64,000 nucleotides of DNA from Minisyncoccia bacterium (GCA_041750655.1 JBGSYZ010000013.1:4769-68768), one strand, 5' to 3'. Counted from the first letter of the stretch, positions 1-64,000 are shown. A program made the numbers and translations. The notes: generated by a model from the letters alone, not told the origin.

Positions 1-302
1 CGCTAGAAAGCGTAGTCGACCCTAAGGCAATAGCAGTACAAGCTCTGAAGGATGTTCAAGCAACAGTTGTCCCAGCTCCTGACTTAACCGAAGAAGAGGT
101 TGGTGTATTGCGTGAACAACATTTAAATAATTTGGCCGTTGACAAAGCTTTGGCTGAGAGTTACGCCGAGAATGCTGTGCGTCGCCAAAAACTATTAGAG
201 TTAAAAAAAGACATTTCTATTTTGTATAACGAAATGGAATCTTGGCGAGGTAAGGAGTACGAGCGAGTTAAATCTGAAATAGAAGCATCATGTCAAAAAT
301 AA
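1..302 (+). CDS. 3' end of a gene running in from upstream (open frame from position 3; product unknown)
   Basis: Frame 3 is open from the window edge and continues into the 108..302 ORF (…LREQHLNNLAVDKALAES…); no motif recognised. Confidence 0.35.
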   Translation, partial: LESVVDPKAIAVQALKDVQATVVPAPDLTEEEVGVLREQHLNNLAVDKALAESYAENAVRRQKLLELKKDISILYNEMESWRGKEYERVKSEIEASCQK

Positions 303-841
303 ACCTTATCGTTGTACTATTTTTGTTTTTACCAGTTTTAGTTTTGGCTCAGACAGATGAAGCTGCACCAAAAATACTTGAGATAGGAGACAAACAAATT
401 ACCTATGCCGAAGCAGTCACCATTGATGATGGCACGCTGTATTATGATAAAAACACTGATGAAGAAGGGGCGGCTATGGTAGCTAGTAGTCATGATACTA
501 ATGGTGACAATTTAGCCGACGTGTGGTTTGTCTATGAAGCGGATCAAAACGTTACTACTGAAGCCTATGACCAAACTGGGGATGAAGAACCTGATGTGAT
601 TCTGTCTTTGGATACTAACGGCGAAGTTACAGCCATAAGTGGTGAAAAGGCTGGTGAGTATAGCCGCGTGCAAACTACTCCATTTAATCCAGAACCAATT
701 TCAACCACGGTTCAAGGTGAAGATTTGGTTGGTGATGTAAGTGATATCAGTATTGAACCTAAGGAGAATAATTGGATATTTTTCGTTATTCTGTTTTTCG
801 TGGCTGCTGGCTTGTATTTTTTCTGGAAACGACAAAAGTAG
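290..841 (+). CDS. secreted acidic protein with N-terminal signal peptide and C-terminal TM anchor (hypothetical)
   Basis: Hydrophobic N-terminus MSKINLIVVLFLFLPVLVLAQ; Asp/Glu/Thr-rich body; C-terminal IFFVILFFVAAGLYFFWKRQK. Confidence 0.5.
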   Translation: MSKINLIVVLFLFLPVLVLAQTDEAAPKILEIGDKQITYAEAVTIDDGTLYYDKNTDEEGAAMVASSHDTNGDNLADVWFVYEADQNVTTEAYDQTGDEEPDVILSLDTNGEVTAISGEKAGEYSRVQTTPFNPEPISTTVQGEDLVGDVSDISIEPKENNWIFFVILFFVAAGLYFFWKRQK

Positions 842-844
842 TGT

Positions 845-1054
845 ATGCAAAAGAAAGAAGTCTTAAAAAACTCAGTGCAAATAGTGCGCAAAGAAAAAGG
901 AGTAACTCAGGAGCAGTTAGCCGAAGCGGTCGGAGTCACTCGACAAACTATTATCTCTATCGAGAAGGGTAATTATGTGCCGTCAGTGCTCTTAGCTATG
1001 AAAATAGCAAAATATTTTAATGTAAGAATAGAAAGTTTATTCACCATAACATAA
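845..1054 (+). CDS. XRE-family (Cro/C1-type) HTH transcriptional regulator
   Basis: 69 aa; LKNSVQIVRKEKGVTQEQLAEAVGVTRQTIISIEKGNYVPSVLLAMKIAKYFNV matches the XRE helix-turn-helix pattern. Confidence 0.85.
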   Translation: MQKKEVLKNSVQIVRKEKGVTQEQLAEAVGVTRQTIISIEKGNYVPSVLLAMKIAKYFNVRIESLFTIT

Positions 1055-1056
1055 GT

Positions 1057-1410
1057 ATGTATAGAAATATTTTAGTTCCCATTGTAGTTGTAGCGTTAGC
1101 CACAGTTTTCTTGGACCCATTTATGGTCCTGATGCCCGAGTCAATGGTATACGGATTGTTAGCGCTTTTATTTATTACTTTTGTAGCCTATGCGTCACTG
1201 CTGTGGCGAGAGACAGCCAACGATGAACGGGAAGTGATATTACGAGCTTTTGCAGGCCGAGCGGCATATATGGCTGGTAGTTCAGCGCTCGTGATAGGAA
1301 TAATTTATCAAGCTCATTTTGCGCATCACGTAGATCCTTTTCTGGTGATTACGCTAGCAATTATGACTATCGCTAAATACTTTGGAATTTTGTACGCTGA
1401 GAGAAACTGA
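1057..1410 (+). CDS. small integral membrane protein, tightly coupled to the XRE regulator
   Basis: 3-nt gap after the regulator; about 3 predicted TM helices. Confidence 0.55.
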   Translation: MYRNILVPIVVVALATVFLDPFMVLMPESMVYGLLALLFITFVAYASLLWRETANDEREVILRAFAGRAAYMAGSSALVIGIIYQAHFAHHVDPFLVITLAIMTIAKYFGILYAERN

Positions 1411-1414
1411 TGTA

Positions 1415-1452
1415 AAAAATAGCCAGGCCTATCAGGACCTGGCTTAAAAATT
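1415..1452. terminator. bidirectional intrinsic terminator between convergent genes
   Basis: Hairpin AGCCAGG-N10-CCTGGCT (1421-1445) flanked by an A-run and a T-run. Confidence 0.6.
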
Positions 1453-1783
1453 ATATTGACACAAGTTTTGGTGGATAGTGAAGTATCCACAGTACTTCAG
1501 TAAATGCCAATTTTATTTCAAATGAATGCCCAGCCGGTATTCGGCACTGTACATTGGGACGACTAAAGTAAGTTCTGCCTTCCACTTTATACATTGCTTG
1601 ACCAGAAATAAATTCTACTACACACGTTACTGGTCCCGGGTCTTTCGGGAAATTTGAACCCGGAGGCATCAGTACTGCTACCTGTTGCCAGCCATTTTCA
1701 TCAACTTTTAATCGAGCTGTTTTAAATGTTGAACTTGGTGATATTTTAACGTCTACCCATGTAGCGTCAGTTAGCATTTGCAC
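1451..1783 (-). CDS. small conserved hypothetical protein (possible cupin-like beta fold)
   Basis: 110-aa ORF with convergent terminator; no strong motif. Confidence 0.35.
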   Translation of the reverse strand: MQMLTDATWVDVKISPSSTFKTARLKVDENGWQQVAVLMPPGSNFPKDPGPVTCVVEFISGQAMYKVEGRTYFSRPNVQCRIPAGHSFEIKLAFTEVLWILHYPPKLVSI

Positions 1784-1833
1784 CTCCTATAGCTCTTCTT
1801 GCACTCTACAATAAATACTACAAGATACAATAG

Positions 1834-2496
1834 TTACCAGTTTATTTTTGGTACATTATTTTTATTCAGGTATTCGTTAGTTTTAGAAAAATGTTTACAA
1901 CCTATGAAGCCAGTATGAGCAGAAAAAGGTGAGGGGTGGGGAGCAGTGAGTACTAAGTGTTTAGAAGTATCGATATGTTTACCTTTGTCTTGAGCGTACT
2001 TACCCCACAGTAAAAAAACGATATGTTCCTTTTCATCTGAAATTTTTTGAATCACCGCGTCAGTGAAGCGTTCCCAGCCGAGGCCTTGGTGGGAGCCGGC
2101 TTTGCCGGCTCCCACCGTCAACGTCGCATTCAGCAACAGTACTCCCTGTGTAGCCCACCGTTCTAGGTTGCCACTCTCTGGCACATCAATTCCTAAATCA
2201 TCCTTAATTTCCTTATAAATATTTTGAAGTGATGGTGGAACTCGAACACCATCGGGTACCGAAAAAGAAAGACCATGGGCCTGTCCAGGGCCGTGGTAGG
2301 GGTCTTGTCCTAAAATTACCACTTTCACACTTTCGAACGGACAATGTTCAAAGGCGTTAAAGACAAGTTTAGGTGGCGGAAAAACGTTCGTAGACATGTA
2401 CGCCGCACGAATTTTTCGACTGAGCTCTTGAAAATAATCTTGCTCAAATTCTAATGCTAAAACCTTCTTCCAGCTTTTTTCAATCTGAACATTCAT
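1834..2496 (-). CDS. ung: uracil-DNA glycosylase (family 1)
   Basis: GQDPYHGPGQAHGLSFSV water-activating loop and HPSPF motif; 220 aa. Confidence 0.9.
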   Translation of the reverse strand: MNVQIEKSWKKVLALEFEQDYFQELSRKIRAAYMSTNVFPPPKLVFNAFEHCPFESVKVVILGQDPYHGPGQAHGLSFSVPDGVRVPPSLQNIYKEIKDDLGIDVPESGNLERWATQGVLLLNATLTVGAGKAGSHQGLGWERFTDAVIQKISDEKEHIVFLLWGKYAQDKGKHIDTSKHLVLTAPHPSPFSAHTGFIGCKHFSKTNEYLNKNNVPKINW

Positions 2497-2520
2497 GGGT
2501 ACATTGTATTTTTAAACTTT

Positions 2521-2559
2521 CAAAAAGCAAATGACCCCGTCCAGAATAGACGGGGTCAT
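2521..2559 (-). terminator. intrinsic terminator after the NUDIX gene (overlaps its stop codon)
   Basis: 10-bp stem TGACCCCGTC/GACGGGGTCA followed on the minus strand by TTTGCTTTTTG. Confidence 0.5.
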
Positions 2560-3032
2560 GTAATCTTGGTCGCAAGGTACTTTTGAAACATTGGGACTGT
2601 GTTGAGTAAATATTTTGTCAAAGAAGTGAGTGGTAAAGAAGGTGTGTCGGTAATTGGTAACCACAGACACTCCGATACTTCGTCATTATCTGGGGTAGGG
2701 GTGCCGGTAAAAAATGCGGTGGCATAGAACCTTACATAATTGGGATTGATTTCCGGGTCAAGTGGGTGCGGCAATGAAGTTACAAACTTAAGATGACGTT
2801 CTTGAAGCGCTATACTTGTTTCTTCTCTCACTTCTCGAATAATTGCTTCCCGTGGTGATTCAATTGGTTCATCAAATTCATCTACTTCTATGCTACCACC
2901 AGGAAATTCCCATTCTGAAAAATCTGCTCTCTCACACAGCAATACTTCATAATTGTCTGCGACCTTACGAAAAATAGCACAACGGACAATTCCAGTTCGG
3001 TGTTCCATTTCAAGCTCCTTCTTGTAACACAA
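2556..3032 (-). CDS. NUDIX hydrolase
   Basis: Nudix box GGSIEVDEFDEPIESPREAIIREVREETSI (GX5EX7REUXEEXGU). Confidence 0.85.
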   Translation of the reverse strand: MCYKKELEMEHRTGIVRCAIFRKVADNYEVLLCERADFSEWEFPGGSIEVDEFDEPIESPREAIIREVREETSIALQERHLKFVTSLPHPLDPEINPNYVRFYATAFFTGTPTPDNDEVSECLWLPITDTPSLPLTSLTKYLLNTVPMFQKYLATKIT

Positions 3033-3097
3033 TACAATATTTTTACAATAAGTAAATATTTAAATGAATCTATATAAATATATGCTACTATTTTGAT

Positions 3098-3694
3098 ATG
3101 TTAATTCTTGATGTAGAAGCTTCAGGGACTGAATACCATAAACACTCAATAGTCTCGATTGGGGCGGTGGATTTTGAAAATCCAGAGCGACAGTTTTATG
3201 GTGAATGCAAAATTTGGGAAGGGGCCCATATTAATCCCGAAGCGTTACAAGTTTGTGGATTTAGTGAAGCTGAAGTAACCGATACAAACAAAAAATCAGA
3301 AGCCGAACTGATAACGGAATTCTTGGAATGGACTCAGGAGATGGGTGATAGAACGATTGTTGGTCAAAATCCATCCTTTGATAGAGACTTTACCAAAGCG
3401 GCCGCTGAAAGAGCGGGTATTGCTTGGGATTTAGCCTATCGCACACTTGATACTCACACGATGTGCTGGATGCATATTATCAACAAGGGAGAGCAGCCGC
3501 CGATTGATGAACAACACCGACGTAGTGCCCTTAATCTTGATGCGGTTCTCAATTACTGTGGTATCCCCGAAGAACCACAGCCACACAATGCTCTAACTGG
3601 AGCCCTTTCTCATGCCGAAGTAGCCGCTCGTTTACTGTACGGTAAACAATTACTCCCAGAGTTTAAACACTACGCTATTCCGTGGTGTGTCTAA
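3098..3694 (+). CDS. DEDDh-family 3'-5' exonuclease (DnaQ/RNase T-like)
   Basis: Exo I motif LILDVEASG; C-terminal H-x-A-L motif region HNALTGALSHAEV. Confidence 0.7.
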   Translation: MLILDVEASGTEYHKHSIVSIGAVDFENPERQFYGECKIWEGAHINPEALQVCGFSEAEVTDTNKKSEAELITEFLEWTQEMGDRTIVGQNPSFDRDFTKAAAERAGIAWDLAYRTLDTHTMCWMHIINKGEQPPIDEQHRRSALNLDAVLNYCGIPEEPQPHNALTGALSHAEVAARLLYGKQLLPEFKHYAIPWCV

Positions 3695-3733
3695 ACAACG
3701 ACTGGGATAAGCGAAAATTCCCACATTCCAAAA

Positions 3734-3742
3734 TGCTATAAT
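3734..3742 (+). promoter_or_regulatory. extended -10 promoter (TGcTATAAT) 10 nt upstream of the LOG gene ATG
   Basis: TGCTATAAT at 3734-3742, ATG at 3753; this implies a leaderless or very short-leader mRNA. Confidence 0.4.
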
Positions 3743-3752
3743 TGCCAATAAT

Positions 3753-4490
3753 ATGGCAATAAAACGAGCAAAGAAAAAGGAAGTGTATACAAAAGAGGAA
3801 ATTAAAAACTGTCGTATCCTAACTGATTTACTTGATCCTGATGATGATGCGGTGCAGTCATGGCGAACCTTTCGTATCATGTCTGAATTCGTGCAAGGTT
3901 TTGAGATTTTACGTCGGTATGGACTGGCCGCTACTATTTTCGGTGGAGCTCGCTACGCCGCTGGAGATACGGTGTATAAAGAAGCCGAAGAATTAGCCGC
4001 CAAGCTCGCCAAAGCTGGTTTTGCCATTATTACTGGCGGCGGCCCGGGTGTGATGGAAGCAGCTAATGTTGGTGCGTTTAAGGTGGGAGGGAAGTCAGTC
4101 GGACTCAATATTCAGCTTCCGTTTGAACAAAAGCTCAACCCATACGTAAATGATACAGAAACCTTCCACTTTTTCTTTTCTCGTAAAGTGATGCTCTCTT
4201 TTGCCTCAGAGGTTTATATTTATTTTCCTGGTGGCTTCGGCACTATGGACGAATTGTTTGAGTTGGTAACCTTAATTCAGACCAAAAAAATAACACATAT
4301 ACCAATTGTACTCGTGGACAAAGAATACTGGTCACCACTTATGGCTTGGATTAAAAACACCATGCTCAAGGAGTATAAAACAATTAGCAAAGAAGATTTA
4401 GACATTTTTACTTTAGTAGATACGCCCCAAGAGGCATACGATTACATTATTAAGAATGTCGATACTAACGGCAATTTAAAGCAAGTTTAA
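3753..4490 (+). CDS. LOG-family protein (cytokinin riboside 5'-monophosphate phosphoribohydrolase-like; TIGR00730)
   Basis: Hallmark motifs GGGPGVMEAANVGA and PGGFGTMDELFE. Confidence 0.85.
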   Translation: MAIKRAKKKEVYTKEEIKNCRILTDLLDPDDDAVQSWRTFRIMSEFVQGFEILRRYGLAATIFGGARYAAGDTVYKEAEELAAKLAKAGFAIITGGGPGVMEAANVGAFKVGGKSVGLNIQLPFEQKLNPYVNDTETFHFFFSRKVMLSFASEVYIYFPGGFGTMDELFELVTLIQTKKITHIPIVLVDKEYWSPLMAWIKNTMLKEYKTISKEDLDIFTLVDTPQEAYDYIIKNVDTNGNLKQV

Positions 4491-4492
4491 AT

Positions 4493-5419
4493 ATGACAGA
4501 TGCGCTCGATATCATAAAAAACTTTGATGAAAAATCACTGCCAGATTTGGATGTAGTTACCTTAGCTGCCCTTGAACTTTTTTCAAACGCCAAACTACCT
4601 GTTTTAAATGTAAATAGATTTCGACATCCTTTAATTCTGGGTAGCGGCAACGCGTTGGTGGCTGCTCGCGCTATTTTCTCTCACTCGCAAGCAGTGTTTG
4701 CTGACGAGAGTAATTATGAATCCGCAGTTTTTGCGGGGCAGTCTGATGGCGCCTATATTTTTTCCGCTTCTGGCAGCAAGCACGCAGTGACGTTTGCGAA
4801 AGCGTTATCACAAAAAGGAATTCCCACCGTGTTGATTACGACCACTACAAAATCACCGGCCGAACTTGCAGTACCAGCTATGGATGTTTTAGTTTTCCCT
4901 AAAAACCGAGAACCTTACACGTATAACGCCTCAACCTACATGGGTATGTTTTTGGCAGCTACTAGAGAAAATCCAAACAAAATCAAAGATTTTATAACAA
5001 CAGAGGTTTTAAACCACATACCAAATACTATTGGAGAATACGACGCTTATTATCTTCTTCTGCCTGAAGCTTTTAGTCCGATTGCGAGCATGTTTGTAAC
5101 GAAGTTTGATGAATTATTTGGTTCACGATTACTGGGCCGGGCGTTTACTTTTGAGCAAAGCAAACACGCCAAAACTGTTGTTAAAAACGAAAAAGAGTTA
5201 TTTATAAGTTTTGGCCGCGAAAATAATTCTTTTGGTCAGTCTCGTTTGTATATCCCGCTCCCTGATGATGTCAGTTATGCTGCCATGATGGCCATCGGTT
5301 ATTTTGTTATTGGGCACATTCAAAAAAACAAGCCGCCGTATTTTAAAGATTCGATTGGAGAATATATGAAGGAAGCTTCCGAACTGTTTGGTAATGAGTT
5401 AACCGTTATAGTGGAATAA
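4493..5419 (+). CDS. SIS (sugar isomerase) domain protein
   Basis: LILGSGNALVAARAIF…IFSASGSKHAVTFAKALSQKGIPTVLITTT fits the SIS phosphosugar-binding pattern. Confidence 0.5.
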   Translation: MTDALDIIKNFDEKSLPDLDVVTLAALELFSNAKLPVLNVNRFRHPLILGSGNALVAARAIFSHSQAVFADESNYESAVFAGQSDGAYIFSASGSKHAVTFAKALSQKGIPTVLITTTTKSPAELAVPAMDVLVFPKNREPYTYNASTYMGMFLAATRENPNKIKDFITTEVLNHIPNTIGEYDAYYLLLPEAFSPIASMFVTKFDELFGSRLLGRAFTFEQSKHAKTVVKNEKELFISFGRENNSFGQSRLYIPLPDDVSYAAMMAIGYFVIGHIQKNKPPYFKDSIGEYMKEASELFGNELTVIVE

Positions 5420-5420
5420 T

Positions 5421-6263
5421 ATGGCCTATGCACTATTTGATATTGGCGGGACCAAAACACGAGTGGCCATTAGCCAGGATTTAAAGTCTTTTTCTGAAAA
5501 GTTAAAATTTGATACTCCTAAAAATTTTTCTGATGGAGTAGCGGCTATTCATGAAGCTATTCAATCACTGACTAGTGATCCGATAGAAGCCCTTGGTGGT
5601 GGCATTCGGGGTCCACTGAATGGTGACAAAACTGGCATTATTCGGGAAGATGTCTTGACTGACTGGGTAGAACAGCCATTAGCGTTAGCACTTGGCAAAC
5701 CATATAACGCGCCAGTTTTCTTGGAAAACGACACTGCTACGGTCGGGCTGGGAGAGGCACATTTTGGAGCAGGTAAGGAAGGCAAGATTGTGGTGTATCA
5801 CACCGTGAGTACCGGAGTGGGTGGAGTAAAAATAGAAAATGGTTATCTTGACCAAGCAAGTATTGGTTTTGAACCCGGACACCAGATTTTGGATATTGAT
5901 AGGAGTATATTTGGAGATGATACGATTCATACGTTAGAGAATTTAGTTTCTGGAGCAGCCTTAGAAAAAAGGAGAGGAGTGAAACCGTATGAAATACCGC
6001 AGAGCGACCCAGTGTGGCCGGAGTTGGCTGGATACTTAGCTAAAGGATTACGTAACACCATTGTCTATTGGTCGCCAGATACTATTGTGCTTGGCGGATC
6101 AATGATTATTGGCGATCCGCGCATTATGTTAGCGGACATACAACGTGAGACCGCTAAAATGGTGGAGGGTTTGGTACCAGTCCCCAAAATAGTTGATGCC
6201 ACGCTGAGTGATGAAGGCGGTTTATATGGAGCAATGGTTTTAATTGAGCAAAGAATGCAATAA
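5421..6263 (+). CDS. ROK/BadF-type sugar kinase (glucokinase / N-acetylglucosamine kinase-like)
   Basis: N-terminal ALFDIGGTKTRVAIS ATP-binding motif; overlaps the SIS gene stop, so they form an operon pair. Confidence 0.6.
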   Translation: MAYALFDIGGTKTRVAISQDLKSFSEKLKFDTPKNFSDGVAAIHEAIQSLTSDPIEALGGGIRGPLNGDKTGIIREDVLTDWVEQPLALALGKPYNAPVFLENDTATVGLGEAHFGAGKEGKIVVYHTVSTGVGGVKIENGYLDQASIGFEPGHQILDIDRSIFGDDTIHTLENLVSGAALEKRRGVKPYEIPQSDPVWPELAGYLAKGLRNTIVYWSPDTIVLGGSMIIGDPRIMLADIQRETAKMVEGLVPVPKIVDATLSDEGGLYGAMVLIEQRMQ

Positions 6264-6320
6264 TCGCCAAGCTAAGTGGTTTTCTGTATACTGTTTATAC
6301 TTACTTAACTAATCTTCTTT

Positions 6321-7088
6321 ATGTTTATGCCGTATATTTTTATAATTGCCGTTGTTGTTCTACTTCTTTCATTTTTACGAGAGGTAAAGCAGTACGAACG
6401 AGGAGTGGTGCTGACAATGGGTAAATTTACTGGAGTTAGAGGTGCCGGTTGGAGCATTATAGTGCCAATTTTTCAAAAAATGGAAAAAGTCGATATGCGC
6501 ATTAAAGCAGTGGATGTGCCAGATCAAAAAGTAATTACTAAAGACAACGTATCAGCCAGTATCAATGCGGTGATTTATTACAAAGTATCTGATGCTGCCA
6601 AAGCCGTGCTTGAGGTAGAAAATTTTCGCTACGCTGTGTCGCAGCTGGCTCAGACCACCATGCGTAATATTGTTGGTAGTGCAGTATTAGATGAAGTGCT
6701 TTCAGAACGAGAGGCATTGTCAGTCAAGATTCAAACAATTGTAGACGCTGAAACTGATCAGTGGGGAATTAGTGTCGATAATGTTGAGCTTAAAGACTTC
6801 TTTTTGCCAGAAGACATGGAACGAACAATTGCTAAGCAAGCCGAAGCGGAACGGGAACGTCGGGCAGTTATCATTAGTGCTGAAGGGGAAGTGGCAGCGG
6901 CTGAGAATATATCAAAAGCGGCTCGGATGCTGTCTGAGGCTCCTGGAGCGCTTCATTTACGTACCCTTCAAACTCTTAACGATCTTTCTTCAGATCAGTC
7001 TAACACGGTAATATTTGCCATGCCGATCGAGGTTTTACGCGCTGTAGAAGGTATGACAGAGATGGTAAAAGGAGGCAGGAAAGAATAA
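6321..7088 (+). CDS. SPFH/band-7 (stomatin/HflK-like) membrane protein
   Basis: N-terminal TM then YERGVVLTMGKFTGVRGAGWSIIVPIFQKMEKVDMRIKAVDVPDQKVITKDNV core. Confidence 0.85.
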   Translation: MFMPYIFIIAVVVLLLSFLREVKQYERGVVLTMGKFTGVRGAGWSIIVPIFQKMEKVDMRIKAVDVPDQKVITKDNVSASINAVIYYKVSDAAKAVLEVENFRYAVSQLAQTTMRNIVGSAVLDEVLSEREALSVKIQTIVDAETDQWGISVDNVELKDFFLPEDMERTIAKQAEAERERRAVIISAEGEVAAAENISKAARMLSEAPGALHLRTLQTLNDLSSDQSNTVIFAMPIEVLRAVEGMTEMVKGGRKE

Positions 7089-7100
7089 AAGCAGTAATTT

Positions 7101-7156
7101 GCCATATTATAGCCATATAATTCAATCTAAAATAATAATATGGCTATAAATAAGGC
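7101..7156. repeat. long imperfect inverted repeat (GCCATATTATAGCCATAT … ATATGGCTATAAATAAGGC) just after the SPFH stop
   Basis: 11-bp perfect core TATAGCCATAT/ATATGGCTATA with a 19-nt loop; could be a terminator or an operator. Confidence 0.5.
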
Positions 7157-7169
7157 CAGAATAGTTATT

Positions 7170-7198
7170 GACATACTGTAATTACTATTGTATAACTT
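7170..7198 (+). promoter_or_regulatory. sigma70-type promoter TTGACA-N17-TATAAC
   Basis: TTGACA (7170-7175), 17-nt spacer, TATAAC (7193-7198). Confidence 0.55.
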
Positions 7199-7380
7199 GA
7201 CTTTGTTCAAAGTTATGCTAAACTTGTCACCGAAAGTGGCTTCGGCCATTTTTTGTTGGATAAGACTACTGGCTTATTATATCGACCTTTATCACTGCAT
7301 TTTTAGCAGTTTCAGGCGTAGGAGGAGTAGCCGTACCAGCAGAAACAACTGCATACGGACACATCTCCACTAGTGGGGAT

Positions 7381-7719
7381 GTGGAATCAGAAATACTGGT
7401 TGAAGGAAATACCGAATTAGCCGTTCGAGAATACTTCAAAGATATACCGGTAATGATTCAAATTGCACGCTGTGAGTCTCATTTCAGACACACACTTGCT
7501 GATGGTTCTGTTCTTCAGGGACGAGTAGACTCAGCTGACACAGGAGTAATGCAAATCAACAAGCGTTATCACCAAAGTGAGGCTTTGAAACTCGGAATTG
7601 ATTTAACAGACCTAGAAGGAAACATGACGTATGCCCGGCATCTCTATGAGACGCAAGGTACTCGGCCATGGAATGCTTCTGCTCAATGTTGGAAAGGAAA
7701 TTTAGCTTTGGCTAAATAA
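7381..7719 (+). CDS. lytic transglycosylase (SLT/GH23 lysozyme-like domain) protein; the true N-terminus is uncertain
   Basis: Catalytic E-S (ARCESHF) followed by the TGVMQIN motif, typical of the SLT domain. The ORF track starts at GTG 7381, but the same frame is open from 7264 and encodes a signal-peptide-like LIISTFITAFLAVSGVGGVAVPA. Confidence 0.55.
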   Translation: MESEILVEGNTELAVREYFKDIPVMIQIARCESHFRHTLADGSVLQGRVDSADTGVMQINKRYHQSEALKLGIDLTDLEGNMTYARHLYETQGTRPWNASAQCWKGNLALAK

Positions 7720-7744
7720 TCTTTCTACATCGACCACCATAACA

Positions 7745-7778
7745 AAAAGCCCCTCTATGAGGGGCTTTTTGTTTTTTT
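7745..7778. terminator. bidirectional intrinsic terminator
   Basis: GCCCCTC-TAT-GAGGGGC hairpin (7749-7765) flanked by AAAAA and TTTTTGTTTTTTT. Confidence 0.8.
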
Positions 7779-7795
7779 AAAATATACCTTTGAAA

Positions 7796-8194
7796 CTACC
7801 GGATACTCCAACCTTCACCCGCACCATAGGCCATTACGTACATAAGGCCACCAACAATAGCAAGATTTTTAAATAGGTTAATATCATTGATATCCATGTG
7901 GGCAATAAGAGTGGCTAGTAGAGTAAAAAGAATCAAAGCTCCAGCGGCTACTCCAACACGATAGCCAGCAATGAGAGCTCCTCCTGCTCCTAGCTTAAGA
8001 ATGATGACTGCCCACACCAACATACTAGCCATTGGTATACCAAGACTCTCATAAAACATAACCGTGTTTTGGGGACCATTGATAACAATTCCTAGACCAG
8101 TAAAGAAAAACAATAAACCCATTAGAATTCGCCCCAACATTGTACCTTTTGAGCGCATAAGTTCACGTTGACCTTCAGATAACATTACGTTCAT
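7796..8194 (-). CDS. DoxX-family membrane protein
   Basis: 132 aa, 4 TM helices, Gly-rich pattern typical of DoxX. Confidence 0.65.
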   Translation of the reverse strand: MNVMLSEGQRELMRSKGTMLGRILMGLLFFFTGLGIVINGPQNTVMFYESLGIPMASMLVWAVIILKLGAGGALIAGYRVGVAAGALILFTLLATLIAHMDINDINLFKNLAIVGGLMYVMAYGAGEGWSIR

Positions 8195-8253
8195 ATATAA
8201 AAATTAGTGAGTAATATAACTTTTCTAGTTTAATTATAACAAAAATAAGCTCG

Positions 8254-8261
8254 TGTATAAT
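8254..8261 (+). promoter_or_regulatory. extended -10 element TGTATAAT immediately upstream of the EVE gene
   Basis: TGtATAAT at 8254-8261; ATG at 8270 implies a leaderless transcript. Confidence 0.4.
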
Positions 8262-8269
8262 GATTGGGT

Positions 8270-8728
8270 ATGAATTACTGGTTAATGAAAAGTGAACCCG
8301 ACTGTTTCTCGATTGATGATTTGAAAAAGAAGAAGAAGGAAATGTGGGACGGTGTACGAAACTATCAGGTACGAAATATGATGCGTGATCAAATGGAAAA
8401 AGGAGACCGAGCACTTTTTTATCACTCAAGTGCTGGTGATAAAACTGGAATAGTTGGTGAGATGGAAATAGTAAATGAAGCCTATCCTGACCCAACTCAG
8501 TTTGATCCTACAAGTGAACATCCAGATCCAAAAAGCACAAAAGATAATCCTACCTGGTTATGTGTAGATGTGAAGTTTGTCCAGAAATTTAAAAACCCAG
8601 TGTATCTTAAAGAACTTAAACTTGATCCAGCTTTTGCCAGTATGATTGTCACCCAAAAAGGTAATCGACTGTCAATAACTCCGGTGAGCAAGAAACATTT
8701 TGACAGAATTATCAAATTGTCTGCCTAA
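8270..8728 (+). CDS. EVE (PUA-like) domain protein
   Basis: MNYWLMKSEPDCFSIDDL… is a typical EVE N-terminus. The ORF track starts at TTG 8264; ATG 8270 is preferred. Confidence 0.85.
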   Translation: MNYWLMKSEPDCFSIDDLKKKKKEMWDGVRNYQVRNMMRDQMEKGDRALFYHSSAGDKTGIVGEMEIVNEAYPDPTQFDPTSEHPDPKSTKDNPTWLCVDVKFVQKFKNPVYLKELKLDPAFASMIVTQKGNRLSITPVSKKHFDRIIKLSA

Positions 8729-8889
8729 GTTGAAAATTAGTGAATATAGGCATAGAGTAGGGGAGGTAAACGGGAGGAAATAAAATGCCCCAAAAAATTC
8801 CGTGTTCTGGAAAAAAAGAGGTAAAGATTACTAACGTTGAGATCAGAAATACACTGCTTAGCACCACAGCAATCGGCAACCTGCTAAAA

Positions 8890-9090
8890 ACAATTGCTGG
8901 TTTTGCTGCCGCAATTGGTATCCAGTGAAGCACCAGAAGAGAAGGGCCGTCCCAGAGGCGGCCCTTATTACTATTTATATACGTCGTACAATATATCTTT
9001 TGCGACGTATACAACGGGCCTGCGTAGGCCCCTTGTATACGTTGCAAAAGATACTTATATTGCGGTCTCATCTGAGTCGCAACTATAAGT
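8890..9090. repeat. cluster of nested inverted repeats / stable hairpins in non-coding DNA
   Basis: CAATTGC…GCAATTG (8891-8924), GGGCCG…CGGCCC (8944-8964), ATACGTCG…CGACGTAT (8979-9010), and a 15-bp IR TTGCGACGTATACAA/TTGTATACGTTGCAA flanking a GGGCCTGCGTAGGCCC hairpin (9000-9047). Confidence 0.6.
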
Positions 9091-9614
9091 TTTGAGACTT
9101 ATTGCGTGTATCTATTTCTATACCAAGTTAATGTTTGTCAGTATTTATTATTTAGTTTGATTTCTAATCATTTTTAACTATTAATATAAATTTCTTCCTT
9201 ATCCAGCTTCGGTTCAGCAAACTGATAAGTTCACTCCAAAGTCTGCTAAAACGAGCCTCTAGAATTGATTCTAAGGCTTTTGAGTATAAAAAGAGGTACT
9301 AGGAGTCGCAGACCCTGGCATAAAAAACTGGGTTTGTTAGTGCATTATACTTTATAAGCCTTGATACTATTCGGGCATCAGTTTTACTATAAAAAATTTT
9401 GAATGCTTAAATTAAATTTTCTGTGCACGTATACAAAAGTAAAATTTTTTTAAATTTATTCTTACTACGATGAGTTTTAAAACGTTAACTTTTGTAACTT
9501 GTTAACGCTCCCTCAAATCAAAATCAAAACTATCAAATTTATTAGAAAAGACTCCCCACCCTCTCTCACTTCCCTCTATTAAAATATTGTGCGACCCTTA
9601 GTAAAAAAACAAAA

Positions 9615-9740
9615 CTGCTTGGTAAGCAGCCGTAATTAAAGTGCCGAAAGCCCAGCTTCATGTTCCAGTGTGTGGTGGGAAATGAAGCCGGGCTTTCGAT
9701 CGGGTAAGTTCCTACGAGCTTGCGCTCGCACTTATATAAT
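9615..9740 (+). other. three consecutive hairpins ending at a TATAAT box
   Basis: CTGCTT-GGTA-AGCAG (9615-9629); 17-bp stem CGAAAGCCCAGCTTCAT/ATGAAGCCGGGCTTTCG (9645-9698); CGAGC-TTGC-GCTCG (9716-9729); TATAAT at 9735-9740. Confidence 0.45.
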
Positions 9741-9775
9741 ACCCTTTTTAAAGACTCACTACCCCCCTTTTCCCC

Positions 9776-9870
9776 ACAAACAGTCTGGGAGACTGTTTGT
9801 GTTGGTTATAACAGTCTCCGAGACCTGTTTGTGTTGGTTACATAGTCTCGTGAATATTTGTGATTATATC
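9776..9870 (+). repeat. 2.5 tandem ~32-nt hairpin + U-tract repeats (terminator-like) on the plus strand
   Basis: ACAGTCTGGGAGACTGTTTGTGTTGGTTA / ACAGTCTCCGAGACCTGTTTGTGTTGGTTA / degenerate third copy. Confidence 0.6.
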
Positions 9871-9874
9871 GTTA

Positions 9875-11179
9875 CTACTGTGGCAAGTACAACATTGGGT
9901 CTAGATAGGCATCGGTAGCGGCAATTGGAGTAGTTGCCGAGCCACAACTGGTTACAGTCTTAATTTCATTGAATTTACGAATAGTAACACCGGCGCTCGC
10001 ATATACAGTAAAGTGAAGGTGTGGACCAGTTGAATAGCCAGTATTACCACTGTAACCAATAATGTCCCCAGTCGCGACTGATTCACCAGGAGTAACACTC
10101 TGTAAATCTTGGTGAGCATATAGAGTGGTAAGACCATTTGGGTGGTCAATAAGTGTCCACTTGCCCCAAGAGTAACATCCAGGAAACGCGTCAGTATTAC
10201 CCGTTGCACGAACTGTACCGCCCAAGGGGGCGTAAATAGGTGTACCGCGCGGCACTCCAAAATCAACCCCCGGGTGGTATGCACGACCACCATACACACT
10301 AGCGTTTCGCTTCGCAAACTCAGTTCCACCAAAGTATTGAGTAATAATTACGTTATCAACTGGCCATCGAAACACTCCAGTACCAGGAACCGGAACGGAA
10401 TTTGGATCAAGAATAAACTGTAATTTAGCCTCAAAGTCACGCATCTCCTTTTCTATCTGGTCTTTAGCTGCTTTTTTCTGGGCTAACAAACTTTGGTACT
10501 CTGCCTCTTGATTTTTAGTTTTCTTTAAAAGAGTATCTTTCTCACTCTTGTTGTTGGTAAGAAGACTTTGTTGGTCGCTGTATTGGTCTTTTAAATCGAG
10601 AAGCTCACCACGTCGATAATGTTCAGACTCACGCTTGCTTTCCAGAAGATCTTTTAAGTTAGTAAGATTGTCCACCCGTTGACTTATTGAAGAACGTACT
10701 GATTCCAATTCTTCCAGTGAATTCCAGTAGTCAGAAATATCATCAAATGAAAGAAGGGTTTCAATCATGGATTGCTGATCTTGGGTATATACACTGCGAA
10801 TAATTTCTCGTAACGCGTCTTGATTTTCAAAAATATTTTCTTCGGTGTTGTTGATTTCAATATTAAGCTTACTAATCTCCAAATCAGTTGAACCAATTTT
10901 CGTTTCAGTGTATTTGAGATCGGCTGTTACTTTTTTCCTCTCTAGTTCCAGTTGGTTAATGGCTTTTTGGAGCGTGCTCTTTTCGGCACCAACCTCTAGT
11001 AAAGCTGCTTCAAATTGCGCAATTTCTTGCTCAATTTGTGACAGTCGATTGCTTCGATCATTGATCTCATCTTTCAACTTTTCAATTTCTGTCTGGGCAA
11101 ACGCAAAATGAGTCCCTAAAGAGAGACTGGGAACGAGCGCGAGGCCCATCACAAAAGCCATTAGAGTAGCTCTACTCAT
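9875..11179 (-). CDS. M23-family peptidase with N-terminal signal peptide and long coiled coil (EnvC/LytM-like murein hydrolase activator)
   Basis: HPGVDFGVPRGTPIYAPLGGTV and GNTGYSTGPHLHFTVY M23 motifs; coiled-coil N-terminal half. Confidence 0.85.
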   Translation of the reverse strand: MSRATLMAFVMGLALVPSLSLGTHFAFAQTEIEKLKDEINDRSNRLSQIEQEIAQFEAALLEVGAEKSTLQKAINQLELERKKVTADLKYTETKIGSTDLEISKLNIEINNTEENIFENQDALREIIRSVYTQDQQSMIETLLSFDDISDYWNSLEELESVRSSISQRVDNLTNLKDLLESKRESEHYRRGELLDLKDQYSDQQSLLTNNKSEKDTLLKKTKNQEAEYQSLLAQKKAAKDQIEKEMRDFEAKLQFILDPNSVPVPGTGVFRWPVDNVIITQYFGGTEFAKRNASVYGGRAYHPGVDFGVPRGTPIYAPLGGTVRATGNTDAFPGCYSWGKWTLIDHPNGLTTLYAHQDLQSVTPGESVATGDIIGYSGNTGYSTGPHLHFTVYASAGVTIRKFNEIKTVTSCGSATTPIAATDAYLDPMLYLPQ

Positions 11180-11182
11180 TAC

Positions 11183-12655
11183 TTATATTTTATCACAGGC
11201 TGTCTGGATTCGTAGTAACGTTTCTTCTTTTCCTAGTATATGAGCGACTGTAAATGGGTCTGGAGAGCGTTCACGACCGGTTAAGGATACTCTCAGAGGC
11301 CATAAAACCTCACCTTTGCCTACTTGTTCAGCGTATGCCCAGAGTGAGGCTTTTATGGTTTCTGGCGTAGAAAAGTCTGCGTTTTGGAGTAGCTTTTGAG
11401 TGTGCTCTAGACGTGGCCGCGCCGTGGCCGCGCTCTCATCGTTTTTCCACTTAATAAGTTCTGCAGAAACTTCTGGGGAGGTAAAAGCCCAGTCATACTC
11501 CCCTGTCTCCATAGCTTCTTTAATTTCTAGTTTGTTGTGGATACGCTCAAGAATGGTTGGGTACATTTTACCCACCCTGTCTTCACTGTACTGCGGGAGT
11601 AATTTAATAGTGTCAGGCACACCGGACAAAACGTACGCTAATTTTTCGTGGTCAGACAAGGTAGTCGCGATATGTTCCTTGTTCATCCAGCGTAATTTAT
11701 CCTCGTTAAAAGCACCACCGGATTTTTGAATCCCAGATAAACTAAAAGCTTCAATTAATTCCTGTTCATCAAAAAATAATTCTCTATCATCTCCTGGGTT
11801 CCAGCCGATTAACGATAAAAAGTTTCGTAATGCGCTGGGTAGGTACCCATCAGCGTCGTATTCGAGTGCGTCTTTAGACCCATCACGTTTACTTAGTTTT
11901 TTCTTTCCGTCTGGTCCCAATATTGGCGGTAAGGTAACGAATTTAGGATACTCGACTTCAAGTGCATCATACAAGCTGAGGAATTTTGGCATACTCGAAA
12001 TGAATTCTTCACCACGCATTACATGAGTCACTCCCATTTCTAGATCGTCTACTATGTGAGCAAAGTTGTACGTTGGGTACCCATCAGCTTTAATAAGAAT
12101 AAAATCATCCACCATTTCTTCGCCAGCGGTTAATTCTCCCCGGACTTCATCCTGCCAAGTGTAGCGTTTTATCTCTGGAACTTTCAGACGCAATGGCCGA
12201 CTTCCATCCCAGACACCAAAAGTTTTTGGTCGGTGGTTACGATATAGAAATGGTCTTTTTTCAGCTATAGCGTTGTCTCTGAAGGCTGTTACTTCCCCTT
12301 CTGTATACGGATCGGGATACGCCAAGCCTTTTTCAATTAATGTGTCAGCGTACTTTTTATATGTTTCTAGTCGCTCAGACTGGATACAGCTGCCAAAATT
12401 CTCACTTGGTGTATTGGGACCATAGTCCCAGGTGACTCCAAACCAACGTAAAGAGTTTTGAATTTGTTCAATAGAACCAGCCACTTCCCTCTCTTTATCA
12501 GTGTCTTCAATACGAAGAATAAACGTTCCGTTATTTTTCCTAGCCCAATAATAAGCAAACAGTGCAGTGCGTACACCACCAATATGTAAAAATCCGGTTG
12601 GTGACGGAGCAAATCTCGTCACGACAGTGTTAGTTTTGGGCATGTTCTTTGGCAA
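11183..12655 (-). CDS. gltX: glutamyl-tRNA synthetase
   Basis: RFAPSPTGFLHIGGVRTALFAYYWARK (HIGH motif) and KLSKRDG (KMSKS motif). Confidence 0.9.
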   Translation of the reverse strand: MPKNMPKTNTVVTRFAPSPTGFLHIGGVRTALFAYYWARKNNGTFILRIEDTDKEREVAGSIEQIQNSLRWFGVTWDYGPNTPSENFGSCIQSERLETYKKYADTLIEKGLAYPDPYTEGEVTAFRDNAIAEKRPFLYRNHRPKTFGVWDGSRPLRLKVPEIKRYTWQDEVRGELTAGEEMVDDFILIKADGYPTYNFAHIVDDLEMGVTHVMRGEEFISSMPKFLSLYDALEVEYPKFVTLPPILGPDGKKKLSKRDGSKDALEYDADGYLPSALRNFLSLIGWNPGDDRELFFDEQELIEAFSLSGIQKSGGAFNEDKLRWMNKEHIATTLSDHEKLAYVLSGVPDTIKLLPQYSEDRVGKMYPTILERIHNKLEIKEAMETGEYDWAFTSPEVSAELIKWKNDESAATARPRLEHTQKLLQNADFSTPETIKASLWAYAEQVGKGEVLWPLRVSLTGRERSPDPFTVAHILGKEETLLRIQTACDKI

Positions 12656-13760
12656 TTGAAATTAAGGTATCAGCTAGGGCAAAAGCAGCGTGATGAATAA
12701 AGAATGACTCGGCACCACGACGCATTTTGGCCTGTAATTCAGCATCTTGCATGATACGTTCGATTTCAGCAACTAGCAAATTTTCAGTCAAATTGCGCTC
12801 TTCCATGACAATAGCACCACCAGTCCGTGCGTACGCAAAAGCATTAGTGCGTTGGTCGTGGCTAATTTCTTCCGGAATTGGTACTAAAATAGCTGGCTTT
12901 TGATGAAACGCAATTTCTGAAATGGTGCTACTACCAGCTCGACTAACAATGAGCGTTGCAAAGCTTTGTAAGGCATGAAATTCATCACCTGGTACATTAC
13001 CAAACACATGATATCTTTCACGTAAATCTTTGTCTTCAATAAGTAAGTCAGCAGTTTGAATCATCAAATCCGCATTATCACGCCCCGCTTGATGCACTAT
13101 TTGGTAGTGCGGCAATATTTCATTAAGTAAGTTTAAAACAAAATTATTTATCCGCTCTGCTCCAAGAGAGCCAGTCACAAACAATATATACGGATCCCCA
13201 GGAATAATTTCCTGCTCGCGCAAACCTTTGGTGTTTGGCTCTTCATAAAATACTTTTCGTAGTGGTATACCCACAAGAGAAGTTTTTTTGGCTTCAAAGA
13301 ATTTAGCTGCTTCTGGATACGAGATCCCAATATACCGAGCAAATCGCCTCGCGAACATATTTGCTCGCCCTGGTGTAGCATCAGATTCGTGTATGACAAT
13401 CGGTATTTGCAGTACGAACGCAGCGAGGACTACCGGTACACTAGTGTGGCTACCTTTACTAAAAACTACATCCGGATAAATCGAAAAGAGCTGTCGTAAG
13501 GCTACGAAAAAACCTCGAATGGTTTTAAATATGTCTGTAAAATTTTGCAAAGAAAAATAACGCCGTATTTTACCGGCTGGGCACCAAACATAGGAGATAC
13601 TGAGCTTACCTAACGCCGGCTCGTCAAAAATTTCTGGGCCAATATAAAACAGTTCAATTTCGGTACCAAGCTCTGTTTCGCGGGCGCGTAGAGCTTCAGC
13701 GGTTGCTATCAGGGGGTAAAAGTGCCCACCCGAACCGCCTCCAACTAACATTATTCGCAT
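12630..13760 (-). CDS. murG: UDP-N-acetylglucosamine:lipid I GlcNAc transferase MurG
   Basis: MRIMLVGGGSGGHFYPLIATAEAL G-loop; position in the dcw cluster. Confidence 0.9.
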   Translation of the reverse strand: MRIMLVGGGSGGHFYPLIATAEALRARETELGTEIELFYIGPEIFDEPALGKLSISYVWCPAGKIRRYFSLQNFTDIFKTIRGFFVALRQLFSIYPDVVFSKGSHTSVPVVLAAFVLQIPIVIHESDATPGRANMFARRFARYIGISYPEAAKFFEAKKTSLVGIPLRKVFYEEPNTKGLREQEIIPGDPYILFVTGSLGAERINNFVLNLLNEILPHYQIVHQAGRDNADLMIQTADLLIEDKDLRERYHVFGNVPGDEFHALQSFATLIVSRAGSSTISEIAFHQKPAILVPIPEEISHDQRTNAFAYARTGGAIVMEERNLTENLLVAEIERIMQDAELQAKMRRGAESFFIHHAAFALADTLISIAKEHAQN

Positions 13761-13788
13761 ATCAATATTGTATCATCAACGATCCAAA

Positions 13789-14892
13789 CTAAGACTTGAT
13801 TCGTCGTTGATATTTTGAAACATTAAGTACCAGACCAACCGAGGCTAAGGTGACCATCATGGCCGTTCCGCCGTGACTTATGAACGGAAGCGGCAATCCT
13901 GACAACGGCACGAGCGCCACCATGGCAGCAATATTTAAAAATGCTTGGGCTACAATAACGGTCATGATACCAACCACTAATAACATACCAAATAAGTCTG
14001 TGGCTCGTGATGCAATCTTGTACCCCCGCAACGCAAAGCCTGTTAATAAGGCAATAAGTAATGAACTACCTAAAAATCCAAATTCTTCACTGTAGACAGC
14101 AAACACCGAGTCACCGATAGGTTCTGGCAGGTACTCAAATTTTTGAATACTTTGCCCGAATCCTCGACCGGTAATCTGTCCTGAACCGATAGCGATTAAT
14201 GATTGTTTTATTTGGTACCCTGAACCTTGTGGGTCAAGAGACGGGTTAATAAAGGTCATAATACGGTCTTTAATATATGGTCTAGTGAAAGCCAAAATAA
14301 TCAACATTACCACTGCACACGTGCCAATAGTAATAACATGACTCCATTTCCCACCCGCCGTAATAAACATAGCAGTGGCCGCCATACCCATAATGACGAA
14401 CGTATCAGTATCAGGTTGCATAAGCATTACCAATCCCACTGCTCCAGTGATACCAACAAAAGGCAATGTGCCGTAACGCCAGGTTTCAATTTTCTTATGG
14501 ACTCCTGAAAGCCAAGTGGCTATATAGATAATAAAACCAATTTTTAGAACTTCGGCTGGTTGAAACGTAAAGGAACCAATATGAAGCCAACGAGTAGCAC
14601 CACCATGACTCATTCCGATTCCCGGTACAAACACCATTAAAGTTAGCACAATTGAAGCAATAAAGACGTACACTGCGTATTTGCGCCAAATACGATAATG
14701 AATCGCGCTACTAAAAAACATCGCGATACTCCCTCCGATAATACCGAACACAATCTGACTAAAGGCAACTGAGGTAAAACTAGCTCCATCACGAGCCAAT
14801 AAACCGAGTGAAGCAGAAGTAAAAATAAAAAAGCCATCAGCGACCAGCAGCCCAGTAATGGCAAGTAGGGTTTTGTCGATGCCATGATGCAT
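13789..14892 (-). CDS. ftsW: SEDS-family lipid II flippase/polymerase (FtsW/RodA)
   Basis: 10 TM helices; conserved C-terminal SHGGTAMM-like region; lies between mraY and murG. Confidence 0.85.
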   Translation of the reverse strand: MHHGIDKTLLAITGLLVADGFFIFTSASLGLLARDGASFTSVAFSQIVFGIIGGSIAMFFSSAIHYRIWRKYAVYVFIASIVLTLMVFVPGIGMSHGGATRWLHIGSFTFQPAEVLKIGFIIYIATWLSGVHKKIETWRYGTLPFVGITGAVGLVMLMQPDTDTFVIMGMAATAMFITAGGKWSHVITIGTCAVVMLIILAFTRPYIKDRIMTFINPSLDPQGSGYQIKQSLIAIGSGQITGRGFGQSIQKFEYLPEPIGDSVFAVYSEEFGFLGSSLLIALLTGFALRGYKIASRATDLFGMLLVVGIMTVIVAQAFLNIAAMVALVPLSGLPLPFISHGGTAMMVTLASVGLVLNVSKYQRRIKS

Positions 14893-14893
14893 A

Positions 14894-15952
14894 TTACAAA
14901 ACTATGGCCAATAGAAATCCAACAATCGCGCACACAAACCCGAGCACCCAGTATCGCATGGTTACTTTATAGCTCGGCCAACCGAGAGCCTCAAAATGAT
15001 GATGAATTGGAGCAACTAAAAATACTTTTTTTCCGCGCAGTTTTTTCGAGCCAACTTGAATTAGGTTGGAGACAACTGTCACCACCAGTAAAAATGCCAC
15101 TACAGGCAGAACACTAACACCTTTTCCGTCAGCTAGTGTGTCAGTCATAAATGCAATTACGGTCAGTGTCATGGTCAGAGCCATTACTCCAGTTTCAGTC
15201 ATGTAAAACCTAGCGGGTGGGATGTTGAACCACAAAAAGGCTAAGATTCCTCCGACAATAGTAGCGCACAACGCTGCGATATCAATCTGATTCTGATAAA
15301 AAGCAATACCAGTATAGGCAGCGAAAATAAACATAAATACCCCACCAGAAAGGCCATCGATACCGTCAATTACGCTACTGGAGTACACAGCTACTGCTAT
15401 TAGAATAAAGAATGGTATAAAGAAAATCCCAAGTTGAACTTCTGATGAGAAGAAGCTGACGCTCGAAACATCTAGCTTTTCATAAAACCACCAGGCTGAA
15501 AATAAAGCTGTTGCTCCAACCACTAGAATTCTTTGTGATAAGGGCAGTCCACCGGCAAAGTGTTTTCCTCCCCCACTAACTACCAAGTAATCATCAATAA
15601 AGCCAACCAAAGCACCAATGGCCAGAGCAAACAATGGCAACCAGGTTTGGGAACGACTTAAGAAATTAAATTCTTCATAGCCTAGCCACGCTATGAGTGA
15701 AGTGATGCCGATAGTAATAAAAATACTGGCCCAAATGACTATACCGCCCATGCGTGGCGTGTTCGTATCTTTTTCTTTGTGGAGTTTATCAAAAATTGGT
15801 GTTGCTCCCCCACCGTACCCTGTTCCTTTACCAGCTTTTTTCTTCCACATTTCATTCTTATAAAGCCATGTTGAAACAAAAGGAGTCACAATCAGCCCCA
15901 CCAAAAAAGCAATAGCAGTGGGAGCAAAGATTTTAACAAGTGCAGTTTCCAT
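14894..15952 (-). CDS. mraY: phospho-N-acetylmuramoyl-pentapeptide transferase MraY
   Basis: VIDGIDGLSGG and PIHHHFE motifs. Confidence 0.85.
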   Translation of the reverse strand: METALVKIFAPTAIAFLVGLIVTPFVSTWLYKNEMWKKKAGKGTGYGGGATPIFDKLHKEKDTNTPRMGGIVIWASIFITIGITSLIAWLGYEEFNFLSRSQTWLPLFALAIGALVGFIDDYLVVSGGGKHFAGGLPLSQRILVVGATALFSAWWFYEKLDVSSVSFFSSEVQLGIFFIPFFILIAVAVYSSSVIDGIDGLSGGVFMFIFAAYTGIAFYQNQIDIAALCATIVGGILAFLWFNIPPARFYMTETGVMALTMTLTVIAFMTDTLADGKGVSVLPVVAFLLVVTVVSNLIQVGSKKLRGKKVFLVAPIHHHFEALGWPSYKVTMRYWVLGFVCAIVGFLLAIVL

Positions 15953-15957
15953 AAAAA

Positions 15958-16971
15958 TTATTCACTAAAAAGTAATCTGGTGGCTTTGCTTAATTTCAAC
16001 ACATCTTCAAATCGACCATCTCGCGAAGAGTCTAGAACCACAACGACAATTGGGTGGTTTAGACCCACGTCGAAGGCGATTACCAGGTTACCACCAGCGA
16101 GTGTGGTGTAGCCTGTTTTAGAGCCGATCAACCCCGGTATTCTATTTACCACACCATTAGTATTTTGGGCATTATGAAAATCACCATTTTGATTATAAAA
16201 ACGAGTTGATGATTCTTTTGTCTCAACCAGTATTTCTGGATAATTACTTACGATGTAGCTCATAAGATGAGCAATATCTTTGGCCGAACCAAAAGCCCCT
16301 GCTTGGTTTTCAGATAAGTCTAATCCTGTTGGGTTATAGAACTTTAGTGAATTCAGCTCGAGTTGGTCGGCTCGAATATTCATGGCCTCGATAAAAGTGC
16401 CGGCATCAATACTGCCAGCCAGTTCGCCACCAGCGGCTTCAGCTAGCGCGTAGGCGCCGTCATTTGATGAGGTCATAAGGGTCATATCACTGAGTGTTTG
16501 ACGTGTAAATCTCTCGCCACCCAGTAAGCCACTGTCTCCTTCTTGGGCAATGGCGTTATAGGTAACGCCAACTGTTGATTTTTCTGACAAGATCTCGTTG
16601 GCCAGTAAAGCGGTCATGAGTTTAGTGACTGACGCCAATGGCAATACTTCGTCGGCGTTCTTAGCGTACAACACTTGACCAGTTTGCATATCAAACACAT
16701 ACGCCGCTTTGGCAGTTACTGTGACGTTTTCAATTTTCTTTTCAACACTAGGCTTGCTACTAATAACAGCGGCTGCTTGAGCGTTGGCGTTTTGGGATTC
16801 GTTTGGGGGTAAAGCTTTTTGAGCAAATTCAGTAATCTGCCCGACAATAGCTGAACTGAATATAACTATCAGCAAAACCATTAAAATTACCAATTGCCAA
16901 AAAACCGGCTGACGGGTGTAGTCAGGGTTGGTGGTTTGATATGAATGCTCTACATTATTTTCTCCTTCCAT
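15958..16971 (-). CDS. serine-type D-Ala-D-Ala carboxypeptidase (S11, PBP5/DacA-like)
   Basis: SxxK (ASVTK), SxN (SSND) and KTG (KTGYT) motifs. Confidence 0.8.
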   Translation of the reverse strand: MEGENNVEHSYQTTNPDYTRQPVFWQLVILMVLLIVIFSSAIVGQITEFAQKALPPNESQNANAQAAAVISSKPSVEKKIENVTVTAKAAYVFDMQTGQVLYAKNADEVLPLASVTKLMTALLANEILSEKSTVGVTYNAIAQEGDSGLLGGERFTRQTLSDMTLMTSSNDGAYALAEAAGGELAGSIDAGTFIEAMNIRADQLELNSLKFYNPTGLDLSENQAGAFGSAKDIAHLMSYIVSNYPEILVETKESSTRFYNQNGDFHNAQNTNGVVNRIPGLIGSKTGYTTLAGGNLVIAFDVGLNHPIVVVVLDSSRDGRFEDVLKLSKATRLLFSE

Positions 16972-16979
16972 ATATAAAA

Positions 16980-17531
16980 TTAAGTCGCCGCATCCTCAGC
17001 TTCAGGCTGAGTAGCTGCAAAGTTATCCAAAGCCGTCGCTACTGTAGCATAATCTGGCAAACCTTCCTTTTGTTCTATTCCGAGGTGTGCTAAGAGTGCT
17101 GGTGTAGCCTGGTAACTATACCCTCGGGCACTTTCACTTCCTACTCGTTCTACCAAGCCACGTATCTGTAGGTTGCGAAGAATAAACGAAGAATTTACTC
17201 CGCGGATCCGATCTATCTCAATTCGACTTATTGGGCCGCGGTATAAAATCACCGCCAATGTTTCGGCTCCAGCGCTGCCGATATCACGCTTTAAATCGTC
17301 ACGTCTGATTCGTTCAATTACTTCTGCGTGCTCGGGGGCAGTCATAATTTGTACTTCTTTGGTATCTGACACAATCAGACGAAGGCCTCTGGTAGACAGA
17401 TTTTGTTGTAAAGACACTAAAGCGTTACCTAAGTTTTCAGCGTCAGTGGCAAAAAACTTCAGCAACCACGAAATAGCCACCGGTTTGGCTTTGTAAAATA
17501 AGACTGCCTCGATGTGTTGTTCGAGCTCCAC
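16980..17531 (-). CDS. scpB: segregation and condensation protein B
   Basis: IEAVLFYKAKPVAISWL… winged-helix ScpB pattern; 183 aa. Confidence 0.85.
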   Translation of the reverse strand: MELEQHIEAVLFYKAKPVAISWLLKFFATDAENLGNALVSLQQNLSTRGLRLIVSDTKEVQIMTAPEHAEVIERIRRDDLKRDIGSAGAETLAVILYRGPISRIEIDRIRGVNSSFILRNLQIRGLVERVGSESARGYSYQATPALLAHLGIEQKEGLPDYATVATALDNFAATQPEAEDAAT

Positions 17532-17602
17532 ACCTCTATTTTACCAGAAAAACCCCTGTTTTACTTGAGATATTGACAGTTTAAAAAAGGTGTTGATAAG
17601 TG

Positions 17603-17630
17603 TTGACAAATATTTATATTGTGCTAGTAT
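17603..17630 (+). promoter_or_regulatory. sigma70-type promoter TTGACA-N16-TAGTAT
   Basis: TTGACA 17603-17608; TAGTAT 17625-17630; also GTGTTGATAAGTGTTGACA upstream. Confidence 0.55.
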
Positions 17631-17636
17631 ATTGGC

Positions 17637-18027
17637 ATTCGGGAGGAACGTGGCGACCCGGATCGGGTGCTTTGCACCGAAGTCGGCCACAACCACCAAC
17701 GCCGGCATGACCGGCAAGGAGGAAACGATGAAGATGCTGACCGCGACCGCTCGAGGCTCGCCGTGCGCGTAGCGCACAATAACAAAAATCAAATCGTCGA
17801 TCTTTTGACCGACATCGCCGGCGCCGACCTGGGCGACTGACCGATCCCGGCCGACGCGGGCCGCGAAGGCAGGTGAATCCTGGCCTTGGTCCGCACAACG
17901 ACAACCTTTCTGTTCCGGGAATGCCCGGCGAAAAAAGATTGGTGGTCGCGATTCTTCCGCCCAAGCAGCGCATGGCTGACTTGTGTGAATCACAAATGCT
18001 TAACGGTGGGATAAGCTCCACCACAAA
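17637..18027 (+). ncRNA. candidate structured ncRNA of unknown class (GC-rich, ~60% GC) between scpB and scpA
   Basis: Bounded by the promoter above and an intrinsic terminator; no plausible ORF on either strand (Arg-rich translations); 3' motif GCUCCACCA at 18015-18023. Confidence 0.4.
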
Positions 18028-18030
18028 CGG

Positions 18031-18070
18031 CCTCTAACTTGTGCGGACAAGTTAGGGGTTTTTCTTTTTT
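18031..18070 (+). terminator. intrinsic terminator
   Basis: CCTCTAACTTGT-GCGG-ACAAGTTAGGGG hairpin followed by TTTTTCTTTTTT. Confidence 0.8.
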
Positions 18071-18116
18071 ATATTGTAGCTAGGTCTTTCCTAGCTTAAG
18101 TTAAACAATCAAAAAA

Positions 18117-18860
18117 TTAAAAATACCCTGGAGCTCCCTTGCCTTCCCTTTCAATATGGATATCATCAAAGCGACGGGCTTGAGCTACTAAGATGGAGCC
18201 TTGTTTGACTGACTCAAGCACGGCGAGAAATCCAACAATCACCGAACCTCTTTCTTTCTCATCTTTGATTAAGTCACTAAATCGTAGCTTCAGTTGCCTT
18301 TGTATACGCTCATGTAGACGATCAATCATTTCTTCCAGCGAAACAACTTTCTTTACTTGTACTTTTGGTTTTATTTCGGTTTTGGGGAGATTGGTTACAA
18401 CATTTCGGGCCGCTTCACTAAGAGCACTTAGATTTGTGAATTTATCCTCTACAAAAATTGGCTCGTCTGGGAGTACAAACGCACTCTCGTACATCATGTG
18501 TTGGCCAAAGATGTTTTGGATGGTTCTGCCAGCTTCACGGTAGATTTGGTACAGCTTAAGTCGGTGCTCAAGATCTTCGATTTTTTCTTCTTCCTCGTCG
18601 GTGAGTTCTAGAACCGGTAGTAAGGATTTGGATTTTATTAAAAGTAAGGTGGCGGCCAGGGTAATGAACTGGGCGGTATTAGGGAGTGAAAGTTGTTGCA
18701 TGTGTGAGACACGCGCCATGTATTCGTTGGTTACTTCGGCCAGGGATATGTCATTAATCAAAAGCTTTCGTTTCTCAACGAGTTCGATAAGGAGTTCTAA
18801 CGGTCCTTCAAACACTGGGGTTTTAACCGCGAACGTAGGCTCGTGCGTTGTACTAGGCAC
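18117..18860 (-). CDS. scpA: segregation and condensation protein A
   Basis: FEGPLELLIELVEKRKLLINDISLAEVTNEYM N-terminal kleisin motif; 247 aa. Confidence 0.85.
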   Translation of the reverse strand: MPSTTHEPTFAVKTPVFEGPLELLIELVEKRKLLINDISLAEVTNEYMARVSHMQQLSLPNTAQFITLAATLLLIKSKSLLPVLELTDEEEEKIEDLEHRLKLYQIYREAGRTIQNIFGQHMMYESAFVLPDEPIFVEDKFTNLSALSEAARNVVTNLPKTEIKPKVQVKKVVSLEEMIDRLHERIQRQLKLRFSDLIKDEKERGSVIVGFLAVLESVKQGSILVAQARRFDDIHIEREGKGAPGYF

Positions 18861-18927
18861 ATGTACATATTAGCAGGAAAAGGCAAAGCCTTTTCCTGCT
18901 TCTGAACATTGACACAATAAAAAAATG

Positions 18928-19476
18928 TTACTTATTTAAAGTCTTAAACCACGGCAGGATTTCCTTTTTCTTGAATTTCTCTAGCCAGTCATCCCGATGT
19001 TCGCGGTATTTGTCGTAGCTTTTTGGATATTCTGCGTACAGTTCGAGTTTCTTTTCTCCGTACTCGCTTACCTTCTCTGGATGCGCTTCCCAGTAGGTTT
19101 TTACAATCAAAAATGAGTCGATGAGTTTGTGGCCTTGCGGCAAGATGTGGATGTTTTCGATTCGTACATTATCTTTCTCTTTAGACACTAGTACAGTCTC
19201 GGGACCAACGTAGTCAAATTCTATTTCGTATCCGAATTGTTTAAGGGTGGTCAACTCTCGATCCAAACAATGAATATCTGGTACGACTACCAGCACATCG
19301 ACAATCGGTTGGCTTGGTAGACCCTCAATAGCGGTTCCTCCGACGTGATGAATATCTGGTTGGCAATCATCAAAGATTTGGATGAATTGATTTTCTAGCA
19401 ATTGATAACGCTCTGCCCAAGCTGGGTCAGTCGGGACTATGTGGTAAACACGATCTTTATGTGAACTTTTAGGCAT
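18928..19476 (-). CDS. GrpB/UPF0157-family nucleotidyltransferase-like protein
   Basis: HHVGGTAIEGLPSQPIVDVLVVV resembles the GrpB HIGSTSVPGL…KPIIDI motif. Confidence 0.7.
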   Translation of the reverse strand: MPKSSHKDRVYHIVPTDPAWAERYQLLENQFIQIFDDCQPDIHHVGGTAIEGLPSQPIVDVLVVVPDIHCLDRELTTLKQFGYEIEFDYVGPETVLVSKEKDNVRIENIHILPQGHKLIDSFLIVKTYWEAHPEKVSEYGEKKLELYAEYPKSYDKYREHRDDWLEKFKKKEILPWFKTLNK

Positions 19477-19492
19477 AAAATTATTATAGCAA

Positions 19493-20914
19493 CTAATACT
19501 GCTCTACAAACTTTACCAACATCCGCACTGGTTCGCCGGTCGCGCCTTTGGCTAGTTTGTCACTCGGTACACTCGTCATGCGTGGCGCCATATCAATATG
19601 AGCCCATGGGGCATTCTTAGGGGCAAAGAATGAGAGAAAAATCCCTCCTTCAATCGCTCCACCGTACTTTGAGAAACTAGGTGAGATATTGGAAATATCG
19701 GCCCGAGCACTTTTTACATACGGTTTGTACTCATCCCACAGCGGCAGCGGCCACATATAATCACCACTCTCCTCCCCTATTTCTATAAGTTTGGTTTGTA
19801 GTTTTTCGTCTTTGGTCATAATGGCACTGGTATGTTGGCCGAGGGCTACTAAGCTGGCTCCGGTTAGTGTCGCTATATCGAGAACAACTTTCGGATTAAA
19901 TCTTTCAGAGTATGTCAGGGCATCAGCTAAGACCATTCGACCTTCGGCATCGGTGTGAGTGACTTCGATAGTTTGACCGCTCATCGAAGTCACTATGTCC
20001 CCGGCTCGCATGGCTTTATCCGAAACAGCGTTTTCAGCCGTGGGTATAATGGCGATGACATTTTTCTTGAGTTTCATTTTGGCTATGGCAGAAATAGCAC
20101 CAATCACCATAGCTCCCCCTGACATATCTAGGTGCATCTCGTGCATGGCTCCCGATGGTTTTACATTGAGTCCACCGGTGTCGTACGTAATACCTTTGCC
20201 AAGTAAGACGATAGGTTTAAGGGATGAATCCTTTTTTGAAGAAGCGCCCGGCTTCTTCAAACCATAGTACTCAATCACAATCAGTTTTGGGTCATTTTCT
20301 GCTCCTTGGCCAACCGCTAACAAAGCGCCCATTTTAAGCTTCTTAAGCTCGGTATGAGAAAGTACCTTAATGGTTGCTTTAGTACCGGCTATGGCCTTTT
20401 TGGCGGCTTTGGCGAGCAAGTCTGGGGTCATATCAAGCGCTGGAGTGTTGGCAATATCTCGAGCATTATTGGTAGCCTCCGCCACGATCTCTCCTCTTTT
20501 AAAACCACTTTCCGCTTTCTTACTGATTCCACCACAAAGCAAAATTTCTTTCAATCCTTTCTTACTCTGTTTGCTTTTATAGGCGGTGAATTCATAAGCT
20601 GCTAAATGAAGGTTTTCCGCGACAGTTGAATACACCCATTCTTCTCCCGTGTCTTTCAATTTTGGAAATTCAGGTAAAGTCATGGCCACGTTTTCAAGTT
20701 GATGACTTTTAGCCGCTTGGACAATAGAGCGTACGAAAAGACGAAACTTTCGCGCTGTCATGTCTCTATACTTCCCTGCTCCCATGCGATATTTAAGTTG
20801 ACCATCGGGGGTTTCTACCAGTCGATGCCAGTTTGGTGCGTCTTCAGTAATTACCAACCGACAATATTTTTTCGGAGCATTTTCAATAAGATTCTTTGTG
20901 ACAGTTATTTTCAT
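19493..20914 (-). CDS. pepA: leucyl aminopeptidase (M17)
   Basis: NTDAEGR signature inside THTDAEGRMVLADAL; 473 aa. Confidence 0.9.
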   Translation of the reverse strand: MKITVTKNLIENAPKKYCRLVITEDAPNWHRLVETPDGQLKYRMGAGKYRDMTARKFRLFVRSIVQAAKSHQLENVAMTLPEFPKLKDTGEEWVYSTVAENLHLAAYEFTAYKSKQSKKGLKEILLCGGISKKAESGFKRGEIVAEATNNARDIANTPALDMTPDLLAKAAKKAIAGTKATIKVLSHTELKKLKMGALLAVGQGAENDPKLIVIEYYGLKKPGASSKKDSSLKPIVLLGKGITYDTGGLNVKPSGAMHEMHLDMSGGAMVIGAISAIAKMKLKKNVIAIIPTAENAVSDKAMRAGDIVTSMSGQTIEVTHTDAEGRMVLADALTYSERFNPKVVLDIATLTGASLVALGQHTSAIMTKDEKLQTKLIEIGEESGDYMWPLPLWDEYKPYVKSARADISNISPSFSKYGGAIEGGIFLSFFAPKNAPWAHIDMAPRMTSVPSDKLAKGATGEPVRMLVKFVEQY

Positions 20915-21041
20915 GCAGGAATTTTACCATAAGTTGACATATTAATAATATCATGTATAATATAAAAACTGTCGCCCGCTTGGGTATAACAGTTCTTTCT
21001 TGGGCGGGCTGCAGCAATGCAACTCAACCAAGGAGGCCGAC

Positions 21042-21317
21042 ATGGCTCTTTCACCTGAAGACATTACCCCAACTTATGGAGAGCTACAAGTTGTTGACTG
21101 GGTTGAAAAACACCCTATTGATGGCGAGTTAGCGAATCATTCGGGGTTCGAGAAGTACATCAGAATTGAGGTGCCAATTGCTGAAAATACACCAGCTAGT
21201 CTGCGTCGTATTAAAGCCGAACTAACACGTCGCTACAAGGCGGCCGGTTGGTGGAAAGTCCGGTGGATTGCTGGGCAGGGACCGCGTTCGGTTGGTTTCA
21301 TTCTCGAACAGGAATAG
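21042..21317 (+). CDS. small hypothetical protein (91 aa) with strong SD; GC-richer than its neighbours
   Basis: AAGGAGG 6 nt before ATG 21042 (the ORF track starts at 21000); no family recognised. Confidence 0.45.
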   Translation: MALSPEDITPTYGELQVVDWVEKHPIDGELANHSGFEKYIRIEVPIAENTPASLRRIKAELTRRYKAAGWWKVRWIAGQGPRSVGFILEQE

Positions 21318-21379
21318 CGGCGCAACGCGCCGAACGCCACGACGGTCTCCGTAGGAGGCGACATGAAACGACGATAAGC

Positions 21380-21410
21380 GAACCGGCCCCATGGGCCGGT
21401 TCTTTTTCTT
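21380..21410. terminator. bidirectional intrinsic terminator (serves aspS and the small + gene)
   Basis: CCGGCCC-ATG-GGCCGG hairpin followed by TTCTTTTTCTT. Confidence 0.75.
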
Positions 21411-22807
21411 TATTCCTCTTTCTTTTTATTCACACTCAAACCTAGTTCTAGCAATTGCTCTAAAGTTAGTGGTTTCGGGGCATTCATGACCGCGGTCTGG
21501 CCCTTACGGGTCATTGGGAAAGCTTGGACTTCTCGCAAATAGTCTTCACCAGTCAGGTTCATGACGTTGCGCTCAACTCCGAGCGCGATACCGCCGTGTG
21601 GTGGTGTACCGTAGGTAAAAGCTTCAAGGATGTGACCCACTTTTTCTTGGGTCTCTTCTGGAGTGTTCCCCATTACTTTGTACACCGCTTCAATAATTTC
21701 TGGTTTGTGAGAACGAATAGAACCGCCACCAGCTTCAAAGCCATTGCAGACTAAGTCGTACTGCGTAGTCAGAATATTTTCAATATTTTCACCTTTCATC
21801 AGGTCTTCAATAAATTCCGCTTTTGGCATGGAGAAGGGATTGTGAGTAAAGGTCCAGTCTCCCTTGTCGGTCTTCTCAAAGAATGGAAAATCGACTACCC
21901 AAGCGTACGCCAAGACACCATTTTCTTTATCTTCCTCAGTACGCATGTCGAATTTGTCGGCGCCGTACTTTTTCATGCTTTCAGCGTAGGTGACCACTGG
22001 AAATGGTTTTTGCTTGACGGTATAGCCCATACTCTCAACTGTGGTAGTTACCATGTCTTCGATAATACTCATGACATCGTTGCGCTCAACAAAGCTCATC
22101 TCAACATCAATCTGTGTGTGTTCGTAGCCACGGTCAGCGCGTAAATCTTCGTCACGAATAGCCCTGGCAATCTGCACGTAGCGGTCGAAACCAGCGTTCA
22201 TCAGTAGCTGTTTGTATTGCTGTGGGGACTGTGGCAAAGCGTAGAACTTACCCGGTTGGTGACGGCTTGGTACCACGAAGTCACGAGAACCTTCTGGTGT
22301 GGATTCGGTCAGCAGTGGAGTTTCGATTTCGCAGAATTCTCGTTCCATTAGGAAGTTGCGGCAACGGCGAACGAATTCACTGCGAATCCGGATGTTCTTT
22401 TGCATTCGTTCGGTTCGCAAATCTAAGTCACGGTGTTTGAGGCGTACCTCCTCGTCTTTACCAAACGTATCTTCAGTAATTTCAAACGGTGGTGTTTTGG
22501 CTTCGTTGAGTATTTCGATAGCAGTAATTTCTAGCTCGATGTCTCCATTGAGGACATCAGCTTTAACCATTTTTTCGGGACGTTCATTGACGATACCAGT
22601 AATAGCGACGACATACTCTGGCCGGAGTGTCTTGGCTACTTCGAGGACTTCTGGTTTACCAAAGACCACTCCCTGGACCTTGCCGGTGAAGTCACGGAAA
22701 TCAAAAAAGGCCATTTTTCCTTGGTCGCGAGCGACGTCCACCCAGCCTTTAATAACCACCTCCTTGGTTTTGTGTTCCCCTAAGTTTTTAATTAATGTTC
22801 GTTCCAT
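21410..22807 (-). CDS. aspS: aspartyl-tRNA synthetase (class IIb, archaeal/compact type)
   Basis: FRDEDLRADRGYEHTQID-like core (ARAIRDEDLRADRGYEHTQIDVE) and motif 3 GGIALGVERNVM; N-terminal OB fold. Confidence 0.9.
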   Translation of the reverse strand: MERTLIKNLGEHKTKEVVIKGWVDVARDQGKMAFFDFRDFTGKVQGVVFGKPEVLEVAKTLRPEYVVAITGIVNERPEKMVKADVLNGDIELEITAIEILNEAKTPPFEITEDTFGKDEEVRLKHRDLDLRTERMQKNIRIRSEFVRRCRNFLMEREFCEIETPLLTESTPEGSRDFVVPSRHQPGKFYALPQSPQQYKQLLMNAGFDRYVQIARAIRDEDLRADRGYEHTQIDVEMSFVERNDVMSIIEDMVTTTVESMGYTVKQKPFPVVTYAESMKKYGADKFDMRTEEDKENGVLAYAWVVDFPFFEKTDKGDWTFTHNPFSMPKAEFIEDLMKGENIENILTTQYDLVCNGFEAGGGSIRSHKPEIIEAVYKVMGNTPEETQEKVGHILEAFTYGTPPHGGIALGVERNVMNLTGEDYLREVQAFPMTRKGQTAVMNAPKPLTLEQLLELGLSVNKKKEE

Positions 22808-22821
22808 ATTCTCTTTTGTGT

Positions 22822-22880
22822 AGAAACAAAAATCGTCCCTACAAATATATTAGTGCTAATACATTTGTAGGGACGATTTC
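22822..22880 (-). terminator. intrinsic terminator of the trpS operon: 17-bp perfect inverted repeat
   Basis: AAATCGTCCCTACAAAT-N17-ATTTGTAGGGACGATTT; on the minus strand it is followed by TTTTTGTTTCT. Confidence 0.7.
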
Positions 22881-23000
22881 AAACTGATGTTTGATGATTC
22901 GCGGTGCCACCCTACTTTGGCCTAACGGCCCTCGATTGATATTAAACTGGTTAATCCCTCCACAGTGTCAGCTGCTTCATTGGAATATTTCTATAATACT

Positions 23001-23360
23001 CTAACTCTCGTCAATTTCAACCTTAATAACTTGTCCAACAGTTGGATGTTCGTACGAGGTTACAAAGTATTCATTTGAATCAAGTTCTTTCATTAACCTT
23101 TCTTCAAATTTATAAAATTCGTAGTCGGGCAGATTTTCGTCTTTTTTTAGTGGGTGAAAACGGTATTCAATCCAGTCCTCTCCAACGTGAGTGTCAGAAC
23201 CAGTTATTTCTTTATAACTAAAATCTTCACTCTCATCCTCACAAACTTTTTTTAATGCGTCAAAAAAATTGTTGCGTCGATTCTGTAGCCTTTCGACACG
23301 TTCAATTTCAGCCTCATCAAGTGGCATTTTGTCTGGTACTGATTCACCTTCTCCAAACAT
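23001..23360 (-). CDS. small acidic hypothetical protein (119 aa)
   Basis: ORF co-directional with trpS and 7 nt downstream of the previous small gene; pI clearly acidic; no motif. Confidence 0.45.
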   Translation of the reverse strand: MFGEGESVPDKMPLDEAEIERVERLQNRRNNFFDALKKVCEDESEDFSYKEITGSDTHVGEDWIEYRFHPLKKDENLPDYEFYKFEERLMKELDSNEYFVTSYEHPTVGQVIKVEIDES

Positions 23361-23366
23361 ATTAAT

Positions 23367-23648
23367 TTAAATATTAATCTCAATATTAACGGCACTGTTT
23401 GGCCACACTACAACTTTAAGATTTTCCTCATTTAAAAGTTCATTATCACGAATCAAACCATTAACTATTTCACGGTGCTGCTGTTCACTAATAGGTATTT
23501 CATTTTCATCTAAAATTTGAAAACGAGCGTGATTATGGTCCATCTCATCAAGGTGGTGGATAGTGCAACCTATTTTTCTGGCAATGTCCTCAAATAACAC
23601 CATGCGTTGTCGTATCGGTGATTCTGGTACTGCTTCGAGTTTTTGCAT
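23367..23648 (-). CDS. small acidic hypothetical protein (93 aa)
   Basis: Starts 6 nt after the trpS stop; His-rich patch HHLDEMDHNH. Confidence 0.45.
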   Translation of the reverse strand: MQKLEAVPESPIRQRMVLFEDIARKIGCTIHHLDEMDHNHARFQILDENEIPISEQQHREIVNGLIRDNELLNEENLKVVVWPNSAVNIEINI

Positions 23649-23653
23649 AATAT

Positions 23654-24601
23654 TTAGATGGTAATGCCGATTGCGTCACGCACTCTTTTAAGAGTCTGGC
23701 TGGAAATTTCTTTAGCTTTTTGTACACCTTCTGCTAGAACGATTTTTACATCTTCGTCAGTGATGGAGTTTCGTTTTTCCCTCATGGGACCAAAATAGGT
23801 TTCCAAGTCTGCCGCCAACATTTTCTTTAAGTCACCATAGCGGCCTTTGTTTTCCTTATAGACAGGATCCAGTTCCTCAGCTGTCTTGAGGAGTCGGTGT
23901 ATAGCGTAAACATTCTCGGGACGTTCACCCGTCGAATCAGTCACAATACTCATGACCGCTTTTTCAGTTTCTTCGGCGTTTCCAAACAGAGGAATGGTGT
24001 TGCTGTAGCTTTTACTCATTTTGGCTCCGTCGGTACCAGGAATAACTCCAACTGAATCATAGATTTTCTCTTGTGGTTCTTTAAGAAGATTTTCTCCATA
24101 GGCACGGTTGAGCTTTCCTACTGCTTCGCGGGTGTACTCCAGGTGCTGACGTTGATCTTCGCCTACTGGCACTACATCAACATCATACAGAGTGATGTCA
24201 GCTGCTTGCAGCATCGGATACGTAAACAATCCAGCGTTGGGTTCTATTCCCTTAGCTACTTTGTCTTTGTAGGAGTGCGCTTGCATGAGGAAAGGTACGG
24301 TCACCATACAATCCAGTACCCACCCGAGCTCTGTGTGGTCTTGGTTATCGGATTGTCGAAAAATAATCGCTTTCTTAGGGTCGACTCCCACCGCTAGATA
24401 ATCTTTAACAACGTTGATTACATTTTTTCGAAGTGCCTCTGGGTCACGAACTGAAGTCAGTGCATGATAGTCAGCAATCATTAAAAAACTATCGTATTCT
24501 TCATACATGTCTAAAAAGGGTTTAAGAGCCCCAAAGTAATTCCCAATATGCAAATCTCCAGAAGATTGTAGGCCGGTTAGTAATCGTCTTTTCTCTGCCA
24601 T
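23654..24601 (-). CDS. trpS: tryptophanyl-tRNA synthetase
   Basis: GDLHIGNYFGALK (HIGH motif) and KMSKSYSN (KMSKS motif); 315 aa. Confidence 0.9.
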   Translation of the reverse strand: MAEKRRLLTGLQSSGDLHIGNYFGALKPFLDMYEEYDSFLMIADYHALTSVRDPEALRKNVINVVKDYLAVGVDPKKAIIFRQSDNQDHTELGWVLDCMVTVPFLMQAHSYKDKVAKGIEPNAGLFTYPMLQAADITLYDVDVVPVGEDQRQHLEYTREAVGKLNRAYGENLLKEPQEKIYDSVGVIPGTDGAKMSKSYSNTIPLFGNAEETEKAVMSIVTDSTGERPENVYAIHRLLKTAEELDPVYKENKGRYGDLKKMLAADLETYFGPMREKRNSITDEDVKIVLAEGVQKAKEISSQTLKRVRDAIGITI

Positions 24602-24622
24602 AATGAGCCTATCCTATCAGTT

Positions 24623-26281
24623 TTATTGCTGTAATGGCAACTCAAGTGTAAAGCTAGATCCTTTACCGGGGCCGTCAGATTTAGCAGTGATTGTACCCCC
24701 CATATGTTCAATCATTTGTTTAGCCACAAAAAGACCCAGACCTGTGCCTGAAATATTAGTTTTGTTAGCGTCCTTAGCCCGAGAGAATTTTGCAAAAAGA
24801 CTATCGAGCGTGTCTTCACTCATACCAATACCAGTATCACTAATGGTGACCATTATTTTTTTGGTAGTTTTATTTTCTCCGACACTCACTACAATCGAAC
24901 CGCGTTCAGTGTATTTTAGAGAATTGTTAATGAGGTTGTGTAACGCTTGTCTGGTTTTACCGATGTCAGCATTAACAATGCCTTTGCTGGTAAGGTCGCT
25001 TCGGAAAGTCAGTAGTAGGCCTTTTTGCATGGCGGTCTGTCGCAATTCATCTACCACAGTTGAGGTGGTCTCTTTGAGATTAAAATCAGACATTTCATAC
25101 TTCATGTTTCCAGACTCAATCCGAGACACGTTCAAGTAATCCTCCACTGAGTTCACCATGTACTTACTTGATTCAGAAATTCGTTCCAAGGCTTCTTTGG
25201 CTTTTGGTGGTACCGTGCCGTAAGAACCTTCCAAGAGCATAGACGCATACCCCCGAATAGAAGTCAGCGGGCTACGCAATTGATGGCTCGCAATCGATAC
25301 AAACTCAGACTTCATTTTGTCCAACACTTTGAGACGTTTGTTCGCTCGTTCAAGGTCTTTCGTAAGACGTTCAAGTTCCAATTTTTGCTCAAATTCACGT
25401 TTAACTCCTTTGATTAAAAAATATCCAACCACTGTTGTAAATATTAGGGTGATTACCACTATTAGAGTAAAGAGTTCTGAATCAACAAATAAAAGTGAAC
25501 ACACGAGCGCCCACAGAACAACTACTAATATTTGTGCTCCGGCCATCTCAATTTTAAATGCTCTAAATTGAATAATGCTGTAAGCAATAAGAAAAGCAAA
25601 AATTGGCATCCCAAATAGACCATACTGACTAATTATCCAATCATCTGTGAAGCTACTAATGATGTTTCCAGAGGTGAATGAAAGTAAGAAAGTGACTAGT
25701 CCAATTAGAAATAAGATAGCTGAGCGACGACGGTTTATTTCCAGTCTTTTTAGCTGCCTAAAAGCTGTTATGACAATTAAAATTACAAAAGTTATATTGA
25801 GTAAATAAGTGTAGTATTTTGCTAGCGGACCCTCAATACTTTCACAGGTAGAAAGAGCTATGGCTTCTAGGTTTAATGTTGTGGGTAAAAGTAATACAAG
25901 TGGAATTAATATTGTTACTACAAACAAATTTGTATAAAAGCCAGGAGTTTTTTGATAAAGGAAAATATAAAAAAGATAAAAGGCCACTGCGTACGTTAGT
26001 GGTTCAATTAAAACCTGTATTGACCAGGCGAACATTACGATTGACGGATCATTTGTTGCCCACAGAGCAACATCAAGTAAGGCCCAAACTGTAAATAAAG
26101 TAGCAAAGAAGAGAAACAGTCTGGAGATAGTATTTTTTGGATTATTTATAAAAACCAAAAGACTAACGGCAACAGCTGAAAAAATAGCAATGAAATGAGA
26201 ATAATTAATCAGAAGAGGGACGCTTGACGAGACAAACAAAAAAGTGGCAGATTCCCAAGGACATAAAAGTGCTGTTTCCAT
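24623..26281 (-). CDS. multi-TM sensor histidine kinase (HisKA + HATPase_c)
   Basis: About 8 N-terminal TM helices; H-box VSIASHQLRSPLTSI; G-boxes ISDTGIGMSEDTL and GTGLGLFVAKQM. Confidence 0.85.
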   Translation of the reverse strand: METALLCPWESATFLFVSSSVPLLINYSHFIAIFSAVAVSLLVFINNPKNTISRLFLFFATLFTVWALLDVALWATNDPSIVMFAWSIQVLIEPLTYAVAFYLFYIFLYQKTPGFYTNLFVVTILIPLVLLLPTTLNLEAIALSTCESIEGPLAKYYTYLLNITFVILIVITAFRQLKRLEINRRRSAILFLIGLVTFLLSFTSGNIISSFTDDWIISQYGLFGMPIFAFLIAYSIIQFRAFKIEMAGAQILVVVLWALVCSLLFVDSELFTLIVVITLIFTTVVGYFLIKGVKREFEQKLELERLTKDLERANKRLKVLDKMKSEFVSIASHQLRSPLTSIRGYASMLLEGSYGTVPPKAKEALERISESSKYMVNSVEDYLNVSRIESGNMKYEMSDFNLKETTSTVVDELRQTAMQKGLLLTFRSDLTSKGIVNADIGKTRQALHNLINNSLKYTERGSIVVSVGENKTTKKIMVTISDTGIGMSEDTLDSLFAKFSRAKDANKTNISGTGLGLFVAKQMIEHMGGTITAKSDGPGKGSSFTLELPLQQ

Positions 26282-26285
26282 ATTA

Positions 26286-26438
26286 TTATTCCTCTACGAC
26301 TTCATCAAGATCATCAATTATTACAAAATCCTTTAATACTACAGTTTTGTAATGAGTGGCTGCAATGCTTAACATTGTCAAAAGTATAAAAACAATAAGT
26401 AAAATGCGTGAATATTTGTCTAGATGAAATTGTTCCAT
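26286..26438 (-). CDS. 50-aa single-TM micro-protein immediately upstream of (co-oriented with) the histidine kinase
   Basis: MEQFHLDKYSRILLIVFILLTMLSIAATHYKTVVLKDFVIIDDLDEVVEE; the stop is 2 nt before the HK ATG; below the ORF-track cutoff. Confidence 0.3.
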   Translation of the reverse strand: MEQFHLDKYSRILLIVFILLTMLSIAATHYKTVVLKDFVIIDDLDEVVEE

Positions 26439-26564
26439 ATTTTATTTTAAAAAGCACACAAATCGCATGTTTTTACTTTACTTTTTATGATACAATAAAA
26501 TACGTCAGTATTTTCCCCGTATGGGGATTTCTTAATAATAATTTTCTGAGTAGAAAAGATAGGT

Positions 26565-27665
26565 ATGTCAGCGTTCGATAAATTAAGTTTAAAAAAGAAA
26601 GTGTGGTCGTGTAACGAGTGGGATCCGCTCGAGGAAGTTATTGTTGGTTCTGTTGAAGGTGCTGTAGTTCCTATTTGGAACCCAGCTTTAGAATCAACTA
26701 CTCCCAATCATGCCAAGTGGTTTTTTGAAAAATATGGTGGACAGCTATTTCCTGATGAAATGATAGAAAAAGCCAGTATTGAACTGGATAACTTAGCAAA
26801 AGTGTTAGAGGATTTAGGGATTATAGTTAAACGACCAAGTAAGGTAGATTATACAAAAACAACCATTACACCATGGTGGGAAAGCCAAGGACTTTATTCT
26901 GCTATGCCCAGGGATGTAATGATAGTTATCGGTGATACTATCATTGAGGCCCCTATGGCGTGGCGATCACGTTATTTTGAAATTTACGCTTATCGTGACT
27001 TAATAACCGATTACTTTAAGGAAGGGGCTAAATGGCATGCTGCACCTAAGGGCTCTATGGATAATGATTTTTATAATAAAGATTATAATCCTGAAAAAGC
27101 CACAGTAGATGGGAAAAGACAATTTGTAGTCTCTGAAAATGAAGTTGCTTTTGATGCTGCTGATTTTGTAAGATTCGGTAAGGATATTTTTGTACAAAAG
27201 AGTAATGTTACTAATTCCTTAGGAATAGAATGGGTCAGACGACATATTGGGTCGGAATATACAGTGCATGAAGTTGAATTTGGTGATGAACACCCGATGC
27301 ACATTGATACAACCATAGTTCCACTTAGTCCGGGTAAACTTTTAATAAATCCTTCTTGGGTTAAAAAAGAACATTTGCCACCTATATTTGACTCATGGGA
27401 AATAATTGAAGCTCCAGAGCCAGTTAAGCCATACGATTCAGCGCTATATTTTTCTAGTGATTGGCTGACTATGAATTTTTTGAGCATTGATGAAAAACGT
27501 ATTTTAGTTGAAGAGAATGAGGTTCCTCTCATTGAATTGTTAACTAAGCATGGTTTTGAGGCTATACCAATTCCATTTAGAAACTTCTACCCTTTTGGCG
27601 GTTCAATACACTGTGCAACAGCCGATATTCGTAGACGTGGCGAACTTAAGTCTTACTTTAATTAA
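26565..27665 (+). CDS. amidinotransferase-family enzyme (L-arginine:glycine amidinotransferase / StrB1-like)
   Basis: N-terminal CNEWDPLEEVIVGSVEGAVVP (cf. GATM SHNEWDPLEEVIVG) and C-terminal catalytic-Cys motif GGSIHCAT. Confidence 0.8.
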   Translation: MSAFDKLSLKKKVWSCNEWDPLEEVIVGSVEGAVVPIWNPALESTTPNHAKWFFEKYGGQLFPDEMIEKASIELDNLAKVLEDLGIIVKRPSKVDYTKTTITPWWESQGLYSAMPRDVMIVIGDTIIEAPMAWRSRYFEIYAYRDLITDYFKEGAKWHAAPKGSMDNDFYNKDYNPEKATVDGKRQFVVSENEVAFDAADFVRFGKDIFVQKSNVTNSLGIEWVRRHIGSEYTVHEVEFGDEHPMHIDTTIVPLSPGKLLINPSWVKKEHLPPIFDSWEIIEAPEPVKPYDSALYFSSDWLTMNFLSIDEKRILVEENEVPLIELLTKHGFEAIPIPFRNFYPFGGSIHCATADIRRRGELKSYFN

Positions 27666-27668
27666 ATT

Positions 27669-28670
27669 TTAAAAAACAATAAGAGCTGCTCCTGCTGCTA
27701 TAAGTATGATAGCAGCAGTTTTAGTAAACAATTGTTTGCCAACAAAACTTTGTGCATGGTCTTCGGAGCCTAGTTTTGCAAGAACTAATCCAATAGATAA
27801 TGTAAAGATAGGATGAAATGCATTGAATGCTGTTACCACCATGACCGACGGTCCAAGAACAATAGCCATTTGGCTAGCAGTTGTGCTGAGGGCGTATAGA
27901 CCTTCGTTTGATACTTGAATAGCAAATATTCTAGGTTTAAGAGTGTTGATAAAATCATTAAATTGTCGACGGTATGGTGGCCAAAGAGTCCATATAACTG
28001 CACTAAATAATCCCATTCCTAAACCATTTCCAAACAAAGAAGCAACTACGTTGCCACTTAGGGAAGCATCTTTAAAAAGGAAAAAACCAATACTTATAAT
28101 CGCTGATGCCATTAACATTAAACTCAATGTTTTTAAGTCCGTTCTCTTTTTTTCTGGAGAATAATTTAAAGCGAAAGCACCTAAAATTATTAGCAGAGTT
28201 GCAAGTATATGTACTGCAGTAGGTATTTCATTAAAAAATGCTAATCCGAAAATTAAAGAAAAAATTGGTATAGTTTGAAACAGTGGTGTTGTATTTATGG
28301 CGCCTCCCCTTTCAAGAGCAGTAAAATATGGAATCATCCATGTTACTTCGAGTATACCCGCTGCCATCGCCAAAAAAATACTATTTAATGGGACATTAAG
28401 TGAATATTCAGTGCCAAGAAATAGCGAAGCTATAAGGGCGCATATACAAGTGACAAAACCAAAAAAACCGGATATGAGCAACAATCTTCCTGGTGCGTCT
28501 ATCTCAACTGTTGTGGCAGTGTCTTTTTTTGCTAATCTTTTTAAAAGTAATTCATCTATGTAGCCCACACAAGCATCACCAAAGGTTGCAAGTAAAATTA
28601 ATATAACCCAAGGTGCAGCTAAAAAAAACGAAAAAACAGGTAAATTCTCCAAAGATAAAATTGATTCCAT
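27669..28670 (-). CDS. DMT-superfamily (EamA-like) 10-TM transporter
   Basis: Two 5-TM repeats; 333 aa. Confidence 0.65.
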   Translation of the reverse strand: MESILSLENLPVFSFFLAAPWVILILLATFGDACVGYIDELLLKRLAKKDTATTVEIDAPGRLLLISGFFGFVTCICALIASLFLGTEYSLNVPLNSIFLAMAAGILEVTWMIPYFTALERGGAINTTPLFQTIPIFSLIFGLAFFNEIPTAVHILATLLIILGAFALNYSPEKKRTDLKTLSLMLMASAIISIGFFLFKDASLSGNVVASLFGNGLGMGLFSAVIWTLWPPYRRQFNDFINTLKPRIFAIQVSNEGLYALSTTASQMAIVLGPSVMVVTAFNAFHPIFTLSIGLVLAKLGSEDHAQSFVGKQLFTKTAAIILIAAGAALIVF

Positions 28671-28690
28671 AGCTGTTTAAACAGTAGTAA

Positions 28691-29173
28691 TTATAACCAA
28701 AACAAAATTACAATCGGAGTGAGTAACCACCAAAAGAAATACTCTTTGGGGGCAAAGAGGGTTTGGATTGGTGAACCGGGTGTGATGAACTCAGTAATCG
28801 GAAGCACGTTGTAACTAAACGATATTACTAAGGCGGAGGCCGCGAACGCAAACAACATTTTTATGCCAAAACCTTGGAACGCCTTTTCATCAAATTCACG
28901 GGGCATGAGGCGAGCAAACAGCCAAAAGGAAATGATGGTGAAAAATACAAAGACAGATATACGAATCATTGATTCGGCGCCTGGGCCCACCCCGGCAATC
29001 ATAGATTCATAGTATGGAAAACGCAGAGACAACAAAAGCCCTAGGTATAGGGCCATAATAGCGTTTATGAGGGTTTGTTTGCCCTTGGCCATAGCGAGGA
29101 CTAAAAAGGCGCCGAAGACTACTAGCAAAAAGGTAATTTCTTTTAGGAAATCAATAATGGCGGAGGTATCCAT
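28691..29173 (-). CDS. small polytopic membrane protein (hypothetical)
   Basis: 160 aa, 4-5 TM helices. Confidence 0.4.
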   Translation of the reverse strand: MDTSAIIDFLKEITFLLVVFGAFLVLAMAKGKQTLINAIMALYLGLLLSLRFPYYESMIAGVGPGAESMIRISVFVFFTIISFWLFARLMPREFDEKAFQGFGIKMLFAFAASALVISFSYNVLPITEFITPGSPIQTLFAPKEYFFWWLLTPIVILFWL

Positions 29174-29258
29174 CCTTTATATTATACGCCATATCGGGGG
29201 GATTTTTTGGAGAAAAATTCCTGCCTGTTTACATTTAATAGTAGCTTCGCTGGTTTGG

Positions 29259-29678
29259 CTACGCCAGTCGGTCAATAGCGTATTTGGTGGCATATTGTAC
29301 ATGCTTGAACCTGTCTCCCATGAGTTTTACTCCGCCGAACCATCGGGTTACACAAATGACTGTATTGGAAATATTTTCTTTTTGCATGACGCGAAGGATG
29401 ACCATACCGGCGCCAGTTTCTCCGTCGTCGTTTTTAGTTTCAAAGATAGCGCCTTCGTGGGATACACGGGCCGCCCACGAATTGTGAGTGGCCTTTTGAT
29501 ATTTCTTATTTTTCTTAAGTGTTTTGAGAAAAGACTTTATATCTTCCCTGTTTTCTACTCGGCCTATACTAACAGAATATTGACTGCCACGGTCTTCAAT
29601 TATTTTTTCGTACAGAATAAAAACTTCGTTTGCTTCGCGAGTATCGCCAAAATCAAATTGTGTAGATTGGTGGGGCAT
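29259..29678 (-). CDS. YigZ/IMPACT-family (UPF0029) protein
   Basis: ATHNSWAARV and NDDGETGAGMVIL correspond to the ATHNCYAYR / DDGEPxGTAG motifs. Confidence 0.7.
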   Translation of the reverse strand: MPHQSTQFDFGDTREANEVFILYEKIIEDRGSQYSVSIGRVENREDIKSFLKTLKKNKKYQKATHNSWAARVSHEGAIFETKNDDGETGAGMVILRVMQKENISNTVICVTRWFGGVKLMGDRFKHVQYATKYAIDRLA

Positions 29679-29829
29679 GTTGACGTATTACTAGGTGTTC
29701 TTGACAGCTTTGCTGTCTGTAAGCACCAAGTGTCTGCTGCCACAGCTCGCGGTTCGTCTCCCTAGTAAAAGGCGACTCACAGCGCTCCGCTTTATCTAAG
29801 CTGAAAACAATGACTCGTTTTCATTTTGC

Positions 29830-30903
29830 TTAGATACCTTCCAGTTGGAGTTCCTCTATAAGCTGCTTAGCCTTACGAGACAGCTTTTGGGGCATATCGA
29901 TGGAAATCTTGACCATGAAGTCGCCGCGGCGGCCATCTTGTGGGACACCCTTCCCTTTTATGCGTAGGGACTCACCATGTTTTACACCAGCTGGAATTTT
30001 GATATCAACTGAGCCGTCTAAAGTTTCTACGTGGTAGGTGCTACCGAGTAACGCATCAGATAGTTTTAAGTGCAGTGGTGAGATAAGATTATTACCCTCA
30101 CGCTTGATACTAGGATGTGGTTTAACGTGAATCTTTACGTACAAGTCGCCGGGTTGACCGTGTGGCATGGCTTCACCGCGACCGGTCATACGAATCATTT
30201 CACCGTTTTGAATACCAGAGGGAATATTGATTGCTATTTCTTCTTCACCGCGTTTAATGCCAGTGCCAGCACAATCGCCGCAACGGTCTTTAGGAATTTT
30301 TCCAGTCCCACGACAGGCAGTACATTCTCTGACAGTTTGGAAGCTACCCATAACACTTTGACGAACTTCCCGTACACGTCCTTTTCCATTACAGGTTTTG
30401 CACTCAGTTTGTTCAGTACCAGGTTTGGCACCAGAACCGTCACATGTGGCGCACATATTATTTTTGGTCAGAAGAACCTTGCGAGTCATACCAAACACAG
30501 CATCTTTAAAAGACAGTTCTATATCGATAGAAATATCCCGACCACGAGCTTGTTGTTGGCGATCACCACCAAACCCAAACTGTTCAAAGATGTCACCGAG
30601 ATCGAATTCAAAACCACCACCTTGTCCTTGCGCTTGGGCAAAATCTTGCCAAGAAAAACCACCAAAGCCACCACCTGGTTGACCACCACCAGCGTTTTGA
30701 TAGGCGTGACCATAGGTATCGTACTCAGCTTTCTTTTTATCATCAGATAAAACAGCGTAGGCTTCGCTAATTTCCTTAAACTTGGCTTCGTCACCAGTTT
30801 TTTTATCAGGATGATACTGAGCGGCCAACTTTCGAAAAGCCTTTTTCACTTCGTCTTTATTGGCGCCTTTTTCAAGACCAAGAATTTTGTAGTAATCCTT
30901 CAT
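29830..30903 (-). CDS. dnaJ: chaperone DnaJ
   Basis: J-domain with HPD (YHPDKK), G/F-rich linker, four CxxCxGxG zinc-finger repeats. Confidence 0.9.
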   Translation of the reverse strand: MKDYYKILGLEKGANKDEVKKAFRKLAAQYHPDKKTGDEAKFKEISEAYAVLSDDKKKAEYDTYGHAYQNAGGGQPGGGFGGFSWQDFAQAQGQGGGFEFDLGDIFEQFGFGGDRQQQARGRDISIDIELSFKDAVFGMTRKVLLTKNNMCATCDGSGAKPGTEQTECKTCNGKGRVREVRQSVMGSFQTVRECTACRGTGKIPKDRCGDCAGTGIKRGEEEIAINIPSGIQNGEMIRMTGRGEAMPHGQPGDLYVKIHVKPHPSIKREGNNLISPLHLKLSDALLGSTYHVETLDGSVDIKIPAGVKHGESLRIKGKGVPQDGRRGDFMVKISIDMPQKLSRKAKQLIEELQLEGI

Positions 30904-31062
30904 AGTAGTGGTTTTAGTAGGATAATTGCAGTTGCTGGTAGTATGTCATCCCATTAAAAAATTACAAGTTTTTGAATGGTGTATTAATGTATCTGAATTT
31001 TAATAGGACAAACAGCAAGTGAAAGTGCGCAAAAGACGGAGTCTTTTGCGCACCACATCACT

Positions 31063-32976
31063 TTACACTTTCCCTTCTTCTGGAGTATCTTTCTTCACTT
31101 CTTCAGCGTCGCGGACTGGGTTTTCTTCAGTAGTCTGTTCTGCTCCCGCGGCTGCTTGGCCTTCAGCACTACTAGCCGCCTTACTCATTGCTTCACCAAT
31201 CTTTTGGGTAGCAGTTGAAAGCGCTTCAGTAGCAGTTTTAATAGCAGCGATATCTTCCTTGTCTTTCACTTCTTTAAGGGCAGAAAGCTTTTCTTCCACT
31301 TCCTTCTTTACATCATCTCCAATCTTGTCACCATAATCTTTTAGAGATTTTTCAGAAGTGTATATGAGTTGGTCTGCTATATTACGTGCTTCAATCACTT
31401 CTTTCTTCTTCTTGTCTTCGTCGGCGTGGGCTTCCGCGTCTTGTTTCATTTTTTCAATATCTTCTTCAGACAGGCCGGAGTTAGCTTCAATACGAATCGA
31501 CTGTTCTTTACCAGTTGATTTATCTTTTGCTTTTACATTTAACACACCGTTACTATCGACGTCGAACGTTACTTCAATTTGTGGTACACCACGTGGCGCT
31601 GGTGGAATGCCATCGAGCACAAACTTACCAAGTGATTTATTGTCAGCAGCCATTGGGCGCTCACCTTGAGTAATGTGAATTTCAGTTGAAGTCTGATTGT
31701 CGGCAGCGGTAGAAAATACCTGCTCTTTCTTTGTTGGAATGTGGGTGTTTTTTTCAATTAGTTTAGTCGCTACTCCACCCATGGTTTCGATACCCAGTGA
31801 CAATGGAATAACGTCTACCAAAGTAATATCTTGCACATCGCCTTGGAAAATACCGGCTTGGATAGCTGCACCAAGCGCTACCACCTCGTCTGGGTTTACA
31901 TTTTTATTTGGCTCCTTACCAAATAAATCCTTTACCGCTTTTACAATTGCTGGCATGCGAGTTTGGCCACCTACCAAAATCACTTCATTAATCTCGGCTG
32001 GTTTCATTGATGAGGCTTCTAAGGCTCGTTTGATAATCTCGATTGATTTATCAATGTATGGTGCTGCTAGTTCTTCTAATTTCGCTCGGGTCAGTTTGAT
32101 AAGCATATGCTTTGGACCTTCAGCTCCAGAAGTAATGAATGGAATGTTTACTTCTGTATCTACTGAAGAGGACAGCTCAAGCTTGGCCTTTTCAGCTGCT
32201 TCATCAAGCCGTTGTAGTGCTAAGGAATCTTTACCAAGATCAATTCCTTCAGACTTCTTAAATTCAGCAATCAGGTAACGAACAATTTCTTGGTCAATAT
32301 CTCGTCCACCCATATGAGCGTCACCGTCGGTTGATTGTACTTCTACAACGTCATCCCCAACTTCGAGCACGGTCACGTCGAAAGTTCCACCACCGAAGTC
32401 ATATACTACTATCTTCTCGTCTTTCTTTTTGTTAAATCCATACGAGAGTGCCGCCGCTGTTGGTTCGTTAATGATTCGTCGTACGTTGAGTCCAGCAATC
32501 TTGCCTGCGTCTTGTGTAGCTTTGCGTTGGGCGTCATTAAAGTACGCCGGCACCGTAATAACTGCTTCGGTTATAGTCTCACCTGTCTTGGCTTCAGCAT
32601 CAGCTTTAAGCTTAGAAAGAATCATGGCTGATACTTCCTCAGGACGATAATCTTTATCACCCATAGTGACCATCGCTCCACCGTCACTCCCCTTCTTTAC
32701 TTCATACGGCACGATCTCTTTGTCTTTCTGAACCGCAGCTTCGTCAAAATTATGACCCATGAAGCGCTTAATACCGTAAATAGTATTCTTAGGGTTGGTT
32801 ACTGCTTGTCGTTTAGCTATTTGTCCCACCAGTCTTTCGCCGGTTTTAGAAATAGCCACCACTGATGGTGTGGTTCTGGTTCCTTCTGCGTTTTCTATAA
32901 TTTTTGGTTCACCGCCTTCGATGATAGCCATCGCTGAGTTGGTTGTTCCTAAATCGATTCCTAAAATTTTTGCCAT
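31063..32976 (-). CDS. dnaK: chaperone DnaK (Hsp70)
   Basis: [17 protein letters not shown]…, DLGGGTFD, 637 aa. Confidence 0.95.
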
Positions 32977-33086
32977 AATGTACTATCGTTAATTTCTAGT
33001 TTTTGTTAAATCTCTACCTTTACTTTCATGTTGCACGAAGTGCGTTTCTGCTTTTTTCTGATTTTACCATTTTAACTACATGAAAG

Positions 33087-33683
33087 TTAGGGTGAGGTAA
33101 ATTCTCCTACCATAACCCGAGCCGGGCGTATTACGTCTGTCGATCCATTATCTTCCATGGTATAGCCAGGTTGAATGACAGTAATAATTTTATGGTGTTC
33201 CGCTTCATTAGTAACCGGAACATTTCCCATGGCGTCATGTAAGTTTGGATCAAATTCTTCACCAATTGGGTTAATGGTTTTGACTTTATGTGATTGTAAT
33301 ACTCCTTGTAATTGAGTAAAGATACTCTCTACTCCCTTGCGCCAGACTTCATCGACATTATTCCAAACCTCCTTGTTATTCATGGCCATATGGAAACTGT
33401 CGCACAATGGCAGCAATTCCTCTATGAAATGAATAGAAGTTCTTTTTTTATCTTTGAGGCGATCTTCCTCCATTCGTTTTCGAGCGTTGAGGAAATCGGC
33501 TTTGGCCCGTTGAAGCTCTTCTAGGTTGGTAAGTTTATCAGCTTCGCACTTCTTTAATTTATCTCGTAATTTTTTAATCTTGTCTCCAGCCTGCATTTCA
33601 GCATCTTCCAAATCAATGTCGTCACTGGAAACTGTGTCTTCAAATTCAATGTTATCTTCGATTGTTTCTTCTTTATCTAACAT
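33087..33683 (-). CDS. grpE: nucleotide exchange factor GrpE
   Basis: Coiled-coil N-terminus and conserved C-terminal GEEFDPNLHDAM region; operon with dnaK-dnaJ. Confidence 0.85.
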   Translation of the reverse strand: MLDKEETIEDNIEFEDTVSSDDIDLEDAEMQAGDKIKKLRDKLKKCEADKLTNLEELQRAKADFLNARKRMEEDRLKDKKRTSIHFIEELLPLCDSFHMAMNNKEVWNNVDEVWRKGVESIFTQLQGVLQSHKVKTINPIGEEFDPNLHDAMGNVPVTNEAEHHKIITVIQPGYTMEDNGSTDVIRPARVMVGEFTSP

Positions 33684-33692
33684 AGCTACAGT

Positions 33693-33722
33693 ATTATAAA
33701 TTTAATTTTTACTTCTGTCAAA
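33693..33722 (-). promoter_or_regulatory. sigma70-type promoter TTGACA-N18-TATAAT for grpE-dnaK-dnaJ (near-leaderless)
   Basis: Minus-strand TTGACA (plus 33717-33722) and TATAAT (plus 33693-33698); grpE ATG at 33683. Confidence 0.55.
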
Positions 33723-34025
33723 GTTTAAAATATTTATGTTCTACTTCACTTTTTTACGCTTCTCAACATTATTACATTTTATACATACATTTTTGTTGCC
33801 AAAATGATATTATTTTAGTACCCGCTCTTTGGTGGGGTGTTAGGAGGAGAATGCTCATTGTAGCTTCCTCTACGAACATGTTTTGAATCAAAGTAATACT
33901 CTCTACGTGTATTGCTTACATACCAAGCTTTCTACACTAGACGGTATGTCACTCCAACAAACCCATGTTGGTTTAGGTCCTGGAGGTAGGACTGGAGCAC
34001 ATGATTTAGTCTAGTAGAACACATA

Positions 34026-34050
34026 GCCCAGGTTTATCCTGGGTTTTTGT
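34026..34050 (+). terminator. plus-strand intrinsic terminator with no upstream ORF
   Basis: CCCAGG-TTTA-TCCTGGG followed by TTTTTGTGT. Confidence 0.6.
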
Positions 34051-34130
34051 GTACCCCCCTACTACTATTTTAAAGAAATAGAGCTAGGAAAGACCTGGTT
34101 ATAATTTATAAAACATATTTTTAAAAAATC

Positions 34131-34165
34131 TAGATTGCAGAAGAAACATCAGGTGTGTATAATGT
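34131..34165 (+). promoter_or_regulatory. sigma70-type promoter TTGCAG-N17-TATAAT
   Basis: TTGCAG 34131-34136; 17-nt spacer; TATAAT 34154-34159. Confidence 0.5.
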
Positions 34166-34225
34166 GTGAACCTTTAGCTTACGTTGGAGGTAAAATGATA
34201 AGAGTCTCCGGACACTTATCGGCTG

Positions 34226-34252
34226 CAAAAAATCCCGCTTGCGGGATTTTTT
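34226..34252. terminator. bidirectional intrinsic terminator
   Basis: AAAAAATCCCGC-TTG-GCGGGATTTTTT, a perfect palindromic A-tract/stem/U-tract. Confidence 0.75.
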
Positions 34253-34351
34253 GTTTGTATAGGAAAAGGCGCCGCGATGCGGCGCCTTGGTGAAGTCGAA
34301 ACTACTAAGTCGACTTCTCTTTAGGAAACACACAGTTCTGGATAAATTTGA

Positions 34352-34576
34352 TCATGCCGGCTTTGGCAATGTTAGGGTTTCTGTTCCAGAATGTTTCCAT
34401 CTCAGCTTTGCTTGTGCCGATGTCTTCATCGGTCGCATTTTACCCAAGATAAATTTGACTGAACTCAGTACCATCCAAGCGTCAATCTGACTTTCCTCGG
34501 AAGTGTTCCCAGCACGAAGTTCAGCGACACAGTTCTTGAAGGACGCTACTAGCCCTTCTTTGCCTTCGTCAATCAT
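34352..34576 (-). CDS. small hypothetical protein (74 aa) with good SD
   Basis: GGAGGA 7 nt upstream of the ATG; followed by two GC-rich hairpins at 34268-34325. Confidence 0.45.
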   Translation of the reverse strand: MIDEGKEGLVASFKNCVAELRAGNTSEESQIDAWMVLSSVKFILGKMRPMKTSAQAKLRWKHSGTETLTLPKPA

Positions 34577-34640
34577 TTGCTTCCTCCAAAAAACTAAAAA
34601 TATTATACTTATATTAAGTGTTTTGTCAATTCAATATTTA

Positions 34641-34672
34641 AAACAAAAAAACGAAGCAAGTGTGCTTCGTTC
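34641..34672 (-). terminator. intrinsic terminator of the ribosomal-protein operon (after rpsI)
   Basis: ACGAAGCA-AGTG-TGCTTCGT hairpin; on the minus strand it is followed by TTTTTTTGTTTT. Confidence 0.7.
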
Positions 34673-34689
34673 CTTCGTTTAGTATTACG

Positions 34690-34705
34690 AAACGTAATTA
34701 CGTTT
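34690..34705. repeat. 16-bp perfect palindrome AAACGTAATTACGTTT
   Basis: Direct reading; sits between the rpsI stop and its terminator. Confidence 0.6.
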
Positions 34706-34781
34706 GTTTCCACCTAGCCCTGGTTCGCCATCAAGGCTCACATCGGGCTTCCTGCCTGGAGGCAGGACCAGAGCAAACGCG

Positions 34782-35183
34782 TTAGCGTTTGCTCCAAGCT
34801 CCTCGCTTCCGAGCCTTCTTAAGTCCAAATTTCTTTCGTTCCACTGAACGTGGATCACGCATAAGGAAGCCTAGTGATTTTAGGACACCACGTCGCTCTC
34901 CTTTCTCTTTAACTAGAGCTCGAGCGATACCAAGTCGAATTGCTTCTGCTTGTGATGATAACCCACCACCTGAAACTTTAGCAGTAATAGTGTAGGTACC
35001 TACACCCGCTTCGTCAACTCCTAAAACAGAATTAATATCCTTATTGTGTGACTCGTGTGCAAAATATTCCTCAACTGGTTTTTCGTTAACCACAACAGTA
35101 GTGGCTTTAGCTGGAGTAATGCGAACTCGAGCAGTTGAAGTTTTTCGTCGGCCGATGCCTTCTGTGTATTTTTCAGTTGCCAT
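34782..35183 (-). CDS. rpsI: 30S ribosomal protein S9
   Basis: C-terminal …GLKKARKRGAWSKR. Confidence 0.9.
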   Translation of the reverse strand: MATEKYTEGIGRRKTSTARVRITPAKATTVVVNEKPVEEYFAHESHNKDINSVLGVDEAGVGTYTITAKVSGGGLSSQAEAIRLGIARALVKEKGERRGVLKSLGFLMRDPRSVERKKFGLKKARKRGAWSKR

Positions 35184-35184
35184 A

Positions 35185-35547
35185 TTATTCGCTTAATTCT
35201 AAATTCTTTAAAAGTTTACTTTGAAGTTTATTCTTCGGGAGCATGTTTCGTACAGAACGTTTGAACACTTCAGGGTAACCAAGACGCTTAGCTAGATGTT
35301 CGAGCGTCTCTTCGCTACGTCCTCCTGGGTATCCAGAGTATGATTGATAAATTTCCTCTTTTTTCTTTTCTGGGATATCCATCTTACTTAGGTTTGTTAC
35401 CTTAACAGTAACTGGAGCAATTACGTTCTTAGCAAAATCAGGTTGATCTTTACCCATCAAAATTACCGCCACTTCTGTAGCCAGCTTTCCAAGACGACGT
35501 CCTGTGGCGTCTACTTCAACTATTTTGTTTTCCAATTCAGTATTCAT
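35185..35547 (-). CDS. rplM: 50S ribosomal protein L13 (short form)
   Basis: VEVDATGRRLGKLATEVAVILMGK N-terminal motif; paired with rpsI. Confidence 0.85.
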   Translation of the reverse strand: MNTELENKIVEVDATGRRLGKLATEVAVILMGKDQPDFAKNVIAPVTVKVTNLSKMDIPEKKKEEIYQSYSGYPGGRSEETLEHLAKRLGYPEVFKRSVRNMLPKNKLQSKLLKNLELSE

Positions 35548-35549
35548 AA

Positions 35550-35903
35550 CTATACAAGCTCAATTACAGCTTCATCACGGCCCGCTGCAGTGCGACCCAT
35601 TTTAATAATACGAGTGTAGCCACCGTCACGCTCTTTGTACTTTGGAGCCACTTCTGTGAAAAGATTTTTAATGAAGTCAGCGCTTGGTTCACCAAGACGA
35701 GTAGAGACAGTTCGTCGAGCAGCCACGGTGTCTTTTTTGGCAGTCGTGATAAGTTTTTCTACAAATGGACGAACTTCTTTAGCTTTTGCTTCAGTAGTTT
35801 TGATTTTTCCGTTTTCAAACAAAGAAATCGCAAGACCACGCAAAAGAGCAGTACGCAAGCGACTTGTTCTTCCTAGTGTTCGGTTGTTTGTGCGGTGTTG
35901 CAT
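35550..35903 (-). CDS. rplQ: 50S ribosomal protein L17
   Basis: MQHRTNNRTLGRTSRLRTALLRGL…GGYTRIIKMGRTAAGRDEAVIELV. Confidence 0.9.
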   Translation of the reverse strand: MQHRTNNRTLGRTSRLRTALLRGLAISLFENGKIKTTEAKAKEVRPFVEKLITTAKKDTVAARRTVSTRLGEPSADFIKNLFTEVAPKYKERDGGYTRIIKMGRTAAGRDEAVIELV

Positions 35904-35920
35904 ATTTCTGTATTAATTGA

Positions 35921-36880
35921 TTATTCAGACAAATTTAGTTTCATTGAAGCCAAGACATCTTCAATTTCTTCAACCCCTTTAGGGCCGAGACCATCGAGCG
36001 CTAGGATATCATCTTTTTTCTTTCGAACAAGTCCACCAATAGTTCTGATGCTAGCTGCTTCAAGCGCATTTTGAGTTCGTGTAGAAAGATCTAGGGTCTC
36101 GATGCGTGTTTTTAGGACGTCCGGATCAGGTTCGGTCGAAGCTTCTACTTCAGGTTTTTCAGGCACTACTGCCTTCTCAACTACTTCTTCTTGAAAACCA
36201 ATGACTGCCTTAAGTTGATGAATCATAATTTCAATTGCGTCTTCAAGGGCCTCACGTGGTGTCATTGTGCCATCAGTTTCTACTGATACACGAAGGCGGT
36301 TGTAGTCAGTTCGGTCACCCACACGCATGTTTTCTACTTCGTAGTTAGCACGACGAATTGGTGTAAATACAGCATCAAGCGCAATAGTACCGATTTCTAC
36401 TTTATCTTTTTGGTGAACTTCACGAGGTACATAGCCGAGACCATGTTCCACAGTCATTTCGATTTCTAGCTTTGTTGATTTAGCAGTGATTTCAGCAATT
36501 GGTTGGTCAGGATTAAGAATTTCTACTTGAGATGGAGCTTCAATGTTAGCTGCGGTCACCATTCCAGCGCCACTTGCTTTTAGTGTAACCTTCTGTGGTT
36601 CATCGCCGTGTAGTTTTAAGCGAAGACGTTTAATATTAAGAAGGATAGTGATTACATCTTCCTTAACACCGTCCATGGTAGAAAACTCGTGTTCAACACC
36701 ATCAATTTTTACTTGTGTAATAGCAGCCCCTGGAAGAGATGAAAGAATGATTCGTCGTAGTGAGTTACCAAGAGTATGACCGTAGCCTGGGAATAGACCG
36801 TCAATTTCGTAAGTACCAGAAAATTCCTCCTCTTTTACGATTCGTGGCTTACTTGGTAGGGCGATGTTTTTATCTAACAT
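35921..36880 (-). CDS. rpoA: DNA-directed RNA polymerase alpha subunit
   Basis: N-terminal dimerisation domain and C-terminal domain; position between rpsD and rplQ. Confidence 0.9.
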   Translation of the reverse strand: MLDKNIALPSKPRIVKEEEFSGTYEIDGLFPGYGHTLGNSLRRIILSSLPGAAITQVKIDGVEHEFSTMDGVKEDVITILLNIKRLRLKLHGDEPQKVTLKASGAGMVTAANIEAPSQVEILNPDQPIAEITAKSTKLEIEMTVEHGLGYVPREVHQKDKVEIGTIALDAVFTPIRRANYEVENMRVGDRTDYNRLRVSVETDGTMTPREALEDAIEIMIHQLKAVIGFQEEVVEKAVVPEKPEVEASTEPDPDVLKTRIETLDLSTRTQNALEAASIRTIGGLVRKKKDDILALDGLGPKGVEEIEDVLASMKLNLSE

Positions 36881-36911
36881 AGTTTTGTTCTTACGTTATT
36901 AATTAAATACA

Positions 36912-37523
36912 CTATCGACTGTAGTATTCCAGTACTTGCTCTGGGTCAAACATCGATTCAGTTGGGTCGTGTGCTGGGGCACTCGCGACTGTTCCAGTCA
37001 TGCTCTTTAAATCAAACTTCAACCAACCTGGTACTGCTTGCGGGGCATGTTCTTCACCAATGTTGATTAGAAGACCAATCTGCTTACTTCCTTCTCGTAC
37101 AGAAATCTCGTCACCTTGTCGTACTTTATGTGATGGAGAAGTAATTTTCTTTCCGTTTACCACCACGTGTCCATGAGAAACCATTTGGCGTGATTGCTGG
37201 CGGCTTTTAGCAATTCCCATTCTGAACACAACGTTATCCAGTCGTGATTCAAGACGTTCCATCAAATGAGCGATTGGTTGTTGGCTTTTTAAGATAGCCT
37301 CATCTACATAGCGTCGAAGATGCTTTTCAGAAATACCGTACGTGTATCGCATCTTTTGTTTCTCAATTAACTGACGATTGTAGTCAGACATATTACCGCG
37401 ACGCTTTTTAAGGCGACCAGTTTTTGCTTCAGATAAAGCAAACTTGGCAGTTTGAGTTTTCGGGAAGATCGGTGCTCCCAGACGTTTTGCTATTTTAAAT
37501 TTAGGTCCTATTTTCATACGCAA
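36912..37523 (-). CDS. rpsD: 30S ribosomal protein S4
   Basis: S4 domain with S4 RNA-binding C-terminus; operon context. Confidence 0.9.
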   Translation of the reverse strand: MRMKIGPKFKIAKRLGAPIFPKTQTAKFALSEAKTGRLKKRRGNMSDYNRQLIEKQKMRYTYGISEKHLRRYVDEAILKSQQPIAHLMERLESRLDNVVFRMGIAKSRQQSRQMVSHGHVVVNGKKITSPSHKVRQGDEISVREGSKQIGLLINIGEEHAPQAVPGWLKFDLKSMTGTVASAPAHDPTESMFDPEQVLEYYSR

Positions 37524-37529
37524 ATAATA

Positions 37530-37961
37530 TTAAACACGGCGAGCTTTAGGTGGCTTCGGACCATTATGAGCAATCGGTGTGCGGTCAGTAATCTTTGAGA
37601 TAGTAATTCCTTTTCCAGCAAACGCGCGTAAGGCACTTTCTCGACCAGCACCAGCCCCTTTGATGATTACATTAGCTTCCTTCATACCCATCTGTTGGGC
37701 TTTTTCACCGATGATTTCACCTACCTTTGCTGCTGCAAACGGTGTACTCTTGCGAGACCCTTTGAAACCAACAGCGCCTGAAGAAGCAGCAATGATTGAA
37801 TTACCCTTTGAATCTGAAAGAGTAACAATTGTGTTATTGAAAGTAGCGAGAATATTCAAAGTTCCGACGGCTACTTTTTTCTTAGGGATACGGTTAAGAG
37901 CGCTTGAAGTTCCCGCTACATCTGATCCGCCACCTTTTTTCATGATTCTTTTCTTACCCAT
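37530..37961 (-). CDS. rpsK: 30S ribosomal protein S11
   Basis: …GSRKSTPFAAAKVGEIIGEKAQQMGMKEANVIIKGAGAGRESALRAFAGKGITI…. Confidence 0.9.
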   Translation of the reverse strand: MGKKRIMKKGGGSDVAGTSSALNRIPKKKVAVGTLNILATFNNTIVTLSDSKGNSIIAASSGAVGFKGSRKSTPFAAAKVGEIIGEKAQQMGMKEANVIIKGAGAGRESALRAFAGKGITISKITDRTPIAHNGPKPPKARRV

Positions 37962-37987
37962 AGGTCAATCTGGTGTTACTAATTATT

Positions 37988-38365
37988 TTAAGTCTTTTCA
38001 AGCTTACGACGTCCTGAACCCATAGTCTTTTTAGCTCCTTTAAGAGTTCGAGCATTAGTCTTGGTTCGTTGTCCGCGAGCTGGCAAACGTTTAGCGTGTC
38101 GTGAACCTCGGTAGCTTCCAGTATCCTTTAGTCGCTTAATGTGTCCTGATACTTCACGCTTTAGTTCTCCTTCAATGGTAAAAGATTCAATTTTTTCACG
38201 AATAGCATTTTCTTGTTCAGTAGTTAAATCAGTTGGTTTCGTGAACTCGGCAATTTTTAATTCATTTAAAATAGCTTGTGCTCGAGCACGACCAATACCG
38301 TATACAGCGGTGAGTCCGAATTCTAAGTGTTTTTCGTCTGGGATTGTGATACCTGATACTCTCAT
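37988..38365 (-). CDS. rpsM: 30S ribosomal protein S13
   Basis: MRVSGITIPDEKHLEFGLTAVYGIGRARAQAIL… and basic C-terminal tail. Confidence 0.9.
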   Translation of the reverse strand: MRVSGITIPDEKHLEFGLTAVYGIGRARAQAILNELKIAEFTKPTDLTTEQENAIREKIESFTIEGELKREVSGHIKRLKDTGSYRGSRHAKRLPARGQRTKTNARTLKGAKKTMGSGRRKLEKT

Positions 38366-38368
38366 ATA

Positions 38369-38488
38369 TTAGCCTTGGCGCATTTTACGACGTGGTTCTT
38401 TTTTATTAATAAGATACACACGACCTTTTCGTCGCACAATCTTATCACCTTTCGTCTTATTAGCTTTTACTGAACTTCGAACTTTCAT
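38369..38488 (-). CDS. rpmJ: 50S ribosomal protein L36 (39 aa, cysteine-free variant); not in the ORF track
   Basis: Manual translation [39 protein letters not shown]; sits between rpsM and infA as expected. Confidence 0.8.
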
Positions 38489-38522
38489 GTGTTAAATAAA
38501 TTAGACTTGTCTGTACTAATAG

Positions 38523-38747
38523 TTAGCCTCGCTTAATGATTCTCCCCTTTCCGCCATATGGTTCAGGAACAATAGTTACTCTGTCCCCAACTAAAACTCG
38601 GATTCTAAACTTCCGCATCTTACCGGATAAATATGCTAAAGAAGTTTCGGTCTCACCATCAAGCAATACGCGAAAAAGCGCGTTAGGAAGCGCTTCCTCA
38701 ACTACGCCGTAGACGAGGTCTTTGTTATCTGATTCATCTGACATCAA
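38523..38747 (-). CDS. infA: translation initiation factor IF-1
   Basis: S1-like OB fold; …[40 protein letters not shown]. Confidence 0.9.
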
Positions 38748-38808
38748 ACGTGCACGAGTTTAACAAATGAATTGAAAAGAGTCAACAGTGTTTCCCACAT
38801 ATGCAGAA

Positions 38809-40221
38809 TTATTCAAGACTTTCAGTTACGGTAATCTCCCTCATCTCACGTGGGAAGCTGGTTTTCCAAAATGGTCGCACTACAGCCTCGGCACTTTCTA
38901 TGGCTGGGTATTTGCCTAGAATTTGTGAAATAGCCGTCTTTTCAACCCCGAGTAAATCAGCTTTTAGCTCATTTTCATTGAACTGCCAGACAATCTGAAC
39001 ATTACCTGTAAGTGAAAAACTAAGTTCACTTTCTGCGCTTATGTCAGAAATAGTAGTGGTTGGTGAAGTGTATGCAAAAGTCAGAGCATTATAATCAGTC
39101 AGTCGAACTGGCAAGCCTTCATACCCAGGCACGCTTTTTTCTGCTAAGAACTTAGCTAGATCTGCTTCCTTGAATAATGGCACACGAAGCACTCCTTGTT
39201 CTTTGATAGTAGCCAAATTATCTCCATAGGCTACTGCTGGAAGAGAATTAAAACTAAAAGTAACAGCATCTTTGTATAAAACAAAGCCAGCTGGTCGTTC
39301 AGTTTCAAGCCGAGCTAATAAAGCATCGCGAAGTTCGGTGTGTAAACCTTGTCTGGCAGTTTCCAATTCAGCATCATCAATAATAAACTTTTGACCTGAA
39401 AAACCACCATTCATGCTACCTGTTGATTCACCATAGACTTTGTCGTATTCAGCTGACCCTTCAAAGCCAGGAATGGTAAAGCGCGAAGGGCCAATGTTGT
39501 ATTTTTCACCAGCAGCTTCGGCGAATACATCAGCTGTAATTACACCTGGTACAATGGAATTACCGTCACCTTTGCTATACCCCGGTACAACTGCTGACTC
39601 TTTTATTTTATATATCAAACCATCTGGGGACCTAAAACGGGTGTTTTTTACCAAACGAACTGGGTTTGGACTAAATTCGTTATAAACCAAAATTGTCCCT
39701 TGTGCTTGTTGAGTAACTTCCTCTTGACCCGAAGCTTCTACTTGTCGTTCACCGTCTGCCTCTAGTGTAAGAAGTTCATACAACAATGTGTCTTGTTTGG
39801 CGACTACAGAGCCAGTAAAAGTGGCAGCGATATTTTTTTCAGTATGTCGAGGTTTAACAGTTATATCAGCCCCACCCATTAAGGCACTAGCGACCACACC
39901 ACCCAAAACAACAAACACAAAAACAATCCCCGCTATCACATACGAAGATTGGCGAGATTTTCTACCATCTACTATCTCAATAGTGTCAAAATGTGTATCT
40001 TCGGCTTGTGAGTCTGTTTTCGGCTCTCTAACAGGTCTTCTCTGCATTCGTTCACGCAACGAGTTATGTTCTACGCTGTTATCTCTTTTAATTTTAATAT
40101 CAGATACTGGCTCTTCAGCCTGTGGCTTCATTTCCACTTCTTCACTAACAGGACGAACTGGTTTCGCAGATTTGCGAGGCCGAGCTGGTTGAATGTCTTG
40201 TAAATTCCACTTTTGATTCAT
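38809..40221 (-). CDS. bitopic membrane protein: basic/acidic cytoplasmic N-tail, one TM, ~330-aa extracytoplasmic domain (hypothetical)
   Basis: TM IAGIVFVFVVLGGVVASALMGG at residues ~95-117; no catalytic motif recognised. Confidence 0.5.
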   Translation of the reverse strand: MNQKWNLQDIQPARPRKSAKPVRPVSEEVEMKPQAEEPVSDIKIKRDNSVEHNSLRERMQRRPVREPKTDSQAEDTHFDTIEIVDGRKSRQSSYVIAGIVFVFVVLGGVVASALMGGADITVKPRHTEKNIAATFTGSVVAKQDTLLYELLTLEADGERQVEASGQEEVTQQAQGTILVYNEFSPNPVRLVKNTRFRSPDGLIYKIKESAVVPGYSKGDGNSIVPGVITADVFAEAAGEKYNIGPSRFTIPGFEGSAEYDKVYGESTGSMNGGFSGQKFIIDDAELETARQGLHTELRDALLARLETERPAGFVLYKDAVTFSFNSLPAVAYGDNLATIKEQGVLRVPLFKEADLAKFLAEKSVPGYEGLPVRLTDYNALTFAYTSPTTTISDISAESELSFSLTGNVQIVWQFNENELKADLLGVEKTAISQILGKYPAIESAEAVVRPFWKTSFPREMREITVTESLE

Positions 40222-40245
40222 TTTATAAAGTATACCGTCATTTCA

Positions 40246-41424
40246 TTACTTGGCGAGCGTTCCCTGTTCATGAAGTGTATGAAAAACAAATGAAGACAGT
40301 AGTATAGCCGTATCTTCGGTCTCAGTTTCTGGGAATACTTTTTTAGTAATTGGAATAACAGTGTGTTCACCACCGGTTGCTCGATGTGAAGCTTTGGTTA
40401 TATATTTTTTAAAAAAAGTCTCCGTGTATCTATCAGTGTGTAGATATATGATTGATGGGACAGTTAACAGGTCCCCCATTGATTTTAAGAGATTGGCAAT
40501 TTCTTCTGTGTATTCTTCAAATACAGATTCAGCAACTATTTGTTGAGCGTCTGTTAGTTGCGGGGGATTATCCTGGAGTAAAGTTTTAACAGACCCAACT
40601 GGCATTTTAAGTTTTGCACTTAAAATTCTAATAATAGTTTGGGAGCCTATCAATGAATGAGCTACTTTGGTTAGTTCTTCGTTTCTCACAATTCCCACTT
40701 CAGTAGCTTCCCCTGTTATATCAATTAAAGTCATTTCTGAAGTTTCGGGAAAAATATCTCGAATAGCTGTGTAATATGTCAGTAAAAAAGTATTTAATAA
40801 TAAAGTGGCTTCAGGAAAAACTTCCTCAGCATGCTTTTTGATTGCTGCCACAATTTTTGATGAAGCAATGCCACTGGAATGAGAAATATATAGCTTATGT
40901 GTTTCTAGATTTCGCGGATCTTTAATCGTGTAGCCATTGGCAGTCATATGGAGTATTTGGTTGGTAATTATTTCTAGACCTTCACGTTTTAGAAATTCAG
41001 TAGTCTTAAGATTATCCATCGATTGCTTCTGGGCGTCTGCCACTAAATTACTTACCAATTTATCAGTGATTTTAAATATTTCTTTATTTTCATACTCGGT
41101 TTGCTGAGTAATTGTATGTGCCCAGGGAGCTGAAATTGAAACTTGAATGTATGAAATATGAGCACTGGGGTCATATTTTTTAAGAGCGGCTCCTCCGGTG
41201 CTGCCTAATACTAAGAATAATCTAAGTAACGCTTCCTCTATAAAACGAGTGGGGTTTTCTGTACTCGCATCTTTAATAACAGCCCATTCACGATGAGTGT
41301 ACAGGACCGGATTGGTTTTAGTGACTATATCTGAAGCTACAATTGAAGCCGCAACACTAGCTGAACCAATGTCTAAAATTATGGCGTATTTACCATCAGG
41401 ACCATGTTTACCTAAACCGAACAT
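40246..41424 (-). CDS. ASKHA-superfamily ATPase-fold protein (Ppx/GppA-like or actin/ParM-like)
   Basis: Phosphate-1 motif AIILDIGSASV near the N-terminus and phosphate-2-like LIDITGEATEVGIV. Confidence 0.4.
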   Translation of the reverse strand: MFGLGKHGPDGKYAIILDIGSASVAASIVASDIVTKTNPVLYTHREWAVIKDASTENPTRFIEEALLRLFLVLGSTGGAALKKYDPSAHISYIQVSISAPWAHTITQQTEYENKEIFKITDKLVSNLVADAQKQSMDNLKTTEFLKREGLEIITNQILHMTANGYTIKDPRNLETHKLYISHSSGIASSKIVAAIKKHAEEVFPEATLLLNTFLLTYYTAIRDIFPETSEMTLIDITGEATEVGIVRNEELTKVAHSLIGSQTIIRILSAKLKMPVGSVKTLLQDNPPQLTDAQQIVAESVFEEYTEEIANLLKSMGDLLTVPSIIYLHTDRYTETFFKKYITKASHRATGGEHTVIPITKKVFPETETEDTAILLSSFVFHTLHEQGTLAK

Positions 41425-41523
41425 TTGCCACTAGTATACCAGGTCGACTCATTATGTAGAGTACAGTTTCAGTAAACATTCGTGGATAGTATCAACAAAA
41501 ATACTGTTTACGCTACGCAAAAA

Positions 41524-43392
41524 CTATTCCAAAACTGCTTTAATACGTCGCACACCAGACGAAGATGATTCTTCTTTGATGATTTTGAAAGTACCGTGTA
41601 TGTCTTCAAGTTTTTCTACGTGTGGGCCACCACAAAGTTCTTTAGAGAAAACAGTGCCATCAGTACCAGTCATGGTATACACCTTCACTTCGTCAGGATA
41701 GCGATCCCAAAAACTACCTTCTATGGTTGGATCGTTTTCCGCTCTATCTTTAGCCATGGTTTCCATGGTGACCTTTCCGCCAATTTTTATAGCTTTGTTT
41801 ACAAAGTCTGCTACTTTTTTTAAAGTTTCTGGTTCCACTTTTACTGGATGGGTAAAGTCAAAACGCATTCGTTCGCCGGTAATGTTTGAACCCGCCTGGT
41901 GCACATGACTGCCAAGTTCTGTGCGTAGAGCGGCCAACATTAAATGTGTAGTAGTATGGTATTGAACTACTTTTTCCGAATGATCAGCCAAACCACCTTT
42001 AAATTTTTGTTCAGCTCCAGTTCGAGATTTTTCTTGGTGTTTTTTCATTTCGGCAGCAAAAGATTCTTCGTCAACTTTGATTCCTTTCTCTTTCGCCAGT
42101 TCTTTAGTTAGTTCAAATGGAAACCCATACGTAGTGAACAGAATAAAAGCATCTTCTCCGGTAATATCGTCTTTACTCAACTTTTCAAACTCCTTCATTC
42201 CTTTTTCAAGCGTTTTTCGGAATTGAACTTCTTCCCCTTCAATTGAATCAAGTATCTCGTTTTGTTTGTCCTCAAGGTACGAGTAATGGTTTTTGTAGAC
42301 GATAATAACTCCTTCAGATAACTCTTTAAAGCGGCCAGCCGGAACACCAATTTTGTCTGCGAAGCGCACTGCTCGGCGTAAAAGCCTTCTAACAAAATAA
42401 CCTTGCTCAGTATTACTTGGCAAAATACCGTCAGCCACCATAAACACTGCTCCACGAATATGGTCAGCAATAATGCGAAATTCTTCTGTGTGTTCAGCGT
42501 ATTTTTTACCAGATAAGGCTTCGATCTGAGCCACGACTCCCCCAATCAAATCAATTTTAAAAATATCAGGGTCATTATTGGCTGCGGCAGTAATACGTTC
42601 TAGTCCACCACCAAAATCAACGTTTTGGGCTGGTAACTTGGAAAATGAACCATCTTCTTCTTTTAGATACTCCATAAAAACAGAGTTACCTATTTCTAAA
42701 AACCTTCCACAGTCACAGTTTGGGTGACAATGCTCACCAAATTTTGAATCATGCGGTGTACCAAAATCATAGAATACTTCGCTGTCGGGGCCACCAATTT
42801 CACCAGCGGGCATATTTTCAGGTCTGCCAGAACGACTCCACCAGTTTTTGCTCGAGTCATAATAAAAAATTCGTTCGCCTGGCTTCATACCACGCTGTCC
42901 TCCTTGTGCTTCACTCCCCATTTCACCAACAGCATAGGAAATACCTTTGTCGTCAAATAATTTTTGCCATAGTCCAACTGACTCGTCATCACGAGGCACT
43001 CCTGCTTTCTCGTCACCCTGAAACACAGTTACATAAATACGTCCGGCATCGAGACCGACTTCTTCAGTTAAGAATTCAAAAAACCACGGCAGCTGTTCAC
43101 GTTTAAAATAATCACCAAGTGACCAGTTACCAAGCATTTCGAAAAAAGTTGTATGACGATTGTCTCCTACTTCGTCAATATCTTCTGCCCGGAAACACTT
43201 TTGAGAATCTGCCAAACGAGTACCTTTCGGGTGTGTTTCCCCCATTAGATATGGAATCAATGGCTGCATACCACTGCCGGTAAATAGTGTTGTTGGGTCA
43301 TTTTCTGGCACTAAGGCGGAGCTCGGAATAATAGCGTGACCTTGGGCCTCCATAAATTTCAAATACTTCTCTCTGATTTCATTTCCTGACAT
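41524..43392 (-). CDS. alaS: alanyl-tRNA synthetase, short form (622 aa; lacks the C-terminal C-Ala domain)
   Basis: N-terminal …GHAIIPSSALVPENDPTTLFTGSGMQP…; editing-domain HTTTHLMLAALRTELG. Confidence 0.85.
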   Translation of the reverse strand: MSGNEIREKYLKFMEAQGHAIIPSSALVPENDPTTLFTGSGMQPLIPYLMGETHPKGTRLADSQKCFRAEDIDEVGDNRHTTFFEMLGNWSLGDYFKREQLPWFFEFLTEEVGLDAGRIYVTVFQGDEKAGVPRDDESVGLWQKLFDDKGISYAVGEMGSEAQGGQRGMKPGERIFYYDSSKNWWSRSGRPENMPAGEIGGPDSEVFYDFGTPHDSKFGEHCHPNCDCGRFLEIGNSVFMEYLKEEDGSFSKLPAQNVDFGGGLERITAAANNDPDIFKIDLIGGVVAQIEALSGKKYAEHTEEFRIIADHIRGAVFMVADGILPSNTEQGYFVRRLLRRAVRFADKIGVPAGRFKELSEGVIIVYKNHYSYLEDKQNEILDSIEGEEVQFRKTLEKGMKEFEKLSKDDITGEDAFILFTTYGFPFELTKELAKEKGIKVDEESFAAEMKKHQEKSRTGAEQKFKGGLADHSEKVVQYHTTTHLMLAALRTELGSHVHQAGSNITGERMRFDFTHPVKVEPETLKKVADFVNKAIKIGGKVTMETMAKDRAENDPTIEGSFWDRYPDEVKVYTMTGTDGTVFSKELCGGPHVEKLEDIHGTFKIIKEESSSSGVRRIKAVLE

Positions 43393-43442
43393 AGTAGCAA
43401 AACTATACTAAATAAAAACTTTTTTAGCTATGTTTTAAATAC

Positions 43443-44498
43443 TTAAAATATTGGTTCCCGGTTGCCTTTTTTGAAAAAGAAACCTTCCAAAGAATACTTA
43501 TCGTAGCCGTAACAAAAGAATGCAATAGGAATACCAATCAAAATAATGTGCGGCCACACTGCTTCTCCAAAGTAAAATAAAGATAATGTCAGGAAAATAT
43601 TTATAACAACAGCTGTAAAACGAACTTCTAACCCTAAGATAAAGAAGATTCCAAGCAGTATTTCAATGATAGCTGCTCCAAAGACGATAAATTCTGGAGT
43701 AAAGCCGAAAACACTCACCAGGTTAAAGTCCTCTACTACAGCGATTGCTAACTGGTTGTGAAGGATTTTAGCGTAGACAGAAGCATAAATGAGTGAAGTA
43801 CCAAAGCCTATTCGTAGAAACAGAAAAGCAAACTCTCCATATTTATTAGCCAAATAATCCAGTCCTTGCGCACACCAACCCCAGATTGAGTGTTCGTGTG
43901 ATATAGAGAATTTATGACCACCGATGAGTATTAACACCAACATTTCTACAAAATAGTTCATATATGTGACCATGTACACGCCGTGGTAAATGATACCAAT
44001 TGCAAAAAAGAACAGACCAATCAATCCAGCAATCCGAGAGTATATACCCAGTATCATAGCTAGTCCTAGGGCTAAAAACGTTAACTGCACGAAAAAACTA
44101 AATGAACCGAACATTGTTTCAAAGGGTAGTTCAGGACCAAACATGGCCGCGTGGTACCCACAAGTAATAAACGCTAAGCCAGCGGTCACTCGGGCGATGA
44201 AGGGTGCAAAATGTTTAAGTTTCACTAAATTTGTATCAAATTTGTTTTCGAGCCTAATTGAAATAGAAATGATAAAGACACTAACAATCATAAAACCAAC
44301 TACGAGCCCCCAGATAATGGTCTCATTTATATTGGCTAAAAATATGTCGTAAAATGAAACTGGAGGTAAATGTTCTAACTCTCCAACTTTCTCAGGACTC
44401 AACACGTAAACTTCATGGGCACTGACTACAAAAGGCAGTACTAAAGTACCTACACAAAAAAATAAAAAATTTATAGTCCCTAAAATTCTTTTCAACAT
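43443..44498 (-). CDS. polytopic membrane protein with signal peptide (hypothetical)
   Basis: 351 aa, about 8 TM helices; 3-nt gap to the downstream reductase gene. Confidence 0.45.
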   Translation of the reverse strand: MLKRILGTINFLFFCVGTLVLPFVVSAHEVYVLSPEKVGELEHLPPVSFYDIFLANINETIIWGLVVGFMIVSVFIISISIRLENKFDTNLVKLKHFAPFIARVTAGLAFITCGYHAAMFGPELPFETMFGSFSFFVQLTFLALGLAMILGIYSRIAGLIGLFFFAIGIIYHGVYMVTYMNYFVEMLVLILIGGHKFSISHEHSIWGWCAQGLDYLANKYGEFAFLFLRIGFGTSLIYASVYAKILHNQLAIAVVEDFNLVSVFGFTPEFIVFGAAIIEILLGIFFILGLEVRFTAVVINIFLTLSLFYFGEAVWPHIILIGIPIAFFCYGYDKYSLEGFFFKKGNREPIF

Positions 44499-44501
44499 GC
44501 T

Positions 44502-45230
44502 TTAGTAGCCTTTAAATGGATCATTAATGATGCTGATAATACCAAGTTCTCGGAGATGTTTTTTAATAGCCGCTATCATGCCTGGTGAACCGGAAATAAA
44601 GTACATGGCAGAATTTGCGTAGCGATTAACCATATCTTCAATTTTAGCATTAACTTCATCAGGAGTGTTTACATAATGAATAGTAATCTGAGGGTGAGCG
44701 GCGAAACCATCAAATTCTTCCTTAAAAGCAAAGTAGTTATTCTTGCCCGCGTATATAAGTTCTAGTTCCGAATTTGTATTTATGTTATTGGCAATCTCAT
44801 AGGCAATAGCTCGAAATGGTGTTATCCCTACCCCACCAGCTATGCCGATAATTTTCTTACCATTTGTGTGGGTATGAAATTCTCCAAAAGGTCCATGCAT
44901 GACAATCGTGTCACCAAGTGAAAGTTCCTGTAATTTTTGTTTGAAGTCACTTGGTTTATCAGGAATAGTTGTAGTAATACGGATCTGTTTTTCAGCTGCT
45001 GAAGAAGCAATGGAAAAGGCTCGCCATTTTTTTCCAGTAATTTTTTTGTTTGGAAACGTAAAAACACTATGTTGGCCCGCTTTCCATGTAATTGGAGTTT
45101 TACTTTCAAAAATAAAAGAATGAGTTCCATTGCCTTCATCGTTGTGCTCTATAAAACTTACTCTGTGTTTAATTAGTAATCCCAAATAATCTATAGGGTG
45201 TAGAAGTGCTCTGAGAAAGAAATCTAGCAT
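44502..45230 (-). CDS. FNR-like oxidoreductase (FAD-binding + NAD(P)-binding domains)
   Basis: RAFSIASS (RxYS flavin motif) and GIAGGVGITPFRAI (NAD(P) GGxGxxP motif). Confidence 0.7.
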   Translation of the reverse strand: MLDFFLRALLHPIDYLGLLIKHRVSFIEHNDEGNGTHSFIFESKTPITWKAGQHSVFTFPNKKITGKKWRAFSIASSAAEKQIRITTTIPDKPSDFKQKLQELSLGDTIVMHGPFGEFHTHTNGKKIIGIAGGVGITPFRAIAYEIANNINTNSELELIYAGKNNYFAFKEEFDGFAAHPQITIHYVNTPDEVNAKIEDMVNRYANSAMYFISGSPGMIAAIKKHLRELGIISIINDPFKGY

Positions 45231-45260
45231 TTGAGTATTGTAGCACCCGCTTTCGTGAGC

Positions 45261-47147
45261 TTAAGCCTTATTTGTTAGTTTCTCTAACAGCTTTATTTCT
45301 TTTTCTTGTGTTTTGAGGCTTTCCATAAAGGTTTCAACCTTCGTGGTGTTTACGTCAGCATTTTTGAAAATAGTATCCACTGTGTCGCTGCCACCAGCGC
45401 ATAAAAATTCATCAATTTTTTCTATGTAGTCTGGTTCTTTTTTCAAACGCATCGCCATCAGGTTGCTGACCAAAAAACCATATGCATAGGTATACACATA
45501 AAATCCATATCGGATATGAGGAACGTAGACATAGCTATAGCCGTCTTTTTCAGTTACTTCCACAGCCTCTCCGAGGTAAGATTTTAGGTGTTTTTCCATC
45601 ATTTTGGCCAATTCTTCTTTGGTGGCCGCTCCTTCTGTACGGATATGATTATGCATCTCTAGTTCAAAATTAAAGAAGGCTATTTGGCGCTGGACTGTGG
45701 CAATATCACCAGAAATTTTATCGTGAAGAAACAATATTTTATCTTTGTCTGATAACTGGTCAAAGATTTTTTCTGAGACGAATTGTTCAAACAAAGTGCT
45801 AGCAGTCTCAGCAGTTGTTGTAGAAAAATCTTCATACAAGACAGACTGTTTTTTACTCCGCTCGGCATGAACAGCATGACCCATTTCGTGTGCCAAAGTT
45901 TCCAATGACTTGAAATTGTTTGTGTGATTAAGCATCACGTAGGTTGGGAGGCCGTGGGTACTGGCCATAAAAGCCCCACCACGCTTGCCTTTTTTAGGGT
46001 ATACATCGGTTTGACCTTCGGTGATAAGACGGTCAAAAATTTCACCATATTCTTTCTTAATACCATAAAAGGCATCTCGGCAAATTTTAACCGCTTCTGT
46101 AAATGATAGTGGTGACAGCTCTCCAATAGGATCGTATTTGTTTACATAGGGAATAGTTTTTTTGCCATGCAGTGTAGCTTTTATCTGGTAAAACTTTTTA
46201 CTAAGGCTGAAGCCTTTTCTAGATATAGCCGTCACGAGAGCCTCCACTGAAGCCTCATCGTTTTCATACCCCAGTACAGTGGCAGAATATGGTTTAGCGT
46301 ATCCCCTCAGTTCATCACTAACCTTTGAGTGCGTAACAATGGCCGTTAGTTCATGTTCGGCAAACTCAGAAATCTGTACCATCTCATTAAGAATTAAATC
46401 CCACAACACTTGTTTATCTGACCAGTTTTGGTGGTCGAGATTAACCAGAGCTTCATTAATTGAATATTTCTTTTTCTTAAAAGTGATATGACGGTTACCA
46501 ATAATTCTTTCAGTCGCTTCTTCCCACATTCCACAAGAAGTGGTACTCCGCAATGAAAGTATTTTCTCTTCAGGTTCAGTCAGATGATGTTTAGCTTTCT
46601 TAAAAATAAATTCAAGTGAATACCGATATTTTCGTAAAAGTGGGTCATTTAAAAACTTCTTTTGTTGATTTTTTGGTATGGTACCAATCTTTAAACTAAA
46701 AAAAGTCAGTTCATTTGAAAGTTTCGTAAAGCGTTCAGAAAAAATATTATTTTTTTTGTTTGCAACTGTATCTTTTGTGTCTAGTGTTGAACGAAAACCA
46801 AAATAACGGGAAATTTTACTAGCTTCGGTGAGGTGACATAACTTTTCGTACTCCTGGTACGCTAAAAATAATTTCTTGGCTGAGGCGGTAAAATCTTTAT
46901 GGCGATACTTTTTAGCAAAGGCCAAATATGCCTTCTCAATTTTTGCTGCATCTTTTTCTATCTGGGGGTCTTTTTCTGATTTATAATAGTGTTTTTCTAG
47001 GTTCCACTCGGTCTGAATCGTATCTAATTTTGGCAATTTCTGCGTTGGTGTATAGACAAATTTAGTAGTCTTCTTTTGTTTTTTTGACATCAGCAATAAA
47101 GTTCTTATATTCAGTAAATACGTTGTTGAATTCGGCCAGTATCTCAC
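45261..47147 (-). CDS. pepF: oligoendopeptidase F (M3B)
   Basis: Zinc motif LAHEMGHAVH; ~600 aa. The true start is probably the internal MSKKQKK… methionine. Confidence 0.85.
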   Translation of the reverse strand: MRYWPNSTTYLLNIRTLLLMSKKQKKTTKFVYTPTQKLPKLDTIQTEWNLEKHYYKSEKDPQIEKDAAKIEKAYLAFAKKYRHKDFTASAKKLFLAYQEYEKLCHLTEASKISRYFGFRSTLDTKDTVANKKNNIFSERFTKLSNELTFFSLKIGTIPKNQQKKFLNDPLLRKYRYSLEFIFKKAKHHLTEPEEKILSLRSTTSCGMWEEATERIIGNRHITFKKKKYSINEALVNLDHQNWSDKQVLWDLILNEMVQISEFAEHELTAIVTHSKVSDELRGYAKPYSATVLGYENDEASVEALVTAISRKGFSLSKKFYQIKATLHGKKTIPYVNKYDPIGELSPLSFTEAVKICRDAFYGIKKEYGEIFDRLITEGQTDVYPKKGKRGGAFMASTHGLPTYVMLNHTNNFKSLETLAHEMGHAVHAERSKKQSVLYEDFSTTTAETASTLFEQFVSEKIFDQLSDKDKILFLHDKISGDIATVQRQIAFFNFELEMHNHIRTEGAATKEELAKMMEKHLKSYLGEAVEVTEKDGYSYVYVPHIRYGFYVYTYAYGFLVSNLMAMRLKKEPDYIEKIDEFLCAGGSDTVDTIFKNADVNTTKVETFMESLKTQEKEIKLLEKLTNKA

Positions 47148-47661
47148 TCTTGAGGCGTTTATTCAAGACATTTGATACTTCTTGATAGGCAAATATACGT
47201 TCTTCTAACTTGCCACCAAAATTGGCCACAAACTTTGAGTGATCGTCGTAGTAATCTTCCACCATAGTGCGCATGTTGTGGATTTTGTCGGCCGCACACA
47301 CAATAAGAGCTTCATGGGGAGCAGTTTTGAGTTGTTCTACGTAGACATTTTTTTTCTTTTTCCAGATGGTTTTGCCTCCATCAGATTCGGTTTGCGGTTC
47401 GGATAAGGCTTCCACAATATCGCGCACTGGGCCACCAAAATCTTCCTGCAGCTCCTCGGCCGTATAGTCTGTATCTTCTATGGTGTCGTGTAAAAGAGCA
47501 GCACAGATTGTGTCTTCGTCGTTGGTGTAGTCTGAAACGATCATGGCTACTGAAACTAAATGACTAATCACCGGGAACGGCATGTCGCCTTTCCGGACCT
47601 GGTCTTTGTGGAGTACAGCGGCTGCTCTGATAGCTTGCTCTATTTTATGTGTGTAGGACAT
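47062..47661 (-). CDS. HD-domain protein resembling the (p)ppGpp-hydrolase domain of RelA/SpoT (small alarmone hydrolase-like)
   Basis: H…HLVSVAMIV…AALLHDTIEDT matches the SpoT HD motif HP…AALLHDVIEDT. Confidence 0.65.
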   Translation of the reverse strand: MSYTHKIEQAIRAAAVLHKDQVRKGDMPFPVISHLVSVAMIVSDYTNDEDTICAALLHDTIEDTDYTAEELQEDFGGPVRDIVEALSEPQTESDGGKTIWKKKKNVYVEQLKTAPHEALIVCAADKIHNMRTMVEDYYDDHSKFVANFGGKLEERIFAYQEVSNVLNKRLKSEILAEFNNVFTEYKNFIADVKKTKEDY

Positions 47662-47703
47662 GTATTTTTTATTTCTGTTTTTGGAATACTTGCTGGAATT
47701 AAT

Positions 47704-48006
47704 TTATTTCAACATTTGATTCATTAGCTCTGCAATTTCTGAATTTTTTGACTGTTCCTCTTCCATAGCACGTTGTAAATCTTGGTTGGCCACAGCTAGT
47801 TTTTCTTGCTCTTTTGCTAAATCTTGCTGGGCTGTGTTAAACCGATCCTGTTCACGTTGAAGCTGTTTTTGAATATTTTCAACCTCGTGTTGAGCTCGCT
47901 CAACATCTTGTGCAAATCTTTTCTGGTTATGTTCAATGTTCTCACGGCTTCGTTGTAGTCGTGTAAGTTCACTTTTAGCTCTTTCAATGTCTCTTTGAAT
48001 ATCCAT
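47704..48006 (-). CDS. 100-aa all-coiled-coil protein (hypothetical)
   Basis: Heptad-rich, Gln/Glu/Arg-rich; no other features. Confidence 0.4.
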   Translation of the reverse strand: MDIQRDIERAKSELTRLQRSRENIEHNQKRFAQDVERAQHEVENIQKQLQREQDRFNTAQQDLAKEQEKLAVANQDLQRAMEEEQSKNSEIAELMNQMLK

Positions 48007-48008
48007 AA

Positions 48009-48275
48009 TTATAATAAATTAACTCCTTCGTTCAGTAATATAGCACGCTTTTTTTTGACTCCTCCCCTGTTGTAGCCACCCAATCCTCCATCGCTACGAA
48101 TTACTCTATGGCAGGGTACTTCTAAGTCAAAATTTGCCGCCATTATATTAGCGACTGCTCGGGCCGCTTTTTTGTTGCCGGCTTTAGCGGCTACTTCCTT
48201 ATACGTCATGGTTTTTCCTTTGGGAATTTTTCTGACCACCGCTTTCACTTTGTCTGAAAAATTATTTTTTGGCAT
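48009..48275 (-). CDS. stand-alone MGMT C-terminal (alkylguanine-DNA alkyltransferase DNA-binding) domain protein with active-site Cys
   Basis: PCHRVIRSDGGLGGY active-site motif; 88 aa, no N-terminal domain. Confidence 0.75.
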   Translation of the reverse strand: MPKNNFSDKVKAVVRKIPKGKTMTYKEVAAKAGNKKAARAVANIMAANFDLEVPCHRVIRSDGGLGGYNRGGVKKKRAILLNEGVNLL

Positions 48276-49137
48276 ATTTAGTTTTTAAATTAGCAATGGC
48301 ATCTTCTGTAGTATCTTCACTTTTTTCATTCTTCTTGTGAATATTTAGCTTATGCAGATTAAGTAATTTTTTACCAGCCGCTTCGCGATAGGGACAATAT
48401 TCGCAGTTTGATCCTGATTCAGGTATTTCTTCCTTTTCCAAACAGTCCACTATTTTATCTAGAGTCGGTTCTATCCAATCTGTTTCAACTTCAACTGGCA
48501 CTAGTGTGGTTTCAAAGACTAATGTATCGTCAAAACCCACCTCGTCTTTACTGGCGTTGGCATATACCAAATAACCCGTATCTTCAACCTTAAAGCCGTT
48601 TTTTTCTAATAACCATTTATACACACCCAGTTGTCGTTTATATTGTTGATCCCATGGACTATCAGTCAGTTGCGTAATAGAACCCTCTTTTGAAGTAGAT
48701 TTGTAATCTACAATAATTAATTTGCCTTCCGGGGTAATCCAAATATCATCAACTGCTCCAGATACTATGAGACCCGTTTCTGTATCTTTGTACTCGATAC
48801 CTTCAAAGTTTTCTCGCCACGTATCCATGTTTTTATGTTGAAACGGTATGGCATTAATTTTGTACTTAACCATTACTGGATGAGGTGTACCAGCAGCTCG
48901 ATGGACATCAAATTCCTTTTTAAAAAGTTCATCTACAGCTATATTTAAATTAAACGAGGGGAAACCCGGTCGTTTGGTGCCTAGTTTGTTGTCTATATAA
49001 AAGCAGCGAGGACACTCGATAAAAAAATCCAATTTTGAACGAGAAAGGCGCCATTTGGCTCCACCATAATTCCACTCAGCACTTCGGTTAGGGTTGTATC
49101 TTTTTATATATTCAGCCATATAGTAATAGTATAGCAA
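48262..49137 (-). CDS. PD-(D/E)xK nuclease, Cas4/RecB-like with Fe-S cysteine pairs
   Basis: N-terminal CPRCFY; core GAVDDIW…IVDYKST (D…D-x-K); C-terminal CEYCPYR. Confidence 0.7.
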   Translation of the reverse strand: MLYYYYMAEYIKRYNPNRSAEWNYGGAKWRLSRSKLDFFIECPRCFYIDNKLGTKRPGFPSFNLNIAVDELFKKEFDVHRAAGTPHPVMVKYKINAIPFQHKNMDTWRENFEGIEYKDTETGLIVSGAVDDIWITPEGKLIIVDYKSTSKEGSITQLTDSPWDQQYKRQLGVYKWLLEKNGFKVEDTGYLVYANASKDEVGFDDTLVFETTLVPVEVETDWIEPTLDKIVDCLEKEEIPESGSNCEYCPYREAAGKKLLNLHKLNIHKKNEKSEDTTEDAIANLKTKYAKK

Positions 49138-49162
49138 AAGCGGCTCCCGATGGGAGCCGCTT
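49136..49162 (-). terminator. intrinsic terminator
   Basis: AAGCGGCTCCC-GAT-GGGAGCCGCTT with an A/T-run on each side. Confidence 0.6.
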
Positions 49163-49180
49163 TGTGCTTACAATAGGCTA

Positions 49181-49750
49181 TTATTCAGCTTTAAAGGTGG
49201 TCAATACACCATCGATTTGCTTATCTCCAGCTGGATCAAAGAAAAGTCCGCCATTAGTGTTTACAGCACCATCTTCGGTGAAGAAAACGACTGCGTACTC
49301 TTTACCAGCTTCTGTTCCTCTTAGAAGTTCAACTTCTTTAGGAATAAGACCTTGGCTTTGACTGTAACGAGCGGCACCAAGAATACCACCAACATTCTCT
49401 CCGTCGTAATCACGAACTGCTACCCAACCTTCAGCTGTGGGAAATTCAGCACTAGCTAACGCAACTACAGTTCCAGCTGGTTGCCCATTTACGCTAATTG
49501 CACCATCACCAGTTGGTAGTACTGGTACAGAAACAACTTCATTAGCACTAGTATCGGTAGTATTAACATTTGTATTGTTGGTTCTATCAGCCGTAGCTGG
49601 TTGTTCGGTGTTTGTATCGCTTGGGGTATCGTCCATCTCATCAGCCGGTGTTGGAGAAGAGAAAACCCACACTAAAAGACCACCAATAAGTAAACCGGCA
49701 ATAAAGGCGACTACTGTTTTTTGTCCCTCTTGCTTTTCTTGTTCTGACAT
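49181..49750 (-). CDS. membrane-anchored (N-terminal TM) protein with a Thr/Asn/Asp-rich low-complexity linker and C-terminal domain (hypothetical)
   Basis: TM LIGGLLVWVF; linker TPADEMDDTPSDTNTEQPATADRTNNTNVNTTDTS. Confidence 0.45.
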   Translation of the reverse strand: MSEQEKQEGQKTVVAFIAGLLIGGLLVWVFSSPTPADEMDDTPSDTNTEQPATADRTNNTNVNTTDTSANEVVSVPVLPTGDGAISVNGQPAGTVVALASAEFPTAEGWVAVRDYDGENVGGILGAARYSQSQGLIPKEVELLRGTEAGKEYAVVFFTEDGAVNTNGGLFFDPAGDKQIDGVLTTFKAE

Positions 49751-49802
49751 ATCTACAAAAATTTGGATAAACCGCTAATATGCTGGCATTATAACACCAT
49801 AT

Positions 49803-50633
49803 CTATTGGTTGCAGAGTTGACGAGCCTCAGATAGTACGGTGTCTATTTTTTTTGGAGAAATTCCAACAGTATTCAAAATATGTGGTTTTTTAAGGATTT
49901 CTCGACACAAAACAACCCCATTTCGTAATAACTCAACCTTGTCTTTTTGAGAAAGTGAAGCCAGGGCAGTAATTGGGAAAATGCGCGCCCGTTCTATGCG
50001 ATCTTGGAGATTGTTATTTTTAGGATAACTCCAACTTAAGAGTGATAAACCAGCACACTCGGCGTATTTCTCTGCAGCAGAGGTAAATTTTGTGTTGGTT
50101 ACTAAAAGCAAATTTTTAATACCACACACATCTTGCCGGCAGATCTTTTGGTCACGTAAATCTAACAATCGAGCATAGGTATACAGTGCTACTTGTAAAT
50201 CTGATTTAACACCTGGTGTGGAATGAAACTTAGCTTCAACCACAAAACTGTCTGTATCATTGTACGCAGCTACATCTAACTCATGGGTAGCACATTTCCC
50301 TTTTAGTTCTACTCGAGTGTGAGTTGTATACCCTTCGGCCTGAAAAAGTTTTGCTAAAAAATCTTCAAACGGGAAACCAGTTGGCCCTAGACCAAATAAG
50401 GCACGGCGAAGAGAATAACGAGCAGCCAAAGGACTTTCACTAGAACGTAGTAATTCAAAGGCTTTTCGGTAAATTGCTTGGGTGGTTATTCCATTAAACA
50501 ACGATGACTGTACTTCAAGTACAATAGAATTTATTTCTTGGTTAGATGCTCCGGCTCTACGTAGAGAGCGTTTCAGTTTACTTACTTCAAACTTTTCACC
50601 ACTACCATCTGCTTTCGTTACGTAAATAGACAT
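49803..50633 (-). CDS. ATP-cone domain fused to a restriction-endonuclease-fold (Mrr-cat-like PD-(D/E)xK) domain
   Basis: N-terminal MSIYVTKADGSGEKFEVSKLKRSLRRAGAS (ATP-cone pattern); C-terminal …HELDVAAYNDTDSFVVEAKF… (D…E-x-K). Confidence 0.6.
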   Translation of the reverse strand: MSIYVTKADGSGEKFEVSKLKRSLRRAGASNQEINSIVLEVQSSLFNGITTQAIYRKAFELLRSSESPLAARYSLRRALFGLGPTGFPFEDFLAKLFQAEGYTTHTRVELKGKCATHELDVAAYNDTDSFVVEAKFHSTPGVKSDLQVALYTYARLLDLRDQKICRQDVCGIKNLLLVTNTKFTSAAEKYAECAGLSLLSWSYPKNNNLQDRIERARIFPITALASLSQKDKVELLRNGVVLCREILKKPHILNTVGISPKKIDTVLSEARQLCNQ

Positions 50634-50642
50634 GTATATTTG

Positions 50643-51710
50643 TTATTGCACTATAATACCACCACCGAGACATATATCTCCCTGGTAGCACACACACGAC
50701 TGACCGACAGCGTAGGCCTCAATAGTATCTATAGCAACTAACGAGATGTTTGTTTCAGTTATTGAAGCTACTTCCATTGAAAACGGTTGCTGTCGATAGC
50801 GAGTTTGTATTTCGACTGTATCCCCCACTTTTGGTCGGTTGCGTATCCAGTTTGTGTAGTGCAGATTAATTGTGTTGTTGGCTGTCACCATTGGTTTGTG
50901 TACCGACACAGTTATGGTGTTTTCACTAATATTTTTATCAATTATATAGTGTGGGGTATTAGTGGGGTTGATAGTTTTGATAGTAAATCCATGTCTTTGG
51001 CCTACCGTATAAATAATACTACCTTCATGCGTACCAATAACATTACCTTTTTTATCTAATACATCGCCCGGAATTAAGTCTATATAATGACTAAGAAACT
51101 CTTTTATATCAATCTGCCCCAGGAAACATATTCCTTGACTGTCTTTCTTTTCGCTGGTCAGGAGGCCGGCTGCGCCGGCCTCCTTTCGAATCATCTCTTT
51201 AGTCGTATCTCCTACCGGCAACAAAACATGCTTAAGTTGCTCCTGAGTCAGAGTCCATAAGAAATAACTTTGGTCTTTGTTAATATCAATCCCTCTCGTA
51301 AGCTCAAAACCAGCGTCAGTTGCAATATTCTGCGCATAATGGCCGGTTGCTATGTAGTCGGCACCCTTTTCTAATGCAAACTTTAAAAAAGCGCCGAATT
51401 TTACTTCCTTGTTGCATAAGACGTCTGGGTTAGGTGTTCGTCCGGCTTTGTATTCTTCAATAAAATAGTTGGCTACTTCGTCACGATAAGCTGCTTCAGC
51501 GTCACAGGTGAGAAATGGAATATCAAGTTTGGCTGCCACTCGCATGGCATCGAGGCGTTCTTGCTCCCAGTTACACACCAACCACTCTGGATGCCAGACT
51601 TTGATGAATACCCCGACTACGTTGAAGCCGCGCGCCGTCAGGCGCGCGGCCGCCACTGAGGAATCCACTCCTCCAGATAGTCCAACAAATACTGTTTTTT
51701 TATCCTTCAC
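50643..51710 (-). CDS. mnmA: tRNA 2-thiouridylase MnmA
   Basis: PP-loop FVGLSGGVDSSVAA; 355 aa. Confidence 0.9.
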   Translation of the reverse strand: MKDKKTVFVGLSGGVDSSVAAARLTARGFNVVGVFIKVWHPEWLVCNWEQERLDAMRVAAKLDIPFLTCDAEAAYRDEVANYFIEEYKAGRTPNPDVLCNKEVKFGAFLKFALEKGADYIATGHYAQNIATDAGFELTRGIDINKDQSYFLWTLTQEQLKHVLLPVGDTTKEMIRKEAGAAGLLTSEKKDSQGICFLGQIDIKEFLSHYIDLIPGDVLDKKGNVIGTHEGSIIYTVGQRHGFTIKTINPTNTPHYIIDKNISENTITVSVHKPMVTANNTINLHYTNWIRNRPKVGDTVEIQTRYRQQPFSMEVASITETNISLVAIDTIEAYAVGQSCVCYQGDICLGGGIIVQ

Positions 51711-51735
51711 ACAAGAAAATTACCACGGGTATCTA

Positions 51736-52752
51736 CTAACGTAAATATGCTGCGATATTTCGGTTATGTTCCGCCAAGGTACGGGCGAAGTAGAAATTGC
51801 CATCACGTCCAGTTAAATAAAATAGATAATCAGATTCAGTCGGCCGAAGTACTGCTTCAATAGAAGTCAGGCCTGGATTTCCAATTGGTGTTGGCGGTAA
51901 ACCAACATTAGTGTAGGTGTTGTATGGTGAATCCATCCGTAAATCTTCAGGTACAAGTTCGGAAAGAGGTTTATTCAGTACGTACTCTACCGAGGCATCG
52001 AGTTGCAGAGGCATTCCGGCTGCAATCCGGTTTTCGATCACCCCTGCAATCAAACGTTTTGAATCCCGGGTACTACCTTCACGTTCAATTAAAGAAGCAA
52101 TTATAATGACTTCGTCTTCAGTGTAGTTGCTCTGCTCTATAGCTGGACGTAGTGGTTCTATTCTAGATTCGTAAGTTGCCTCTAGTAGTATCATTAATTC
52201 CTTAGCTGTATATGACTCTGGAATAAGGTACGTGTCAGGAAACATTCTCCCCTCTTTGTCTTTCGTCAGCTCAATAAATTCTTCAGCATTAAACGCTTCT
52301 AGTACTTCACTTGCTCTTTCTGCTAATGCTCTATTGGTTTCACCTTCGTAATGTACAAAACGAATTAATGAAAAGCCAAATTCTCCGGCCGATAATCTAT
52401 TAGCAATCTCGAAAGCATTCTGTGGCTCTTTAAATTTGTATATACTCGCTTTAATATTTGTTGGATCGTGTAGGGTGACTAAGATGGTGTAGAGAGCAAA
52501 CTCGGAGCGTACAATACCTTCTTCATGAAGCTGCTTAGCAATATCACGAACTGAAGTTCCCTCTTGAATTTCAACCAGTTCACCAGCCGGAAAATTTTCA
52601 GGAGCTTTGGTTTGTTGCCAAATGAAAGCAGCAAAAATTACTGAAAAAATAACCAGAATTAAACTTGCTAGAAGAAAAAACTTGAAAAGTTTTTTACTCA
52701 CGGGTACTTGGTAACTCAAGGCCGTAGTATTGGGTGAGTGATGAATTTCCAT
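51736..52752 (-). CDS. mltG: endolytic murein transglycosylase MltG (YceG family)
   Basis: N-terminal TM plus YceG-like domain; C-terminal …AYLR. Confidence 0.8.
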   Translation of the reverse strand: MEIHHSPNTTALSYQVPVSKKLFKFFLLASLILVIFSVIFAAFIWQQTKAPENFPAGELVEIQEGTSVRDIAKQLHEEGIVRSEFALYTILVTLHDPTNIKASIYKFKEPQNAFEIANRLSAGEFGFSLIRFVHYEGETNRALAERASEVLEAFNAEEFIELTKDKEGRMFPDTYLIPESYTAKELMILLEATYESRIEPLRPAIEQSNYTEDEVIIIASLIEREGSTRDSKRLIAGVIENRIAAGMPLQLDASVEYVLNKPLSELVPEDLRMDSPYNTYTNVGLPPTPIGNPGLTSIEAVLRPTESDYLFYLTGRDGNFYFARTLAEHNRNIAAYLR

Positions 52753-52755
52753 ATC

Positions 52756-54036
52756 TTAAATTGGTAAGTTGCCAGGGGCTTCACTGCGTAGTGAACCAAC
52801 ACGACGAACGTTACCACTGGTAACAACTGCACCCGGTAAGTGAAATATTGTTGCTAGTTCTTCTGTGGTAAGCACCATACCAGTATCTTTTTTATGGCGT
52901 TCTGTGTACGATCGTCTTTTCATATTTTCGATTTCTTCCTTTTTCCATCTTTTGGTAGTTTGTCCTTTTCTATCTTGCCACCATGGCCACGGAGTGTTGG
53001 TATCCCAGGTGATACCAATCATATTTCTTGATAAATCATCAGAGGAACGCAAAATAGAAGCCAAGGTTCCAATTCGTCCACCGTTGAAGGCTTCTTCTGT
53101 AGCTAGATACGTACCTTGGATTTTCGCATCAAACGCATACTTTGAAACACTTCGTTCTAAGCTGGCAATCATATCTCGTTCACCATCAGTGAGTTGTGGA
53201 GGGCCGCCATTTTCACCATTTCGTTCTTTAGCTTCAGAAATGATTTTTTTGATTTCTGCCTTAACCCCACCTTTCCAATCAGATTTTGCCTTAAGACTAC
53301 CAGATTTAAAATCATACGATCGATTGGCTTTTATTAAAATTTGCACCCACATATGCTCGTTTGGTCCAAGAGCTGCCAAGCTTTCCAGAGTGACACTGAT
53401 TGGATCTATTTTTTCTTCTTCTTTAGGGTTTTTATCAAGACCATAATCAATATAGGTTTTAATAGGGTACGCATCAGCTTTAGTGAGTTTGTAGTGGAAT
53501 GAGTGTGACCAATAACCAGCACCATCTTTTGGAATCTCAGCAGTATAGTCAACTGGCAACTGACGAACTTCTACGCCAGGGTATTGAGCGTAGAGTTGAG
53601 ACTCAATCATGTTTTTAAACTTTATTTGGGTGTTAATTAAAAAACGAACATGACCGTGAGTAGAAACAAGTTCTAAAGAAAAAGTGGGTGGATGTTTTCC
53701 TTCCCAGTAGGTTTGGATATGGTTATCAGCTCCAGCTTTTTGGTACAGTTGATTTAAGACCAACTCCATTGCTAGCGGTGATTTAAAGATTTCTTGCGGT
53801 AAAATAATTTCTAAGGTTACCCGGGGGACCTTTAGGTCTGCTTGAAATTGTACAAATTCCACCCACTTTTCAAAAAACATGTAAAAGGTGGTGACTGGAA
53901 GCCAAATTGGCATCGTAGCTAAGGCTATAGAAAAAATTAAGCTGGTTTTTATACCGAAATACTCTAGAAAAAGATAGAACCCAAAAAATAGCCCTATCAA
54001 TAATATGAAGACTCCAAGATTTCTACCGATGCTCAT
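52756..54036 (-). CDS. membrane protein (2 N-terminal TM) with a large soluble domain (hypothetical)
   Basis: 426 aa; TMs in the first 55 residues; no Walker or catalytic motifs found. Confidence 0.45.
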   Translation of the reverse strand: MSIGRNLGVFILLIGLFFGFYLFLEYFGIKTSLIFSIALATMPIWLPVTTFYMFFEKWVEFVQFQADLKVPRVTLEIILPQEIFKSPLAMELVLNQLYQKAGADNHIQTYWEGKHPPTFSLELVSTHGHVRFLINTQIKFKNMIESQLYAQYPGVEVRQLPVDYTAEIPKDGAGYWSHSFHYKLTKADAYPIKTYIDYGLDKNPKEEEKIDPISVTLESLAALGPNEHMWVQILIKANRSYDFKSGSLKAKSDWKGGVKAEIKKIISEAKERNGENGGPPQLTDGERDMIASLERSVSKYAFDAKIQGTYLATEEAFNGGRIGTLASILRSSDDLSRNMIGITWDTNTPWPWWQDRKGQTTKRWKKEEIENMKRRSYTERHKKDTGMVLTTEELATIFHLPGAVVTSGNVRRVGSLRSEAPGNLPI

Positions 54037-54054
54037 TTGTGACTATATTGTACA

Positions 54055-54086
54055 ACAAAAAAGCCGCAATCTCTGCGGCTTTTTTG
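54055..54086 (-). terminator. intrinsic terminator (bidirectional shape)
   Basis: AGCCGCA-ATCTC-TGCGGCT flanked by AAAAAA/TTTTTTG. Confidence 0.7.
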
Positions 54087-54103
54087 TGAGTATGTGGTCA
54101 ATA

Positions 54104-55129
54104 TTATTCAGCCACTATGTACGAACCGTTTGGTAATCGTTTGAATAGTGCAGCATCTTGTAAGTTTACAACTATGGTGTTGTCTTTTACATACCGCTCT
54201 TTACGAACCTTGTCGATGATTTCTTCTCGAGATAGTGGACCGTGCTTTTCTAGGATGTCTCGTAAAACTTCCTTTACAACACCAGCGGAGTAGCCCCATT
54301 CCGACAATGCATAGAGACCACGGCCTACCAATACAAAGCGTTCGTCTTTAATAAGTTCATTGTGAGTGGTGGCAGTGTGAGCTTTCTTGTTAAATAATTC
54401 AGCAATAGTTTCGGCAACTTCCTTGAAGTGCATTGGCGAACCATGTCGCTTTACTGCGAGGTATGCATAATCACGGATTCCCTTTACTCGCACGTTAGGA
54501 CTTGAAGACGGTCCCCACTCACCAAGTGGATTACGACTTATTTCTTTTGAAATCAATAACCACCGCTTTAGAACTTCGTCATCATACTTATTGGCAATAT
54601 CAATGAGGTTCTCACGGAAACGGTGTAGAATTTCTTCCTCAGATACTAGTTCATCTTCGCTTAATGTTTTGTACACACTTTTGAGTGCTTGTTCAACTGA
54701 GTCAGCGATCTTTCGTTCTGTGTACCAACGATGAGTGTACGCTGGGTTTTCTTTACTGCGATAGAAAGGATCTCCAAGAACCAATAAAAAGAAAATGTGA
54801 TTCCGAACAATTGGATCTTTAGTGATTTCTTCAAGCAATACATGTTCAGCAATGACACCACCACCTAAAGCATCTATCGCTTGGTGTAGTTCATCAAACA
54901 CGGCTGTAAACTCTTGGTACACATCAGATTTTTGGATGGATTGAATTCCGTAGTTTTCAATCTGACGCACTCGCTCTCGAGTCACGCCGTAGCTTTGACC
55001 AATAGACTCTAAAGTGTGAATCTGACCATCAGCACCAAGTCCAAAACGACGTTCTAGAACATCGCGGGCTCGGTCTGGCAACGCAGACAACATTTTTTTA
55101 CTAACTTGTTTTGGTTTAAAAGTAATCAT
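54104..55129 (-). CDS. fusion protein: N-terminal sigma70 region-4-like HTH + C-terminal HARE-HTH-like domain
   Basis: LPDRARDVLERRFGL…TLESIGQSYGVTRERVRQIE (sigma region 4.2 pattern); C-terminal MHFKEVAETIAE…RFVLVGRGLYALSEW (HARE-HTH pattern, as in RpoE delta). Confidence 0.5.
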   Translation of the reverse strand: MITFKPKQVSKKMLSALPDRARDVLERRFGLGADGQIHTLESIGQSYGVTRERVRQIENYGIQSIQKSDVYQEFTAVFDELHQAIDALGGGVIAEHVLLEEITKDPIVRNHIFFLLVLGDPFYRSKENPAYTHRWYTERKIADSVEQALKSVYKTLSEDELVSEEEILHRFRENLIDIANKYDDEVLKRWLLISKEISRNPLGEWGPSSSPNVRVKGIRDYAYLAVKRHGSPMHFKEVAETIAELFNKKAHTATTHNELIKDERFVLVGRGLYALSEWGYSAGVVKEVLRDILEKHGPLSREEIIDKVRKERYVKDNTIVVNLQDAALFKRLPNGSYIVAE

Positions 55130-55251
55130 AATAACTCTCAGCTGTATTTAGACTTTCATTTAATAACATTGCTTGATTTGAATGTACGTAGCTTTTTATC
55201 ACGAATATGACAAAACGTCAACCTTCTGGGATGATTCGGTACTGTCATATG

Positions 55252-57663
55252 TTAGTCAATAATAATGTTAAGGATTTTCCCAGGTTTATAAATCACTTTT
55301 ATAATTTTCCCTTCTTCTAATTTAGTCTTAATATTAGGGATATTTTTCGCTTCGCTTAACGCTTCTTCCTCAACAGCTCCAGGTGAAATAGTTATATCAC
55401 CTCTCACTTTTCCATTTATTTGTACGCCGATGGTTACTTCTGTGTCTACCGTTAAAGTATGGTCTGGTGATGGAAATTCAGCTACATGTATTGATTCATC
55501 ATGGCCAGCTTCATGGTGTAATTCTTCGGTAATATGTGGAGCAAACGGTGCTAAAAGTCTCAAAAAGGTCTCGTAACTATGATTGGTTAAGCCTTCTTTT
55601 TCAGCTAAGTTCACAAAAATCATCATGGCACTCACGGCTGTATTAAATTTGAAAGCTTCAATATCTTCACGTACTTTTTTTATAGTTTTATGTAGTAACG
55701 TCGTAACTTCTTTAGTTTCGTTTTTGTTAATGTGTGCAGAAAGCCCGTTGACTCTTTCTAAAAAACGTCTAGCTCCAGCGAGACCATCTTTACTCCACGC
55801 AATAGTGTTCTCAAACGGACCCATAAACATTTCATACACACGAAGTGTATCTGCGCCCACCAGTTCGACAATGTCATCTGGATTAATTACATTTCCCCAG
55901 CGCTTACTCATTTTGCGGCCGTCTTCGGCCAAGATAAAGCCAAGAAATTCCAAACGTTGAAAAGGCTCATTGGTACTTACGACTCCAATATCATAGAGGA
56001 ATTTATGCCAAAAACGCGCGTAGATAAGGTGACGTACCGCGTGATCACCACCAACGTATACATCGACCGGCGCCCAGTATTTTTCATTTTCTTTACTTAC
56101 TAGTGCCTTGTCGTTTTTATTGTCCATGAATCGCAAGTAATACCACGAAGAACCAGCCCATTGCGGCATAGTATTGGTTTCGCGCTTTCCTGCTCCTCCA
56201 CAAGTCGGACAGGTAGTGTTAACCCACTCGTCGATATTCGCGAGTGGAGACTGTCCATCTCCAGCTGGTTCATAGTGTTCGACTTCAGGCAGTGTCACCG
56301 GAAGTTGATCTTCTGGCACTGCCACTGGTCCGCATTTCCCGCAGTGGACAATCGGAATTGGTTCTCCCCAATAGCGTTGACGAGAAAATACCCAGTCGCG
56401 GATTTTATAGGTATTGGTCATCCGCCCCCCGACTTTTTTCGTGATGGCTTTCTTGGCTTCTTCAGAGTCCATTTCATTAAATTCACCTGAGTTGATCAAT
56501 CTTCCTGGACTCACATAAATTATTGTTCCCCGCTCAACAATTTCTTTCTCTAATCGATATTCTTCAGGAACTTGAATTACTTGGCGTATTTCAATTTCGT
56601 ACTTTTTAGCAAACTCCCAGTCTCGCTCATCATGGGCTGGCACAGCCATAATGGCACCAGTGCCGTAGCTCGCGAGCACGTAGTCGGCAATGTAGACCGG
56701 AATTTCTTCGCCATTGGCAGGATTAGTCGCAGTGATACCTTCAATCTTTACCCCAGTCTTTTCTTTGGTGTCGTCGAGGCGGTCCATCTCCTTTTTATTT
56801 GCCGCTTCTTTGATGTAGTTTTCTACTTCAGAAATATTAGAAATAGCGGTTCGGTTTTTAAATATGAGTTCATGCTCTGGCGCTAGTACCATATAGGTTG
56901 CCCCAAAGAGTGTATCAGGTCGGGTAGTAAATACTGTCACAGTGTCGCCGGTAGAGAGCACAAAATCTATTTCCGCTCCTTCTGAACGGCCAATCCAGTT
57001 TCGTTGTGCTTCCTTAATATGCTCTGGCCACTCAAGCGTGTCTAAGTCCTCTAACATCCGGTCAGCGTACTCACGAATTTTCAAAACCCACTGTCGCATT
57101 GGTCGTTTCTCTACTACAGAGTCACAACGTTCACAGGTGCCGTCAGCTTCGAGGTCTTCGTTAGCGAGACCAGTCTGACAGCCAGGACACCAGTTGATAG
57201 GCTCATGACTTTCGAAAGCTAAACCTTTTTTGAATAGTTGAATGAAAATCCACTGCGTCCATTTATAGTAACTTGGGTCAGTAGTGTTGATTTCTCTATC
57301 CCAATCGTAATCAAAACCGAGTTTTTCTAACTGTGATTTAAAATTAGCAATATTTTTGTCTACCGCTACTCGGGGATGCACTTTGTGTTTGATAGCAAAG
57401 TTTTCAGCCGGTAAGCCAAACGCATCCCAACCCATAGGGTGAAGAACCTCATGACCAGTCATGCGCTTGAAGCGAGAGTAAATATCAGTGGCAATATAGC
57501 CTTTTGGGTGGCCAACGTGGAGACCTTCCCCTGACGGATATGGGAACATATCGAGCACAAAGGTTTTTGGCTTGCTACTTTCAGTAGTTTTATAGATACC
57601 AGATTCTGCCCATTTTTTCTGCCACTTCGTTTCTATTTCTTTATGTTCAAATCTCTTATGCAT
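55252..57663 (-). CDS. leuS: leucyl-tRNA synthetase
   Basis: HVGHPKGY (HIGH), KMSKRWGN (KMSKS), CP1 editing domain; 803 aa. Confidence 0.95.
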   Translation of the reverse strand: MHKRFEHKEIETKWQKKWAESGIYKTTESSKPKTFVLDMFPYPSGEGLHVGHPKGYIATDIYSRFKRMTGHEVLHPMGWDAFGLPAENFAIKHKVHPRVAVDKNIANFKSQLEKLGFDYDWDREINTTDPSYYKWTQWIFIQLFKKGLAFESHEPINWCPGCQTGLANEDLEADGTCERCDSVVEKRPMRQWVLKIREYADRMLEDLDTLEWPEHIKEAQRNWIGRSEGAEIDFVLSTGDTVTVFTTRPDTLFGATYMVLAPEHELIFKNRTAISNISEVENYIKEAANKKEMDRLDDTKEKTGVKIEGITATNPANGEEIPVYIADYVLASYGTGAIMAVPAHDERDWEFAKKYEIEIRQVIQVPEEYRLEKEIVERGTIIYVSPGRLINSGEFNEMDSEEAKKAITKKVGGRMTNTYKIRDWVFSRQRYWGEPIPIVHCGKCGPVAVPEDQLPVTLPEVEHYEPAGDGQSPLANIDEWVNTTCPTCGGAGKRETNTMPQWAGSSWYYLRFMDNKNDKALVSKENEKYWAPVDVYVGGDHAVRHLIYARFWHKFLYDIGVVSTNEPFQRLEFLGFILAEDGRKMSKRWGNVINPDDIVELVGADTLRVYEMFMGPFENTIAWSKDGLAGARRFLERVNGLSAHINKNETKEVTTLLHKTIKKVREDIEAFKFNTAVSAMMIFVNLAEKEGLTNHSYETFLRLLAPFAPHITEELHHEAGHDESIHVAEFPSPDHTLTVDTEVTIGVQINGKVRGDITISPGAVEEEALSEAKNIPNIKTKLEEGKIIKVIYKPGKILNIIID

Positions 57664-57671
57664 ATAACAAT

Positions 57672-57703
57672 AAACCCTACGTTTAGTTTATAACGTAGGG
57701 TTT
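57672..57703 (-). terminator. hairpin terminator (weak U-tract)
   Basis: AAACCCTACGTT-N8-AACGTAGGGTTT. Confidence 0.45.
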
Positions 57704-57738
57704 ATTATGCCTTTAAATACAACTAAGTCAAAATTTCA

Positions 57739-58734
57739 CTATTGTTTATATACATCATCAATTTCTCGCTCAAAACACCAATTGCCAGGCTTGTAATCCC
57801 AATTGTAATTTTTAGACAGACCAGGACCAGTTACAGGTCGAGCGACTGAGTAGTCATTACCAGTTACGCTAGAATCACGTACAAAAGTGGCACAAAGTTC
57901 GTACGTTTTTTCACCAGTTACCTTATACTCGTACGCGCTACGTCCATCGGGTGCGGTCGGTACTGGGAATTCACCGTACAGTTCAGCTAAATCAGTCGGA
58001 AGTTTTTCATTTGAACGATAGTATTCTTCAGTTCGCCACTGCATATCCTGAAGGACACCAAGCTGTTCGTTGTCGATACGTGCTTCACGAGCTTCGTTAG
58101 GCATTTCTAAGTGGTATAAACTGGCTACAATGGCACCAAGCACGATAGCGGTAGCAACTGCTCCATACATAACTGACATACCCATACGCATTTGCCAGTA
58201 GCCCTGTGCGTCTCGCAGGTAGTAATAGAAAACGGCTCCGAGCACGAGAACTACGGCCAACGCTTTCATCAGAAATCGAGTTGTAATTTCCCCTTCAAGG
58301 AAAAACATAATCACTACTACCAAATCTATGAGCATGGCAATACCAGCTATAAGTAGTGAAATATAAATAGCCCACTTAGTCAGGGCGCTGTAGATAGCTT
58401 CAGAATTACGTCTCGTTTGATTCACGATTCGAGTGAGGGCTAAATATACCGGAAAGAACACAATCAAAATTGCCAAACTACTACGCATGGCAGTCTGACT
58501 GCTACTCCATTCCCACGAACCGGCGGCGGCATCAGGAATAGCGACATTAATTGTATTAAAAATTAGGGTTAAGAGAGCGGCTATCGACACATATAGTGTA
58601 ATCAACGAGCCAAGTTGAAGCACAAAATTTTTTGGTAAATTACTCATATTGTAATTATACACCCGATTTTCTTTAAAAGTTATTATGTGAGACAATATAA
58701 GTATGAAACCAGAAGACTTGCAAAAAGCCCCCAA
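57739..58734 (-). CDS. polytopic membrane protein with C-terminal soluble domain (hypothetical); the real start is probably the internal MSNLPKN…
   Basis: About 5 TM helices followed by a ~120-aa hydrophilic domain. Confidence 0.45.
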   Translation of the reverse strand: MGAFCKSSGFILILSHIITFKENRVYNYNMSNLPKNFVLQLGSLITLYVSIAALLTLIFNTINVAIPDAAAGSWEWSSSQTAMRSSLAILIVFFPVYLALTRIVNQTRRNSEAIYSALTKWAIYISLLIAGIAMLIDLVVVIMFFLEGEITTRFLMKALAVVLVLGAVFYYYLRDAQGYWQMRMGMSVMYGAVATAIVLGAIVASLYHLEMPNEAREARIDNEQLGVLQDMQWRTEEYYRSNEKLPTDLAELYGEFPVPTAPDGRSAYEYKVTGEKTYELCATFVRDSSVTGNDYSVARPVTGPGLSKNYNWDYKPGNWCFEREIDDVYKQ

Positions 58735-58972
58735 ATTATTCGCTGAAAATATTAAAATAGGTTTTAGTCCTGAGTACTTTGTACTGGGTATCAGTTCTGG
58801 TAGCCAAGCACAGATATTTTCGCTTTCCCCTGGTCACGCTAAACGATTACATCAGTATCTAGAGCATGAGCTAAAAGAATTTGAAGCCAAACACGGTGAA
58901 ATCACCGCCGAATGGAATCCAAATGTAGTCAGTCCGGTACAGCGTGCTAACCCACCGTCAGAGGGCAGTTAA
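58703..58972 (+). CDS. small hypothetical protein (89 aa)
   Basis: ORF with a duplicated 3' end downstream (see findings). Confidence 0.4.
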   Translation: MKPEDLQKAPKLFAENIKIGFSPEYFVLGISSGSQAQIFSLSPGHAKRLHQYLEHELKEFEAKHGEITAEWNPNVVSPVQRANPPSEGS

Positions 58973-59087
58973 AATCCCTATGTAAGGTGAATGAGGCGTT
59001 AGCCGAGGCTTAAAAACAACGAGCGTAAGCGACTATGTTTTTATGCCCTTCCGTTAGTTATTTTTCCCAGAAAATAAGTAGGAAGCC

Positions 59088-59127
59088 GGAATCCAAATGT
59101 AGTCAGTCCGGTACAGCGTGCTAACCC
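59088..59127 (+). repeat. 40-nt exact direct repeat of 58914-58953 (3' end of the 89-aa gene)
   Basis: GGAATCCAAATGTAGTCAGTCCGGTACAGCGTGCTAACCC present twice, 174 nt apart. Confidence 0.8.
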
Positions 59128-59156
59128 GCCTGGAGAAGGTAGTTAGAGATAAAAAA

Positions 59157-59186
59157 GAAGAGCGCCTACGGCGCCCTTCTTTTATT
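59157..59186. terminator. bidirectional intrinsic terminator
   Basis: GAAGAGCGCC-TAC-GGCGCCCTTC flanked by AAAAAA/TTTTATT. Confidence 0.7.
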
Positions 59187-59376
59187 CACTAAATTTAAAT
59201 GTTGATTCTTCGGCTGGTTGTTGGCTGGGCTGGAGTTCTGGTCTGTCAGGTAAGATAATCGGACCAGGACTAGTGAAATCTAGATTAACAGAAATACCAA
59301 GGGCAGCCAGGACACCAAAAATTAACAGCACTAGTGCAATTACTATTCCTAAAACGAGTAGTGCTGTTTTAAGCAT
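59182..59376 (-). CDS. small single-TM protein (~64 aa from MLKTALLVLG…)
   Basis: The ORF track gives 59182..59427. The internal Met removes the overlap with ychF and begins a hydrophobic helix. Confidence 0.35.
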   Translation of the reverse strand: MLKTALLVLGIVIALVLLIFGVLAALGISVNLDFTSPGPIILPDRPELQPSQQPAEESTFKFSE

Positions 59377-59407
59377 GGTGTAATTATTATAACAACTCAA
59401 ATAGAGA

Positions 59408-60508
59408 CTACGAGTGCATAAATTCAATCACCTCTCCATCTTTAACAATGTATTCTTTTCCTTCAGTGCGCAAACGACCAGCATCACGAGTTTTGGCAGT
59501 GCCACCATACTGTACAAAGTCTTCGAAACTAATTACTTGAGCTCGAATATATTTATCTTTGAAATCAGTATGAATAGCTGCTCCTGCTTCTGGTCCAGTA
59601 GAACCTTCTTTGATAGTCCATGCTCGGGTTTCCTTCTCACCGGTAGTAAAAAAAGAAATAAGACCCAGTCGATCATAACAAGCGCGTATCAGAGAATTTA
59701 CACCAGAATCTAAGGTTCCATACTCGCGCCGAAATTCAATTTTTTCATCTTCTTCTAAATCTTTCAGTTCATGCTCAACGCCGGCATCAACCACCACGTA
59801 TTGAGCGTTGTTTTTTTCAAAAAATTCCAAAAGTTCATGCCAGCGTTCATCACTTTGGTCGTCGAGATTATATGACGTATTTTTTTTGTTACAGACATAA
59901 AGAACTGGCTTCATGGTAAGTAAGTGCATACTTGTGAGTATTTTAGATTCTTCTTTAGACAACTCTAACGAATGTGCCATCAATCCAGCACTTAGGTGAT
60001 GGCGAACCTTTTCCAGTACTTCTTTTTCTTCTAACGCCGATTTATCACCTCTTTTTATATCTTTTTCCAGATTTCCCAATCGTTTAACTATCGTTTCAGT
60101 GTCGGCCATTATTAATTCGAGATTTATGACCTCAATGTCTGATAAAGGATCAACGGCTCCGGCAACGTGGTGGATGTCTTCGTCATCAAAAATTCTTACC
60201 ACTTCTGCAATCATATCTACCTCACGGATATTGGCGAGGAACTTATTCCCTAAACCTTCGCCATCAGCGGCACCTTTCACGAGACCAGCGATATCTACAA
60301 ATTCGATGGCTGCTGGGATCACTTTTTCTGAACCAGATATTTCTGAGAGAGATTTAAGTCGTCCATCCGGCACACCCACTACACCCACTGCTGGGTCGAT
60401 GGTACAAAACGGATAGTTTTCGGCCGGTACAGCACTACGGGTCAATGCATTAAAAAGCGTGGATTTACCCACGTTTGGCAGACCAACAATTCCTACTGAA
60501 AGTGACAT
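59408..60508 (-). CDS. ychF: ribosome-binding ATPase YchF (Obg-family GTPase)
   Basis: G1 GIVGLPNVGKSTLFNALT; C-terminal TGS domain; 366 aa. Confidence 0.9.
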   Translation of the reverse strand: MSLSVGIVGLPNVGKSTLFNALTRSAVPAENYPFCTIDPAVGVVGVPDGRLKSLSEISGSEKVIPAAIEFVDIAGLVKGAADGEGLGNKFLANIREVDMIAEVVRIFDDEDIHHVAGAVDPLSDIEVINLELIMADTETIVKRLGNLEKDIKRGDKSALEEKEVLEKVRHHLSAGLMAHSLELSKEESKILTSMHLLTMKPVLYVCNKKNTSYNLDDQSDERWHELLEFFEKNNAQYVVVDAGVEHELKDLEEDEKIEFRREYGTLDSGVNSLIRACYDRLGLISFFTTGEKETRAWTIKEGSTGPEAGAAIHTDFKDKYIRAQVISFEDFVQYGGTAKTRDAGRLRTEGKEYIVKDGEVIEFMHS

Positions 60509-60614
60509 AATTTGAACAGCTTAACAGAATATTGAAAAAGAAAAAGCAGACATACTAAAGAGATCAAAATTTATCTAAATCTAGTACAACACAAATATGC
60601 TTTATGGGGTGAAC

Positions 60615-61202
60615 TTAGCAAGCGTTTTTACCAAGCGTCTCAATATCTTTAAGCCACTTTTCACGGCATATGCCATCAACTTTCTCGCACGGACCTAACG
60701 TTTTAACTTTGGTTTTAATGCCGGCAAAACCGAGAATCCCGTGCTGAATTTCATTAGTGAAATCACCGAACTGCCACCAAGTTTGAAACGCACTATGAGT
60801 ACCAGAAATCACAATTACTCTACCCGTCTTCCCCTTCAAGTGTTGGTCGATACGCTTTGTTTCTTTATTAAAATTAAAGGCAAATCCAGGCAGCCAAAAT
60901 CTATCAAAAAGACCTTTAAGGATTGCCGGCATGGTCACCCACCAGTTTGGGTAAATGATTACAATATGATCAGCCCAACGGAATTTTTCTTGTAGAGCAA
61001 TTAAATCTGGTTCTAAAGCTTGGATTTCTTTGTAGCCTTTATGAAGAATAGGGTCAAAATTTAAATCTCCGATATTAACTCGCACTACTGTGTGACCAGC
61101 ATCTTCGGCACCAACTTGATAGTGGTCGGCAACATAACCTGAAAATGTATCTGTATCTGGATGACCTAAAAGAACGAGGATATTTTTTGATGTAGTTGCC
61201 AT
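60615..61202 (-). CDS. flavodoxin-like NAD(P)H-dependent oxidoreductase (NQO1/MdaB/KefF-like)
   Basis: ILVLLGHPDTDTFSGYVADHY N-terminal flavodoxin_2 pattern. Confidence 0.75.
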   Translation of the reverse strand: MATTSKNILVLLGHPDTDTFSGYVADHYQVGAEDAGHTVVRVNIGDLNFDPILHKGYKEIQALEPDLIALQEKFRWADHIVIIYPNWWVTMPAILKGLFDRFWLPGFAFNFNKETKRIDQHLKGKTGRVIVISGTHSAFQTWWQFGDFTNEIQHGILGFAGIKTKVKTLGPCEKVDGICREKWLKDIETLGKNAC

Positions 61203-61220
61203 ATTTACTAAGTATACAAA

Positions 61221-61245
61221 GTGCGCGAGGCTTTGCCTCGCGCAC
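61221..61245 (-). terminator. GC-rich hairpin terminator after the 103-aa gene
   Basis: GTGCGCGAGG-CTTTG-CCTCGCGCAC. Confidence 0.5.
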
Positions 61246-61268
61246 CTGTTGAAATCTTTATTTTTAAA

Positions 61269-61580
61269 TTATCGTATTGAACCGTCTGCGTTGAATTTTC
61301 CAGCTGAACCTCCAGCCATTTGTGCCATCTTTTGCATCATTTCTGGGCCCATAGCTTCTTGTAATTCTTTCTGGTACTTAGGAAGTACTTTAGTTGCAGC
61401 AGCCATTTGATTGTTGCCGTTATTCTTCATTTCAGCTTGAATTTCTTTAGCAATCTTTTCCATAAGACCAGGGTTTTTTTCAACTAATCCCATTATCATG
61501 TCTTGTTGATCCTGCGGCACGTCTTTCATCTGCGATTGCAGTGCCTTTTTCATCGCAAATTGTTTTATTTTTCCAAACAT
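61269..61580 (-). CDS. Met/Gln/Lys-rich small hypothetical protein (103 aa)
   Basis: ORF with terminator; no motif. Confidence 0.4.
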   Translation of the reverse strand: MFGKIKQFAMKKALQSQMKDVPQDQQDMIMGLVEKNPGLMEKIAKEIQAEMKNNGNNQMAAATKVLPKYQKELQEAMGPEMMQKMAQMAGGSAGKFNADGSIR

Positions 61581-61640
61581 AGTGCCCTATTCTAGCAAAC
61601 AAGCTGCTAGTCTCAAAACCAAGTTATTAAGCGTTTTTGC

Positions 61641-63257
61641 TTGACAAACAATGAAAATAGTGTAATGTCAAGCGGTCAAATATTACACATTATGAAAATA
61701 CTTATCGCAGTCGCTACAGACATTTTAAATCAAATTAAAAGACTAAAACCAACAACTAAAAAAGGTTGGGTTATATTAGTAGTTAGTATTGTTTTATTGG
61801 GAATTGGAGCTAAAATTTTTATATTTACTGGTGATGAGGTGGTAGCTGAATCAGAAAATAAGCCTACTTTAGTCGAACTAGCTCCAGCTGCTAGTTATGC
61901 TTCAGCGAATTCTGTTTCTCTCGTCGGAACAGTCCGAGCTGTAAGCGAAGCTCAAATTCAAGCGGAACGAGGTGGCCGGGTTACTTCGGTACGTGTCAAA
62001 GCAGGCGACACTGTAGCAGCCGGTACCATAATTGCCACTTTAGAAAATGCCTCAGAATATGCCAGCTTACTACAAGCTGAAGGTGCGTATGAGGCGGCTC
62101 AAGCTGGTGCTGCACAAAGTAATGTTGGAGTTAATGAAACAGAAAACAATCTTAATCAAACATTAAAAAATGCAGAAAATACCTATCAAAGTGCCTATAC
62201 TACAATAAGTGATATGGTCTATAACTCCCTTGATACTTTTTATTCTAACCCTACTAATGGAATTATTGGTCTTAGAATTGATGGGGGTAGTAGTATTGGG
62301 TTCCTAAATTCGGAACGGGTAGCGTATAGATCATTGTTAAGTTCATGGCAAAGTAAAGCTGATACTCAATTTACAACTGCTAATTACAGTACCTTACTTT
62401 CTGAAGCAATAGCCAACGCAGAACGCACCAGAACTATTGTTGATTCACTGCTTTCTGAAATTAACGATGCAAATAACAATGAAACTTTAAATGGTACATT
62501 AGTATCAAACTACAGCACTGGTTTAAACGCTAACAGGGCAACTTTAAACACATTAATTTCTGCATTAACAAATGCAAAAACTTCTGTCGAAAATGCCCAG
62601 GAAGCATTAGCTCGGGCAGAAATTGGCGGTACTTCAAGTACAGTTTCTTCTGCCAATGCTCAAGTAAAACAAGCGCTGGGATCACTTCGTGCTGCGCAAG
62701 CAAACTACGAAAAAACAATACTTCGAACACCGATTGCGGGGACAGTTAACACACTTAAAGTAAATACTGGTGATTATCTTGCTCCGTCTACACAAGTGGC
62801 TGAAGTAGCTAATAACAAAGCACTAGAAATTTCAGTGTATGTCGGCGAATCCGATTTAGAGCTTGTTAAAGTTGGCGAAAAGGTAACTATAGGAGCTGGT
62901 ACTGAAGGAACAATTGTATCGGTAGCTCCAGGGATTGATTCGACGACCCAAAAAACTGAAGTAAAAATTGCCGCTGAAGATTCATCATTAACTAACGGTG
63001 ACACAGTAGTTGTACAACTTAAAATTGAGAATAAGAATATTGACTCTGCGTTACTCATTCCAATAACAGCCATTAAATTCACAGCTTCAGAAGGATCTGT
63101 TTTCACGATAGAAGATGGGCAATTAAAAACTGTACCGATTGAAGTTGGTGCCATACGAGGTAACCTAGTAGAAGTAGTTAGTGGGATCTCTGCTGATACT
63201 CTCATAGTAAAAGATGCACGCGGTCTATCAGAAGGTCAACATGTAACAACTGAATAA
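61641..63257 (+). CDS. RND-efflux periplasmic adaptor (membrane fusion protein, HlyD family) with a long coiled-coil insertion
   Basis: N-terminal TM; lipoyl-like VKAGDTVAAGTIIATLE; C-terminal ILRTPIAGTVNTLKVNTGDYL. Confidence 0.8.
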   Translation: MTNNENSVMSSGQILHIMKILIAVATDILNQIKRLKPTTKKGWVILVVSIVLLGIGAKIFIFTGDEVVAESENKPTLVELAPAASYASANSVSLVGTVRAVSEAQIQAERGGRVTSVRVKAGDTVAAGTIIATLENASEYASLLQAEGAYEAAQAGAAQSNVGVNETENNLNQTLKNAENTYQSAYTTISDMVYNSLDTFYSNPTNGIIGLRIDGGSSIGFLNSERVAYRSLLSSWQSKADTQFTTANYSTLLSEAIANAERTRTIVDSLLSEINDANNNETLNGTLVSNYSTGLNANRATLNTLISALTNAKTSVENAQEALARAEIGGTSSTVSSANAQVKQALGSLRAAQANYEKTILRTPIAGTVNTLKVNTGDYLAPSTQVAEVANNKALEISVYVGESDLELVKVGEKVTIGAGTEGTIVSVAPGIDSTTQKTEVKIAAEDSSLTNGDTVVVQLKIENKNIDSALLIPITAIKFTASEGSVFTIEDGQLKTVPIEVGAIRGNLVEVVSGISADTLIVKDARGLSEGQHVTTE

Positions 63258-63258
63258 T

Positions 63259-64000
63259 ATGTGGGAATTCTTCATAAAAAACAATAAATTCGCCTATCTC
63301 TTCTTGGCGGGACTAATTGGACTAGGTTCGTATAGTATTATCGCTATTCCCAAAGAGTCTGCTCCAGAAGTAGTAATTCCGGTTGGGGTTGTAAGTACTG
63401 TGTTGCCGGGCGCTCCAGCAGCAGATGTTGAGTCGTTAGTCACAAATGAAATTGAACGTGGCTTGTCATCGCTAGAAAATGTTAAAAAAATAACCTCTAC
63501 TTCACGTGAGAGTGTCTCCAGTGTAGTGGTAGAGTTTGAAGCAAGTGCTGATTTAGATAAATCTATACAGGATTTGAAAGATGAAGTTGATAACATTAAG
63601 AAAGATTTGCCGGCTGATGCTGAAGATCCATTTGTGTCTGAAGTAAATTTTGTTGATCAACCTATCCTAACCATTGCGATTTCTGGTGACTTAAGTGACC
63701 AAGCGTTTACTTCGTTAGCCAAATCTGTCGAAGATGAACTTGAGTCAGTCAGTGGTGTTTCTCGAGTGGAAAAAAGCGGCGTGCGTGATCGAGAAGTGAC
63801 AGTGATTGTAGATCAAACTGCTTTAGTAAGATTTGATTTGAGTCTAAATGAAATCACTAATGCCATTCGCAGTGCCAATTTGTCTTTCCCGATTGGTCAA
63901 ATCAAAAATGATGGAATTGCGTACAATGTTGCTTTTGAAGGTGACATTACTGATACATCCGAGATTGCTAACATCAGTGTTAAAACACTAGGTGGTCAAC
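63259..64000 (+). CDS. RND efflux permease (AcrB/HAE family), N-terminal part; truncated by the window end
   Basis: MWEFFIKNNKFAYLFLAGLIGLGSYSIIAIPKESAPEVVIP…; starts 2 nt after the adaptor stop. Confidence 0.8.
   Translation, partial: MWEFFIKNNKFAYLFLAGLIGLGSYSIIAIPKESAPEVVIPVGVVSTVLPGAPAADVESLVTNEIERGLSSLENVKKITSTSRESVSSVVVEFEASADLDKSIQDLKDEVDNIKKDLPADAEDPFVSEVNFVDQPILTIAISGDLSDQAFTSLAKSVEDELESVSGVSRVEKSGVRDREVTVIVDQTALVRFDLSLNEITNAIRSANLSFPIGQIKNDGIAYNVAFEGDITDTSEIANISVKTLGGQ

Follow-up and report, generated by a model that had tools for sequence, protein, structure and literature searches.

Six consecutive minus-strand genes (positions 47,062-50,633) in a 64,000-nucleotide window of a Minisyncoccia bacterium genome (GCA_041750655.1, JBGSYZ010000013.1:4769-68768; the window is this whole stretch) probably belong to the core chromosome that Paceibacteria/Parcubacteria-type Patescibacteria (CPR) inherit vertically. 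On this account they would be neither a mobile nor a defence island, and most likely not one machine; they would be separate genome-maintenance and nucleotide-signalling genes lying between mnmA and pepF/alaS, in the long co-directional strings typical of small CPR genomes. A preliminary description of the same DNA had placed all six open reading frames (ORFs) where they are found and had characterized their products as an ATP-cone and restriction-endonuclease (REase)-fold fusion, a secreted or anchored Thr/Asn-rich protein, a stand-alone Cas4/RecB-like nuclease with CxxC...CxxC cysteines, an 88-aa MGMT C-domain with a PCHR motif, a 100-aa coiled coil, and an HD domain of the (p)ppGpp-hydrolase type, all of which hold up in the present analysis. 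It had also regarded the genes as accessory and non-core, a view that their collinear housekeeping synteny does not support (52/52 flanks).

Genomic Context and Composition

Around the block the genes run in the order LeuRS, a σ-like gene, MltG, MnmA, the six genes, PepF, and AlaRS. The tRNA 2-thiouridylase MnmA (50,643-51,710, minus strand; identified by Pfam) and AlaRS (41,524-43,392, minus strand; also by Pfam) serve here only as context, as the upstream and downstream anchors of a collinear block. By Pfam the flanking genes are housekeeping genes (LeuRS, YchF, MltG, MnmA, AlaRS, and PepF), and the remaining genes of the window include aminoacyl-tRNA synthetases, MurG/FtsW/MraY, DnaK/J/GrpE, and RpoA. 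Nearly all genes from 9.9 to 61 kb are co-directional on the minus strand, so the shared strand of the six genes is uninformative. Spacing is tight: MnmA ends 9 nt from the start of the ATP-cone nuclease gene, the Cas4-like and MGMT genes overlap by 14 nt, 2 nt separate the MGMT and coiled-coil genes, and the HD gene overlaps the PepF ORF at its 3' end, these sizes being approximate because starts were taken from the longest ORFs. A deviation of GC content or codon usage, for which the preliminary description suggested a check, is not seen. GC and GC3 of the block fall within ±1.7 SD, codon fit is average or better, and tetranucleotide distance lies at the 10th percentile; composition and codon usage are native to the host.

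Conservation of Gene Order in Patescibacteria

Synteny was assessed in 80 species-representative loci, which are the best-scoring matches and therefore over-represent close relatives. Across Paceibacteria-type Patescibacteria genomes, collinear gene order is conserved over more than 15 kb of housekeeping genes around the six genes. All 52 Patescibacteria loci with enough flank keep σ/HARE, g52756, YceG, MnmA, and the ATP-cone nuclease, while downstream, among 48 Patescibacteria loci, the TM-anchored protein is found in 38, the Cas4-like nuclease in 43, MGMT in 39, the HD hydrolase in 35, and AlaRS in 42. Median ortholog identities of the Cas4-like (69%), MGMT (67%), ATP-cone (58%), and HD (57%) proteins equal the housekeeping level set by the flanking AlaRS (66%), MnmA (61%), and YceG (46%).

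Co-occurrence with the ATP-cone nuclease, a check suggested in the preliminary description, is seen in related genomes. All four detectable partners accompany it in 27/48 Patescibacteria loci, which is compatible with co-transcription and may reflect functional coupling within Paceibacteria; the genes are scattered only outside the Paceibacteria lineage. In distant Patescibacteria the cluster genes drop out independently (patterns 011001, 000001, 001001, and 010001), and outside CPR none of the five partner genes lies within ±8-10 kb of the ATP-cone nuclease (0/97 loci). The six genes were accordingly rejected as a single co-functional operon across lineages, and these independent losses, with the different partners seen outside CPR, also speak against the joint action as a defence or repair island that had been envisaged earlier. 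Unrelated flanking genes are in fact more syntenic (52/52) than the cluster genes themselves (35-43/48).

Defense and Mobility

An anti-phage defence island, raised as a possibility in the preliminary description, would have the ATP-cone nuclease act in abortive infection as an effector gated by nucleotides, with the Cas4-like nuclease, the HD hydrolase, and the other products as accessories. This is very improbable. PADLOC gave no system-level match for the block, only domain-level matches (isolated Cas4 models, Mrr, a ZorD nuclease-domain match at E=5e-4, and coiled-coil noise). No cas genes were found among the annotated ORFs of the window and, as already stated for the surroundings of the Cas4-like gene in the preliminary description, no CRISPR-like array occurs anywhere in its 64 kb. 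For the ATP-cone nuclease no match was obtained among 50,697 phage records and 2 matches among 72,556 plasmid records, and outside CPR it lies with genes of metabolism and stress rather than of defence. Further evidence against a defence island comes from the housekeeping backbone position, which is fixed in every related genome, from housekeeping-level conservation, and from native composition. The window likewise contains no tRNA or Rfam match and no integrase among its annotated ORFs, and the only repeats flanking the block are short pairs of 18-33 nt that match imperfectly (72-89% identity). A mobile or accessory island was rejected on the fixed syntenic position, the native composition, the phage and plasmid counts, and the lack of repeats, tRNA, and integrase.

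The Cas4-like Nuclease and Mini-MGMT

The third gene (48,262-49,137, minus strand) encodes 291 aa from a TTG codon or 285 aa from an ATG at 49,119, the latter being the likely start. Its product exceeds the Pfam gathering thresholds for PDDEXK_1 (55.5 bits) and Cas_Cas4 (24.9 bits), and the motifs CxxC...CxxC, D...DxK, and QxxxY are invariant across orthologs. With a PD-(D/E)xK motif plus QxxxY, four cysteines, a Cas4/Dna2/AddB-like fold, and a location outside cas loci, it belongs with the Cas4/RecB family. The cysteines are arranged 2+2, unlike the 1+3 pattern of canonical Cas4. A CRISPR-associated Cas4 was rejected, as neither cas1/cas2 nor an array adjoins the gene and the protein scores 39.6 bits against the TIGR00372 cas4 equivalog, below the cutoff of 65. 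The closer likeness is to solo-Cas4, already known from CPR, where it is common, vertically inherited, and free of an arms-race signature (Hudaiberdiev et al., 2017; PMC5704561), a further point against defence. Like solo-Cas4, the present protein stands alone, has four conserved cysteines, comes from a CPR genome without CRISPR, is vertically inherited, and is conserved much as housekeeping proteins are; it differs in an N-terminal extension of ~100 aa and in the consistent pairing of its gene with that for mini-MGMT.

The latter, the fourth gene (48,009-48,275, minus strand; 88 aa), encodes a complete DNA_binding_1 domain (101 bits, over the Pfam gathering threshold) with the PCHR acceptor cysteine of Ogt and Ada-C, C55 being invariant in 46 orthologs. 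It scores 77.6 bits against TIGR00589 ogt (cutoff 46.4) and matches Ada-C (PDB 1SFE) at E=1.2e-14. The N-terminal domain of Ogt/MGMT is absent and the alignment to Ada-C/Ogt is confined to their residues ~90-176, so the protein is a minimal variant of the O6-alkylguanine-DNA alkyltransferases. The alkyltransferase-like (ATL) protein 3GVA is matched at E=8e-6, but here, in contrast to ATL proteins, the cysteine is retained.

The Cas4-like and MGMT genes would form a small DNA-repair pair, sometimes joined in other genomes by a family-4 uracil-DNA glycosylase (UDG). The median gap between them is 1.5 nt (≤60 nt in 35/40 loci), they are possibly translationally coupled, and the pair is kept in distant Patescibacteria (L056, L060, L065, and L073). 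This raises a broader alternative, one co-regulated DNA-repair operon in which the block, or at least the ATP-cone nuclease, the Cas4-like nuclease, and mini-MGMT (with or without UDG), acts on damaged DNA and the ATP-cone tunes repair to dNTP/ATP supply. The tight spacing and the retained pair are consistent with such an operon, as are the UDG gene directly after MGMT in L050 and L065 and the position of the repair nuclease NucS as the next structural neighbor, after AF1548, of the ATP-cone nuclease core. It nevertheless appears unlikely. The ATP-cone nuclease occurs without the Cas4-like or MGMT gene in several Patescibacteria loci (L059, L066, L069, and L080) and in each of the 97 loci examined outside CPR, and an unrelated membrane protein gene separates the two nucleases. 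MnmA, MltG, and AlaRS, whose functions are unrelated, show still tighter synteny, which makes adjacency by itself weak evidence in this clade. A loosely organized repair cluster is possible, given the shared nucleic-acid and nucleotide theme and the two genomes with UDG directly after MGMT.

The Membrane-Anchored, Coiled-Coil, and HD Proteins

The second gene (49,181-49,750, minus strand; 189 aa) encodes a protein anchored by a TM helix near its N terminus (aa ~13-30), from which a low-complexity linker rich in T, N, and D leads to a C-terminal domain of ~110 aa; across orthologs only the TM helix and the C-terminal domain are conserved. Neither Pfam nor PADLOC gave a family, and the sole NCBIfam match was a weak one to YidC (15.8 bits against a 600-bit cutoff). 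An ortholog of ~45% identity lies +0.9 kb after the ATP-cone gene in the 38 Patescibacteria loci counted above. The fifth gene (47,704-48,006, minus strand) encodes a charged coiled-coil protein of 100 aa, with generic coiled-coil matches and no family in Pfam, PADLOC, or NCBIfam, and tblastn and phmmer detected homologs in 0/80 loci. An ORF occupies the slot between MGMT and HD in 23/36 loci, mostly of a charged, coiled-coil type and ~75-190 aa; the gene evolves fast and is conserved by position only.

The sixth gene (47,062-47,661, minus strand; 199 aa) is a predicted small alarmone hydrolase (SAH), a stand-alone HD domain of the RelA/SpoT type, that would degrade (p)ppGpp or (p)ppApp. HD_4 is matched at 68.6 bits, over the Pfam gathering threshold, and TIGR00691 partially, in its hydrolase part. 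In the PDB it matches 7QOC (E=8e-25) and 7QOE (E=8e-21) best, both of them stand-alone SAHs, and Mesh1 as well. Like these the protein has a single HD_4 domain of ~200 aa with HDxxED and no synthetase domain, and HD...ED is invariant across orthologs. No alarmone synthetase was seen among the annotated ORFs of the window.

The ATP-Cone Nuclease

The first gene (49,803-50,633, minus strand; 276 aa) encodes an ATP-cone (aa 3-78), an AF1548/Mrr_cat PD-(D/E)xK domain (aa ~86-200), and an AF1548-like HhH-like module (aa ~219-273). In Pfam the ATP-cone (PF03477) scores 34.8 bits against a gathering score of 25.8, and Mrr_cat (31.4 bits) and AF1548-like_C (25.9 bits) also exceed their thresholds. The catalytic motif D120...E133-x-K135 sits on a REase fold and is invariant across orthologs. 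The N-terminal domain has the fold of an ATP-cone, with a β-hairpin and a helical bundle similar to those in the cones of NrdR and ribonucleotide reductases (RNRs), and K7, G10, E13, and K19 are conserved. Arg10 of E. coli NrdA, which contacts the nucleotide phosphates in the NrdA structure, aligns with an alanine that is invariant in the present family. The output differs as well, being a reductase or a Zn-ribbon repressor in RNRs and NrdR and a predicted nuclease here. Mrr_cat and AF1548-like_C are shared with AF1548 (PDB 1Y88), an Archaeoglobus fulgidus structural-genomics protein that lacks both the N-terminal ATP-cone and the CxxxxC-bearing loop (C165...C170) of the present protein. A literature search found no published assay of nuclease activity or substrate for AF1548 or its relatives. 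Compared with the ligand-gated PD-(D/E)xK effectors Can2/Card1 and NucC, the present protein has an ATP-cone in place of CARF/SAVED as its putative sensor, and a housekeeping or metabolic context in place of a CRISPR/CBASS one.

MnmA lies directly upstream of the ATP-cone nuclease in each of the 62 Patescibacteria loci whose sequence extends that far (median gap -1 nt), and the adjacency persists even at 42-48% identity. A tie to tRNA thiolation, with tRNA or RNA, not DNA, as the substrate of the nuclease, would fit this pairing and the RNA-type β-CASP partner, with its RMMBL domain, found outside CPR. Such a tie is nonetheless highly unlikely: MnmA never adjoins the nuclease in Bacteroidota, Chlamydiota, or metagenome loci, and both the REase fold and the HhH-like module at the C terminus are more characteristic of DNA enzymes. 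Invariance is just as complete for the whole upstream block, MltG and the σ-like gene included, so that inertia may account for the pairing.

Outside CPR the ATP-cone nuclease is operon-linked to other enzymes. A β-CASP hydrolase gene adjoins it in 9/17 and in 40/58 loci, the latter count being for Bacteroidota and Chlamydiota, where it follows the nuclease gene, and a nucleoside/NMP-phosphorylase-family (TP-family) gene and a PRPP-synthetase-like (PRS-like) gene lie nearby in 14/36 and 12/36 loci, respectively. We infer an AF1548-type nuclease with an HhH-like nucleic-acid-binding tail, probably switched by ATP/dATP at its ATP-cone, which may act in the regulated turnover or salvage of nucleic acids. 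At least 594 species carry members of the ATP-cone–AF1548 nuclease family; its architecture is annotated, and a literature search found no published function for it. This family is the only part of the locus that merits follow-up.

Chromosomal Setting and Gene Order

The six minus-strand genes at 47062-50633 of the window form a conserved segment of the chromosomal backbone rather than an accessory island. The window itself is a segment of a Patescibacteria (CPR) chromosome and carries mostly housekeeping genes. These include genes for aminoacyl-tRNA synthetases (GluRS, Asp/AsnRS-type, Trp/TyrRS-type, AlaRS, and LeuRS), cell-wall functions (MurG, FtsW, MraY, and a D-Ala-D-Ala carboxypeptidase), and DnaK/DnaJ/GrpE, RpoA, S4, YchF, MltG/YceG, and MnmA. 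Because the minus strand holds nearly all of the region from 9.9 to 61 kb, the run of six consecutive minus-strand genes carries no weight of its own. A relative of the first gene of the block, the ATP-cone nuclease, is carried by at least 594 species, from which 80 species-representative genomic loci were taken, and each gene of the window was scored against these loci by tblastn and profiles. Patescibacteria account for 65 of the 80, all of them from MAGs labeled Paceibacteria, Kaiserbacteria, Nomurabacteria, Parcubacteria, and similar. Gene order in the Patescibacteria loci is collinear, running from a σ70-r4/HARE-HTH protein through a 426-aa protein, YceG, MnmA, and the ATP-cone nuclease to a transmembrane (TM) protein, the Cas4-like nuclease, the mini-MGMT, the HD hydrolase, (PepF), AlaRS, and a 392-aa protein. 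All 52 Patescibacteria loci with enough flank contain the upstream housekeeping genes. The cluster genes are a little less constant (TM 38/48, Cas4-like 43/48, MGMT 39/48, HD 35/48, with AlaRS at 42/48), and these four partners occur jointly in 27 of 48 loci. Measured against the window proteins, median identity reaches 69% for the Cas4-like nuclease, 67% for MGMT, 58% for the ATP-cone nuclease, and 57% for the HD hydrolase, compared with 66% for AlaRS, 61% for MnmA, and 46% for YceG, placing the cluster at the housekeeping level.

Three further proteins of this backbone deserve mention. The σ70-r4/HARE-HTH protein (341 aa, 54104-55129, minus strand) combines σ70 region 4 with HARE-HTH in an unusual σ/δ-like architecture and is the most conserved of the collinear block, at a median of 73% identity among the Paceibacteria loci. 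The 426-aa protein (52756-54036, minus strand) belongs to no Pfam family and is fixed in the backbone (52/52 loci). The 392-aa protein (40246-41424, minus strand), also without a Pfam family, is found after AlaRS in about 40 loci, where its identity is ~31%.

The preliminary description had regarded the block as accessory-looking and as a possible defense or repair island. The deviation in GC or codon usage by which such an origin might be recognized is absent: GC, GC3, codon usage, and tetranucleotides of the block cannot be told apart from those of the remaining window, and tests for foreign origin were negative. Direct or inverted repeats flanking the block amount to short imperfect pairs, and searches of the window recovered no tRNA, Rfam element, integrase, cas gene, or CRISPR-like array, in keeping with the earlier statement that no array lies near the Cas4-like gene. 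A scan of all six proteins with PADLOC matched no defense system, returning isolated domain-level matches only. Homologs of the ATP-cone nuclease are absent from 50,697 phage records and occur on two of 72,556 plasmids. Fixed backbone synteny, native composition, the lack of a PADLOC system, and near-absence from phages and plasmids together lead us to reject an accessory or defense island. The promoter and terminator scan gave a signal no different from that of shuffled sequence and therefore yielded no operon boundaries. The sole tandem repeat of the window, two copies of a 32-nt unit matching at 90% (9779-9840), lies just downstream of an M23 peptidase gene and is unrelated to the block.

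Components of the Block

All six open reading frames were recovered at exactly the positions first proposed for them, and the domains assigned to their products are borne out by Pfam and profile matches and by invariant signature residues; catalytic and signature residues are invariant in comparisons among orthologs. Four of the products belong to known families, namely the ATP-cone/AF1548-type nucleases, solo-Cas4, minimal Ogt, and the small alarmone hydrolases, while the TM and coiled-coil proteins are lineage-specific. The TM protein (189 aa, 49181-49750, minus strand) belongs to no family and appears to consist of a TM anchor at its N terminus, a linker rich in T/N/D, and, toward the C terminus, a conserved domain of ~110 aa. 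The coiled-coil protein (100 aa, 47704-48006, minus strand) has generic coiled-coil matches only. The 88 aa encoded by the minus-strand mini-MGMT gene span the whole MGMT DNA_binding_1 domain (101 bits), PCHR motif included. The HD hydrolase (199 aa, minus strand) carries an HD_4 domain of the RelA/SpoT type, and among solved structures it comes closest to small alarmone hydrolases of the stand-alone kind (7QOC, E=8e-25).

The Cas4-like nuclease (285/291 aa, 48262-49137, minus strand) matches Pfam PDDEXK_1 and Cas_Cas4 and falls below the cutoff of the TIGR00372 cas4 equivalog (39.6 vs. 65). Canonical Cas4 has its cysteines in a 1+3 pattern, whereas the four invariant cysteines of the window protein, candidate ligands of Fe-S or Zn, are arranged as CxxC...CxxC. 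A sequence search of the PDB with this protein gave nothing usable, and a fold search was used instead. Its family comprises more than 7735 matches, named either 'PD-(D/E)XK nuclease family protein' or 'Cas4 (RecB family)'. As a class, this component has been described before: solo-Cas4 occurs often in CPR, including Parcubacteria, Nomurabacteria, and others, where it shows vertical inheritance and selection at the genomic median, with a 'defense or repair' function left undefined (Hudaiberdiev et al., 2017; PMC5704561). An archaeal solo-Cas4 has later been shown to be a metal-dependent dsDNA nuclease of the [4Fe-4S] type, with induction in stationary phase (PMC12501428).

The ATP-cone nuclease (276 aa, 49803-50633, minus strand) is the most distinctive component. 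Its matches to Pfam ATP-cone (34.8 bits), Mrr_cat (31.4 bits), and AF1548-like_C (25.9 bits) all exceed the gathering scores. At E≤1e-5 its family exceeds 3394 sequences among the 90% clusters; at E≤1e-3 there are 1203 clusters of 50% identity, and almost every one of the top 150 is a full-length protein of 270-290 aa. The ATP-cone retains the VxKxxGxxExFxxxK signature, whereas an Ala, invariant throughout the family, stands opposite Arg10 of E. coli NrdA in the alignment, a residue we take to be a phosphate ligand. In its nuclease and C-terminal parts the protein is a homolog of the Archaeoglobus fulgidus structural-genomics protein AF1548 (1Y88; E=1.6e-31), a predicted restriction-endonuclease-fold enzyme with catalytic residues D38/E51/K53 (PMC1821046), which align with the invariant D120/E133/K135 of the ATP-cone nuclease. 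Five cysteines (C114, C165, C170, C193, and C243) are invariant or nearly so and may mark a metal site, C165 and C170 sitting in a loop missing from AF1548. The order of sensor, PD-(D/E)xK nuclease, and HhH supports the earlier suggestion of a nucleotide-gated nuclease, in which the ATP-cone would govern cleavage. The architecture is already annotated in public databases. Literature searches for the ATP-cone/REase fusion, for AF1548 function, and for 'ATP cone domain-containing protein' returned a 2007 GOS prediction only, and no function for the ATP-cone–AF1548 nuclease was found in published work.

Retention and Loss of Individual Genes

Adjacency of the cluster genes in Paceibacteria is real but not readable as functional coupling, since functionally unrelated neighbors adjoin at least as strongly. 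Where the Patescibacteria ATP-cone nuclease is ≤48% identical to the window protein, the partners have been lost independently. The Cas4-like and MGMT genes are kept without the TM and HD genes in loci L056, L060, and L073; MGMT is the sole partner in L055 and the Cas4-like gene in L057; and in L059 and L069 no partner remains and AlaRS lies directly downstream of the ATP-cone nuclease. All five partners and MnmA are absent within 8-10 kb in 15 Bacteroidota/Balneolaceae genome loci, two plasmids, and 80 metagenome loci. Co-occurrence holds in related genomes only as lineage-wide synteny, and a single conserved operon of six genes is not supported, given these independent losses and the lack of partners outside CPR.

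Among sub-pairs of the block, some independent support exists only for the Cas4-like gene and the mini-MGMT gene after it. In the window their reading frames share 14 nt, the gap is ≤60 nt in 35 of 40 loci, the pair persists in several distant Patescibacteria, and in two genomes a family-4 uracil-DNA glycosylase gene directly follows mini-MGMT, at L050:13410-14012 and L065:11859-12503 (Pfam UDG at E values near 1e-33 and 1e-31, respectively). This overlap, close spacing, distant retention, and glycosylase neighbor suggest a small DNA-repair pair.

The coiled-coil protein has no homologs by sequence search of the 80 loci, only positional analogs. The slot between MGMT and HD is occupied by an open reading frame in 23 of 36 Paceibacteria loci (e.g., L007:12967-13236 and L019:12598-12900), mostly encoding highly charged proteins of coiled-coil type, about 75-190 aa, with no detectable similarity to one another. 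The gene therefore appears to be kept by position while diverging fast. At the downstream end of the block, the 3' end of the HD hydrolase gene overlaps the longest PepF reading frame by 86 nt (47062-47147); taking the ATG of PepF from the L001 public gene call shortens this to 29 nt. An overlap of HD with PepF recurs in 17 of 21 loci, which suggests translational coupling or start-codon ambiguity. Taken as a whole, the block is probably best explained as a backbone string of independent maintenance and signaling genes, with a possible Cas4-like and MGMT repair pair within it.

The ATP-Cone Nuclease Outside CPR

Carriers of the widespread ATP-cone–AF1548 nuclease include cultured Bacteroidota, among them Tenacibaculum, Arenibacter, Winogradskyella, Gelidibacter, and Pontibacter. 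Plasmids from two different phyla, one of Pontibacter and one of Criblamydia, share an annotated gene order headed by the ATP cone domain-containing protein and continuing with an MBL fold metallo-hydrolase, a thymidine phosphorylase family protein, and a ribose-phosphate pyrophosphokinase. By Pfam, these neighbors are a β-CASP enzyme with an RMMBL 'RNA specificity' domain, an N-terminally extended Glycos_transf_3 phosphorylase, and a PRPP-synthetase-like (PRS-like) protein, respectively. In 7 of 15 Bacteroidota genome loci and in 40 of 58 metagenome loci with ≥1.5 kb downstream, the gene next to the ATP-cone nuclease on that side is β-CASP; among 36 loci with ≥5 kb, the phosphorylase lies downstream in 14 and the PRS-like gene in 12. 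The co-directional module is found in Bacteroidota and Chlamydiota (L083:1972-6597, L084:5995-10602, and L086-L162, e.g., L089:8001-13000), and no description of it was found in the searchable literature. MBL, thymidine phosphorylase, or PRS partners were sought elsewhere in the window and in the Patescibacteria loci, with none at E<1e-6.

Loci outside CPR (L085-L164) are enriched in recurrent co-directional tandem universal stress proteins, confirmed by Pfam (40 loci), and carry recurrent ORF clusters labeled by sequence reading rather than Pfam as P-type ATPase-like (22), type-II-GAPDH-like (17), 2-hydroxyacid dehydrogenase-like (13), and phosphofructokinase-like (12), along with a conserved 137-aa protein (12); examples of these stress and metabolism neighbors lie at L159:3512-4351, L110:14377-16431, and L128:822-1841. 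The non-CPR loci resemble a gene island for stress, hypoxia, or fermentation, and the setting of the nuclease there is one of stress and energy metabolism, not defense. On account of these neighbors, we favor, as a tentative hypothesis, that the nuclease serves the regulated turnover of nucleic acid or the salvage of nucleotides. CPR bacteria are commonly described as lacking de novo nucleotide synthesis, so such a role would also fit them. In a more specific and likewise speculative proposal, the ATP-cone–AF1548–HhH protein would be a nuclease gated by adenine nucleotides and opening a route of salvage from nucleic acid to nucleotides and pentose. In Bacteroidota and Chlamydiota it would act with the β-CASP, NMP/nucleoside-phosphorylase-family, and PRPP-synthetase-like enzymes within a stress and energy-starvation island, and in CPR the near-core nuclease would meter the breakdown of scavenged or self nucleic acid by the ATP/dATP pool.

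Implications

Long co-directional strings and clade-wide collinearity allow thematic gene runs of the CPR backbone to mimic islands, which calls for caution in genome scans. Among the few functions in genome maintenance and nucleotide signaling that minimal Paceibacteria retain under housekeeping-level constraint are solo-Cas4, minimal Ogt, a small alarmone hydrolase, and the ATP-cone nuclease. The significance of the block lies mainly in the ATP-cone nuclease and in the reproducible β-CASP/phosphorylase/PRS module of cultured bacteria. Cultured Bacteroidota carriers, in which the β-CASP partner is reproducible, are potentially tractable, and if gating is confirmed, the nuclease would represent a new type of output for the ATP-cone sensor.
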